A stretch of 64,000 nucleotides of DNA from Macrostomum lignano (lineage: Eukaryota): positions 124,001 through 188,000 of the forward strand of contig NIVC01000255.1 of assembly GCA_002269645.1 (NCBI GenBank). Reading direction: 5' to 3'. Numbering within the stretch: position 1 is the stretch's first letter; every line of letters begins with the position of its first letter. A program made the translations under genes and the position numbers. The notes below the pieces were generated by a model. That model did no database searches and was not told where the DNA came from. It saw only the letters and a list, made by a program, of their open reading frames with translations. Positions 1 to 64,000 of the stretch are shown here, piece after piece.

Positions 1-326
1 GGCCTGGCTGGCCTTGAGCCGCCGGTGGACATCCGAGGCCTGCGACGACATTGGTGACTGGGACAGTGATGAGGAGGCGGCGACGGAGGTGACGTCTAAG
101 AGCGGCTGGTCTCGGCTGTTGGTTACGCTGAAATCTGCGCTGACTTCGTGGCCGGTGGTGGGACTCTGCCTCGCCTGTGGCAGCCTGCAGTGGAGCTTCC
201 AACTGTGCGCGCTGGGGACTGTGCCGGCTAAGTTCTACAGGCAGATGTTCGGAGCGGTGGACGCCGGTCAGATTTGGCCGAGGATGACTGTTCCATTGGT
301 TGCTATGGCAATAGCGACGCTGTTAG
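1..326 (+). CDS. SLC17-like (sialin/VGLUT family) MFS transporter, internal exon, 5' end outside window
   Basis: Frame 2 reads LKSALTSWPVVGLCLACGSLQWSFQLCALGTVPAKFYRQMFG...PLVAMAIATLL, resembling SLC17 TM7-TM8. Ends at the donor TTAG|GTGAGT (327), phase 1, matching the next exon. Confidence 0.75.
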
Positions 327-739
327 GTGAGTCGGGTTTAAAAAATAGTCATCCTATACATGTAATTAAGCTACCGAATCATTCGACAAGCCAAGGTGGA
401 TCACCTCAGACTCTCGTGCCACGAACCCCCATGGGCGTTCTTATGATGCCATGAAACTACCTTAGGTGTTGTGAGCTGCGTTTGCGCTCTCTGCCTTTCA
501 TTTCCTTGCCGCTTGCTCATTCTGGCGTCTGGTCCCTATCTTTGTCACCATTCTTGCTTTCATTTAAGTTGTCTCGGTAGTTTAGTATTTTCCTTTGGGC
601 TAGTAGAGTGCAATCACGTATCTGGCCGCCGAGGCCCCTTATCGGCTAGCCTCCCCCTTCTTTATCTCTCGTTCTTCAATTCTGAGTTTTGCCCCACCCA
701 CCCGCAGTCGGCTTGGCTTGGTCACAAACATCCATTCAA

Positions 740-2707
740 GTCCTGCGTGGCTTGGCCCCACCCCACAATCCTGCGTGGCTTGGCCCCACCCCACAATCCT
801 GCGTGGCTTGGCCCGACCCCACAATCCTGCGTGGCTTTGCCCCACCCCCCCAATCCTGCGTGGCTTTGCCCCCCCCAATCCTGCGTGGCTTTGCCCCACC
901 CCCCAATCCTGCGTGGCTTTGCCCCACCCCCCAATCCTGCGTGGCTTTGCCCCCCCCAATCCTGCGTGGCTTTGCCCCACCCCCAATCCTGCGTGGCTTT
1001 GCCCCACCCCCAATCCTGCGTGGCTTGGCCCCACCCCCAATCCTGCGTGGCTTTGCCCCACCCCCCAATCCTGCGTGGCTTTGCCCCCACCCCCAATCCT
1101 GCGTGGCTTGGCCCCACCCCCAGTCCTGCGTGGCTTTGCCCCACCCCCCAATCCTGCGTGGCTTTGCCCCACCACCCAATCCTGCGTGGCTTTGCCCCAC
1201 CACCCAATCCTGCGTGGCTTTGCCCCACCCCCCAATCCTGCGTGGCTTTGCCCCACCCCCCCCCAATCCTGCGTGGCTTTGCCCCACCCCCAATCCTGCG
1301 TGGCTTTGCCCCACCCCCCCCCCCCAATCCTGCGTGGCTTTGCCCCACCCCCAATCCTGCGTGGCTTGGCCCCACCCCCAATCCTGCGTGGCTTTGCCCC
1401 ACCCCCCAATCCTGCGTGGCTTTGCCCCACCCCCAATCCTGCGTGGCTTTGCCCCACCCCCAGTCCTGCGTGGCTTTGCCCCACCACCCAATCCTGCGTG
1501 GCTTTGCCCCACCACCCAATCCTGCGTGGCTTTGCCCCACCACCCAATCCTGCGTGGCTTTGCCCCACCCCCAATCCTGCGTGGCTTTGCCCCACCCCCC
1601 CCCCCAATCCTGCGTGGCTTTGCCCCACCCCCCAATCCTGCGTGGCTTTGCCCCACCCCCCCCCCCAATCCTGCGTGGCTTTGCCCCACCCCCCAATCCT
1701 GCGTGGCTTTGCCCCACCACCCAATCCTGCGTGGCTTTGCCCCACCCCCCCCCCCCCAATCCTGCGTGGCTTTGCCCCACCCCCCAATCCTGCGTGGCTT
1801 TGCCCCACCACCCAATCCTGCGTGGCTTTGCCCCACCCCCAATCCTGCGTGGCTTTGCCCCACCCCCCCCCAATCCTGCGTGGCTTTGCCCCCACCCCCA
1901 ATCCTGCGTGGCTTTGACCCACCCCCAGTCCTGCGTGGCTTTGCCCCACCCCCAGTCCTGCGTGGCTTTGCCCCACCCCCCAATCCTACGTGGCTTTGCC
2001 CCACCCCCAATCCTGCGTGGCTTTGACCCACCCCCAGTCCTGCGTGGCTTTGCCCCACCCCCAATCCTGCGTGGCTTTGCCCCCACCCCCAATCCTCCGT
2101 GGCTTTGCCCCACCCCCAGTCCTGCGTGGCTTTGCCCCACCCCCAATCCTGCGTGGCTTTGCCCCACCCCCAGTCCTGCGTGGCTTTGCCCCACCCCCAG
2201 TCCTGCGTGGCTTTGCCCCCCCCCCAGTCCTGCGTGGCTTTGCCCCACCCCCCAATCCTACGTGGCTTTGCCCCACCCCCAATCCTGCGTGGCTTTGACC
2301 CACCCCCAGTCCTGCGTGGCTTTGCCCCACCCCCAATCCTGCGTGGCTTTGCCCCCACCCCCAATCCTCCGTGGCTTTGCCCCACCCCCAGTCCTGCGTG
2401 GCTTTGCCCCACCCCCAATCCTGCGTGGCTTTGCCCCACCCCCAGTCCTGCGTGGCTTTGCCCCACCCCCAGTCCTGCGTGACTTTGCCCCACCCCCCCC
2501 CAATCCTGCGTGGCTTTGCCCCACCCCCAGTCCTGCGTGGCTTTGCCCCACCCCCAGTCCTGCGTGACTTTGCCCCACCCCCAGTCCTGCGTGGCTTTGC
2601 CCCACCCCCCAATCCTACGTGGCTTGGCCCCCACCCCCCAATTCTGCGTGGCTTGGCCCCCACCCCCCAATCCTGCGTGGCTTTGCCCCACCCCCAGTCC
2701 TGCGTGG
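740..2707. repeat. Intronic minisatellite, ~28-33 bp unit CCCCAATCCTGCGTGGCTTTGCCCCA(C)n
   Basis: Head-to-tail copies with a variable poly-C length; source of all ORFs between 471 and 2830. Confidence 0.97.
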
Positions 2708-2859
2708 CTAGTTATACCAGCCTTAAAATGGGTCAGTACAGTTAGTTATAAGTCAAGTATAGTTGGCTACGGCTTTTACGTCACGTATATAGTAAATATA
2801 CTGACGAGAGTTGCTTCACACCTTGGTTGATAAGACTCAAAATCCGACCACCTCTACAG

Positions 2860-3138
2860 GCGGTCAACTCATCGACCGGCTGAGCTCCAGTTGCATGTCA
2901 GCCACAGCTAGCCGTCGTTTGACAGTCTGTCTAGGACTGGGCTGCCTGTCTGCCTGTCTGGCCAGTCTGTCTGCCGCCGCAGGCTGGCTTGGCATCGATG
3001 CGACCGTCGGCCTGATGAGTATCGGCTTGGCCGGAGCCGGGCTGGCCGCTGCCGGGCTGGCCGCCTGCCTGCTTGACTTGGCGCCTGGCGAGGCCGCCGT
3101 GTTGTCAGGACTTGCCGCGGCTGTGGGGAATGGAATGG
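2860..3138 (+). CDS. SLC17-like transporter exon (TM8-TM11)
   Basis: Acceptor CTACAG|, then GGQLIDRL...RRL...GLAGAGLAAAGLAACLLDLAPGEAAVLSGLAAAVGNGM, matching the SLC17 GGxIADxL and LDIAPxxAxxLxG motifs. Donor G|GTGAGT at 3139. Confidence 0.8.
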
Positions 3139-3477
3139 GTGAGTCGGAGGGGGGGGGGTAGGCTGACGATGACTCCGTGTGCGAGCAGGTGTCAGATTGA
3201 CTGATTGATTGTAATGAAAAATACTGTAAGGGTCACAAGTTGGTTAAATCATGAGGATGCAATTGAGGGAAGGAACCTCTAGAAGAAGTCAGCTAGACTG
3301 TAGTTGCTAAATATTAGAAATATTAGATTTCGTGATAGGTCGTAGCGCTCGATGCTTTTTAAATACGGAATGTACATTATCGCTTAAACTTCATGATCTA
3401 TGGTTGATAGCTCGTAACTTAATGAGCTGATGGTGAGGCTACGAAGGAAAAAGTACAACGACATTTAAGATTATACT

Positions 3478-4120
3478 AACTGTGACCTGAGACAGTGACC
3501 AGAGACAGTGACCAGAGACAGTGACCTGAGACAGTGACCTGAGACAGTGACCTGAGACAGTGACCAGAGACAGTGACCAGAGACAGTGACCTGAGACAGT
3601 GACCTGAGACAGTGACCTGAGACAGTGACCTGAGACAGTGACCTCCTGAGACAGTGACCTCCTGAGACAGTGACCTCCTGAGACAGTGACCTGAGACAGT
3701 GACCTGAGACAGTGACCTCCTGAGACAGGGACCTGAGACAGGGACCTGAGACAGTGACCTGAGACAGGGACCTGAGACAGTGACCTGAGACAGTGACCTG
3801 AGACAGTGACCTCCTGAGACAGGGACCTGAGACAGTGACCTGAGACAGTGACCTGAGACAGCGACCTGAGACAGTGACCTGAGACAGTGACCTGAGACAG
3901 TGACCTGAGACAGTGACCTCCTGAGACAGGGACCTGAGACAGTGACCTCCTGAGACAGGGACCTGAGACAGTGACCTGAGACAGGGACCTGAGACAGCGA
4001 CCTGAGACAGCGACCTCCTGAGACAGGGACCTGAGACAGTGACCTGAGACAGTGACCTGAGACAGTGACCTGAGACAGTGACCTGAGACAGTGAGCTGAG
4101 ACAGTGACCTGAGACAGTGA
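3478..4120. repeat. Intronic minisatellite, 13-16 bp unit GACAGTGACCTGA
   Basis: Directly visible tandem array. Confidence 0.95.
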
Positions 4121-4151
4121 TCTAACTAATAAACAATGCACCATTCCGCAG

Positions 4152-4447
4152 GCGCGGCTTCCCACTGCGTGGCGCATCACGTGACCCGAGGCCAGGCTGG
4201 GCTGACCGAGTGGCGGTCGCTGCTGGCGGCGGCTTCAGCGCTGCTGGCGACTGGCACTGCGACCTTCGGCCTGCTCGGCTCCGGAGAGGTGCAACCCTGG
4301 GCCGGTGGCTCCGGGGCTCACGGAGAATTCAGCCGCCTTCTGGAGGAGGCCAGCGACAGGACGGAGAAGCCGCAAGTGAATATCGACTACAGCTCCATCA
4401 ATGGCTGCGGAGAGGCTGGGGAGGCTGGGTGCCAGAGCGAGACCTGA
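4152..4447 (+). CDS. SLC17-like transporter terminal exon (TM12 and tail)
   Basis: Acceptor CCGCAG|, phase 1; EWRSLLAAASALLATGTATFGLLGSGEVQPWA matches the SLC17 EWxxVF...SGExQPWA signature; stop at 4445-4447. Confidence 0.82.
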
Positions 4448-4830
4448 GATGTAGGAAGTTGTCGATGATGGAGAGGCTGAGGAGGCTGGGGACCTGAGCA
4501 GTGGGGAGTTGTTGATGATGGAGAGGCTGAGGAGGCTGGAGACCTGAGCAGTGGGGAGTTGTTGATGATGGAGAAGCTTGGGAGGCTGAGGACCTGAGCA
4601 GTGGGGAGTTGTTGATGATGTAGAGGCTGGGGAAGCTGGAGACCTGAGCAGTGGGGAGTTGTTGATGATGGAGAGGCTGGGGAGGCTGGGGACCTGAGCA
4701 GTGGGGAGTTGTTGATGATGTAGAGGCTGGGGAGGCTGGAGACCTGAGCATTGGGGAGTTGTTGATGATGGAGAGGCTGGGGAGGCTGAGGACCTGAGCA
4801 GTGGGGAGTTCTTGATGATGGAGAGACTGG
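4440..4830. repeat. ~57 bp tandem repeat starting at the SLC17 stop codon
   Basis: Unit GACCTGAGCAGTGGGGAGTTGTTGATGATGGAGAGGCTGGGGAGGCTGG, about 7 copies. Confidence 0.92.
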
Positions 4831-6049
4831 GTGTCGAAACTAACTGATTTAACTTGCTTAACAGCTTCATTTTTTAAGTGTCAGGTTGTCGGTGCAGGGA
4901 CTGATGTTGTGTCTTAGTGTCGTTTCATAGTGCTCTATCGGTGCAAGGTTCATTTTAATTTGTTTTTTAGTAATTTGCGCATAAACAGGTACTGAGCCAT
5001 GCTTACTATTGTAGTACTAAGCTTCATTGAAGCTTGGCTTCTAATGAAGAAATAAATATAAATTTTGGCTCAAAAGCCAAACTTTGGGTCGAAGAAACTT
5101 AATCGGAAAACCGCGAAACTACTAGTTCTTTGAAATAATATTTGAAGACTTAATTTACGGGTAAGAATGCACTACGACTACTTTTATCAAGATGGGATCT
5201 TTTTTGACGATATAATAACAATATCTGTAACTAAGCACTACAAATGCACTATTGTACCAAAAATTATTAATAGGTAATCTAATTCAACAATCTGCATGCA
5301 GATTTAAAATTTAACACAATCAAAAATATTCAAGAAGCATTTAAAACTTTTTATTGAGGTTAAACTAAAAAACCAGAGACTATGCTACAGTTACTAATCA
5401 TTGTTTCATTGCTAATTAAGTACTTCAGTAGTATAGTCTAAAACATGCTTTTGACGATTTCTGCTCTATGTGACTATATCAGATATAAACCCTGCATTGC
5501 AGATGTGTGTAAGTGTAACTAAGTTTTTCGAATATAAAGTATGAAGAATTGCCATCAGCGCTGGTTGTTGTGGCACAAGGTCTCCGAAGGCGTTGCTCCA
5601 GGGTGCACGCAGGTGTGACAGTGTGATTCGTAGAAGCGTGTATCGTATTTCTTTATTTTCATATGCATACCGTACTACTACTGTATTCTTTCATTTATTT
5701 TAACAATATTCGTACGTATTATTATCGCGCTATTTTTTACTGTAAATTGCTTTGTTCTTGTAGCCTCGTATGTATTTATTCTATTATTTGTATTTCATTC
5801 ATGTCGTTATTATTTCTCGTAAAGTAGTTCTACCTATGTACATGTACTGACGTATGTTATTCTTGCATGATATATTTTATCGATTAATTTGTACATGTAC
5901 ATTGCGCGCCGCGTGGGGGTTGTTTGTTTGGGTTTTGGATTAAGGGTGTTGTTGTTATCTGTTTACCTTTAAATATATGCTTACACTGCAGTCAGCAGCC
6001 GCTCTCGCCCTTCCCCTTGCTTCGCGGGCAGGGCACACACACAGGAAAC

Positions 6050-6362
6050 GGTGGGTTTTTAAAAGCGGCTGGAGCCTCGACTCCCTCCTGAGCCTCATCA
6101 GCCACGTGAAGCTGGCCAACGGGTCGCTCGAGACGAAGCGACTGTCGTTGAGCAGCGCCTAAGACGATGTCCCGTCGAAGCGGGCGCCCTCCTCAGTCCA
6201 CTGCAGGTTCGCGCTCTCCATTCGGTGGCTGCCGCCGCCGCTGTCGCTCTGGCACACCAGGTTGCTGAACCGGCTGCTCCCACCTGCCAGCCAACGACAA
6301 CGCGCGATACACCGAGCACTGCGACTGCTGCACTGCAGCTCCAGCTCCGATCGTGACGGCAC
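6050..6362 (-). pseudogene. Possible LamG/concanavalin-like domain remnant with in-frame stop
   Basis: Minus frame reads SNLV...LQWTEEGARFDGTSS*ALLND...ASFTWLMRLRRE; TAG at 6161-6159 falls where LamG-like folds usually have Tyr (FDGxxSY). Judged by eye only. Confidence 0.35.
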
Positions 6363-6659
6363 CGCTTGCCTGCATCATGCGACACACCTGCTGGTAGTGG
6401 AAGAGCGAGCACACACCTGTCTGCTTGTTCTACTCAAGCACCAGGTCGTCAGGCTCGCTGCTCGCTTTCAACACACAGGCTTGCAGGCCTCCTGTCGTTG
6501 GTTGCCAAGTCAACAAGAGGTCTCACCAGCTCGTATGTACAACATAAGTCGGCAAACTTTTTTACCGCAAGGGCCAAATAGAGAACCTAACGCAGAACTG
6601 CGGGCCACAGGAGAAAGGAGCTGTAAGAGAATAAAGGAGAAGAAAGAGGAGGAGACAAT

Positions 6660-7030
6660 CAATACGATAGGGGAAAGGAGGGACAGGAGAGGAGAGAGCA
6701 GAGGATCGAAAGAGGAAAGAAGAGAGGAGAGGATCGAGAGAGGAGGGGAGAGGAAAGGGGGGAGGAGAAAGGAGAGAGGAAAAGGAGAGGAGAGGATGGA
6801 GAGAGGAGAGGAGAGGAGAGGCGAGGGGAGAGAGGAGAGGGGAGAGGAAAGAGGAGAGAAGAGATGAGAGGATGGAGAGAGAAGAGGAGAGGAAAGAGGA
6901 GAAGGGAGAGGAGAGAGGAGAGGATCGAGAGAGGAGAGGAGAGGAAAGAGAAGGGGAGAGGAGAAAATAGAGGACATGGGAACGGAGAGAAAAGGAGAGG
7001 AGATTGGAGAAGATCGAGCTGAGAAGAGAC
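6660..7030. repeat. Purine-rich (GGAGA)n low-complexity tract
   Basis: Degenerate AG-only repeat. Confidence 0.9.
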
Positions 7031-7325
7031 ACAACCCTTGTTGGATTGCCATTGTAAAGTTTCAAAGGACCGGAAGGCCGAAAAGAGACGCTGGCCGGAG
7101 TTTTCCGAATTGTACATGTACAAGTATGTATGCATATACAGGTATATATATTGCATATATATACTGCAAGTCCTTAAGACTTATATATATTGCAAGTCCT
7201 TAAGTGACAGAGTAAATCATATCTCTAACTATTACTGCATACATTCAGTTCCAGCGGAGGGTGGTTAACATCTCTTGCATCGATAATGTTCATAAGATCT
7301 AAATCAAGACTATTTAATAATTGCG

Positions 7326-8459
7326 TCAACAGCGAGTTGCAGTACATGTAGATGACGGGGCTGCCGTGACCACTGCAGTCGCTGCTGTGGCGACCGTGGC
7401 CACAGCGGAGGGCCGGTAGTCGATGGAGCTCAGCCGCAGCTGTCGCTTGACAGCCAGTCGAAACCTCGGGTTGGCGTACACGTAGATGAAAAAGTTACAG
7501 GCGCCATCGAGCGAGGCGATGAAGTTCCCGACGAGGCCAATAACGATGTAGACTGGAGTGGGCACCGTCAGCAGGACGTTGAATCCGAACAGGATCATGG
7601 GGATCTGGCAGAGGAGGTACAGCTGCAGAAGGAGCACAATCACCCGAGTCGTGTCTTTACGCTGCTGGCCGTCAAAGCCTCGATTAGGTTGTCCAGTCCA
7701 GGCAAAACGAAGTCCTCGACGACGCAGGGACCGCAGCAGATAGATGTTGGCCAGCACGGCGACAACTACCGGAGTGACCGTCTGCAGTCCGTAGTTCACT
7801 ATGGTTGTGTACACTGGGAACACGCGGCTGGCAACTATGGCGACTCGATAGAGACCGTCCGAGCAGAGACACAGGACGGTGCTCACCTCCAGACAGCGGA
7901 TTACCGAAGTAGCCAAGCTGACTGTCCAGATCGAAGCCAAGCAGGCGGCTGTCCGGTTTCTGGAGAACCACAGGTTGGCACGGATTGGCCAGCGAATCTT
8001 GGCGCCGCGCACCACGGACACGAACAGCATGGTCCAGTTGTGCGCGGTCAGGAACGGCGCCCGCAGCGCCCACGCGATCGGGTGAGCGTACACGACAAAG
8101 TTGAAGAACTCAGAGCTCCAGGCCGGCACAGACTCCAGCGTGTGGCAGGCATTGTCGATGGTGTTTCCGATCACAAATATCGTGTCAGTGACGGCCAGAG
8201 ACCGCAGCTGCAGGGCCAGCGCACAGTCAGACTCCACCCGACCCAGAGCCGCAAAGGCGATGCAGTTGCACACAACCGCCACGAGGCACACCAGAGTCTG
8301 CAGAACGTTAAACGTTACGTAGAACGAGATGAACCAGAGTTCATTTTGATGCGACCAGCGCTCCAACTCCACTTCACTTGAGCAGTTGATTTCTACACCG
8401 AATCGGTAAGAACTTATGCTCATCTGCTGCATTGCGTTCAGCTGCCAGGGCTGGTCCAT
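7326..8459 (-). CDS. Intronless rhodopsin-class (class A) GPCR, peptide/FMRFamide-receptor-like orphan, 377 aa
   Basis: Seven hydrophobic segments; TM1 VAVVCNCIAF, TM2 LRSLAVTDTIF, TM3 end SVVRGAKIRWP, TM5 TVTPVVVAVLAN, TM6 LYLLCQIP, TM7 ACNFFIYVYANPRFR. Confidence 0.9.
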   Translation of the reverse strand: MDQPWQLNAMQQMSISSYRFGVEINCSSEVELERWSHQNELWFISFYVTFNVLQTLVCLVAVVCNCIAFAALGRVESDCALALQLRSLAVTDTIFVIGNTIDNACHTLESVPAWSSEFFNFVVYAHPIAWALRAPFLTAHNWTMLFVSVVRGAKIRWPIRANLWFSRNRTAACLASIWTVSLATSVIRCLEVSTVLCLCSDGLYRVAIVASRVFPVYTTIVNYGLQTVTPVVVAVLANIYLLRSLRRRGLRFAWTGQPNRGFDGQQRKDTTRVIVLLLQLYLLCQIPMILFGFNVLLTVPTPVYIVIGLVGNFIASLDGACNFFIYVYANPRFRLAVKRQLRLSSIDYRPSAVATVATAATAVVTAAPSSTCTATRC

Positions 8460-8796
8460 GCTGGTCTGAAGGAAGTTTATCTCGCTCCTGTGTTTGCACT
8501 GCTGGTCAATTTATAATGCACCGAATCTAGCCATGCTTGAGAAACTTCTATCGATAAAACTTCACGATTGGAACTTTTATATTTGGAAATCAGTTTTTAT
8601 CGCGGAGCATCGAAAATACTGACTTCAGTGGAATTGCATTAGTCTCAAAAGAGCTTGCCAAGTGTTAGTATTTGATCATTTCGTCGGGCGATAACATGTG
8701 TGAAACAGACGGTTTCCGGATGCACAAAAAAGTTTTTTATGAACTGAGTCCGTTAAAGACGCATATTGGCTGCCATAAATCTGTACAGCTTCCCAT

Positions 8797-9585
8797 CAGT
8801 GACCCTACAGCTCCCCCCATCAGTGACCCTACATCTCCCCCATCAGTGACCCTACAGCTCCAGTGACCCTACAGCTCCCCCCATCAGTGACCCTACAGCT
8901 CCACATCAGTGACCCTACAGCTCCACATCAGTGACCCTACAGCTCCCCATCAGTGACCCTACAGCTCCCCATCAGTGACCCTACATCTCTCCCATCAGTG
9001 ACCCTACAGCTCCACATCAGTGACCCTACAGCTCCACATCAGTGACCCTACAGCTCCACATCAGTGACCCTACAGCTCCACATCAGTGACCCTACAGCTC
9101 CACATCAGTGACCCTACAGCTCCACATCAGTGACCCTACAGCTCCACATCAGTGACCCTACAGCTCCACATCAGTGACCCTACAGCTCCCCATCAGTGAC
9201 CCTACAGCTCCCCATCAGTGACCCTACAGCTCCACATCAGTGACCCTACAGCTTCACATCAGTGACCCTACAGCTCCACATCAGTGACCCTACAGCTCCA
9301 CATCAGTGACCCTACAGCTCCTCATCAAAGACCCTACAGCTCCCCATCAGTGACTACAGCTCCCGATCAGTGACCCTACAGCTCCCTCATCAGTGACCCT
9401 ACAGCTCCCCCATCAGTGACCCTACAGCTCCCCCATCAGTGACCCTGCATCTCTCCCATCAGTGACCCTACAGCTCCACATCAGTGACCCTACAGCTCCA
9501 CATCAGTGACTACAGCTCCACATCAGTGACCCTACAGCTCCTCATCAAAGACCCTACAGCTCCCCATCAGTGACCCTACAGCTTC
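8797..9585. repeat. Minisatellite, 21-23 bp unit CATCAGTGACCCTACAGCTCC(A/C)
   Basis: Directly visible tandem array between the GPCR and the lectin. Confidence 0.95.
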
Positions 9586-9798
9586 CAACATGTACTTTTC
9601 CGAAGTTCTTATAGTCAGATCTCTGTTATTTTATTTATGTAAGTTTAAGAAGCATTCTGACATCATATATTGATGTCGGGAAGATAAGTATATTTATTTC
9701 CGACAATCTGCTAGATAGCCAGACAATAGTCACAAATCCACTCCCATTACCAAAATCTTATGCTGTAATTGAACTCGTAGTATCGGGGACTGACGGTC

Positions 9799-11580
9799 TC
9801 AGGAACAATGGACAGACATCGCTTTCCCGACATCTTCTTGTCTCAGTTGCTTCTCAGCCAGTCCGAAGCATCTCACGCAAAGGCCCGGGTTCTTATCGAA
9901 GTAGCTGTACCCGTATCCAATCTGCAGCTGTTGACGTCCGAGTTCAAACGGCGAGTCGAACTTCTCAGAGTAGCGCTTGCTTGCAGGGGACTCGCCATTG
10001 ATGCTAGAGCTCAAAACTTGGTCTTTCATTGTCAGTGTGATGTCGCAAGGAGATCCACGGCACTGGTGAGCATCGTACACGTGGCGGTTAAAATAGATAA
10101 ACGAGTGCGTGGCATTTCCAGGCACCATCGTGTTCACTTCAAGGACAAATGCGCCTGTCGAATTGTGCCAGAAGCCATGAACAAGGTATGGATAGTGACT
10201 CGGCCTGTCCGACAGAACAGAGAAAAAGTTCATTCGGTTCTTATTGGCTTGCTGCAGCCTGAAGTACATAGTCCATTCTCCAGTTGAGAAAACAGATTTT
10301 GCGTAGGATGTGAACCCTCCGACACCGAAATATTCCTGGTAGATGCTACCATTCATCTTAAAGCAGGCCCCGGCCTCTGCCGACCTCTCCACGCCGAACT
10401 GGTCCTCGATGGCGAATGCGCGCGGGTCCACCAGGTTGTCGAGGCCTCTTCTGAAGTCGAACGCAGCCACGAGGCCGTCCACAGGTGGAGTGACGCCTCC
10501 TTCAGGTGCAGAGGTGACGCCTCCGTCAGGTGTGGAGGTGACGCCTCCGTCATGTGTGAAGGTGACGCCTCCGTCATGTGTGGAGGTGACGCCTCCGTCA
10601 GGTGCAGAGGTGACGCCTCCGTCAGGTGTGGAGGTCCCGTCCGACGCCTCCGTCTTGCACACGAACCTGTGCCTGCTGTGGCACCTGTCGCTGCGCAGTC
10701 GACCAGCTGACAGCGTGACGCAGTTCACAGTCCAGTCCGCACTGTCCGGGTGTCCAGTCTCCCATGCGGGCAGCTTGTTGTCGTGTTTCCCTGAGAAATC
10801 CGTCCACTGGTAGCAGAGCTCGCGACCCGCACTGTCAGGGAAGCAGGGGTTCAGCTTGATGAGGCCGAGCCACACCGAGTCGAGCAGCTCTGCCGACTCG
10901 CAGCTGTCGATTCCGAAGCTGAGCTTGTTCACAAAGTCCAGCTCAGACTGGGTGAGCACCGACGCCAGCTGCGACCAGTTTCGCTGGCAGTAGAAGTTGG
11001 CCTCGTTGAAGTTGGCCTCAAACTGCGGCATCACGTAGCACTGCTCGTCGTGCAGCCACCAGCCGCTGGGACATCGGCCCTTCGACCGCCACCACAAGTC
11101 GACGAGACTGCTGGAGTTGGCGCTCAACTTGCACACAAACGGGTGCCGCTCGTGATACAGTGAGTTGAGCCACCACTCACCGTCACTTCGGATCAAAGGC
11201 TTGTGAACGCTGTCCAGCTGAGAGAAGTTGTGTCTCTCGAAGCTCCCTACGCCGCCGCCGTCCGTCCACCTGTAGCTTGTAGGGTCGGCCAGACGGTCGA
11301 GGTCGGTGCCGAACAAACCGATCCAGGCGTCTCTGCAGTGAGACAGTCGGCCTACCAGTCGGTTCTCTTGCTCACTTTGGATGGACGCGAGCTGAGCCCG
11401 GTGAGACAGACACGTCTGCTCGGCCTGAAACCAGTAGTTCGGCTCGCTGAACCACTTGTAGCATGAGTGAGCTCGGTGTGTCCAGCCGTGTCCGGGACAC
11501 TGAGCAGAGGCGGCGCCGGTGAGCAGCAGAGCTGCAGTGGCTGCGGCGAGGCAGGCAGCGAGTAGCTGGCGGTGCTGCAT
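9799..11580 (-). CDS. Secreted C-type lectin: signal peptide, two CTLDs, Thr/Gly repeat linker, C-terminal LamG-like domain (593 aa from ATG 11580)
   Basis: Single long ORF. Hydrophobic leader; CTLD motifs CPGHGW..SCY, WIGL, FVCK and CPSGW..QCY, WLGL, NCV..C...FVCK; linker TS(T/A)(P/H)DGGV x6; then LVAAFDF...WTMYFRL resembling LamG. Confidence 0.9.
   Translation of the reverse strand: MQHRQLLAACLAAATAALLLTGAASAQCPGHGWTHRAHSCYKWFSEPNYWFQAEQTCLSHRAQLASIQSEQENRLVGRLSHCRDAWIGLFGTDLDRLADPTSYRWTDGGGVGSFERHNFSQLDSVHKPLIRSDGEWWLNSLYHERHPFVCKLSANSSSLVDLWWRSKGRCPSGWWLHDEQCYVMPQFEANFNEANFYCQRNWSQLASVLTQSELDFVNKLSFGIDSCESAELLDSVWLGLIKLNPCFPDSAGRELCYQWTDFSGKHDNKLPAWETGHPDSADWTVNCVTLSAGRLRSDRCHSRHRFVCKTEASDGTSTPDGGVTSAPDGGVTSTHDGGVTFTHDGGVTSTPDGGVTSAPEGGVTPPVDGLVAAFDFRRGLDNLVDPRAFAIEDQFGVERSAEAGACFKMNGSIYQEYFGVGGFTSYAKSVFSTGEWTMYFRLQQANKNRMNFFSVLSDRPSHYPYLVHGFWHNSTGAFVLEVNTMVPGNATHSFIYFNRHVYDAHQCRGSPCDITLTMKDQVLSSSINGESPASKRYSEKFDSPFELGRQQLQIGYGYSYFDKNPGLCVRCFGLAEKQLRQEDVGKAMSVHCS
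10476..10640 (-). repeat. Coding 24-bp tandem repeat (TSxxDGGV linker)
   Basis: Six full units and one partial in frame; absent from the paralogue at 62867. Confidence 0.9.
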
Positions 11581-13290
11581 TTGCTGAGTCGGCAATGGGA
11601 GTCGCTGATTGGAGCGGCCACTTTGAGTTGCAGATTTGAGCAGACATTGCGAGTCGGCATTTATCCACTCGAGCTGCTGCTGGAATGTGTGAAAGGCGTG
11701 GAATCTCGCCAGATTGAGTGGCGCGGCCTCAGCTGAGGCTCTGCTGCAGTTGCAGGTCTGATGTGGCTGTCCGAGTCACGTCTCACCGTGGAGCTGCGAT
11801 CGTGACAGCAGCCGAGTTGCTGAGGCCCCGAGAGGAGTGAGGGCTCAGAGCCGCAGCATTGTGATACTCAGCTTTGTTTGAGACAGGCGCAGCTGTCAGT
11901 TAGCGAGATATGAAGTCCGTCCGTGTGCACATGTCGATTAGTCGCTGCGGATCGCTCATGCTGGCTGATCTCACAAGCATTGGCACAGGCGTGTGTTACA
12001 GATTTCGGATTAAAGCTACTACCAGGGAAGACGCAACGAAATTCCTTTTATAAAGATTTACACTGATTTAGTGTATTGTGCATAGATTACGAGTGCAATT
12101 GGATAGTCGCTTTACTCACTGGTAACATTTTACTAGTCGTATGCATGGAAATTGAAGGTGTCTTAAAGTTTGCTGTTTCAGATGATACGGATGATACATA
12201 CATGTACATGTAAAATAACCGCATTTACTCGATCCGTAGCATTGCATGCAGGCTCCAAGAGAACATTTAAACGGGTGGGGGCCGCACAAAGCCAAGATTT
12301 CAGTTCCCAGTCGTTAAACAATAATATATCCCTGTAAGTAGTGTTAAAATAGTCTCATAGTTTCGCGGGTTACGTGTACGTTTAACCATCTGCAGCTGAC
12401 ACACTAGCTTGTGGCATCTCTCCATCAGCTTGCTGATTCTGTTAGTAAATAATAATTCTGTCGGGGTCCTTTGTATCCACGGCTTAATTCAAGACAGAAA
12501 AGGCTGAGCTGCAGTTGCATTTTCATACGCCAGCTATTGGTAAAATATAATTGGTTTTATCTTTAGGAACAGTACCCATGGCAATTTCGGCGAATAGGGT
12601 AGTACTGTATATACGGCACCAGCCTGAATTTCAAGTGCCCAACAGTAGTTTTAAATAGAGCTGTGATGCTTGTGCCATATAGATTTTATTTTGATCTGAT
12701 GTCCATCGTGTCAAAGTCGAACGAAACGGTTTCATTTTATTTAAAGCACACAGTGGGAAAGTGTACCTAATATTAAAAAGTGCTTTTTAAAGTTTTTCAA
12801 AATTGTTCTTTGTTAATGTCGCGACAAATCAAGAATATTTGTTGAAATTTTATTGTTTACGTGGCACTTTTTTAACGTAATTAATTTATCTAAATTTCTA
12901 TAGAGCTTGTTAACATGCTTGATGAGTATTGATCACTAAGTAGTTCAGGTATTTTGACACAGAATCGACCTTTACTTTACTGCTTTACTGTATTATTTAC
13001 ATTTTTAAAGTTTAAGCGAAGTTTGCGTGCTTTGACATCTTTTGGTGAAAAATTGTGATCTAGAGAAGTTTTTTGCTTAATGTCCTACTGTCCTGGCCCT
13101 GGCTATAATTTAGGCCTTTAATTAAGCTATACCTAAAGGCTATGACTTTGCCAGTAAATTAAGAATCACTACCTCTTTGAATTTTGACGCACGAAAATAG
13201 ATTTTAAAGTAAATGTCTCTTGTGGATGCGAAACCTAATGTTCTATCTTATTTTGTACTGTACATAAATAAACCATAAAAGAAAACTAAA

Positions 13291-16200
13291 ATGTCAGAGA
13301 CAGATAAAGTTAAGGTCGCTGTTCGGCTGCGACCTATGAACAAACGAGGTATGCAGACTGTTTTTATTATTCTGATATATATTTAGTAGGTTAGTATTTA
13401 TGCTTAAGCAATTATTTTACCTAACTTTAATATAACTCTAAGTAGCCTTGCCCTTATAGTTATAAGCCTTGTTGCACAACTTATGGTTTGAAAGTAACTT
13501 AAAAATATTTTTATGAAATTAATTTAATTTGTGGTTCATTATTGATTTTTTTATTTAGTTTGTATGAAAATTTTATGTTTTATATAATGTTTTTTGTTTT
13601 ATTTACTATTTAAATGTTATAATAATGTCTAGATCTAATCTATCAATGCTTTGTTATGGGGTATTCAGTAGTAGTAGTAATTCAGTAGTAGTAGTAATTT
13701 GGCTCAGGCAAGAAGCCTGTTTGGCCAGTATATGTCAGTGTATTTAATATTAATATTATTTCGATAGAATGGGATCTGTGCGGCGAGTTTTACAATAATA
13801 TAGTATTTGAAAGGGCGCCAATTTTTTTTTACGAAACTTCAAAAATCTTAAACGGCAAACAAAGCAAAAAGTATTTAAGTAAGGAATTAAAAGACAAGTA
13901 TGGTGTCACTTGAATTCGTAGGTGATAAAAATAAGTTTATATGTATTAATCAAACAAAAAAATCAGATGAAAGGATTGCTGGCAATTATTAGGCATTAAA
14001 TATGAAGGGTATTTTTGAAGCAAATATGTAAGAAAGAAATAACCAAAAATAGAGTGCTTAAATAAAAATAAGGCGCGATTAGAAAAAGAAAATTTTTACA
14101 TAAATAAACGCGTAATACGGGATAGATTGCACCGGTATTGTTTACTCGAAGAGGGGTAGGGACTTAATAGCAAGAGATGCATAGTAGCAAGAGGGAATAG
14201 CAAGTAAAGTATCAAGGTAACCAGGGATTCAATTGGTGTAAGACGGTCAGCAACAGCGTGGTACACATGGTGTTCTCTATAATTTTCATGTCGGTTAAGG
14301 AGGGAGATTTGCTATGAGTTTATAGATCTTCTCGATAGCTAGCAAATCTTTTTTAATTTTTACAATATTAAATATATTAAAAATTTCATAAAGATTTCAT
14401 AAAGAAATTTCAAAAGATTCATAAGGTATTTAATATATTAAATACATTTTTATATTATTTTATATCTACTTTACTACTTTACTTTACTTAACTGCATCTT
14501 ATTATAATATTGATCTCTTTAAGAAGTTAAAACTCTAGACCTAAAATAGAATATAAAAAATATATTAAAAATTTCATAAAGATTTCATAAAGAAATTTTA
14601 AAAGATTCATAAGGTATTTAATATATTAAATACATTTTTATATTATTTTATATCTACTTTACTACTTTACTTTACTTAACTGCATCTTATTATAATATTG
14701 ATCTCTTTAAGAAGTTAAAACTCTAGACCTAAAATAGAATATAAAAAATAACTCTTTAGTATTTTTTGGCCAAATTTGGCTATGTCAATAAAGTTTTGTT
14801 TTGTTTAAATAAAAAATCTCATTTTAACTTTATAATATAGTTTCTATGTATATAATTTTTTCCAAGGCTTAAAATGTATGTATAAAATAATTATATGTAA
14901 TCATGCTATTCAAATATTGTACTTTTCTTAGAAATTAAATCTATGCAAGATGCTAAATATTAGTTTTTTGAATGTACCAACTAGTTGTTATAATAATAAT
15001 ATGGTAAATCATTTGTTTTAATGCACAAAATAAATGAGAAAAATATTTTTGTTATAATTATATTGGGAAATTTGGGATATATATAGGAATGAGTTTTCTA
15101 ACAAATAAACCAACTGTCTAGATATCTATGAGTAACTATTGTGAGCAATAAAAGCAGTTTAATCTTTAAGCTCCTAAAGTCTTTTAAGTTAAGCAACTTA
15201 TTTATTTAAAAAGGCTAGAAACAATGCTAAGAAATTTGCTAAAACATATTAAGAAAGGTGCCATGGCCCATGACTTATGTAAGTCCTGGTAATGCCCGAT
15301 TGGACTAACACATGTACCAGTATTAGACTGCTCAGGCTATACTCCAAATGCTACCAGAGCTATACATAAGATGCTACTAGAACCATACATAAGATGTTAC
15401 CAGAAATATATCAAATGAAGTTCTAGGAAATAGTTAGAAATATTAAGATAGAAGTTCGTTAAGCTTAGCACAACTTGGTGGCATTTAGAGGATTTTGTAA
15501 GCCCTATAACAAATAATAATATAGTAGGTTGTTATAAAAGCTTAATATTTTGAAAGTAATTATTAGGTCCTTATAATCATATCCTATGATTTTTTTATTT
15601 TTAACTATTAGTAAACATTTTAAAATAAAGCAATATAGCTTAAAATAGTAATATAGAAGTCAAAGATAAGCAGGTATTTCAAAGAAATACCATAGGTTCA
15701 ATTAAAGCTATACTTATTATAGATTGACTCTGATAGTATAATACTATATTAGATAACAAAATCAATATTCTATTATATAAAATAAAAATTAGGTGGGTGT
15801 TTGCTTAAAACCAATGGTCAAATCTTAGATTTCAATCCGAAATGATGCAATGAATGCTTCACCTACAGTTCTTGTCTCAATTATTAGTGATACAATTTGT
15901 GCTATAAAGCCCTAGCTTAGGTTAAATCAATAATTTATTCATCTTGTACTTTGAAAAGTAATGGTAGTTATTTTTTAACATTGTTATTACTTTCAATAGA
16001 GCTGGAGCTACAGACAACATGCATTGTGGAGATGAAAGACAATCAAACATTTTTGCATTCACCTCATAGGTGAGTCATGTTATATTTGTTAAATCATTTT
16101 TTAAAAATATGATTGGATGTTTCTTTCTTTATAATTGAATTTTATAACATTTTTAGCAATTTGGATGGTGGCTCAAAGCAGCCTAAAGTATTTGCTTTTG

Positions 16201-19200
16201 ATCATTGCTTCTGGTCTATGGATCCTGAAGATTCACGGTTTGCAAGTAAGTCAATTTTTCTTTCTATTGAAAATCTGAAACAAGTTAAGTTTATAGTCAT
16301 GTGTCATTATTTTAATCCCTATTGTAATTGACGCTTATTAAAAAGTTTTGAAAATGAGGCTTTTTGGGTTAAATTTTTTGATAGTACCAAATGAAAAATC
16401 TAGAAGAGAGACCCACTGAAGGATCTGGAAGAGGGACCCACTGAAGGATCTGGAAGAGGGACCCACTGAAGCATCTAAAAGAGGGACCCCCTGAAGGATC
16501 TGGAAGTGAGACCCACTGAAGGATCTAGAAGAGGGACCCACTGAAGGATCTGGAAGAGGGACCCACTGAAGGATCTGGAAGAGGGACCCACTGAAGGATC
16601 TAAAAGAGGGACCCACTGAAGGATCTGAAAGAGGGACCCACTGAAGGATCTGGAAGAGGGACCCACTGAAGGATCTGGAAGTGGGACCCACTGAAGGATC
16701 TGGAAGTGGGACCCACTGAAGTATCTGGAAGAGGGACCCACTGAAGGATCTGGAAGTGGGACCCACTGAAGGATCTGGAAGAGGGACCCACTGAAGGATC
16801 TGGAAGTGGGACCCACTGAAGGATCTGGAAGAGGGACCCAATGAAGGATCTGGAAGAGGCTCCCACTGAAGGATCTGGAAGAGATACCCAATGAAGGAGC
16901 TGGAAGAGGGACCCACTGAAGGATCTGGAAGAGACACCCAATGAAGGATCTGGAAGAGGCTCCCACTGAAGGATCTGGAAGAGATACCCAATGAAGGATC
17001 TGGAAGAGGCACTCACTGAAGGATCTGGATTAGTTGATGAGGCTAAATGTTTTGAATACACAAAGAGTCAGCAGCTTCAGTGAGACTGGAATCTGCATTG
17101 TGAGCAGTTTAGCACTCCAATTACTCAATTTCGCACGTACACGCTGCCAGGTCAAGCTGACGTATTCGAAGCCCTTGGCACCTGCGTGTTGGACAGCGCA
17201 TTCCAAGGCTACAACGGATGCATATTCGCCTACGGCCAGACAGGCTCGGGGAAATCCTACACAATGATGGGATCGCAGGACACTCAGAAGGGGATCATTC
17301 CCCGACTATGCGATGCAATGTTCAATAGGATTCAATCGCAGGGCGCCACGGACGATTCCGTCAGCTGCAAAGTGGAAGTCAGCTATATTGAAATCTACAA
17401 TGAGAAAGTGCACGATCTGCTGGATTTGTCCGGACCGAAGAAGTACTTGAAAGTTCGAGAACACAATATCTTGGGTCCGTATGTTGATGGATTGTCCCAA
17501 CTGGTTGTGTCCTCTTTTGAGGTGAGTGGTTTTATTAACTACTATAATGGATTTTATTTAGGACAGATTGAGTAGGTTTGCATGCACATCTCAGATCAGT
17601 TGAGTAGGTTTGCATGCAGATCTCAGATCAATTGAGTAGGTTTGCATGCAGATCTCAGATCAATTGAGTAGGTTTGCATGCAGATCTCAGATCAATTGAG
17701 TAGGTTTGCATGCAGATCTCAGATCAATTGAGTAGGTTTGCATGTAGATCTCAGATCAATTGAGTAGGTTTGCATGCAGATCTCAGATCAATTGAGTAGG
17801 TTTGCATGCAGATCTCAGATCAGTTGAGTAGGTTTGCATGCAGATAGCTCAGATCAATTGAGTAGGTTTGCATGCAGATCTCAGATCAGTTGAGTAGGTT
17901 TGCATGCAGATAGCTCAGATCAATTGAGTAGGTTTGCATGCAGATCTCAGATCAGTTGAGTAGGTTTGCATGCAGATAGCTCAGATCAATTGAGTAGGTT
18001 TGCATGCAGATAGCTCAGATCAATTGAGTAGGTTTGCATGTAGATAGCTCAGATCAGTTGAGTAGGTTTGCATGCAGATAGCTCAGATCAATTGAGTAGG
18101 TTTGCATGCAGATAGCTCAGATCAATTGAGTAGGTTTGCATGTAGATAGCTCAGATCAGTTGAGTAGGTTTGCATGCAGATCTCAGATCAATTGAGTAGG
18201 TTTGCATGCAGATCTCAGATCAATTGAGTAGGTTTGCATGCAGATCTCAGATCAATTGAGTAGGTTTGCATGCAGATCTCAGATCAGTTGAGTAGGTTTG
18301 CATGCAGATCTCAGATCAGTTGAGTAGGTTTGCATGCAGATAGCTCAGATCAGTTGAGTAGGTTTGCATGTAGATCTCAGATCAGTTGAGTAGGTTTGCA
18401 TGCAGATCTCAGATCAGTTGAGTAGGTTTGCATGCACATCTCAGATCAGTTGAGTAGGTTTGCATGCAGATCTCAGATCAATTGAGTAGGTTTGCATGTA
18501 GATCTCAGATCAATTGAGTAGGTTTGCATGCAGATCTCAGATCAATTGAGTAGGTTTGCATGCAGATCTCAGATCAGTTGAGTAGGTTTGCATGCAGATA
18601 GCTCAGATCAATTGAGTAGGTTTGCATGCAGATCTCAGATCAGTTGAGTAGGTTTGCATGCAGATAGCTCAGATCAATTGAGTAGGTTTGCATGCAGATC
18701 TCAGATCAGTTGAGTAGGTTTGCATGCAGATAGCTCAGATCAATTGAGTAGGTTTGCATGCAGATAGCTCAGATCAATTGAGTAGGTTTGCATGTAGATA
18801 GCTCAGATCAGTTGAGTAGGTTTGCATGCAGATAGCTCAGATCAATTGAGTAGGTTTGCATGCAGATAGCTCAGATCAATTGAGTAGGTTTGCATGTAGA
18901 TAGCTCAGATCAGTTGAGTAGGTTTGCATGCAGATCTCAGATCAATTGAGTAGGTTTGCATGCAGATCTCAGATCAATTGAGTAGGTTTGCATGCAGATC
19001 TCAGATCAATTGAGTAGGTTTGCATGCAGATCTCAGATCAGTTGAGTAGGTTTGCATGCAGATCTCAGATCAGTTGAGTAGGTTTGCATGCAGATCTCAG
19101 ATCAGTTGAGTAGGTTTGCATGCAGATCTCAGATCAGTTGAGTAGGTTTGCATGCAGATCTCAGATCAATTGAGTAGGTTTGCATGTAGATAGCTCAGAT

Positions 19201-22200
19201 CAGTTGAGTAGGTTTGCATGCAGATAGCTCAGATCAGTTGAGTAGGTTTGCATGTAGATCTCAGATCAGTTGAGTAGGTTTGCATGCAGATCTCAGATCA
19301 GTTGAGTAGGTTTGCATGCAGATAGCTCAGATCAGTTGAGTAGGTTTGCATGCAGATAGCTCAGATCAGTTGAGTAGGTTTGCATGCAGATCTCAGATCA
19401 ATTGAGTAGGTTTGCATGCAGATCTCAGATCAGTTGAGTAGGTTTGCATGCAGATAGCTCAGATCAGTTGAGTAGGTTTGCATGCAGATAGCTCAGATCA
19501 GTTGAGTAGGTTTGCATGCAGATCTCAGATCAGTTGAGTAGGTTTGCATGCAGATAGCTCAGATCAGTTGAGTAGGTTTGCATGTAGATCTCAGATCAGT
19601 TGAGTAGGTTTGCATGCAGATCTCAGATCAGTTGAGTAGGTTTGCATGCAGATCTCAGATCAGTTGAGTAGGTTTGCATGCAGATAGCTCAGATCAGTTG
19701 AGTAGGTTTGCATGCAGATCTCAGATCAGTTGAGTAGGTTTGCATGCAGATAGCTCAGATCAGTTGAGTAGGTTTGCATGCAGATAGCTCAGATCAGTTG
19801 AGTAGGTTTGCATGCAGATCTCAGATCAATTGAGTAGGTTTGCATGCAGATCTCAGATCAGTTGAGTAGGTTTGCATGCAGATAGCTCAGATCAGTTGAG
19901 TAGGTTTGCATGCAGATAGCTCAGATCAGTTGAGTAGGTTTGCATGCAGATCTCAGATCAGTTGAGTAGGTTTGCATGCAGATAGCTCAGATCAGTTGAG
20001 TAGGTTTGCATGTAGATCTCAGATCAGTTGAGTAGGTTTGCATGCAGATCTCAGATCAGTTGAGTAGGTTTGCATGCAGATCTCAGATCAGTTGAGTAGG
20101 TTTGCATGCAGATAGCTCAGATCAGTTGAGTAGGTTTGCATGCAGATCTCAGATCAGTTGAGTAGGTTTGCATGCAGATAGCAGCAGATCTCAGATCGGT
20201 CATACAAAGGGAAGTGATATGCAAAAGTAAATATCGATAAAATGAGTAAGTGGCTTGGATAATGAAAGAGAGTTGAGTGAATGAAGTGAGCGACAGGACC
20301 GCTCGGGCAGAGATAGAGAGATTCGGAGAATTGAATTGACGCCCGTGCGGGCAGTGGAACTTGACTGCATGCGAGGAGTTCGGGGGCTCCAACTAACACG
20401 GATGATTTAGAAGGGGAGCCGAGCTGCAGCTGGGGAGGCTGGGGGCTCTTGGGACTTTTTTGGCGGGAATAGCTTATAAGAGCTTGTAGAAAGAATTTTC
20501 CCACCATCGAATGCAGCGAACACAGAAAGGGAGCGGCGGTCGTCCCGCATAGAAATCTAATTTTTATCCCCAAGGCTATCCTCTTCTAGCCTTCCATCCT
20601 TGCTTTGCCTATTTTTTCACCCTCAATCCTTATCCTGTGCCGGGGGGCTGGGTCCATGGACTCCTACATCTAGAACCTGGACCTAACTCTTATTTTAAAG
20701 CTTAAATGAAAGTCTTCGCGGTATTTGAGTATGAAAACAATGATTGAAATCAAGATTGATAGGGTCATAAATAAAAGTTGGTTGAATTGTTTTGTGCGTG
20801 TTCTGGTGTGAACTCCAGATTCTGGCTCTGGTGTAATCCATGACTTTATAAGACTCTTGCCTACTGAAGTGTCTTGTCTTGTCTCCACACAGAGTTTGTT
20901 ATCTCCTCTACACACGCTGCGTGCACCTGCTAAAGCTCCAAGTTATCAGTTGTGTAGTGTGAGCTATGCTAGCTTGCAGGCTCTGTGATATCTGTTCAGT
21001 GTGTTGTGTGTCATTTACCAACGTCTTTTAACTGGTCTTTTCCCGGTTCTCCTATGTCAGTTTTTTTAGCGGCCCATTTGTACACGCAGGAACAGCACTC
21101 GTACACACGCTCACACGGGGTGTACATCGGTCCTTTGACTTTCTAATACTGTCAGGCATAGATATAGCCGCGCCCCGAATCAACACGATAGGGGTCGTGG
21201 TGTGAGATTTGGACTTGTTTACCCTTGTGAGCTCTTCTGCCATTCTGCCAATTGCTTTCGAAGGGAGAATGAGAGGGATGGAGAGAGTAAGAGGGAGAGA
21301 GTGAGAGGGAAAGAGAGTGAGGGGTAGAGAGAGTGAGAGGGTCGAGGGAGAGATTGTGAGAGGGTGAGATAGTGTGAGAGTGAGTGAGAGTGAGAGAGTG
21401 TGGGAGGGGTAGAGAGAGTGGGATGGAGAGAGAGAGAGAGAGTGAGAGTGAGAGTGAGAGGGACAGAGTGTGAGATGGAGAATGAGAGTGAGAGTGAGAT
21501 GGAGAGAGATTTAGAGTGAGTGTCCTTCCCATCTCGCCCTGTGTCCTTTCCCAAGCTCACCCATCCGTTCCTCAAGCTTCTTTATCTTCATGTCCCTCCA
21601 GTACGGCCTCTGTCCCCAGCTGCCCCCCTCCCTCAGTCTGTCATCTGTGATTTTTTATATTCTTTAGCCGTTCTGTCTATATATTTTTATTACTTTCCTC
21701 AAATCCTGCCAGGTCTGGTGGCAGAGCGGACTAAACTGATTAAATTTTGCCTTTCTACTCGTATTCCATCTGTGCCATCGCCATTGTCAATTTCCCATTT
21801 GTAGATCTGTCCATTGTGCTCTCAATCTCCCACTCTGTCTCCGCTTCCTTCCCCCTCCTGTCCCGCTTTTTTGTTACTTGATTCTTGATTAAAATCGCAT
21901 CATGGACTGTTATCCGGAGATCTGGATTAGAAAGCCATGGCCATTTAAACTCCAGGTCTCCAGTGCATCTTTTAACTGTCTATTTCATTATCAGCATTGC
22001 CCTGATTGAATTTCTGGTTTACAATAGTACTTTTAATTATAGTATAGTACCGTAATAAAAGCCTTATATACATAAAATTTGCATATGAATGAGTGAGGGG
22101 CGGTAGCGTGCTTGAACATTCAATCGAGTTTGATAACAATTATAATCATAATAGTGTAATATTAATAATTCTATATGAATGTGCATATCTGTAGTTGGTT

Positions 22201-25200
22201 GCTTCAATTGCATACAGGGGATTTGGTTACTCTAATAAACTTGAGGCTGGCTCAAGCCCCAACTCAACATCAGAGGGACTAATGTATGCATCGGCTAGAG
22301 GGTCAAGCCATTGATTAGATGTCAGGGCTTAACTTGAGCCTCTTTGCTTTGCAATTTCTTCTTTTTTTCCTATATACTTGCTGTATATGTGTTACATAAT
22401 CTCAACCGATTCTGGATTAGGCTCCTGAATTCCTGGTCGCTTGCGTCCGCCTTTCAGTATGTTGAGGATGTTGGGGAGTTTTTTGTACCAGCTGAATCAG
22501 TATTGCTGTATTTGTATTTTTATGTATTTCTTTCTCTATATGTAGCATTTTTGGATTGGATATTTTTGTATATCTGTATAGCTGAGAGAGTAGTAATATG
22601 AGAGATTAGATTAGATCTGAGAGATGGGATCTGAGAGATGTGATGTGGAGTTGTAATATGAGAGATTGAATCTCAGAGATGGGATCTGAGAGATGGGATC
22701 TGAAAGATGGGATCTGAGAGATGGGATCTGAGAGATGGGATCTGAGAGATGGGATCTGAGAGATGGGATCTGAGAGATGGGATCTGAGAGATGTGATGTG
22801 GAGTTGTGATATGAGAGCTGGGATCTGAGAGATGGGATCTGAGAGATGAGATCTGAGAGATGGGATGTGGAGTTGTAATATGAGAGATTGGATCTGAGAG
22901 ATGGGATCTGAAAGATGGGATCTGAAAGATGAGATCTGAGAGATGGGATCTGAGAGATGTAATGTGGAGTTGTAATATGAGAGATTGGATCTGAGAGATG
23001 GGATCTGAAAGATGGGATCTGAAAGATGAGATCTGAGAGATGGGATCTGATAGATGGGATCTGAGAGATGTGATGTGGAGTTGTAATATGAGAGATTGAA
23101 TCTCAGAGATTGAATCTCAGAGATGGGATCTGAGAGATGGGATCTGAAAGATGGGATCTCAGAGATGGGATCTGAGAGATGGGATCTGAAAGATGGGATC
23201 TGAGAGATGGGATCTGAGAGATGGGATCTGAGAGATGGGATCTGAGAGATGGGATCTGAGAGATGAGATCTGAGAGATGGGATCTGAGAGATGGGATCTG
23301 GGAGATGGGATCTAGGAGATGGGATCTGAGAGATGGGATCTGGGAGATGGGATCTAGGAGATGGGATCTGAGAGATGGGATCTGAGAGATGGGATCTAGG
23401 AGATGGGATTAGAGAGATGGTGAAGCTATATAGAAGTAATATATAGAAGTAGATGCCACAGTTCAACAATCATAACCGCTAATGCACCACCAACACCAAC
23501 AACACACAGGACATCGATAGCCTGATGAACGAGGGCAACAAGTCTCGCACTGTGGCCGCCACCAACATGAACAACGAGAGCAGTAGATCTCACGCTGTGT
23601 TCAACATCACCCTGACACAGACCGTCAGCGACTGTCAGCTGGATGTACAAGGCGAGAAAGTCAGCAAGTTGAGTCTGGTCGACCTCGCTGGCAGCGAGAG
23701 AGCCGTGAAAACCGGAGCAGTCGGCGACCGACTTCGCGAAGGTTCAAACATCAACAAGTCGCTGACAACCCTCGGCTTAGTGATCTCAGCTCTGGCTGAT
23801 AACTCCAAGACTAAGAAATTTGTACCTTACAGAGACTCAGTGCTCACCTGGTTGCTCAAAGACAATCTGGGGGGTAATTCTCGCACCTTGATGGTTGCCA
23901 CGCTGAGTCCGGCTGGCGATAACTATGAGGAGACTCTGTCAACTCTGCGCTATGCCGATCGAGCTAAACGAATCGTCAACCACGCTGTTGTGAATGAAGA
24001 TCCCAATGCTAGAATTATTCGAGAGCTTAGAGAGGAAGTTGAAACCTTGAAAGCTCAACTGGAAAGTGCTCAAGCTGTTGCTGCTCCGCAGCTGACTGAG
24101 AAACTGCAGGAGAGCGAGAAACTGATGAAGGAGATGTCCAAGACTTGGGAGGAGAAACTGCTGGAGACTGAAAGACGGCACAAGGAGAGACACGAAGCCC
24201 TAGAGAAGATGGGCGTCTCAGTGCAGGCCAGCGGGATCAGGGTGGACTCGAGCTCGTGCTATCTGGTCAACCTCAATGCCGATCCCAGCCTCAATGAGCT
24301 GCTTGTGTACTATTTGAAGGTGAGACTAGGGTGAGACTAGGCTGAGACTAGAGCAAGACTAGGGTGAGACTAGAATGCGACTATCGTGCGACTAGGGTGA
24401 GACTAGAGTGAGACTAGAATGAGACTAGGGTGAGACTAGAATGCGACTATCGTGCGACTAGGGTGAGACTAGAGTGAGACTAGAATGAGACTAGGGTGAG
24501 ACTAGAATGCGACTATCGTGCGACTAGGGCGAGACTAAGGTGAGACTAAGGGGAGACTAAGGTGAGACTAGGGTGAGACTAGGGTGAGACTAAGGGGAGA
24601 CTAGGGTGAGACTAAGGGGAGACTAGGGTGAGACTAGAGTGAGACTAGGGCAAAACGAGGGTGAGACTAGAGTGAGACTTGAGTAAGACTAGGGTGAGAC
24701 TAGATTGAGAATAGAGTGAGACTAGAGGGAGATCACAGACACAGTGAACCTATAAGCATGTCATGTCAGCAGGCTCCATAAACAGAAAATAAAATGCTGA
24801 CTCACACATTTCACTCCCTGTGCACTCAATATGCTCACATATCAGTAAGTAAAATTTATTATCAGATTTGCTATCAAAAAACCAGACTTTAGGAACACCT
24901 GCCCTAATCGAGGTACACTTAATTAATTAGTCTTATTAGCTAATGTAATCTGCAATATACTGAAAAGTAATAGGGGGTTAGGCAATCTCAACATGTTAAT
25001 TAAATGCACTGCAATCCTTACTTGATTAATAATAAGAATTCTGATATAAATAGTGTTAAATAAAATTCAGAATTTGCGCATGTGACATTTTTGAGCCGAA
25101 GAGCACTAGAGCTGGGTGTTTCTAATTTGCATAGATTGCAGACTTTTGCAGTGTCAAGTCAATAACATTTTGCTTGCCCATATTCTCTGATCTATTTTGC

Positions 25201-28200
25201 AAGGAGCGAACCTGCATTGGTTGCGCCGAGAATCAGGATATTCAACTCAATGGTCTTGGCATAAAGCCGCAGCACTGCGTTATCACAGTCAGCAATGAGG
25301 ACGATGTATTGATTGCGCCACAGCCCCATGCCAGGTGAGACAAGATCTGGTGGAGTCCCCGATAGATATCTGCTTTGTGATCTAGTGAGATTGGATTCCT
25401 CGATAGATATCCTACTGTGTGATCTAGTGAGATTGGATTCCTCGATAGATATCCTACTGTGTGATCTAGTGAGATTAGATTCCCCGATAGATATCCTACT
25501 GTGTGATCTAGTGAGATTGGATTCCTCGATAGATATGATACTGTGTGATCTAGTGAGATTGGATTCCCCGATAGATATCCTACTGTGTGATCTAGTGAGA
25601 TTGGATTCCCCAAAAGATATCCTACTGTGTGATCTAGTGAGATTGGATTCCCCGATAGATATCCTACTGTGTGATCTAGTGAGATTGGATTCCCCGATAG
25701 ATATCCTACTGTGTGATCTAGTGAGATTGGATTCCCCGATAGATATCCTACTGTGTGATCTAGTGAGATTGGATTCCCCGATAGATATCCTACTGTGTGA
25801 TCTAGTGAGATTGGATTCCCCGATAGATATCTGCTGTGTGATCTAGTGAGATTGGATTCCCCGATAGATATCCTACTGTGTGATCTAGTGAGATTGGATT
25901 CCCCGATAGATATCCTACTGTGTGATCTAGTGAGATTGGATTCCCCGATAGATATTTTAATGTGTGATCTAGTGAGATTGGATTCCCCGATAGATATCTG
26001 CTGTGTGATCTAGCGGAATCCCCGATAGATATCTGCTGTGTGATCTATTGAGATTGGATTCCCCGAAAGATATCAATTATCTAAATCTAGAGATTAATTT
26101 CTCCAATAGATACTGAGATACTGAGATTCCCGCCCTCCCTCACGCCAGAACCCTGCTGAACGGTTGCGAGATCACATCACCAACGAAGGCAAAACACGGT
26201 GACAGGATACTGTGGGGCAATCACCACTATTTTCGTGTTAATCATCCAAAGATGGCCGCGTCAGCTTCTCGTGAGTTGCTTTAATAAACATAAACAATTT
26301 TACAATAAATAATGAAATCAACTGGAAACTTGAATTGAATTATTAATTTGTCAGACGAGACGTCAAATTTTGATTACGCCGACGCGCAAGCCGAAGTCGC
26401 CCTGAATGGCACCTCGTCTGAGTCTCTGCGGCTGGCTATGGAAGCTTTGGAACGGCGCTACGAGTCTGATAAAGAGGGTGAGGCGGTGTTTGCGGATATC
26501 AGGGAGGGTTTGACTGTCTACTGGATGGTCAGGGAGGGTGTAGGAGTGGAATGGAGGGTCAGAGAGGGTGTAGGAGTGGAATGGAGGGTCAGAGAGGGTG
26601 TAGGAGTGGAATGGAGGGTCAGAGAGGGTGTAGGAGTGGAATGGAGGGTCAGAGAGGGTGTGGGAGTGGAATGGAGAGTCAGAGAGGGTGTAGAAGTTGA
26701 ATGGAGGATCAGGGAGGGTGTGGGAGTGGAATGGAGGGTCAGAGAGGGTGTGGGAGTGGAATGGAGGGTCAGAGAGGGTGTAGGAGTGGAATGGAGGGTC
26801 AGAGAGGGTGTAGGAGTGGAATGGAGGGTCAGAGAGGGTGTAGGAGTGGAATGGAGGGTCAGAGAGGGTGTAGGAGTGGAATGGAGGGTCAGAGAGGGTG
26901 TAGGAGTGGAATGGAGGGTCAGAGAGGGTGTAGGAGTTGAATGAAGAAGGAGTCAATACATTCATTTATAGACTGCTAACTCAGAAAATGCCTTCTGTTT
27001 ACAAGAGTTAAGTATATATAGTTTCCGTATTGTCATGTCATAAATTAATAAGAACATTCTATCTTAATTCTATTCTCTTTTTTGAATTAAAACTGCAGTT
27101 CTTCCTCTTTGCCGTCTCTGCCTAATCTGGCCTGTGCGATCAGGATTTCTCTTTGCACTGGGCATCAGTTCACGCCTCGTCTGTCTCGCTCAGACTCCCG
27201 CTCCATCAGCTCGCCATCCTCGCTCCCCAACAAATTCTTCTTTTTTTCGTTTTTTCGTCTAGAGAGAAAGAGAGAGAGAGAGAAAGCGAAAGCTGGGATA
27301 GAAAGGGGATGTGAGAGGCGGAGATGAGGGGAAAAGTAGGGAATAAAGTTTGAAACTGGCCACGAGCCAGACCTGGTCATTCCCAAATCTCCCATGGGAG
27401 ATCCCCGGCCTCTCCTTCATCCGCTATTCCTGCGACATTCCTTCATTCTCCGGCTCTGTGGCTCTGCTTTTGCTGCTGCTTGCTGCTTTTTGACGCTTGT
27501 TTTGTTCTTCACTAAATTTGTTGTCTCTAGATCTGTCTGAATCTGTAGATCTGTCTGTAGATCTGCCTGTAGATCTGCCTGTAGATCTGTCTGCATATCT
27601 GTATGAAGATCTGTTTGTAGATACATCTGTTCATAAATTTGTTTATAGATGTCTATGGATCTGTCTGTAGATCTGTCTGTAGATCTGTCTGTAGATCTGT
27701 CTGTAGATCTGTCTGTAGATCTGTCTGTAGATCTGTCTGTAGATCTATCTGTAAATTTAACTGTAGATCTCTGTATATTTGTCTGTAGATCTCTCTGTAG
27801 ATCTGTCTGTAGATCTTTCTGTAGATCTGTCTGAAGATTTGTTTGCAGATCTTTCTGTAAATTCCTATACTTATCTATGAATGTGTCCGTATTTCCCTAT
27901 AAAATTTCTATTCATTATTTGTTGAAAATGAAGAATAATAATTGTAATCATATAAAGTTTTGATGCCTTATCTTTAATAAAATAAGTTAAAAGAATCCGG
28001 TGCGTCTGTGTCTGGTACTCCTGTGCTTGGTACGATACTACTAAGACACTCAGACAGCGAGCAAGACATCTTTTCATGAAGTTTCATGGAGAACTAGTAT
28101 GCTGTTTGTGTGTTGTGTGTGTCAGCCGTCAGCTCGAGCAATGGGGAGGCTGCCGAGGCAGGGATGAGAAGGCCGCTCTGTGTCCAGGGGATTTGTCTGT

Positions 28201-29839
28201 CCGCTTCCTTCCCTTCCCCTCATCCTCCACCCCCAGCTTCTCCTGCGAGTGCCGCGGCTAATTATCCTGTCTGAGAGCGCGCATCCCCGTCTCTGTTCAT
28301 CTCTCTTCCTCTCCTTAACTCTATTTCTTCCTGCTGCTGGCCCTTGCTTTTTTCCGCGTTTCTTTCTGCTCTCTAAACTGTTATTCGGTTTGCACTTCAA
28401 ATCCTTCGCTTGTGTCTTATAAGCTCTGATGCGTCTTTCTCTCATCTTCATTAAAGTACTTTTCAAGGCATATCGGTAGGGAGGTAATTAAGCTACGTGT
28501 GTATAGTACTCTGTTCTCTAATAGTTTTCGATACATATCGGTAGGGAGCTAATTAAGCTACGTTTATACTACTGTATCCTCTAATGGTTTTTGATACATA
28601 TCGGTAGACAGCTGATTAGACTACGTGCGTATAGTACTTTATTCTCTAATAGTTTTCGATACATATCGGTAGTTAGCTAAGCTACGTGTGTATAGTACTG
28701 TATTCTCTAATAGTTTTCGATACATATCGGTAGACAGCTGATTAGACTACGTGTGTATAGTACTGTATTCTCTAATAGTTTTCGATAAACATCGGTAGGG
28801 AGCTAAGCTACGTGTGTATAGTACTGTATTCTCTAATAGTTTTGGATACATATCGGTAGGGAGCTAATTAAGCTACATGTGTATAGTACTGTATTCTCAA
28901 TTATTTTTCGATACATATCGGTAGGGAGCTAATTAAGCTACGTGTGTATATTACTATATTCCTTAATAGTTTTCGATACATGTCGGTAGGGAGCTAAGCT
29001 ACGTGTATAATACTGTATTCCCTAATAGTTTTCGATACATATCGCTGATCCAATAAGCCACACGTTTTCCAAAATTCTGCAATTAAGTCAGCCCAAAAGC
29101 CTCAATCTTTGTTAAATAAATATCTTCGAAATTCGGTTTTAAGCAGACTTTGGCTCAGCCTGTCTGAATAATTCACTCTAATGCCCCCCCCCAGCGGGAT
29201 TATTGATCAGAGTCCACACCGAAACTGCTTTTCCCCAAAGCTCGGATTGTAAATCATCTGCTTTCTATAAATACTTTTCTCTCTCTCTCTCCGCCTCATA
29301 ATTTATGAATTGGTCCTTTGCCTCTCCTTACTCGCCTGTTTTGGCTTATAACGAATACTCGTCTCTGTTCGACTGTTGTGGGATTAACAGATTAGCGTGG
29401 ATGGCTTAACTTGCATGCCATCCTAGACGGTCTCATAACTACTCATACACACATGGCTCACGCACGATGTACATTGGCTTAGCATATGTGGTGCGACTGT
29501 CTCATAGTATGAAATGTACTTTTCACTTTTAATTACACCAGTTTCTGTCTGAAATCTGTGCTGCATGTTGACTGGAGTCATTCTGTAGTACATTCTGACC
29601 GGATTTGCTAAGTCATTCGTATCGGGTAGCGTAAACAGATTACCGATAATAAATCTCCTTTTATTTTGGCTTGCATTCGATCGGCTCCTGAGTGGGAAAC
29701 TTAGGAAACTGTACTTTCTAGCTCTGCATATACTGTTCTTGTCTGTCTGTTTGTCTGTCTATCTATCTGTCTGTCTGTGTGTGTGTCTGTCTGTCTGTCT
29801 GTCTGTCTATCTGTCTGTCTGTGTGTCTGTCTGTCTGTG

Positions 29840-29878
<39 letters not shown>

Positions 29879-30033
29879 GTGTCTGTCTGACTGTCTGTCT
29901 GTTTGTCTCTGTCTGTCTGTCTGTCTGTCTGTCTGTGTGTCTGTCTGTCTGTCTGTGTGTCTGTCTGTCTGTGTGTGTGTCTGTCTGTCTGTCTGTCTGT
30001 CTATCTGTCTGTCTGTGTGTCTGTCTGTCTGTG

Positions 30034-30072
<39 letters not shown>

Positions 30073-30171
30073 GTGTCTGTCTGACTGTCTGTCTGTTTGT
30101 CTCTGTCTGTCTGTCTGTCTGTCTGTCTGTGTGTCTGTCTGTCTGTCTGTGTGTCTGTCTGTCTGTGTGTG

Positions 30172-30202
<31 letters not shown>

Positions 30203-30203
30203 G

Positions 30204-30262
<59 letters not shown>

Positions 30263-30281
30263 GTCTGTCTGTCTGTCTGCC

Positions 30282-30332
<51 letters not shown>

Positions 30333-30794
30333 ATATCTCGCAACAGTATTTTTAGAACTCCCATACCCTCCGCGCTCAGAGTCGCAGCCCTCATCTCTGT
30401 CCCCCCAGCCCAGTGGTTCAGCGCCCCGAAGTGCCGCAAAACTACCAACCAACCAACCAGCCAAAACCCCGCTGTCCCTAATCCCGTCTCTTCTACCCTG
30501 TCGCGCCTTCATTTCAGTGAGCTGTTCGTTCTCTCAGAGCTCTTGAAGGAGCCGAGAGGAGGGGAGTCCTTGTCTCAAATCGGTCGCTGTCCCAGCCTCT
30601 CTTGTCTCCTCAGTCATGCATAACACAGACTGCATGCTTTCACTGTCAGAAATCTGCTCCTCTCTCAGACCCGAGCCGCTCTCAGATCGCTGAGATGGGC
30701 GATTTCGCTTCTGCACTCTGCCTCTCTCTCTCTCTTTCTGGCTTTTGTCGGTGTTGTAAAACGCCTCGTTGAAGATAAATAGGATCGATGAACT

Positions 30795-30878
<84 letters not shown>

Positions 30879-33127
30879 ACAGGGGAAAGTTGATGAGTGC
30901 TGAATTGCTAAACATTTTGATGTGTCTGTCTGTCTGTCTGTATGTTAATTGCTTGCAGATATTTCCAACATAAATTGGCCCATTTCTGCTTTTGAATTTC
31001 TCCTATTTTTGTTGTACCGCATTTTTATAGTCTGTTTTAGGAGCTTGTTAGTCACTATATGTGTCTAAAAGCTACTATTCGCGTCTGTAAGCCTGTATTA
31101 GTGTCTGTAAGCCTGTATTAGTGTCTGTAAGCCTGTATTAGTGTCTGTAAGCCTGTATTAGTGTCTGTAGGCCTGTATTAGTGTCTAAGCCTGTATTAGT
31201 GTCTGTAAGCCTGTATTAGTGTCTAAGCCTGTATTAGTGTCTGTAAGCCTGTATTAGTGTCTGTAAGCCTGTATTAGTGTCTGTAAGCCTGTATTAGTGT
31301 CTGTAGGCCTGTATTAGTGTCTAAGCCTGTATTAGTGTCTGTAAGCCTGTATTAGTGTCTAAGCCTGTATTAGTGTCTGTAAGCCTGTATTAGTGTCTGT
31401 AAGCCTGTATTAGTGTCTGTAAGCCTGTATTAGTGTCTGTAGGCCTGTGTTAGTGTCTAAGCCTGTATTAGTGTCTGTAAGCCTGTATTAGTGTCTAAGC
31501 CTGTATTAGTGTCTGTAAGCCTGTATTAGTGTCTGTAAGCCTGTATTAGTGTCTGTAAGCCTGTATTAGTGTCTGTAAGCCTGTATTAGTGTCTGTAAGC
31601 CTGTATTAGTGTCTGTAAGCCTGTATTAGTGTCTGTAAGCCTGTATTAGTGTCTGTAAGCCTGTATTAGTGTCTTTAAGCTTGTATTAGTGTCTATAAGT
31701 CTGTATTCGTGTCTCTAAGCCTGTATTAGTGTCTGTAAGCCTGTATTAGTGTCTGTAAGGCTATATTAGTGTCTGTAAGCCTGTATCAGCGTCTGTAGGC
31801 CAGTATTAGTGTCTTTAAGCTTGTATTAGTGTCTGTAAGCCTGTATCAGCGTCTGTAAGCCAGTATTAGTGTCTGTAAGCCTGTATTAGTGTCTGTAAGC
31901 CTGTATTAGCGTCTGTAAGCCTGTATTAGTGTCTGTAAGCCTGTATTCGTGTCTTTAAGCCTGTATCAGCGTCTGTAAGCCAGTATTAGTGTCTGTAAGC
32001 CTGTATTAGTGTCTGTAAACCTGTAAACTCTGTAAGTCAGCATTATGCAGCCCTATATTCATATACCATACCGAATGCATATCACTGCGCTCACCCTGCA
32101 GTCCCAGTTGCAGCTGATAAGCTAAAAGTACAAAAACCCATCTCCCCTCCCCAATCCTCTCGCAGAGGCCCTGGCTCGCCAGAAGCAGATGTACGAAGGC
32201 CTGTTGAAAAACTTCAGCAATATTTTATCGCCAGCCACGCCAAGCTACTGCCCGCCTATGATGCTGATGTCTCACGATGGCGCTAGCAGCAGTTTCAGTT
32301 TAAACAGCAGCGGTGCCGGTGGCTGTGAGCAGGGCAGCTCAGACGGTCCGGAAGGGCAGCAGCTCAAGGCGCAGCAGTTGAACCTCAGCCGGCTGAAGGA
32401 GCAGCTGGCCCGAGCGAACGCTCTGGTGCGCGAGGCGAACTTCCTGTCAGCCGAGCTGGGCGCCGGCGTGGAGTACAGCGTCACCCTGCAGATCCCGGCG
32501 CACAACTTGATCCGGCGTCACATCGCCACGGAGCCGGCCATTCAGCTGACTGCAGCTGGCAGTGATGAAGATGCGGACAGTCCGGGAGCTGTGCTGGCCA
32601 CCTGGAGTCTGGACAAGTTTGAGAATCGCCTGGTTGACATGCGCGAATCTTACCACGAATTCACTGCCGGCTCCACTGATTCTGTGTCGGCGTTCCGCGA
32701 CCATCACGAGCAGCACGACCTGATCGGGGTGGCGCACGCCTTTCTGTCGCCCCTGTTTTACGACGCTCCGCTGGACTACAATGTGCCGGTGATCAACACC
32801 CAGGGCGAGATTGCCGGCAAACTGCACGTCAGGCTGGCGAAATTCTCTGGCAGATTCGAACCCGGGCAGCAGGTCACGCTGAAGGTGTGCATTCGCAGCG
32901 CCAAGGCTCTGCCGAAAGAGCTGTCGCACTTTGTGTACGTGCAGTACCAGCTGTGGGGCATGTCGGCTCCGCAGGTGGTGCCGCCCGTCACTGCCGACTG
33001 CGGCGACCCGCCGCCTGACCTCATCGCCTTCGACCACGAGGCCCAGTTCGACATCTTTGTTAATGACGAGTTCCTAGAGTTTGCTGCGGATGGCTCCTTG
33101 GCTGTGCAGGTTGGACTGCTGCCTGTG

Positions 33128-33160
<33 letters not shown>

Positions 33161-33163
33161 TTG

Positions 33164-33204
<41 letters not shown>

Positions 33205-33207
33205 TTG

Positions 33208-33238
<31 letters not shown>

Positions 33239-33299
33239 GTGTCTGTCTGTGTGTCTGTCTGTCTGTCTGTCTGTGTGTCTGTCTGTCTGTCTGTCTGTG

Positions 33300-33334
<35 letters not shown>

Positions 33335-36300
33335 GTGTCTGTCTGTCTGTCTGTCTCTGTCTGTCTGTGTGTCTGTCTGTCTGTCTGTCTGTGTCTGTCT
33401 GTCTGTCTGTCTGTCTGACTGTCTGTCTGTCTGTCTGTTTCTGTTTGTGTGTCTGTCTGTCTGTCCCATGCACAGCAGTCCCAATGCCCCCCCCCCCAGG
33501 TGTACGGCAACCGCAGCAACGGCGCGGAGGTCCGGGGCGAGCGCATCGGGGACAACTGGTCCGAGTACTGCCGCCGCCTGGAGATGTGGCTGTGCATCCA
33601 GGAGCTGAGCGAGAACGGGCAGTACCTGCCTGTGGAGATCCAGCACCCCACGCAGAGGGACCGGCAGGGCAGGGAGAAGGACGTCATCCCCACTGGTCAG
33701 TGGCGCTTGCTTGCGGAAATTCCGCATAGAGAAATTCTGCGTTGAGAAATCGCCTTTGGGATTATCCGGAAAATTTTTCTGTTTAATGCCTCGAAAATCT
33801 CCTCAGAGAAAATCTCACCTGAGAAAATCTCACCTGAGAAAATCTCACCTGAGAAAATCTCACCTGAGAAAATCTCACCTGAGAAAATCTCACCTGAGAA
33901 AATCTCACCTGAGAAAATCTCACCTGAGAAAATCTCACCTGAGAAAATCTCACCTGAGAAAATCTCACCTGAGAAAGTCTCACCTGAGAAAGTCTCACCT
34001 GAGAAAGTCTCACCTGAAAAAATCTCACCTAAATAATCGTCCCTGAGAGAATCCGACCTGAGAAAATCGCCCCTGAGAAAATCTCACCTGAGAAAATCTC
34101 ACCGGAGAAAATCTCACCTGAGAAAATCTCACCTAGGAAAGTCGCCCTTGAGTAAATCGCCCCAGAGAAAATCGCCTCTGAAAAAATCTCCTCAGAGAAC
34201 ATCGCCCCTGAGAAAATCTCACCTGAAAAAATCGCCCGTGAGAAAATCTCTCCTTAAAAAATCGCCCGAGAAAATCTCTCCTAAGAAAATCGCCCCTGAG
34301 ATTATCTCATCTGAGAAAGTCACCCTGAGAAAATCTAATCAGAAAAATCGCCCCTAAGAAAATCTCCCCTAAGAATGAAAATCCCAAAATCGGGCACTGA
34401 GAACATGAAACGCCGGAGCCCGAAAGAATGCTGACATCACATCAGATATGCTGCCAAGCGGGCAGGGCATGCAATTCTCAGATCGGCTTTGTGACAGAGG
34501 AATCAGCGAACTCGCTTATCTGCGGGTTGAAAGGTTATTTTGAGCTGCCTTTATTTGGGCAAACAGGTTGGTCTTGTGGTGACTCTCTTATCTCTGTGTC
34601 TGTACATTTGATTGCACTGCACTGTGCTGTGTCACCTGTGTCTCTTTGGCAAGTTTGATCACCTGATCTCACTGAGTTTATGAGCAACCCGCTCTCATGC
34701 TCACTGTGCTCAATGCCACCATTTTATGCGCTTTTTACATGTAGTTAGTTCCTGTGTTTCATGCGGTGCAGAGACCTCCCAGCTGTCTCCTCTCATCTCT
34801 CCGCTGTCTCCTCTCACCTCTCAGCTGTCTCCTCTCACCTCTCCGCTGTCTCCTCTCACCTCTCCGCTGTCTCCTCTCACCTCTCACCTCTCTGCTGTCT
34901 CCTCTTACATCTCCGCTGTCTCCTCTCACCTCTCTGCTGTCTCCTCTCACCTCTCCGCTGTCTCCTCTCACCTCTCTGCTGTCTCCTCTCACCCCTCCGC
35001 TGTCTCCTCTCACCTCTCCGCTGTCTCCTCTCACCTCTCCGCTGTCTCCTCTCACCTCTCCGCTGTCTCCTCTCACCTCTCCGCTGTCTCCTCTCACCTC
35101 TCCGCTGTCTCCTCTCACCTCTCCGCTGTCTCCTCTCACCTCTCACCTCTCTGCTGTCTCCTCTTACATCTCCGCTGTCTCCTCTCACCTCTCTGCTGTC
35201 TCCTCTCACCTCTCACCTCTCTGCTGTCTCCTCTTACATCTCCGCTGTCTCCTCTCACCTCTCTGCTGTCTCCTCTCACCTCTCCGCTGTCTCCTCTCAC
35301 CTCTCTGCTGTCTCCTCTCACCCCTCCGCTGTCTCCTCTCACCTCTCCGCTGTCTCCTCTCACCTCTCCGCTGTCTCCTCTCACCTCTCCGCTGTCTCCT
35401 CTCACCTCTCCGCTGTCTCCTCTCACCTCTCCGCTGTCTCCTCTCACCTCTCCGCTGTCTCCTCTCACCTCTCCGCTGTCTCCTCTCACCTCTCACCTCT
35501 CTGCTGTCTCCTCTTACATCTCCGCTGTCTCCTCTCACCTCTCTGCTGTCTCCTCTCACCTCTCCGCTGTCTCCTCTCACCTCTCACCTCTCTGCTGTCT
35601 CCTCTCACCTCTCTGCTGTCTCCTCTCACCTCTCCGCTGTCTCCTCTCACCTCTCCGCTGTCTCCTCTCACCTCTCCGCTGTCTCCTCTCACCTCTCCGC
35701 TGTCTCCTCTCACCCCTCCGCTGTCTCCTCTCACCTCTCCGCTGTCTCCTCTCACCTCTCCGCTGTCTCCTCTCACCTCTCCGCTGTCTCCTTTCACCTC
35801 TCTGCTGTCTCCTCTCACCTCTCTGCTGTCTTCTCTTACCTCTCTGCTGTCTCCTCTCACCTCTCCGCTGTCTCCTCTCACCTCTCCGCTGTCTCCTCTC
35901 ACCTCTCACCTCTCTGCTGTCTCCTCTCACCTCTCTGCTGTCTCCTCTCACATCTCCGCTGTCTCCTCTCACCTCTCTGCTGTCTCCTCTCACCTCTCGG
36001 CTGTCTCCTCTCACCTCTCCGCTGTCTCCTCTCACCTCTCCGCTGTCTCCTCTCACCTCTCAGCTGTCTCCTCTCACCTCTCAGCTGCCTCCTCTCCCCT
36101 CTCAGCTGTCTCCTCTCCCCTCTCAGCTGTCTCCTCTCCCCTCTCAGCTGTCTGCTCTCCCCTCTCAGCTGTCTGCTCTCCCCTCTCAGCTGTCTCCTCT
36201 CCCCTCTCAGCTGTCTGCTCTCCCCTCTCAGCTGTCTGCTCTCACCTCTCAGCTGTCTCCTCTCCCCTCTCAGCTGTCTGCTCTCCCCTCTCAGCTGTCT

Positions 36301-39300
36301 GCTCTCCCCTCTCAGCTGTCTCCTCTCCCCTCTCAGCTGTCTGCTCTCCCCTCTCAGCTGTCTCCTCTCACCTCTCAGCTGTCTGCTCTCCCCTCTCAGC
36401 TGTCTGCTCTCACTTCTCACAATAAAATTTATCTGAGTTTAAATTTAGGATATTTCTATCAAGCGAGTGCCAAGGTGACACCTGGGGTCTGTTAATTAGC
36501 TGAGCCACCCTGCTTGGCTCATGGCAGCTGTAGAGGCACTTGTCAGAAGCTTAGCTTCTGGCTGATGGGCGGAAAAACAGGCACTGATAGACAGACCCAT
36601 CAGGCAGGTCTCATCACACAGACCCCATCACACAGACCCCATCACACAGACCCCATCACCCAGACCCCATCCCACAGACCCCATCACACAGACCCCATCA
36701 CCCAGACCCCATCAGCCAGACCCCATCAGACAAACCGCATCAGACAGGTCCCATTAGACAGACCCCATCAGCCACCCCATCACGCCGCCGCCCTTCAAAC
36801 GTACCCCATCGCGCCCTTCAAACGTACCCCATCGCGCCCTTCAAACGTACCCCATCGCGCCCTTCAAACGTACCCCATCGCGCCCATCAAACGTACCCCA
36901 TCGCGCCCTTCAAACGTACCCCAGGCGGAGTGTACCGCCTCAAGCACGGCCAGTCCCGCCGGCTGCTTATCCGAGTTCGTCCCGTCAGCGGTCCGGAGTC
37001 GGGCAGCCTGCCGGTGATCTGCGAGCGCATCACGGACGTGTCGGTGGGCTGCATTGTGCGCCGGGACCGCAGCATGCAGAGAGGCCTCGACAGCTACCAG
37101 GAAGAGGACCTGACCCGCCTCAGGGACAAATGGAGAGAGGCCGTCTCCAGGCGTCAGGGACATCTGCAGTCTCAGTTGAGCCTCATCACCTCCAAGCCGG
37201 TGAAGACCGCGGCAGATGAGGCCAGGGAGCGGTCGCTGATGGAGCAGTGGAGCCGAATGACGGTGGAGAAGGAGGCTGTGCTGGTGCCCAGGCCGCACTC
37301 CTGTGTGCCCGGAGCTCCAGCTGACTGGGACCCCCCGCTGGGCATGGAGGAGCACATCCCGGTGCTGTTCTTGGATCTGCAGCCTGACCATCACCAGCGG
37401 CTTGAGCTGCCGCCAGCAGGTGTGAACTCGCAGCTGCCCAAAGAGCACAACAGCGAGTTTGTGCAAGTCCCCATCATGCGGAGTCTGGACAAAGACTGCT
37501 GCGTCATCTGCCAGTGGGACGCTTCACTGCACGACTCGATCTATTTGAATCGGATCACGGGAAATAACGAGCTCATCTACCTGATTGTGCGGGCCAGGGT
37601 TCGAATCTCGCACCCGGCTCCAATGGATATTGTGCTGAGGAAGCGGGCGTGCGTTTCGGTGTACAAGTCAAAGGGCATCAGAAGTGCCCTGTTTGGCTAC
37701 ATGAGAGCCTATGTGAGTCCGGCCTCTGCCGATCCGATCCGCGTGAGTCGATGTTGTCACCTCCCGTCTGCACCTCTATGCTTGCTTTTGCACTGCTGCT
37801 TTTTGCTGCTTTTAGTGGCATTGTTGTGGGGTTGCTGGATTCACCTGTACGGGAATTGAAGACTGACAGGCAGATTATACAGACTGACAGGCAGATTATA
37901 CAGACTGACAGACAGATTTTACAGACTTACAGACAGATTCTACAGACTGACAGGCAGATTACACAGACTGACAGGTGATTTTACAGACTGACAGGCGGAT
38001 TATACAGACTGACAGACAGATTCTACAGACTGACAGGCAGATTATAAAGACTGACAGACAGATTCTACAGACTGACAGGTGATTATACAGACTGACAGGT
38101 GATTTTACAGACTGACAGGCAGATTATACAGACTGACAGATAGATTTTACAGACTGACAGACAGATTCTACAGACTGACAGGCAGGTTATAAAGACTGAC
38201 AGACAGATTCTACAGACTGACAGGCAGATTATACAGACTGACAGGTTATTTTACAGACTGACAGGTGATTTTACAGACTGACAGGCAGATTTACGGACTG
38301 ACAGGTAGATTATACAGGCTGACAGGCAGATAGATAGATTGTACAGACTGACAGCCAGATTTTACAGACTGACAGGCAGATAATACAGACTGACAGGCAG
38401 ATTATACAGACTGACAGGCAGATTATAAAGACTGACAGACAGATTCTACAGACTGACAGGTGATTATACAGACTGACAGGTGATTTTACAGACTGACAGG
38501 CAGATTATACAGACTGACAGATAGATTTTACAGACTGACAGACAGATTCTACAGACTGACAGGCAGGTTATAAAGACTGACAGACAGATTCTACAGACTG
38601 ACAGGCAGATTATACAGACTGACAGGTTATTTTACAGACTGACAGGTGATTTTACAGACTGACAGGCAGATTTACGGACTGACAGGTAGATTATACAGGC
38701 TGACAGGCAGATAGATAGATTGTACAGACTGGCAGCCAGATTTTACAGACTGACAGGCAGATAATACAGACTGACAGGCAGATTATACAGACTGACAGGC
38801 AGATTATACAGACTGACAGGTTATTTTACAGACTGACAGGTGATTTTACAGACTGACAGGCAAATTTACGGACTTACAGGTAGATTATACAGGCTGACAG
38901 GCAGATAGATAGATTGTACAGACTTACAGCCAGATTTTACAGACTGACAGGCAGATAATACAGACTAACAGGCAAATTTTACAGACTGACAGGCAAATTT
39001 TACAGACTGACAGCCAGATTATACAGACTGACAGGCAGATTATACAGACTGACAGGCAGATTATACAGACTGACAGGCTGATTATACAGACTGACAGGCA
39101 GATTATACAGACTGACAGGCTGATTATACAGGCTGACAGGCTATTTTACAGACTGACAGGCAGATAGATAGATTGTACAGACTGACAGCCAGATTATACA
39201 GACTGACAGGCAGATTACACAGACTAACAGGCAGATTATACAGACTGACAGGCAGATTACACAGACTGACAGGCAGATTACACAGACTGACAGGCAGATT

Positions 39301-42300
39301 ATACAGACTTACAGGCAAATTTTACAGACTGACAGCCAGATTATACAGACTGACAGGCAGATTACACAGACTGACAGGCAGATTATACAGACTTACAGGC
39401 AAATTTTACAGACTGACAGCCAGATTATACAGACTGACAGGCAGAATATACAGACTAACAGGCAGATTTTACAGACTGACAGGCAGATTACACAGACTGA
39501 CAGGCAGATTATACAGACTGACAGGCAGATTATACAGACTAACAGGCAGATTTTACAGACTGACAGTTAGAATATACAGACTTACAGGTGCTGTGCTGAC
39601 CACTTGGTGTAAAACAGGCTGACAGGTAAGGCATACAGACTGACAGGTGAGTGTGAAACAGACTAACTCCAATTCTAAGAAAGACAGGATGCAGATTAAA
39701 GAATCATCAAAAGTTTGTTCAGTGCGTCTTTTTGAAAATTGATTTAAAACGGGAGATTTCAATCAATAATGTGCTGCCCAGACTCGATAAGTTTGGTTGG
39801 GAAGATGAAGCCATTTTATATTCTCGTCACTGACGAGGCATTCAGTTCACTTTTTTAAACTCATTATATCCAATTTAAACCCTAATAACCCTTGTACTTC
39901 TTGAAATCTAGTTTAGATAGTAATTTTTCTGTTTTGCATTTTGCACGCCTTCATTAGCCTACTTTTAGCGGCAGTTTTAGTAAATTGCTGCTATTTTTCT
40001 TGCATGAACCTGTCATTGTTTAGCTGAAGTGAGTCTCTTACCTTAGTTGTTGTGTTGATGTTGTCAACTTTATTTTTGTGTCTTTTAAAGTGCATGAAGT
40101 TCTTTGCTTGAAGGGATTTGAAGACTGACTGTGCTGGGATCTGAGGACTGGCTGAGCTGGGATCTGAGGACTGGCTGAGCTGGGATCTGAGGACTGGCTG
40201 AGCTGGGATCTGAGGACTGGCTGAGCTGGGATCTGAGGACTGGCTGAGCTGGGATCTGAGGACTGGCTGAGCTGGGATCTGAGGACTGGCTGAGCTGGGA
40301 TCTGAGGACTGACTGTGCTGGGATCTGAGGACTTAGGATCTGATGACTGGCTAAGCTGGGACCTGAGGACTGGCTGAGCTGGGATCTGAGGACGGGCTGA
40401 GCTGGGATCTGAGGACTGGCTGAGCTGGGATCTGAGGACTGTCTGAGCTGGGATCTGAGGACTGTCTGAGCTGGGATCTGAGGACTGGCTGAGCTGGGAT
40501 CTGAGGACGGGCTGAGCGGGGACCTGAGGACTGGCTGAGCTGGGATCTGAGGACGGGCTGAGCTGGGATCTGAGGACGGGCTGAGCGGGGACCTGAGGAC
40601 TGGCTGAGCTGGGATCTGAGGACTGTCTGAGCTGGGATCTGAGGACTGTCTGAGCTGGGATCTGAGGACTGGCTGAGCTGGGATCTGAGGACTGTCTGAG
40701 CTGGGATCTGAGAACTGGGGATCTGAGGACTTAGGATCTGAGGACTTGGGATCTGAGGACTGGCTGAGCTGGGATCTGAGGACTGTCTGAGCTGGGATCT
40801 GAGGACTTGGGATCTGAGCACGCAACCGGCCCCATCATGTCCCCAGGACCTCATCTCGGAGACTGGCATCACGTATCAGATTGTGTCCAGCATTCCCCCA
40901 GCAACTGGGGAAGTGGAGGACCGGAAGTCCCTGGCAGTGCTGGCCGCAGCCTCATCAGACGCCATCAGCTCCCTGGCAGGCCCGGCAGAGGACTCAAGCA
41001 GCTGCTCACTGCTGGCCGAGTCCTCCGCCATCAGCGACTCCAAACTGACTGACGGAAATTCCGCCGCTCCCGCCGCTCCCGGGTCAGCCGCCTCATCAAA
41101 CGGAAGCTGGAGACCAGCTCAGCCGGACAGTGAGACCTACATCAAGCAGTACCTGAGCGCAGTGTCGGCTGTTGATTACTTCCTTCGCGAGGAGAAGGCC
41201 AGGCAGGAGGCTGCGGTGAAGTTCTCGAAGAATGCAAAAACCAGAGCGACCAGAAAGTCCATGCAGGTCATGGGCGCGGACGGTGGGGTGAGTTGCGGCT
41301 GTGTGGGTTTCTGTGCGATAGTGGCCGTTTAGAGTAGGATAAACTGTTTATGGACTGTTTATATCATAAGAGTAGTAGGAAAGTGGTACCCTCTACCGCC
41401 ATCGCACCGGATTGGCCGGGGCACCCGGCCAATGAGGAGAGACGGCGCCCCCAAAAACGCCCACCCCGACGCCAAACCCACCCCGACCCCCAAACCCACC
41501 CCGACCCAAACCCACCACCGCCACGCACCCAATCCCGACCCCCAAACCCACCCCGACCCCGGCCAAACCCACCACCGCCACGCACCCACCCCGACCCCAA
41601 ACCGGGCCCCCAAAGACGCCCACCCGACCCCAAACCCACCACCGCCGCACCTACCTCCGACCCCAAACCGGGCCCCCTCCTGTCCTGCACCCCATCCCAT
41701 ACCAAGGCCCCTTCCTGTCCAGCACACCATCCCATACCGGAGGCCGGAGAAGGGGGTCGGGCAAGCCCAGGTTGGGGTCGGGCAAGCCGGTCGGGCAAGC
41801 CGGTCGAGCAGGCCAGATGAGGGGTTGGGCAGCTGAGTGTCTGGGTGAGTGTCCAAGGGTGAGTTAAGTGAGTGTTCAAGGGTGAGTTTTGAGATGTGAA
41901 TGAGTGTCCATAGTTGAGTATCCTCTACCGCATGTGGTGATACGCAAGACAGAGTTTCAATGTGATCTTAACGGGTAGAGGGTCTGATTGCTTGGAATTT
42001 CCGAGTAGAGAGGGGAAGGGATTCTATTGGTCGAGCAAGCATTTGAAGTGATTTCCGAGTAAAATGTGGAGAATGGATTCTATTGGTCGAGAGGTCCCTG
42101 ATGAACGATTTGGTTTGGACCCTGCGGGAGAAGGGCTCCAGTACCCTTTATAAATAAAGCACCTCGGCCCCATAGATTTTTTATTTATTTTAGATTAAAT
42201 TAAAAATACAACGAAAATGCAAATAACTTGCGACTTTTGCGAGTCATCAGTAATCGGGGGCATTGAGGAGCACTATGCGGTATGTCCTGCGATACCAGCA

Positions 42301-45300
42301 CTGTTTGAGTCAGATGACTCCCCAGCGATTCATTTTCAACTGATCAAGGAGGCGTTTAATGGCAGGTCCCAACTTTACCGGGCCAGTGCATGCGGCGACC
42401 CGATGAATGTTTTGGAAAACACTCGTCAAGCTTTCATTGACTTGATCACCCAGCATCAACGTGAGCCAGGAACCGCCATCAAAGTTCAGCTGCGCCTCGG
42501 GGTCCTGATGCAGCGCATCATTAATGGTAGCTGCGCCGCCGAGAACACTGCCTGGTTTGCTGCCAAGGTCCACTCTCTTCTCCAGAGTGAGGAGGAGTAC
42601 TACTTCTCTAACGACATGCAGACTATCATCAACCGGATAGAGAAGTAACTACGCAATGGCAGTGGCTGGGTAATCAGGACCACTCGGTGTGTTGACGTGT
42701 CAACCGCAAGTTATTATCTACCGCATAGAGCGTCGTGCAAAAGGCCAAGAATGAGTTCAAGAAAGACTGCAACAAGCTGCTAAACAACTCCCTGTAGACC
42801 ATCGAGTATGTTCGCAAGCAAGTGGACTACGTGCTGGTTTATTCAGCAGGGAAGCCTGTGGCCAAGCCGACGTTCCGCGATCAGATGATTTTCAACGGGG
42901 ATTTAGCTCTAGTGCACATTCTCAAGACGAATGTTGTGCTCGACAGGCTAGTGTATATCGGCCAGTGCGATCTGTCTGGACACTAGCAAGCTCTTTTTCC
43001 CACAAATTTTTTTTCTTTGTAAATATCTGATTTAAAACAACTATATGCATGTAAATTTAATACGAACATACTATATTTTGAATAATAATAAATACAAGCT
43101 TTACTCTATGATATCTAATACGCAGAAATAGAGAAAAATGCTCTTTCACAAAAATATTTTTGCTATAATTAGTCATTTTTTGAGCACAGCTCTGGGGTAA
43201 AATCCCCATTGAAATGTATGTATTTTATCCACAAGTATGCAAGTTTTCGTCCAGTGATTAAAAGTATGCAATACGGCGTGAATTTTTCGACAAAATGCGT
43301 CAATTTTCATGCACAGGTTCGGGTACAAATCCCTATTGAAATACATGTATTTTGTGCACAAGTATGCAAGTTTTCGTGCACAGTGTTAAAAAGTATGCAA
43401 AGTGTTGAGGTTTTTTGTGCACACATTCGGGTAAAAATTCCCATTGAAATGTATGTATTTTGTGCAAACATGCATGCTTTTTCGTGCACAACAGAGGCTA
43501 GAAACGCTAAATCCGCAGAAACTGGTGGGGGTGGGCAGTTATTTTTTTTTTCAAGCAGGTGTTTGGCATAAGAAAATGATAGGTACTAGAAATTTGGTAA
43601 AATGAAAAAGAAAAAGGCAATTTCAAACCTTCTGCCAGGTATTTATTTTGACTGCAGTAGACCGGGCAGCTATGGCGGCTATCAGGCATTAAAACGAGAG
43701 TTGCACAAACATCACGGACCCAAGTTTAGTGTAGGGCAGGTATGTATATACGATATACTTCTAAACCAATGATTTTTTAGAAAATTCCAGCTTAGGTTTT
43801 TAGTTTTATCCACTAGCTAGCAATTTCCAGTTTTTACAATTAAAGGTAAAAACGTGGCTCCAAGACCAAGATGTCTACACACTGCATAGAGATAAACGCA
43901 AAAACTTTCGTCGAGCACCGATTGTGGTGCGGGGCATGGATGACCAGTGGGAACTGGACCTGGTTGAAATGCTACCGTTTGCCAAGTACAATGGCGGCGT
44001 ACGATATATTTTATGCTGCATTGATGTGCTCAGCAAGTTTGCCTGGGCTCAGCCGGTGCGCCGCAAGACAGCCGAGGAGGTTGCAGCCGGATTCGAAGCG
44101 ATCCTAAATCGAGCTCACCCTCGATGCCCACGAGCAGTTCGGACCGACCGTGGAAAAGAGTTTTGTAACACCCAGTTCCGAGCCCTCTGCGTAAACCACA
44201 AAATTCATGCATTCACATCAAGTAGTGACCAGAAATGCGCAGTCATTGAGAGATGGAACCGCACACTGAAATCCCGAATGTGGCGGTACTTCCGTCACAA
44301 GTCAACATTAACCTGGACCGATGTGCTTCAACCCTTAGCAAAGGCATACAACCAGAGTATTCATCGGAGTATTCAAAGCCGACCAGTTGATGTCGACAAG
44401 TCAAACGAGATGGAAATTTGGCACCGGCTTTACGATGGGAAGCTTCCTGAGACTCGTGAAAAGGTCTCCAGACCAAAGTTCAAGGCAGGAATGATGGTGC
44501 GAATCTCTCTTCGCAATCTGGCCAACCCATTCACCAAGGGATACACAAGGGGATGGAGTGAGGAAGTATTTGAAGTCAAGTCCCTCCACCCCAAGCATTA
44601 TCCATACATGTACACTCTGATCGATGCCCGAGGTGAAGAGTTGGAAGGCAAGTTTTACGAGCCGGAAATGCAGCAAGTGACAGGAAACAAGAAGCTGTGG
44701 ATCATCGACAAGGTTCTCAACATTAAGAAGCTGAAGAGTGGAAAGATTCGGTATTTGGTTCAGTGGCGCGATTCAGAAAAACCCAGTTGGATTGACGAAA
44801 AAGACTTAAGAAAAATATGAAAAGGCAAAGATTTCAGGTAATGTCCGGCCCCGATGATGACCCGGCCAACTTTACTGCTGAGCTGCTGCATCCTGTGCTG
44901 CTGGATTCTGCTTTGGACTATGAGTTGGGTCTGCTTGGAATCAGTTTTATCAACTGCATCTACACGATCCCTCATCCATTGTCGCTATATTATCAGCTTG
45001 AGGGTTCAATGCAATGTGCTGAAATTCCAGCTGGGCGCTACAATGACTTGAATGAGCTGATTGATGCAGTAAATGCTTTACTGATTGTAAAAGATTTTGA
45101 TGAGTCTGGAATTGGCGAAACACCTATAAATGTGCATCTAATTAAATTTACCCTTGATTCAGTTAGCCATTATGTATACTATCAAATGGCTGGGATCTGT
45201 GAGAGATTTGTTTCCAGAAAACAGCCAGATGGGGAAAATCTTTGGTGCTGCGCAGACAACCTATAGCGAGCAGGCAGGATGCTTTGAACGACCTGGCATG

Positions 45301-48300
45301 AACCCGGCCTGGAATACGGATTTGCTGCTTGTTGAGTGCGATCAGATTAGCCCGCGCTGTATTGGAAATCAGTTTACTCCAGCACTGCAGACTTTGAATA
45401 TTGGTGGTCTTTTGCAGGATCACCGGTCGGAACTCATCTATAAGAATAAGCTGTTCTTCCCAATAGCAGCAAACCACCGCTTAACACACATGCAAATACG
45501 GCTACGACCGATCAACTGTATCGAATCTATCCGATTACTCTTTGGACCCACAGTCTTGACTTTTGAGCTGCGTGAGTCATGGACATTCGACAAGTGACCG
45601 AGTTTTATCGAGGCAGTTGCTTCAAACTTCCTCATGGGCACGGATATCCCACATCGCTGCTATCTCGACTGCCCCCTGAGACTCATGAAAATGCAGTTCT
45701 CCTTTCCCGCATACCACCTCCATCGCAGAAAAAACATAAGAAAACGCCAAAAATCAAACCAAAGAAGAGCAAGCCAGTGCCCACAAAAAAGCGCAAGATA
45801 CCGTTAAAAACAGTCAACCGAGTGCTCGATTCACTCTCATAATGTATCGGACAAATCCACGGCTCAATCTGTTTGAGCCAATGACGCATGAAATTGGAGT
45901 GGATAGGTCTCACTTCACGGACTTTCATCCCATCGGCAGTCTCACGACTCCTGATGCACCGATTGAATTCGACTGCCACGCCTCCTCTGAGGACTACACC
46001 GATCTGCACGCCACAGTGCTGCAAGTCACTTGCCGGATAACTCGTGTGATAAACAATGCAGAGCTGACTAATGAAGATGATGCCCATGTCGGACTATCGA
46101 ATCTCCCGCTTGCCAGCCTGTTTCGTGATGTCACTGTAAAACTCAACCAGCGGGTTGTGAGTGGTGGGGACGAGCTCTACCCATATCGAGCAATGCTTCA
46201 AGTGCTGACCAGCAGCACTGCCAACCAGCTTCAAAACTGGCGGCCGCAGGTTATTATCCAGACACCGCTGGAGAGAGTGACACCATTGGGGAGCAAAATC
46301 ATGGATTCACAAATCGTGCGAGATTGCATGAGGCTTCTGCTGTTGTGCAATATGCCGGCCCGTTGTTTTCAGACATTTTCTCAATCCGGCAGTATCTGCT
46401 AAACCAAATCAGCCTGCAGGTCAAATTGACCCGGCACTGCAGCGCTTTTTCGTTGATGGTACCCAATAATGTAGTTCAATACCGTGTTGAAGTCGACAAT
46501 GCTATTCTGCTTTTGAGGCGTCTCCGAGTAAACCCAACAGTGGCTCTCGCACATGAACAGGGGCTCTCACAGCGTAATGCTCTACCACTTTGATAGAAGA
46601 GAGCTTCAGACATTCACATTTTCTGTTGGGACAAGAAACAAGAGTCTCGATTCAATCACGCATGGTCAGCTGCCAAAATTTGTGCTCCTTGGAATGGTCA
46701 GCCAGACAGCTTTCAATGGATCTCTGCACCACAACCCGTTTTGGTTCCAAGCTGGTTCCAATCACTGGATTGCTGGAGTAGTAACAAGTAAAGTGCATTG
46801 TGAAATTTTCAACTCTTTGGGAGGCTTGAGTAAAAATATGAAGAGCTGGTTAAAGAAAACTAAACCGACGCGGATGGTGCTGCAATGGAATACGGTCCCT
46901 GTTCAGCCCAGTTCGTCAACTCTATGCGGCTGGTATTGCATTTTTTACTTGATCCATCGACTACATAAGAGAATGTCATATAATGCCTTGTTCATCAAGG
47001 TTTTGCACCCGGCAGCTGTGGCTCAAAACGATGCAATCATACTCAGACTAAAAAATCAGTTGCAAGGTGTTTGATTCCTTGATGTTTGATGATGTTTGAT
47101 GATGGTTTCGGGCCCTTCTCGAGCGGGAAAATCAACATTCTGTTTGCGGTTGCTGTCCCAACGACTGCTTCTGTTCGACCAACCTCCCAAGCGGATGATT
47201 TGGTATCACGGATGCCCGCAGCCGGAACTCCACGCGACTCTGCGGCGGCTAGGAGTGCAAGTATGTGAAGGATTATCGAATTTGGATCTGCAGCCCCATG
47301 ACCTGATTGTGATTGACGATTTACTGGATGAAGCAGCTGCAAGTCGAGAGCTACGACATCTGTTCACCCGTGAGGCCCACCACAAGCCCTGCTTTGTCAT
47401 TCTCATCACGCAAAATCTATTTTTCAAAGGCAGAGAGTGGCGCACAATTAGCATAAATTGCACCTACATTGTGTTGTTCAACAACCCCAGAGACGCCTCT
47501 GCGGTCCAAGCTTTAAGTCAGCAATGCTTTCCCAAACGGCGCACTCTGCTAGTAGAACTGATGGATCGATTGGTGCGAGATGGAGATCAGCGCTATCTGC
47601 TGCTTGATTTTCACCCCGCTTCGCCCCATGAACTGCGCCTGAGAGCCAATTTTCTCCCCGATGAGGCCCCGCAGCGAGTTTATCTATAAGAATGGCTCAG
47701 TATCTGCACTGAGTTAAACATGGATAAACACATTGCAGTAATAACTGTCTTTTGTGAGGGCACTATATCCTTGCATCGCTGCATACTTACCTATGCAAAT
47801 AAAAGCACCATTTGCTTTTTGGTTGAGTGTATTATAAATCTACTAGCAGGAAAAGTTTGTTGTGAAGATAGCTTGAAGCGGAGACTCAGGCGATATCGAA
47901 ATACTCTCCGGCTTGTTGCACAAAGCAAAAGTGTGAAAGAGGCTCGGCGCAATCTCTCACACCCGCATATCCTTCGTTGTCTTCCTCTGATTCTCACCTG
48001 TATAAAAAGACATGTACAAGGAAATGATACTGGTACCCCGGTTGCAGTATGAGGCACTTGTGAATCAGAGGGGCATGGAGACAGTCTGTGAACCCGAGCT
48101 AGAGGCGGAAAAACAGTTGCGCAAGATTAGGGACGAGCGTTGCGTGCAGCAGCTGCAGGCAAGTGCGACCCAAGAACAGCCTCCAGTAATTCACAAAGAA
48201 CCGCAGTGGAAGGAGGTTTTATATCTGACGGTGAATCAGAAATGGCATCATCGTCTGCAGGCATTGATTAGCTTCATAACCGTAAAGTGCAAGTCGATTA

Positions 48301-51300
48301 GCATAGATGATACGTATGAAGTTTCTGTCAATGGTAAACCGTTGTACAACTCAAATATCGTGGACCTGCTGCATTTCATAGTTAAAGATACGTACTCTAA
48401 GTACCTTCAGCCACCGAATGGGATTAATGAGTTTGTTACGTGTCTTCAAGAAAACCACGTGCCTCTGTCTGCAGTTGGTCTGAACACTACAAAATTGCTG
48501 GAAAAGCCTCGGGAAGAAAAGTCCAGTCCTAAAAAACCTCGACTGCAAGGCTATAAGAAGACTCAGTCTCAGAAAGGATACGGCAAGTGGATCAAGTGGC
48601 CAAGATGATTGTCATTGATTTTGAAGGATTTCCGCACCTCTACAAAACAGAGGACTTTGTGATTAAGGAAATTGCATGGGTTGAGTTTGCATGCGGTCAA
48701 ACGACGGCTCATTACTATTGCTACCGACCGCCGCACAGCTTTGAGCTCTTTGATCGAGGACAGCGACGAACCTGCTACTGGCTCACCAATAAGCGGCACG
48801 GTCTAGACTGGGACAGGAGTGGGTTCCGACCCTACTCTTGTCTCTGGAGCGATATCTCCACTTGCAAGGCCCGATATTCAGCAAGGGGGATGTCAAGTGC
48901 CAGTTCCTGTCGCGTCTGCTGCTACAGCCTGTCTACGACCTCGCACACCTGGCCTTTCCGAGTGCCTCGAAGTACGTGCTACCCTGCGCCCTGGCCAAGG
49001 TGGCGCTGTACGCTGATTGGCTGCGGCCTCGCGGCTACGGGTCTATAAAAGTAGCGATCTGCAGCAGGCACTGGCATTTCTCTCGATTGTCTAAAGATGG
49101 CCGCAACAATTCGCGTAACAAACATCGTGACAGGAGCCGACCTGGCGACCCGGGTGGCTCTGCCACAACTAGCGAATTTCCTGACTCTTCATCTGCCTCA
49201 GTATCACACAATCCGCCATCGCCTGGTTCATCCTCGAACACTGGCTGTGGTGATGAAGAGCGGGCAGCATCGAGTAACCGCGCTGGTGTATCCGACCGGG
49301 CAAGTGTCTGTCTGTGGAGCCAAAAGCATGGAGGAAGCTCTCGCAGAGACAGAGAAGATTGTGAAGCTGTGTGCGGACTTCTTGCGATTGACCAGTCTGC
49401 CCCAGATTCGCATCAAGACTATTACCTCTGTGACGACCTTTCCCGCGGGTCGGCATCCACTCCGGTTGGGGGAAGTCAAGTCTAAATGGCCCGATCGGGC
49501 CACCTACGAGCCGGAAATGTTTAACGGACTTGTGCTCGAGTTTACTGCCTCTGTAAAGTTGATTTTGTTTCATTCATATCGCTGTATAATAGCTGGTGCT
49601 CGCAGCGTGGTTGAGGCTCAGACTGCAGCTGATGCCCTCTCCCGCATTTTGCATGCAGACCAAGCATCCGAACCTACTTTGCTGGACTCTGACTGAGCTC
49701 CTCTACGGCATAACAGTAGTAGTGAGATCTGCCTATGCACTGAGTAATAATAATAATAATAATAATAATATTTTTCCTATAACTTTACTTCTGTATTTTT
49801 TGTGTACAAAAGATAAGAAAAAATAAACGCGAATGCAACTATGTTTGTGCAACAATGCTTACAAAAATGAAACGTTTTTTTTGTTTATTTTATTGGCAGG
49901 TCCATGGATTGCAAAGCATAAAATTACATGTTAAAAGCTCCTATTAGCACAAAAAAGTTTATGAAGAATGGAAGGGCCGTATTAAGGCCCGTCACGTGTA
50001 TTTACAAAGCAGGTATTATCGCAAGAAATTAAAGCATCATGGGGCAATATTATAGCCAGTATTGACAAAGCAGTATATACAACAGTACATGATCAGTACT
50101 ATGGTTCAAAACTATATTTAAAAAAAAGTTACTTGACGAAATGACCAGTTGTCGCTTCATGCATTGCGCGTCGCTTCATTGGTGGCTGGTGGCATGAAGG
50201 CTGTTGGTTCTTCTCAGCTGTTGATGGCTCTTCCAGAGTTTCGGATGCAAATCTCTTTCTAAATTCAGCCTGAACTGCCTGGAAAGCCTCCCAGTGGTCG
50301 TCCCACTCTGCCGGCTGCCTGTCAGGTACTTGTATAAGTTGGTCGAGTGTAAGCCTTGCTGCCCATGCTGCACACTCTTCAGGCTCCGTAGGGTGGTATC
50401 CCATCCACCATGGATCGCCGATCGGTGGCTTGACCGGAGGTTCTCGCTTGTCAATTTTGTCTAGGACCCAATGCTTTTGAGCCCAGACTTCGCGCCAAAG
50501 TTTTGTAGGAAGCGGTAAGGCGTGCCTTAGGTGCACCGGCGGTCCGAGTACAGTTGGAAGGCGCCAGAGTGTGATTACGCCATTTTGCACAACCACTTGC
50601 CTGTTGCCACCCAGAAGGCATTGCGCATCGATACACTTTCTTGCAAACTCTTCCAGTCGTTCCTTCAGGCTGCCCAAGTGGCAAAACTGGTGGACGGTGA
50701 GCTCCATGCCAGGCAGACCTGGTCGATACTCTTCATCAAATTTGTACCACTTTCTGATGCTGATGCACTTCGAGTGCGACCTGACGCCGATTCGAAATCT
50801 GTTCGATAATGTCTTGAAGTTCATTTTGTTCACTGTGAGCTTTCCTTCCGGCTGTGTGCGAGATTATATACGACGAGAGTTGGTAAGTAACACCAGCTCC
50901 CGCTCCATAGCAATAACCAATCCGAACCCCGAATCCAACCCCACACAACAGCCCTCTCGCAGGAACTCTCGGCAAATCAGGAGCCCTTCCGGGGACCACT
51001 CAGCCATTTAGAAACCAGCTCCTGTTCCATAGCAATAACTAATCCGAACCCCAAATCCAACCCCCACACAGCAGCCCTTTCGCAGGAACTCAGGCCTTAA
51101 CAAAGTCTCAGTCATCAACGTAACAGGAGGTGACGGGACCTTCTTGCGGCCCTCTGGCCGCCAAGAAGTAGCGTTCTAGGTCTAACGACCTCACGCTGTA
51201 CCCGCCACAGCAAGATAGAGTACAACCAAAGCATGGAATGAGGGTTTTGCCTTGGCTAGCTTTAAAGGCGGTAAGTGAGACAGGTAATAAGACTAGGTTT

Positions 51301-54300
51301 AGGAATTAGGAGGGGGGGAATTGGTTTTGGTTAGAGTACAGGATAGAAGGACCTTGCTATATGGGATGGAGCAAGGCGCAGGATAGGAGGGGCCTTGGTA
51401 TGGGATGCATGGGGTGCAGGACAGGAGGGGGTCTTGGTATGGGATGCACGGGGTGCAGGACAGGAGGGGTGTAGGACAGGAGGGGGTCTTGGTATGGGAT
51501 GCATGGGGTGCAGGACAGGAGGGGGTCTTGGTATGGGATGCACGGGGTGCAGGACAGGAGGGGGTCTTGGTATGGGATGCACGGGGTGCAGGACAGGAGG
51601 GGTGTAGGACAGGAGGGGGTCTTGGTATGGGATGCATGGGGTGCAGGACAGGAGGGGGTCTTGGTATGGGATGCACGGGGTGCAGGACAGGAGGGGTCTT
51701 GGTATGGGATGCACGGGGTGCAGGACAGGAGGGGGTCTTGGTATGGGATGTACGGGGTGCAGGACAGGAGGGGTGTAGGACAGGAGGGGGCCTGGTTTGG
51801 GGTCGGGGGTGGGTGCGTGGGTTTGGGGTCGGGATTGGGTGCGTGGCGGTGGTGGGTTTGGGGTCGGGGTGGGTTTGGGGGTCGGGGTGGGTTTGGCGTC
51901 GGGGTGGGCGTCTTCGGGGCGCCCTCTCCCCTCATTGGCCGGGTGCCCCGGCCAATCCCGTGTGATGGCGGTAGAGGGTACCACTTTCCTACTACTCATA
52001 AGATAAACAGTTTATATTATGATAGCCAAGCCAGGGTTTTCACCATAAGACAAGTTAATAAGTTTTTAAGAAGCTAAGGTATTCGTAAGTAAAATTTCCC
52101 CTGTATATTAAAAACGGTCTTAAAATGTTTTACTTGGCTACTCATCGCAGTCAGTCAGTAGCTAATATCGAACATTATTTCGCTACGCCAAATTTCAGCA
52201 AATGATTCGATCCGTATCGCTTGGCTCGCTGAGTCTGCTCAAATTGAATGAGCCCGGCTATCTTGCCGGTGGTCAGGCAGCCTCTGTCGCCGCGGCCGCT
52301 GGCGGGCCGCCGGTCCCCCCGCAGCAGCAGCAGCCGCAGCAGCAGCCCAGCGCTTCTGTGCAGAACCTGCACGCCGCACTGCGCCGAGCTGAACCGCCAA
52401 GCGCTCTGATTGGCCCAGTTGGCAGTAAGTGTGCGAGCCTGTGCGTGCGTGCCTGCGGTCACGGGTTCGAATTCGGGATCTGTGCGCTGCTTGGGGAACC
52501 ATGTGTACCCTCTACTGTCCCCCCTGTACCCTCTCCTGTCCCCTCTGTACCCTCTACCGTCCCCCTGTACCCCCTCCTGTCCCCTCTGTACCCTCTGCTT
52601 TCCCCTCTGTACCCTACCCTGTCCCCTCTGTACCCTACCCTGTCCCCTCTGTACTCTCCCCTGTCCCCTCTGTACCCTACCCTGTCTCCTCTGTACCCTC
52701 TCCTGTCCCCTCTGTACCCTCTCCTGTCCTCTCTGTACCCTCCCCTGTCCCCTCTGTATTCTTCCATGTCCCTTCTGTACCCTCTGCTTTCCCCTCTGTA
52801 CCCTCTGCTGTCCCCTCTGTACCCTACCCTGTCCCCTCTGTACCCTACCCTGTGCCCTCTGTACCCTACCCTGTCCCTCTGTACTCTCCCCTGTCCCCTC
52901 TGTACCCTCTGCTGTCCCCTCTGTACCCTACCCTGTCCCCTCTGTACTCTCCCCTGTCCACTCTGTACCCTACCCTGTCCCCTCTGTACCCTCTCCTGTC
53001 CCCTCTGTACCCTCTCCTGTCCCCTCTGTACCCTCTCCTGTCCCCTCTGTACCCTCTGCTTTCCCCTTTGTACCCTCCCCTGCCCCCTCAACCGTTCACC
53101 TGTAGCAGCAGTTCTAAATCTGAAGCTTAATCTGCTGTCTGCTTTTAGAACACCCGGAGCCTCTTGAAGGTATTGCATAAATTTTCCATTTTCCATTTAA
53201 GTAATTTAAGTTTTATATAATCTGTTTTACTAGATATTGTTAATCTTGAACAAGTACGCTGTTTTACCAACCCGAGCAGTTTTTAAATATTCTTTCGAAC
53301 AGTTACTCATAAATATTAAATATTAAAAATCACAGTGTTCTTCAGCATGAGGTTGCGGTGCTGCAGAAGTTCCTGTCCTGTTTCATAAATTGCAACTTTT
53401 ACTTTTTTTTTCTGCATACGATTGCAGTGAGGGCAGCTGCTCCTCTTCTCTCATCTCCCCTCTCTCATCTCTCCTCTCTCATCTCTCATCTCTCATCTCT
53501 CATCTCCCCTCTCTCATCTCCCCTCTCTCATCTCTCCTCTCTCATCTCTCATCTCTCATCTCTCATCTCCCCTCTCTCATCTCCCCTCTCTCATCTCTCA
53601 TCTCTCATCTCTCATCTCTCATCTCTCATCCCTCATCTCCCCTCTCTCATCTCTACTCTCTCATCTCTCATCTCTCATCTCTCCTCTCTCATCTCTCCTC
53701 TCTCATCTCCTCTCTCTCATCTCTCATCTCTCATCTCTCATCTCCCCTCTCTCATCTCCCCTCTCTCATCTCTCATCTCTCATCTCTCATCTCTCATCTC
53801 TCATCCCTCATCTCCCCTCTCTCATCTCCCCTCTCTCATCTCTCATCTCTCATCTCTCCTCTCTCATCTCTCCTCTCTCATCTCCTCTCTCTCATCTCTC
53901 CTCTCTCATCTCTCAACTCCCCTCTCTCATCTCTCATCTCTCCTCTCATCTCTCCTCTCTAATCTCTCATCTCGCCTTTCTCATCTCTCCTCTCTTCTCT
54001 CTCTTCTCCCAACTTCCTCCTGATCACTTTTGTCTTATCTCCCCATCCTTTCTGTTTTCTCTTTTCTCTTTGAGCGTTGTCTTTGAGCTTTTACCAAATT
54101 CTTACCTACCAGCAATGCCTTAAAAATCGCCATTTTCATATTAATAACAATATCATGACAAGAAATCTTGTCCTGCCAATCTGTTTGCAGGCAGCCGCCC
54201 CAACTTTCTTAACTTGAACACGCAAAAGATTAGAAAGTACTGGCCAATAGGTAAATATTTGAATCGGCGCCAGAAATTCAGTTAATCAGCTGACGGAGTC

Positions 54301-57300
54301 GTGTTTTCTCATTCCGGTTTTATTTTGTCGCATCATTATTGATTCATTTTTTTTTTTACCCGAGAGAGGCAGCCGTCTGTGAGATTTATGAGAACTCAGA
54401 CTGCCGTCTCACTGCCCACCCCGTCCCCTCATGTCAGTCGTATTGCTCAAATATTTCTGTTGCAGTAGGCTGTCAGTGTTGTGAACTAACTGAAAATAAC
54501 TCATACTCAAGACGCTTGTGCTTTCTGAGTGAGACTGAGATACTCTGGGTAAGACTGAGATACTCTGAGTGAGACTAAGATACTCTTGATGAGGCTGAGA
54601 CACTCTAAGTGAGACTGAGGTACTCTGGGTGAGACTGAGATACTCTGGGTGGGACTGAGATACACTGGGTGAGACTGAGATACTCTGGGTGAGACTGAGA
54701 TACTCTGGGTGGGACTGAGATACTCTGAGTGAGACTGAGGTACTCTGAGTGAGACTGAGATACTTTAAGTGGACTGAGATACACTGGGTGAGACTGAGGT
54801 ACTCTGGGTGAGACTGAGATACTCTGGGTGGGACTGAGATACTCTGGGTGGGACTGAGATACTCTGAGTGAGACTGAGGTACTCTGAGTGAGACTAAGAT
54901 ACTTTAAGTGGACTGAGATACACTGGGTGAGACTGAGATACTCTGGGTGAGACTGAGATACTCTGAGTGAGACTGAAATACTCTGAGTGGGACTGAGATA
55001 CTCAGAGTGAGACTGAGGTACTCTGGGTGAGACTAAGATACTCTTGGTGAGACTGAGATACTCTGAGTGAGACTGAGATACTCTGGGTGGTACTGAGATA
55101 CTCTGGGTGGGACTGAGATACTCTGAGTGAGACTGAGGTACTCTGAGTGAGACTAAGATACTTTAAGTGGACTGAGATACACTGGGTGAGACTGAGATAC
55201 TCTGGGTGAGACTGAGATACTCTGAGTGAGAGTGAGATACTCTGGGTGAGACTGAGATACTCTGAGTCAGTCTGAGATACTCTGAGTGAGGCTGAGATAC
55301 TCTGAGTGAGACTGAGGTACTCTGAGTAAGACTGAGATACTCTGAGTGAGTCTGAGATGATGCATCGCACGAGCTGCCTCAGCATCGCAGCAGCTCAGCA
55401 TTAGTCCAGACTTACTAATGCCCTGCACCCAATTAGTGTATTAGCATTTTAACTCGCACTTTGCCACTTATAATACTATGACTATGATAAGTAACTCCGG
55501 CGCCTCAGCCTAAGTAAAAAGGCTCTTACGCCACTAGAAATAAATTAGGTTCCAGATTGGGAGTGTACTAATGTACACTAGAAGCCAATTAGACTATAGA
55601 GGACTGTACAGGGCAATATCATAAAAACCAAACCTCCCCGGGGGACAGTGACAGCGGTTCGACGAACCAGTCAGGAGCCCGTGCCCAAAAACCAGGTTAG
55701 AAGGCCCCTTAGCCTATTATGGATGGCCCGAAGGCCTAGAGCCGTGGCAACCATGCTGGGGCCGACCGCCCACCACCCCCGGGTACATATCAAAAACCTC
55801 CCCGGGGCCAGAGGGGGTTGAGTGAACCATTCAGGGAAGCCCGTGCCTACTCCTGGGTTAGTTAAGCCAATGCCGGTCATTTGACCGTCCCCCACGGCCG
55901 TGGCAACCCGAAGGAGCCTCCCCCCCAACTAAACCCCGGGTACTCTTGCCAACAGACAGTCTCTTATCTTTAAAGCGGCAGGAGGGCTAATCGCCGGGAC
56001 TATTTCACCCTTTGCTTCGCCAACCCGCCATTTCTATTGTGACCGTGCCAACGGTCTCGTCCTGCTCAGACTCAGTCCTGGTTCTGGCACACTCCAGCTT
56101 TAATAGGGTCGCTGGCTGTACACTCAGAGGGCGCCTGAGGGATACCGTCAGAGCACCTTGGTACAGGTATAGGCCTGCCTTCCTATACAGCTACCCACAG
56201 CCCTTCCCGATCCACTATTACCCTCCAACCCAGCCTACTCACTCATTACAAGCTTTCAGCCAGGCAGAGACAAGTTTCACGGGGGTACTGCGGTTAGGCG
56301 CCTCTATGCGAGACAAAACCTGGGTGGTACTCTGGGAGATACTCTGGGTGGGACTGAGATACTCTGGGTGAGACTGAGATACTCTGAGTGAGACTGAGAT
56401 ACTCTGGGTGGGACTGAGATACTCTGAGTGAGACTGAGGTACTCTGAGTAAGACTGAGATACTCTGAGTGAGTCTGAGATGATGCATCGCACGAGCTGCC
56501 TCAGCATCGCAGCAGCTCAGCATTAGTCCAGACTTACTAATGCCCTGCACCCAATTAGTGTATTAGCATTTTAACTCGCACTTTGCCACTTATAATAATT
56601 CATTTGCCAATAATTATATATTTCCATAAGTCGGATCCGATATCTGACTATTGCGTTTATTTTGTTAGCCATGCAGTACTGTCAGTAGGTGAAATGCATG
56701 TGAATCTATTTTAGCATGCCGCATGAACTGACAACTCCTGTATCAGGTGCTTACTACTGTGAGTAGCAGTGCAGCATGCGGAAGGTAGGGAATCCCAACT
56801 CTCCCTTCCGGTTCAGGTTTCAGTCTGAAAACCCAGAAGCGCGCTATGCTACTTAGGCTAAACAGTAGGCTAAATTGTACCAAATTGCGCGCTTTTCAGT
56901 AATTTGACCTTTATTTGTTCATTTTAGTTGAACTTTTTCAGTTTTTTATTGCTCTTGTTCTTCTTTGTTATGAAGTTTGTGGCTTGATGAAATGCGAGTG
57001 AGAAGGTGGGAGAGAGGGTGTGAAGGGAGGGTGTCAGAGACAGATGTAAATAATGTTAGTGGATGTCAGACGGCATGACTGGTGAATGTCAGTGGATGTC
57101 AGACGGCATGACTGGTGAATGTCAGTGGATGTCAGACGGCATGACTGGTATGACTGGTGAATGTCAGTGGATGTCAGACGGCATGACTGGTGAATGTCAG
57201 TGGATGTCAGACGGCATGACTGGTGAATGTCAGTGGATGTCAGACGGCATGACTGGTATGACTGGTGAATGTCAGTGGATGTCAGACGGCATGACTGGTG

Positions 57301-58990
57301 AATGTCAGTGGATGTCAGACGGCATGACTGGTGAATGTCAGTGGGTGTCAGACGGCATGACTGGTGAATGTCAGTGAATGTCAGACAGCATGACTGGTGA
57401 ATGTCAGTGGGTGTCAGACGGCATGACTGGTGAATGTCAGTGAATGTCAGACAGCATGACTGGTGAATGTCAGTGGATGTCAGACGGCATGACTGGTGAA
57501 TGTCAGTGGATGTCAGACGGCATGACTGGTGAATGTCAGTGGATGTCAGACGGCATGACTGGTGAATGTCAGACGTCAGAGCTCTGCAGCCCCCCGCCCC
57601 CCTCCGCTCCCTTCCAACCCGGCGTCAGCAGCGGCCAAGAACCCCCTGATCAGCCCGCTGTCCTCGCACCCTGCCGGAGTCCTTGGCGGAGCCGGAGGCA
57701 GCGGAGGCGCAGGCGGGCTGATGTCGCGGTCCTCGCTGCTGCTGACTCCCATGAAGCCGCTGGCTGAGGAGGCCGCCAGCTTCGGCGGTCACCGCGGCGG
57801 CCCCGGCGGCGACTTCCTCGGCGAGGCGGACTTCCCCGACCGCGGCGGCGACGCGGCCTCTGAAGACAGCGACGGCGGTGACGGGGGCAGCCGGCGCCGG
57901 AATCCCTTCAACGAGGACTGCGGCGGGCGAATGCGGAAGAGCAAGTCGGAGAGGGCGCAGCTGACGCAGTCCATGTACCTGGACAGGGACACCTCGTGGG
58001 CGGCCTTCCAGCAGCAGGTGAGGATGTGAGGGAATCGGTCAGGTGGGATGTGAGGGAATCGGTCAGGTGGGATGTGAGAGAATCGGTCCAGTGGGATGTG
58101 AGGGAATCGGTCAGGTGGGATGTGAGGGAATCGGTCAGGTGGGATGTGAGGGAATCGGTCAGGTGTGATGTGAGGGAATCGGTCAGGTGGGATGTAAGGA
58201 AATCGGTCAGGTGGAATGTGAGGGAATTGGTCAGGTGGAATCTGAGGGAATCGGTCAGGTGGGATGTGAGGGAATCGGTCAGGTGGGGTTTGAGGGAATC
58301 GGTCAGGTGGGGTGTGAGGGAATCGGTCAGATGGGATGTGAGGGATTCGGTCAGGTGGGATCTGAGTGGGGAATCGGTCAGATGGGATGTCAAACCTGCC
58401 GCTCTCAGGAGGTGCCGCAGCCCGTGGACTCCGCAATCCTCGAGACCGCGCAGCCGCCACCCGCTGAGCCCCCGGAAGCTCCGTCGCTGACGCAGCCGCC
58501 GCCCCCGTCGGTCGGCACCGCGGCGGAGCAGGCGCCGGAGGTCGCGGAGGCCGGCGAAGGAGAGGACCTTGTCCGCCTCACCCGCCTGCTGCAGAGCCCC
58601 AAGCGGGCCGCCCAGAAGGCGCCGAACGGCGGAGGCGGTGACGAGGACTTCTCCGACAGCGCGTCAGCCTTCGGCTCCCGACAGGACCTCAGCGGCTCCG
58701 GCAGGGTGGACACCGCGCCGCCAGCCTGGCTGAAGCCGGGCGAGCCGTGTCTGGTGCAGCAGCCGCAGGGCGCGAAGCTGCCGGGTCACGTGAGGTTCTG
58801 CGGCCCGACCCAGTTCGCGGCGGGCACCTGGGTGGGGGTGGAACTGGACCAGCCCGAGGGCCGCAACGACGGCTCGGTGAAGGGCGTCAAGTACTTCAGG
58901 TGCAGGGCCCGGCACGGCCTGTTCGTCAGGCACGACAAGGTGCTGCAGCCGCGGAGGAGGGCGTCGCAGCAGATGAAGTCTGGAAAATGA
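13291..58990 (+). CDS. KIF13: Kinesin-3 motor, KIF13A/B (Khc-73/KLP-4) orthologue with FHA and C-terminal CAP-Gly; multi-exon
   Basis: Exons inferred with GT-AG junctions and consistent phases: 13291-13348 ([19 protein letters not shown]), 16000-16069, 16157-16245, 17151-17521, 23510-24319, 25204-25334, 26149-26270, 26355-26477, 32166-33109, 33500-33695, 36925-37712, 40847-41287, 52199-52424, 53149-53169?, 54191-54250, ~57590/57629-58017, 58409-58990. Confidence 0.93.
14373..14749. repeat. 188-bp AT-rich tandem duplication in KIF13 intron 1
   Basis: 14373-14560 is repeated almost identically from 14561. Confidence 0.9.
16400..17030. repeat. Intronic minisatellite, ~30 bp unit GGGACCCACTGAAGGATCTGGAAGA
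   Basis: Directly visible. Confidence 0.95.
17151..17521 (+). CDS. KIF13: KIF13 exon: motor domain P-loop
   Basis: [56 protein letters not shown]. Confidence 0.97.
17567..20195. repeat. Intronic minisatellite, ~38-42 bp unit CTCAGATCA(A/G)TTGAGTAGGTTTGCATGCAGAT(AG)
   Basis: Homogeneous 2.6-kb tandem array with no unique spacers. Confidence 0.97.
21255..21520. repeat. (GA/GAGT)n low-complexity tract
   Basis: Directly visible. Confidence 0.85.
22611..23415. repeat. Intronic minisatellite, 15 bp unit GATGGGATCTGAGA with interspersed longer variant
   Basis: Directly visible. Confidence 0.95.
23510..24319 (+). CDS. KIF13: KIF13 exon: switch I/II, neck and start of FHA region
   Basis: [60 protein letters not shown]. 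Confidence 0.97.
24320..24725. repeat. 10-bp repeat GTGAGACTAG(G) beginning at the splice donor
   Basis: AAG|GTGAGACTAGGGTGAGACTAGG... Confidence 0.93.
25204..26270 (+). CDS. KIF13: KIF13 FHA-domain exons (25204-25334, 26149-26270)
   Basis: [14 protein letters not shown] and [30 protein letters not shown]. Confidence 0.9.
25360..26075. repeat. Intronic minisatellite, ~42 bp unit GATAGATATCCTACTGTGTGATCTAGTGAGATTGGATTCCCC
   Basis: Directly visible. Confidence 0.95.
26520..26942. repeat. Intronic minisatellite, 30 bp unit ATGGAGGGTCAGAGAGGGTGTAGGAGTGGA
   Basis: Directly visible. Confidence 0.95.
27530..27860. repeat. 12-bp repeat GTAGATCTGTCT
   Basis: Directly visible. Confidence 0.9.
28470..29045. 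repeat. ~65 bp tandem repeat CATATCGGTAGGGAGCTAATTAAGCTACGTGTGTATAGTACTG...
   Basis: About 9 diverged copies. Confidence 0.9.
29740..30332. repeat. (TCTG/TGTG)n microsatellite
   Basis: Directly visible. Confidence 0.97.
30795..30875. repeat. (AG)n microsatellite
   Basis: Directly visible. Confidence 0.95.
31083..32025. repeat. Minisatellite, 18-21 bp unit GTCTGTAAGCCTGTATTAGT
   Basis: Directly visible. Confidence 0.95.
32166..33109 (+). CDS. KIF13: KIF13 stalk exon
   Basis: [74 protein letters not shown]. Confidence 0.93.
33124..33465. repeat. (TCTG)n microsatellite filling a KIF13 intron
   Basis: Directly visible. Confidence 0.97.
33500..37712 (+). CDS. KIF13: KIF13 stalk exons (33500-33695, 36925-37712)
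   Basis: [28 protein letters not shown]; [13 protein letters not shown]; [15 protein letters not shown]; [15 protein letters not shown]; [11 protein letters not shown]. Confidence 0.92.
33795..34375. repeat. 15-bp repeat GAGAAAATCTCACCT
   Basis: Directly visible; degenerates towards the right. Confidence 0.93.
34780..36415. repeat. Minisatellite, 21 bp unit CCGCTGTCTCCTCTCACCTCT
   Basis: Directly visible; source of ORFs between 34726 and 36495. Confidence 0.97.
36600..36924. repeat. Two adjacent short arrays (CCCATCACACAGAC; 23-bp CGCGCCCTTCAAACGTACCCCAT) ending at the splice acceptor
   Basis: The last unit ends ACCCCAG|, forming the acceptor of exon 36925. Confidence 0.9.
37860..39585. 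repeat. Minisatellite, ~21 bp unit CAGACTGACAGGCAGATTATA
   Basis: Directly visible, with a higher-order duplicated block (about 38040-38400 repeated at about 38420-38780). Confidence 0.95.
40125..40818. repeat. Minisatellite, ~23 bp unit GCTGGGATCTGAGGACTGGCTGA
   Basis: Directly visible. Confidence 0.95.
40847..41287 (+). CDS. KIF13: KIF13 exon immediately upstream of the Maverick insertion
   Basis: CCCCAG| [13 protein letters not shown]...[12 protein letters not shown]...[26 protein letters not shown]; donor GTGAGT at 41288, alternative GTCATG at 41267. Confidence 0.88.
41365..41370. other. Left target-site duplication CATAAG (right copy at 51997-52002)
   Basis: Identical hexamer abuts both termini; a 6-bp TSD is typical of Maverick integrases. 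Confidence 0.95.
41371..41738 (+). repeat. Left terminal inverted repeat
   Basis: Reverse complement of the right end, with scattered substitutions and a different number of internal repeat units. Confidence 0.92.
42217..42986 (+). pseudogene. Protein-primed family B DNA polymerase (pPolB) remnant: N-terminal region plus motif-B fragment
   Basis: ORF 42217-42648 reads through a stop into [11 protein letters not shown] (the Maverick pPolB N-terminal GSGW motif). Another frame at 42729-42986 gives [28 protein letters not shown]...[34 protein letters not shown], matching KNxFEKDFxKLMNNSxFGKTMENVRKR...KPIYxG. Confidence 0.82.
43200..43490. repeat. Three diverged ~120-bp direct repeats inside the Maverick
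   Basis: CCATTGAAAT(G/A)(T/C)ATGTATTTT...ATGC...TTTTCGT at about 43205, 43332 and 43441. Confidence 0.8.
43602..44820 (+). CDS. Retroviral-like (rve) DDE integrase with C-terminal chromodomain; two exons (43602-43739, 43846-44820)
   Basis: Spliced product MKKKK...[12 protein letters not shown]...FSVGQ|[14 protein letters not shown]; catalytic [26 protein letters not shown]; chromodomain WIIDKVL...[15 protein letters not shown]. Confidence 0.92.
44817..45597 (+). pseudogene. Penton / minor capsid protein, one frameshift
   Basis: N half [24 protein letters not shown] and [14 protein letters not shown]; C half in another frame [21 protein letters not shown]...TVLTFELR; shift near 45180-45200. 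Confidence 0.75.
45579..45842 (+). CDS. Small basic (Lys-rich) putative core/DNA-packaging protein, 87 aa
   Basis: Lies between penton and MCP; FYRGS..PHGHG N-terminus and [15 protein letters not shown] tail. Confidence 0.5.
   Translation: MDIRQVTEFYRGSCFKLPHGHGYPTSLLSRLPPETHENAVLLSRIPPPSQKKHKKTPKIKPKKSKPVPTKKRKIPLKTVNRVLDSLS
45842..46750 (+). pseudogene. Major capsid protein (double jelly roll), two frameshifts, C-terminally deleted
   Basis: [41 protein letters not shown]; then a second frame YYPDTAG...[13 protein letters not shown]...LTR...[14 protein letters not shown]; then a third frame RRELQTF...[29 protein letters not shown]. Confidence 0.85.
46751..47074 (+). pseudogene. Adenain-type cysteine protease, C-terminal part fused in frame to the MCP remnant
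   Basis: GSNHWIA (His), [24 protein letters not shown] (Gln oxyanion residue and Cys); the N-terminal residues are missing. Confidence 0.85.
47096..47689 (+). CDS. A32/FtsK-like genome-packaging ATPase
   Basis: Walker [10 protein letters not shown], Walker [47 protein letters not shown]. The 5' end has a 10-bp tandem duplication, so the true start is uncertain. Confidence 0.92.
   Translation: MMMVSGPSRAGKSTFCLRLLSQRLLLFDQPPKRMIWYHGCPQPELHATLRRLGVQVCEGLSNLDLQPHDLIVIDDLLDEAAASRELRHLFTREAHHKPCFVILITQNLFFKGREWRTISINCTYIVLFNNPRDASAVQALSQQCFPKRRTLLVELMDRLVRDGDQRYLLLDFHPASPHELRLRANFLPDEAPQRVYL
47720..48052 (+). CDS. Conserved Maverick/adintovirus small protein (the so-called GasderminX-type ORF)
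   Basis: [16 protein letters not shown]...[16 protein letters not shown] matches the recurrent ICEC..NxLxG..L.....LxRxKxxLRxLA pattern found after the ATPase. Confidence 0.65.
   Translation: MDKHIAVITVFCEGTISLHRCILTYANKSTICFLVECIINLLAGKVCCEDSLKRRLRRYRNTLRLVAQSKSVKEARRNLSHPHILRCLPLILTCIKRHVQGNDTGTPVAV
48012..48608 (+). CDS. Conserved Maverick hypothetical protein, 198 aa
   Basis: KEMILVP start, [18 protein letters not shown] and PPNGINEF..L...VP motifs typical of this Maverick ORF family; ends with KW. Confidence 0.7.
   Translation: MYKEMILVPRLQYEALVNQRGMETVCEPELEAEKQLRKIRDERCVQQLQASATQEQPPVIHKEPQWKEVLYLTVNQKWHHRLQALISFITVKCKSISIDDTYEVSVNGKPLYNSNIVDLLHFIVKDTYSKYLQPPNGINEFVTCLQENHVPLSAVGLNTTKLLEKPREEKSSPKKPRLQGYKKTQSQKGYGKWIKWPR
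48605..49030 (+). pseudogene. DEDD-like 3'-5' exonuclease, one frameshift
   Basis: MIVIDFEGF...FVIKEIA...[11 protein letters not shown], continuing in another frame [12 protein letters not shown]...VYDL...[13 protein letters not shown]; shift near 48840. Confidence 0.7.
49044..49051 (+). promoter_or_regulatory. Canonical TATA box (TATAAAAG) upstream of the TBP-like gene
   Basis: Exact consensus about 50 nt before ATG 49097; AATAAA at about 49822 downstream of the stop. Confidence 0.5.
49097..49696 (+). CDS. TATA-binding-protein (TBP)-like protein, 199 aa, encoded by the Maverick
   Basis: Bipartite TBP repeat pattern: TNIV..ADL..V.L..LA; AVVM...[21 protein letters not shown]; PLRL; [10 protein letters not shown]; [16 protein letters not shown]. 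Confidence 0.85.
   Translation: MAATIRVTNIVTGADLATRVALPQLANFLTLHLPQYHTIRHRLVHPRTLAVVMKSGQHRVTALVYPTGQVSVCGAKSMEEALAETEKIVKLCADFLRLTSLPQIRIKTITSVTTFPAGRHPLRLGEVKSKWPDRATYEPEMFNGLVLEFTASVKLILFHSYRCIIAGARSVVEAQTAADALSRILHADQASEPTLLDSD
50129..50824 (-). CDS. PC4/Sub1-like (transcription coactivator, ssDNA-binding) domain protein
   Basis: [30 protein letters not shown] fits the PC4 signature IDIRExY...PGxKGISLTxxQWxxL. ATG at 50824 (the track uses GTG 50833); TATATAA about 40 nt upstream; polyA signals on the minus strand near 49885. Confidence 0.65.
   Translation of the reverse strand: MNFKTLSNRFRIGVRSHSKCISIRKWYKFDEEYRPGLPGMELTVHQFCHLGSLKERLEEFARKCIDAQCLLGGNRQVVVQNGVITLWRLPTVLGPPVHLRHALPLPTKLWREVWAQKHWVLDKIDKREPPVKPPIGDPWWMGYHPTEPEECAAWAARLTLDQLIQVPDRQPAEWDDHWEAFQAVQAEFRKRFASETLEEPSTAEKNQQPSCHQPPMKRRAMHEATTGHFVK
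50894..51090. repeat. Two ~77-bp direct repeats upstream of the PC4-like gene
   Basis: CCAGCTCC..TCCATAGCAATAAC.AATCCGAACCCC...GCAGGAACTC at about 50894 and 51015. Confidence 0.85.
51340..51996 (-). repeat. Right terminal inverted repeat with expanded internal ~33-bp array
   Basis: Matches the left TIR; the unit GGGGTCTTGGTATGGGATGCACGGGGTGCAGGACAGGA occurs about 10 times here versus 1-2 times on the left. Confidence 0.92.
52505..53085. repeat. Minisatellite, ~21 bp unit CTGTCCCCTCTGTACCCT(CTC/ACC)
   Basis: Directly visible. Confidence 0.95.
53445..54000. repeat. (CTCTCAT)n pyrimidine-rich repeat
   Basis: Directly visible. Confidence 0.93.
54525..55350. repeat. 20-bp minisatellite GAGACTGAGATACTCTG(G/A)GT; a second block at 56325-56480
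   Basis: Directly visible. Confidence 0.95.
55474..56324. mobile_element. Unclassified ~850-bp insert flanked by a duplicated host segment; contains two diverged structured units
   Basis: Lies between identical copies of about 128 bp of unique sequence (55346-55473 and 56469-56596), each preceded by the same minisatellite; no recognisable protein. Confidence 0.4.
57055..57575. repeat. Minisatellite, ~33 bp unit GTCAGTGGATGTCAGACGGCATGACTGGTGAAT
   Basis: Directly visible. Confidence 0.95.
58018..58390. repeat. 24-bp repeat GTGAGGGAATCGGTCAGGTGGGAT filling the last KIF13 intron
   Basis: Starts at the donor and ends close to the acceptor. Confidence 0.95.
58409..58990 (+). CDS. KIF13: KIF13 terminal exon with CAP-Gly domain
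   Basis: [49 protein letters not shown] (GKNDG-type motif); stop at 58988-58990. Confidence 0.95.
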   Translation, partial: EVPQPVDSAILETAQPPPAEPPEAPSLTQPPPPSVGTAAEQAPEVAEAGEGEDLVRLTRLLQSPKRAAQKAPNGGGGDEDFSDSASAFGSRQDLSGSGRVDTAPPAWLKPGEPCLVQQPQGAKLPGHVRFCGPTQFAAGTWVGVELDQPEGRNDGSVKGVKYFRCRARHGLFVRHDKVLQPRRRASQQMKSGK

Positions 58991-59014
58991 AATGGCGGCT
59001 CTCGTTTGGTGTTC

Positions 59015-59505
59015 TCCATCAGCCTCTCCATCAGCCTCTCCATCAGCCTCTCCAGCTTCCCCATCAGCCTCTCCATCAGCCTCTCCATCAGCCTCTCCAG
59101 CTTCCCCATCAGCCTCTCCATCAGCCTCTCCAGCTTCCTCATCAGCCTCTCCAGCTTCCCCATAAGCCTCTCCAGCTTCCCCATCAGCCTCTCCAGCTTC
59201 CCCATCAGCCTCTCCAGCTTCCCCATCAGCCTCTCCAGCTTCCCCTTCAGCCTCTCTAGCCTCCCCATCAGCCTCTCCAGCTTCTCCATCAGCCTGTCCA
59301 GCTTCCTCATCATTCTCTCCAGCTTCCCCATCAGCCTCTCCAGCTTCCCCATCAGCCTCTCCAGCTTCCCCATCAGCCTCTCCAGCTCCCCCATCAGCCT
59401 CTCCAGCTTCCCCATCAGCCTCTCCAGCTTCCCCATCAGCCTCTCCAGCTTCCCCATCTGCCTCTCCAGCTTCCCCATCTGCCTCTCCAGCTTCTCCATC
59501 AGCCT
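59015..59505. repeat. 21-bp repeat CCATCAGCCTCTCCAGCTTCC in the KIF13 3' region
   Basis: Directly visible. Confidence 0.95.
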
Positions 59506-60196
59506 CTCTACAGGTGAAACCCCACTGAGCCTGCAAGCTTCTGTGCTGCATCAGTCCAATTCCCATTGCTGATCACCTCAAGCAATGGTCAGTCACCTGT
59601 CAATCAAAGCCGATCAGCCTCGAGTCCCCACAACCAGTGTCAGTCCCAGCCAGTCCCCAGTTAATCTGCATTCATTCCCCAGTCACAGTTCCAACAATCT
59701 TCTCTGTTGCATAATCGAACTGATTTATTTATTGTGATGTACTACTGATTCACAATTTGTTATAAGTAGTAAGTCATGCGTTTTGTGCGTCTTTTTTGTC
59801 ACGCAGTTCTTCAGTCCCGAGGAAAGTATTCCATTAATTGCTGCTATTGGCCTTTTTACGAATTGGAATTGCTTGTCAGTTTTGCTTTTTTATTTCCTGA
59901 GTTGATTGCCTTCACCCCGGATGGCACTGCAGTCTGTCAGTATTTGTGTCACCTTCAGTACCTGCTGCTCGACTCCTTCATTCATTTGGTGATTTTGTCC
60001 CAAACCATGCGGTCTGTCCCGACCTGGACTGTCACCTCCCAATGTGATTGACATTGTCTGCGGATTGAAGCGTTTGTGTTTTTTTACCTGCATCTGCATT
60101 GACAACTAATAAATATGCGCTGATATACTACTCGTACTGACTACTTAGCTGGTTTCAGAACACTTCAATACATTCAGCCGCTGTTCTCTGAGGCCT

Positions 60197-61135
60197 TGTA
60201 GCTCAATATGGAAGATTACATGTAGCTCAATATGGAAGATTACATGTTGCTCAATATGGAATATTACATGTAGCTCAATATGGAAGATTACATGTAGCTC
60301 AATATGGAAGATTACATGTAGCTCAATGTGGAAGATTACATGTAGCTCAATATGGAAGATTACATGTAGCTCAATGTGGAAGATTACATGTAGCTCAATA
60401 TGGAAGATTACATGTAGCTCAATATGGAATATTACATGTAGCTCAATATGGAATTGATTACATGTAGCTCAATATGGAAGATTACATGTAGCTCAATATG
60501 GAAGATTACATGTAGCTCAATATGGAATATTACATGTAGCTCAATATGGAAGATTACATGTAGCTCAATATGGAAGATTACATGTAGCTCAATATGGAAG
60601 ATTACATGTAGCTTAATATGGAAGATTACATGTAGCTCAATATGTAAGATTACATGTAGCTCAATATGGAAGATTACATGTAGCTCAATATGGAATATTA
60701 CATGTAGCTCAATATGGAATATTACATGTAGCTCAATATGGAAGATTACATGTAGCTCAATATGGAATATTACATGTAGCTCAATATGGAATTGATTACA
60801 TGTAGCTCAATATGGAAGATTACATGTAGCTCAATATGGAAGATTACATGTAGCTCAATATGGAAGATTACATGTAGCTCAAAGTGGAATATTACATGTA
60901 GCTCAATATGGAAACATGTAGCTCAATATGGAAGATTACATGTAGCTCAATATGGAAGATTACATGTAGCTCAATATGGAAGATTACATGTAGCTCAATA
61001 TGGAAGATTACATGTAGCTCAATATGGGAGATTACATGTAGCTCAATATGGAAGATTACATGTAGCTCAATGTGGAAGATTACATGTAGCTCAATATGGA
61101 AGATTGCATGTAATTGAGCTACATATTGAGCTACA
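60197..61135. repeat. 24-bp repeat GTAGCTCAATATGGAAGATTACAT
   Basis: Directly visible. Confidence 0.96.
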
Positions 61136-61519
61136 TGTAATGTTGTAAGCTAAATGCATGCAACTATGCCCTTCAAACTCTAAAATTCGATTTGATCAAC
61201 AAGCCAAGGAATTGTCCCAGGAAGACAAATCCAGTTGCTTCACAATATCAATTGAACTTTGTTTGTCAGGGTTGGTGAATTGAATGTGAATTTGGAGTCT
61301 GTGACTGAACTTTTTGTGAATGAAGGGAGGGTGCTGAATGATTGGAAGTAAAGGTTTGAGTTAAGAGTCTCTGCTTATCGTGCCTTTTTAAACTAAAATT
61401 TGACAAGTAGTAAGCTTGTCAGTAGTACTTACTGCTTGTCAATAGACATACAGATAAGTCGTAGCTAGTACTTCTATTAATGAAAATAATTCACTTCAAG
61501 CACTTGATCAAGTACAACT

Positions 61520-62495
61520 GATGCTACAGGGACTTGTACAGCTGCTGCTACAGGGACTTGTACAGCTGCTGCTACAGGGACTTGTACAGCTGCTGCTACA
61601 GGGACTTGTACAGCTGCCGCTACAGGGACTTGTACAGCTGCTGCTAAAGGGACTTGTACAGCTGCTGTTACAGGGACTTGTACAGCTGCTGCTACAGGGA
61701 CTTGTACAGCTGCTGTTACAGGGACTTGTACAGCTGCTGCTAAAGGGACTTGTACAGCTGCTGTTACAGGGACTTGTACAGCTGCTGCTACAGGGACTTG
61801 TACAGCTGCTGCTACAGGGACTTGTACAGCTGATGCTACAGGGACTTGTACAGCTGCTGTTACAGGGACTTGTACAGCTGCTGCTAAAGGGACTTGTACA
61901 GCTGCTGTTACATGGACTTGTACAGCTGCTGCTACAGGGACTTGTACAGCTGATGTTACAGGGACTTGTACAGCTGATGCTACAGGGACTTGTACAGCTG
62001 ATGCTACAGGGACTTGTACAGCTGCTGCTACAGAGACTTGTACAGCTGCTGCTACAGGGACTTGTACAGCTGCTGTTACAGAGACTTGTACAGCTGCTGC
62101 TACAGGGACTTGTACAGCTGCTGCTACAGAGACTTGTACAGCTGCTGTTACAGGGACTTGTACAGCTGCTGTTACAGGGACTTGTACAGCTGATGCTACA
62201 GGGACTTGTACAGCTGCTGCTACAGAGACTTGTACAGCTGCTGCTACAGGGACTTGTACAGCTGCTGCTACAGGGACTTGTACAGCTGATGCTACAGGGA
62301 CTTGTACAGCTGCTGTTACAGGGACTTGTACAGCTGCTGCTAAAGGGACTTGTACAGCTGCTGTTACAGGGACTTGTACAGCTGCTGCTAAAGGGACTTG
62401 TACAGCTGCTGTTACAGGGACTTGTACAGCTGCTGCTACAGAGACTTGTACAGCTGCTGCTACAGAGACTTGTACAGCTGCTTCTACAGAACAAT
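61520..62495. repeat. 24-bp repeat GGGACTTGTACAGCTGCTGCTACA
   Basis: Directly visible. Confidence 0.96.
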
Positions 62496-62866
62496 TACTT
62501 GTACAGCCGACTTTCCAGAAAGGCACAATTATCTGCGTGAATGCATATTTGAGTTGCTTTTTTGGCTCGTTAATTGTTGATTTTATTTAATAAATGCCAG
62601 TAAAAAAGTGCAGCAAGCTTCAAGCCCTCTTTATTCCTTAGAGCTGAGATTGAATTTTGCATCAATTCTGCGCAAACATTTACCCCTGATTCAAATGATA
62701 AAGCAAAAACTGAGAAAATTTTCTTCTCTCAGAGCTGCTTCTGCGCAATTGCGTTTGTTTAGCCACCTGTCTGCTCGAGTGGATAAATGCTGACTCGCGA
62801 TGCCTGCTCAAATTCGCAACTCAAAGTGGCCGCTCCAATCAGCGACTCCCATTGGCGACTCAGCAA

Positions 62867-64000
62867 ATGCAGCACCGCCAGCTACTCGCTGCCTGCCTCA
62901 CCGCAGCCACTGCAGCTCTGCTGCTCACCGGCGCCGCCTCTGCTCAGTGTCCCGGACACGGCTGGACACACCGAGCTCACTCATGCTACAAGTGGTTCAG
63001 CGAGCCGAACTACTGGTTTCAGGCCGAGCAGACGTGTCTGTCTCACCGGGCTCAGCTCGCGTCCATCCAAAGTGAGCAAGAGAACCGACTGGTAGGTCGA
63101 CTGTCTCACTGCAGAGACGCCTGGATCGGTTTGTTCGGCACCGACCTCGACCGTCTGGCCGACCCTACAAGCTACAGGTGGACGGACGGCGTAGGCGGCG
63201 TAGGGAGCTTCGAGAGACACAACTTCTCTCAGCTGGACAGCGTTCACAAGCCTCTGATCCGAAGTGACGGTGAGTGGTGGCTCAACTCACTGTATCACGA
63301 GCGGCACCCGTTTGTGTGCAAGTTGAGCGCCAACTCCAGCAGTCTCGTCGACTTGTGGTGGCGGTCGAAGGGCCGATGTCCCAGCGGCTGGTGGCTGCAC
63401 GACGAGCAGTGCTACGTGATGCCGCAGTTTGAGGCCAACTTCAACGAGGCCAACTTCTACTGCCAGCGAAACTCGTCGCAGCTGGCGTCGGTGCTCACCC
63501 AGTCTGAGCTGGACTTTGTGAACAAGCTCAGCTTCGGAATCGACAGCTGCGAGTCGGCAGAGCTGCTCGACTCGGTGTGGCTCGGCCTCATCAAGCTAAA
63601 CCCCTGCTTCCCTGACAGTGCGGGTCGCGAGCTCTGCTACCAGTGGACGGATTTCTCAGGGAAACACGACAACAAGCTGCCCGCATGGGAGACTGGACAC
63701 CCGGACAGTGCGGACTGGACTGTGAACTGCGTCACGCTGTCAGCTGGTCGACTGCGCAGTGACAGGTGCCACAGCAGGCACAGGTTCGTGTGCAAGACGG
63801 AGGCGTCGGACGGCATTGTGGCTGCGTTCGACTTCAGGAGGGGCCTCGACAACCTGGTGGACCCGCGCACCTTCGCCATTGAGGACCAGTTCGGCGTGAA
63901 GAGGTCGGCAGAGGACGGGGCCTGCTTCAAGCAGAATTCAAGTGCCAGTTATGGGGAGCTCTACAATGTCGGAGCTCCCGTGGCATTCAATGAGTCGATC
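62867..64000 (+). CDS. Second C-type lectin (two CTLDs plus LamG-like), inverted paralogue of 9799-11580; runs off the window
   Basis: ATG CAG CAC CGC at 62867; the frame stays open to 64000 (hence absent from the ORF track); near-identical to copy 1 through both CTLDs, lacks the repeat linker, and diverges after GACFK (about 63931). Confidence 0.9.
   Translation, partial: MQHRQLLAACLTAATAALLLTGAASAQCPGHGWTHRAHSCYKWFSEPNYWFQAEQTCLSHRAQLASIQSEQENRLVGRLSHCRDAWIGLFGTDLDRLADPTSYRWTDGVGGVGSFERHNFSQLDSVHKPLIRSDGEWWLNSLYHERHPFVCKLSANSSSLVDLWWRSKGRCPSGWWLHDEQCYVMPQFEANFNEANFYCQRNSSQLASVLTQSELDFVNKLSFGIDSCESAELLDSVWLGLIKLNPCFPDSAGRELCYQWTDFSGKHDNKLPAWETGHPDSADWTVNCVTLSAGRLRSDRCHSRHRFVCKTEASDGIVAAFDFRRGLDNLVDPRTFAIEDQFGVKRSAEDGACFKQNSSASYGELYNVGAPVAFNESI

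Follow-up and report, generated by a model that had tools for sequence, protein, structure and literature searches.

The window analysed here, a stretch of 64,000 nucleotides from Macrostomum lignano, carries a decayed Maverick/Polinton element with genes for a TBP-like and a PC4-like protein. We consider it slightly better than an even chance that the element has a late promoter of its own, read by its TBP, and that PC4 serves replication. This reading starts from direct observations (predicted folds, gene orders, the enrichment and position of a promoter-like motif, its co-distribution with TBP across families and purifying selection on the TBP gene) and is extended by analogy with herpesviruses. 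The full picture is held more tentatively, at somewhat less than an even chance: the elements would run an early-late programme without an RNA polymerase of their own, using a private TBP on a clade-specific box with G at position 6 and co-evolving specificity residues, a tandem PC4 as single-strand binding protein (SSB), and a dead DEDD protein with a selected, overprinted tail of 110-130 codons.

Organization of the element

The element spans 41371..51996 (10,626 bp, no strand assigned) and is a Maverick. Its ends are of the AGT type (AGTAGTAG...CTACTACT), its terminal inverted repeats (TIRs) of about 190 bp are 94% identical, with internal repeats besides, and it is flanked by a 6-bp target duplication, CATAAG, at 41365-41370 and 51997-52002. 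Remnants of the protein-primed DNA polymerase lie at 42217..42986 (+ strand), most of the gene being deleted, with TATAAA at 42149, 68 nt 5' of the ATG; a sister element gives a family B polymerase match (PF03175, E 1.4e-12). The retroviral-like integrase with a chromo-like tail (43602..44820, +; rve, E 1.7e-13) contains an apparent GT-AG intron at 43740-43845 (106 nt, phase 0), predicted from the sequence. The central block (44817..48608, +) comprises the minor capsid gene, a small basic ORF, the major capsid, protease and packaging ATPase genes, and ORFs of 110 and 198 aa, and several of its genes are broken or partly deleted in this copy. AAA matches are found in the window, and a Peptidase_C5 match (E 7.2e-5) in a sister element. 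The capsid labels are without Pfam match and follow from homology to sister elements, position and general features of the Maverick family.

Near its right boundary, at 51996, the element has a cluster of three accessory genes: a gene with a predicted DEDD/RNase-T fold (48605..49485, +), the TBP-like gene (49097..49696, +; 199 aa, intact) and the PC4-like gene (50129..50824, -; 231 aa, intact). The cluster had been described in an earlier note on this DNA, and its layout is as claimed there, apart from two corrections to the DEDD-like gene given below. The TBP-like and PC4-like genes converge on an AT-rich spacer (49697..50128, no strand assigned) with AATAAA on both strands, at 49822 (+) and at 49894 and 49889 (-), and each has a TATA-like box: the canonical TATAAAAG (49044..49051, +) lies 53 nt 5' of the TBP-like ATG, and a canonical TATATAA (50864..50870, -), adjoining the right terminal repeat, lies 46 nt 5' of the PC4-like ATG.

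The TBP-like protein and a G-containing TATA variant

The TBP-like protein matches Pfam TBP (E 8.4e-20), and its predicted model (pLDDT 86) shows the two-repeat saddle fold of the TBP family, matched by Foldseek to yeast TBP (PDB 1tbp) with E 2.8e-13 and TM 0.69/0.75. An in-genome search yielded 150 scored TBP-like matches in two clades. In a quick tree, the TBPs of clade I (the window family) and clade II form a branch of their own, separate from host TBP and TRF2 (SH-aLRT 99), and that of clade III sits on a long branch; a recent capture of host TBP is not favoured by this tree. The gene is under purifying selection, with dN/dS about 0.15-0.25 in the part that overlaps the DEDD-like gene and about 0.14 or saturated past the overlap.

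In yeast numbering, the window protein keeps the equivalents of N69, E186, E188, F190 and F207 and carries the substitutions F99 to P, F116 to Y, N159 to T and P191 to N. E186 and E188 belong to the acidic stirrup that contacts TFIIB, which is kept in clades I and II. A canonical TATA reader has four intercalating phenylalanines and two asparagines, a set that is incomplete in the element TBP. Because F99 and N159 are lost and F116 is a tyrosine, the binding of the protein to DNA may be weak or absent. Some of the residue roles are described in the available text of PMC12529657, according to which KSHV ORF24 cannot do without any of its four phenylalanines.

Motif discovery upstream of the element genes across copies, as the earlier note had suggested, revealed a G-containing TATA variant before most central-block genes. 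PC4 has a canonical TATA upstream in both clade I and clade II, as has the clade I polymerase, whereas the central genes are preceded by a sense-strand TATA with G at position 6, in the form of TAAGAA in the window, CTTAAGAA in clade II and TATAAGC in clade III. The search was unbiased, k-mers being ranked by count with no prior motif. TAAGAA is the top 6-mer of the window block (seven sense and no antisense copies vs 1.2 expected), and the same counts, vs 1.2-1.4 expected, are found in four of four clade I blocks. The seven sites in the window, at 43569, 44724, 44807, 45441, 45737, 47687 and 48554 (+; span 43567..48559), are candidate late promoter boxes, each located 10-138 nt 5' of a central-block start codon. 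All seven lie no more than 140 nt before a start codon, in upstream windows that together make up 20% of the block, with P about 1e-5 for a window length chosen after the fact.

In clade II, CTTAAGAA is the top 8-mer in all three blocks ranked; it occurs 5-6 times in eight full blocks (0.1-0.2 expected) and twice in one incomplete block. Motif-to-start distances match between clades I and II, both for the major capsid gene (105 vs 109 nt) and for the DEDD-like gene (51 vs 46 nt). Upstream of the protease and the 198/230-aa genes the exact motif was not found. A forward test in clade III gave TATAAGC in five of five blocks, with 4-6 copies vs 0.24-0.38 expected, and no such signal was seen in one Maverick family that is TBP-less within the sensitivity of the HMM. 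Across these three clades and one control family, all of them related, the variant motif tracks with the presence of TBP and is absent from the TBP-less family. Among six metagenome TBP-Maverick loci, one has TAAGAGG (6 copies vs 0.25 expected), L149 has a canonical-type box as judged by eye, and four show no clear motif. Contigs of four read runs cover the genes, the spacer and the terminal repeat flatly and without joints, and are uninformative on expression.

The start of the box varies between clades, and so does one TBP residue. The proline equivalent to P191 favours T at box position 1, as stated in the accessible part of PMC12529657. In clade III this proline is kept in six of six proteins and the box starts with TA in 24 of 47 sites; in clade II it is lost and the box starts with CT in 17 of 27 sites; in the window the residue is N and the picture is mixed. 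This is suggestive of co-variation between the P191 residue and the box start, as judged from the sequences of three related clades.

The motif could instead be read by a host factor (TBP, TRF2 or an initiator-binding factor) or by the polymerase of a helper virus, with the element TBP acting as a decoy or repressor by tying up TFIIB or other partners of TBP. We regard this as unlikely, though it would suit a protein in which half of the DNA-intercalating residues are changed and the TFIIB stirrup is kept, in a host whose genome carries both TBP and TRF2 genes; one clade III copy (C4948) also has the variant motif with no TBP gene within the span covered. The motif core resembles TAAG, the core of baculovirus late promoters, but the TAAG 4-mer as a signal of that type is not enriched (13 vs 17.6 expected), and the signal is rather a clade-specific 7-8-mer that appears to co-vary with a TBP specificity residue. 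Moreover, the integrase gene, which is preceded by the motif, has a putative GT-AG intron and therefore points to nuclear RNA polymerase II, and 53 kb of host flank contains no CTTAAGAA, though only 0.6 copies would be expected there.

Gene order, PC4 and the DEDD-like gene

In four of four window-family regions the polymerase and integrase genes lead rightward through the central genes to the DEDD-like and TBP genes, which PC4 faces from the other strand, and PC4 is convergent on TBP in 30 of 30 window-family loci. In 10 of 12 clade II regions (the other two are without one end) PC4 takes the left position before the integrase, and the polymerase faces the DEDD-like and TBP genes from the right, with TBP opposed to the polymerase and about 7 kb away from PC4. 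Polymerase and PC4 thus occupy the two ends and read inward, with the central block inverted from one clade to the other. The convergence of TBP and PC4 in the window family is a consequence of this inversion relative to the sister clade.

A polymerase search of the genome led to 13 further regions. Four of these, TIR-bounded and 8.8-10.1 kb long, hold a PC4-like gene without TBP, and gave no capsid, ATPase or integrase match. Seven (two capsid-less and five others) showed neither TBP nor PC4, so that polymerases of this kind do not all need PC4. In one region there is a distant TBP-like gene of clade III (hhalign 84%, E 7e-6). In seven of seven TBP-bearing clade III regions, which were picked by their TBP-like gene and three of which are TIR-bounded, there is no PC4 or DEDD match. 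A left-arm gene of clade III was considered as a hidden PC4 and rejected by sequence comparison (hhalign probability 0.2%, no Pfam family). Among 80 metagenome loci with a short TBP, 14 carry Maverick genes; a tandem PC4 lies directly 3' of TBP in three of the 14 and a DEDD-like gene in one. Searches of viral contigs with the TBP, PC4, DEDD and short-TBP alignments, and of metagenome contigs with the close TBP alignment, gave no related loci. A search of the elements for a TFIIB-like gene, with a host TFIIB exon as query, gave a best E of 0.12. In summary, TBP and PC4 are often found on one element and in some cases side by side, each also occurs alone, and PC4 follows the polymerase.

The identity of the PC4-like protein holds up in profile searches. 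The window copy by itself stays below the 25-bit cut-off of PF02229 (23 bits, E 5.8e-5), but 10 of 10 aligned relatives match PC4, and the profile finds the human PC4 C-terminal domain (CTD) with E 1.6e-7 to 1e-6. Two PC4 repeats (residues about 2-62 and 67-123) are followed by a helical region and a basic tail. The predicted model is a single-chain tandem fold with two beta4-alpha repeats, as in type I PC4-like proteins, with Pur-alpha as best match (Z 10.4, rmsd 4.0, 118 residues aligned); the first repeat alone fits the human PC4 CTD with an rmsd of 1.3-2.3 A over about 64 residues. Both sequence and predicted fold thus indicate the ssDNA-binding domain of PC4/Sub1. In coactivators of the PC4/Sub1 type a single PC4 repeat is preceded by an N-terminal regulatory region, and coactivator function needs this region. 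The element protein has no N-terminal extension, its first PC4 domain beginning at residue 2. A PC4 homologue of phage T5 is a precedent for a role in replication, according to the available part of PMC7549692. From sequence, model and co-inheritance with the polymerase gene, we consider the protein likely to be a single-strand binder in replication and not a partner of TBP.

The earlier note had favoured a minimal viral pre-initiation module formed jointly by the TBP-like and PC4-like proteins, with PC4 as SSB for replication as its alternative, and here the alternative fits better, PC4 being co-inherited with the polymerase gene. PC4 is a known Pol II cofactor, clades I and II have both genes, and the two are convergent throughout the window-family loci and tandem neighbours in the three metagenome loci, all of which would suit a module. 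The survey of co-occurrence within the genome nevertheless makes it quite improbable: the layout differs from clade to clade and is convergent only in the family of the window, each gene is found without the other (PC4 in four elements, TBP in the seven clade III regions), an outcome that the note itself had named as refuting, PC4 stays with the polymerase in capsid-less elements, and the PC4-like protein begins at its ssDNA-binding domain. Of the promoter switching that was also proposed, the part concerning TBP is supported by motif enrichment, motif position and the clade III test, and this support does not extend to PC4. Marginally less probable still is that the motif is an RNA-level or coding by-product (termination, trans-splicing, a translation signal or stop-codon context) and TBP is otherwise employed, e.g. 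in binding the terminal repeats: the ATPase stop codon does lie inside one of the seven sites, and motif-to-ATG distances of 10-148 nt include one, 10 nt, too short for a TATA box of that ATG, but the remaining sites lie within upstream coding regions in differing frames, the clade II box (CTTAAGAAG) aligns exactly with the canonical TATAAAAG before the clade I TBP, and the canonical TATA boxes of the terminal genes stand at similar distances.

On the preferred reading, a private late promoter read by the element TBP and PC4 in replication, host TBP would in an early phase read the canonical TATA of the terminal genes, polymerase and PC4, and in the window family that of the TBP-like gene as well. 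The tandem PC4 would coat the strands displaced by the protein-primed polymerase. In the late phase, the element TBP would bind WTAAG(A/C)A boxes and recruit host TFIIB through its acidic stirrup, and host RNA polymerase II would then transcribe the late genes of the capsid block. Some clade II copies have only a variant box before the TBP gene, and this reading leaves the first expression of that gene unexplained.

The DEDD-like gene had been taken for a nuclease. A tentatively predicted RNase-T-like fold would agree with this, but the window copy is frameshifted near 48860, profile matches are lacking and catalytic residues are missing. Pfam, PHROGs and PDB sequence searches gave no match, no relatives were found among proteins of 30-160 aa, and the DEDD label is taken from the predicted fold. 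The Atlas model of a clade II homologue reaches TM 0.63-0.67 to RNase_T clusters, below the bar for naming a family, and TM 0.74-0.78 to unnamed arthropod and Preplasmiviricota proteins of 156-219 aa; a feature score of 0.88 to Maelstrom is a lead only. D5 is invariant, E7 is Q in four of five aligned rows and no third-motif Asp is seen, so that the four acidic residues of DEDD 3'-5' exonucleases are incomplete. As only the first Asp is invariant, nuclease activity is doubtful, and judging by these residues the gene product is likely not a nuclease.

Unbroken copies encode 293 aa, a domain of about 160 aa and a Ser/Gly-rich tail overprinted on TBP (TBP being in the +1 frame), and overlap the first 130 codons of TBP; there is therefore no DEDD end 5' of TBP. 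Among 30 window-family loci, the ORF is 293 aa long in nine and 250-279 aa in four, fused to TBP in four, broken earlier in 11 and absent in two. The in-frame fusions occur at differing points, and we read them as more probably indel noise than fusion by design. One public gene model is a DEDD-TBP fusion. In clade II the overlap is 107-111 codons in 10 of 11 loci and 68 in the other. The open frame over TBP is probably under selection: its length is unusual under synonymous nulls (P 0.004-0.028 or 0.0005-0.016 per sequence), and in columns where a silent change to T would create a stop codon, T is used in 0 of 18 in the overlap vs 14 of 17 past it. Against this, five of 26 control ORFs have a same-frame open run of at least 98 codons, fourfold divergence is equally low in the ATPase gene, and the N-terminal half of TBP is less diverged overall. 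Identity between clade II copies falls at TBP codon 110-120 in five of five pairs, a drop that marks not only where the overlap ends but also a point of exchange between the central block and the polymerase arm.

Relation to known systems

The element shares with Mavericks/Polintons and adintoviruses, as characterized in the accessible part of PMC8502044, the terminal repeats, 6-bp duplication, protein-primed polymerase, integrase, ATPase, protease and capsid genes. The novelty of our observations is limited, since a TBP label in MELD elements is already in print, in a figure legend of that paper (Starrett et al., 2021) and in its preprint, as far as these sources were available. The available main text of PMC8502044 mentions neither a function nor a promoter motif, nor a PC4 or DEDD gene, and its supplement has no match for PC4, TBP, Maelstrom, TATA or the host genus. 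In the openly accessible paper text that we searched, neither a late promoter motif nor a PC4 of Mavericks is described, and there is no relevant passage in the available parts of PMC11071308, 10.1101/2023.08.22.554363, PMC11131425, 10.64898/2026.10.13.758929, PMC11296320, PMC8097293 and PMC11662393. According to the abstract of PMC8097293, no virions of animal Mavericks were known.

The finding bears on how Mavericks time their capsid genes. If true, a private TBP with its late box would be a minimal counterpart, arisen by convergence, of the late-gene switch in herpesviruses and would argue that Mavericks of this lineage keep a regulated virus life cycle, and a PC4-type SSB would supply a component missing so far from protein-primed replication. 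The elements offer a motif to seek in start-site mapping, a single knock-down target and natural pairs of TBP and box for specificity rules.

Several cellular and viral proteins resemble those of the element. Cellular TBP and TRF2 (PF00352; PDB 1tbp, 1cdw) have the two-repeat saddle in common with the element TBP, which differs in its 23% identity to host TBP and in two of the four phenylalanines. Among PC4/Sub1, Pur-alpha, Whirly, MRP1/2 and phage T5 PC4 (available text of PMC7549692), human PC4 is matched in its CTD by the first repeat of the element protein; the latter would have two repeats per chain like Pur-alpha, whereas PC4 is a homodimer. The DEDD-like protein may resemble DEDD/RNase T proteins in its predicted fold, with Maelstrom as a lead only, and is set apart by its overprinted tail and by the first Asp as the only invariant one.

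The TBP mimics of beta- and gammaherpesviruses (EBV BcRF1, KSHV ORF24, HCMV UL87) likewise combine a viral TBP fold with a one-base TATA variant before structural genes, and the available parts of PMC4893493 and PMC12529657 describe a TATT late box vs the canonical TATA before early genes. The herpesvirus pre-initiation complex, a TBP mimic with five activators on a TATT box, has no equivalent in the element maps, which hold no room or match for such genes. We use this TBP-TATT switch as a working analogy only, and claim no homology. In contrast to KSHV ORF24, which needs five other viral activators and is without the TFIIB-contact glutamates, the element TBP is a stand-alone protein of 190-200 aa that keeps them, and the variant base would be a G at position 6 of the element box instead of the T at position 4 of the herpesvirus box.

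Probable arm exchange in clade II

In clade II, the sister Mavericks with an inverted central block, this block is near-identical within subclades, and the arms, which hold PC4 and the integrase on one side and the second half of TBP and the polymerase on the other, are strongly diverged. Judged from the sequences, the arms of these elements were probably swapped, with one boundary within the TBP gene at codon 110-120 (e.g. L050:6060-6090). A clade II copy with an internal deletion lies approximately 11 kb past the window (host genome G000, C255:199017-203851; L066); PC4, integrase and polymerase are retained in it and TBP is lost.

TBP and PC4 in other elements

As a control we used an AT-rich Maverick family (G000 C506:477216-494715; L086-L087), in which no TBP or PC4 matches were found and canonical TATAAA precedes several genes. 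Among metagenome Mavericks, TBP is followed directly by a DEDD-like gene in L149 (7175-8247), and by tandem PC4 in L191 (647-1806), L194 and L211.

In the left arm of clade III Mavericks, a conserved gene of 260-280 aa adjoins TBP (L133:730-1560, minus strand; homologues in L136, L139 and L140). A search for a family match to this gene found none; it is a candidate for the single-strand-binder slot. Clade III also carries deoxynucleoside kinase and dUTPase genes (L095:1949-2545, L119:7266-8132).

Capsid-less elements of 9-10 kb form a family with terminal repeats of ~1 kb. Its members encode a polymerase together with a PC4-like protein, and the search for an integrase gave no match in the four G000 regions (C491:285031-295129, L088-L090; C24:795199-803954, L097-L099; C173:199634-208632, L109-L111; C558:479035-488551, L115-L117).

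Host setting and integrase gene

The Maverick copy sits within a gene at window positions 17264-58990, which from its motifs we take to be a KIF13-like kinesin gene with a C-terminal CAP-Gly-like exon. Two inverted copies of one gene region, presumably C-type-lectin-like, occur ~51 kb apart (9799-11674 and 62773-63937; 98-99% identical). In the window's family, the integrase gene appears to contain a phase-0 spliceosomal intron of 106 nt with GT-AG ends (43740-43845); in clade II, integrase genes are uninterrupted.
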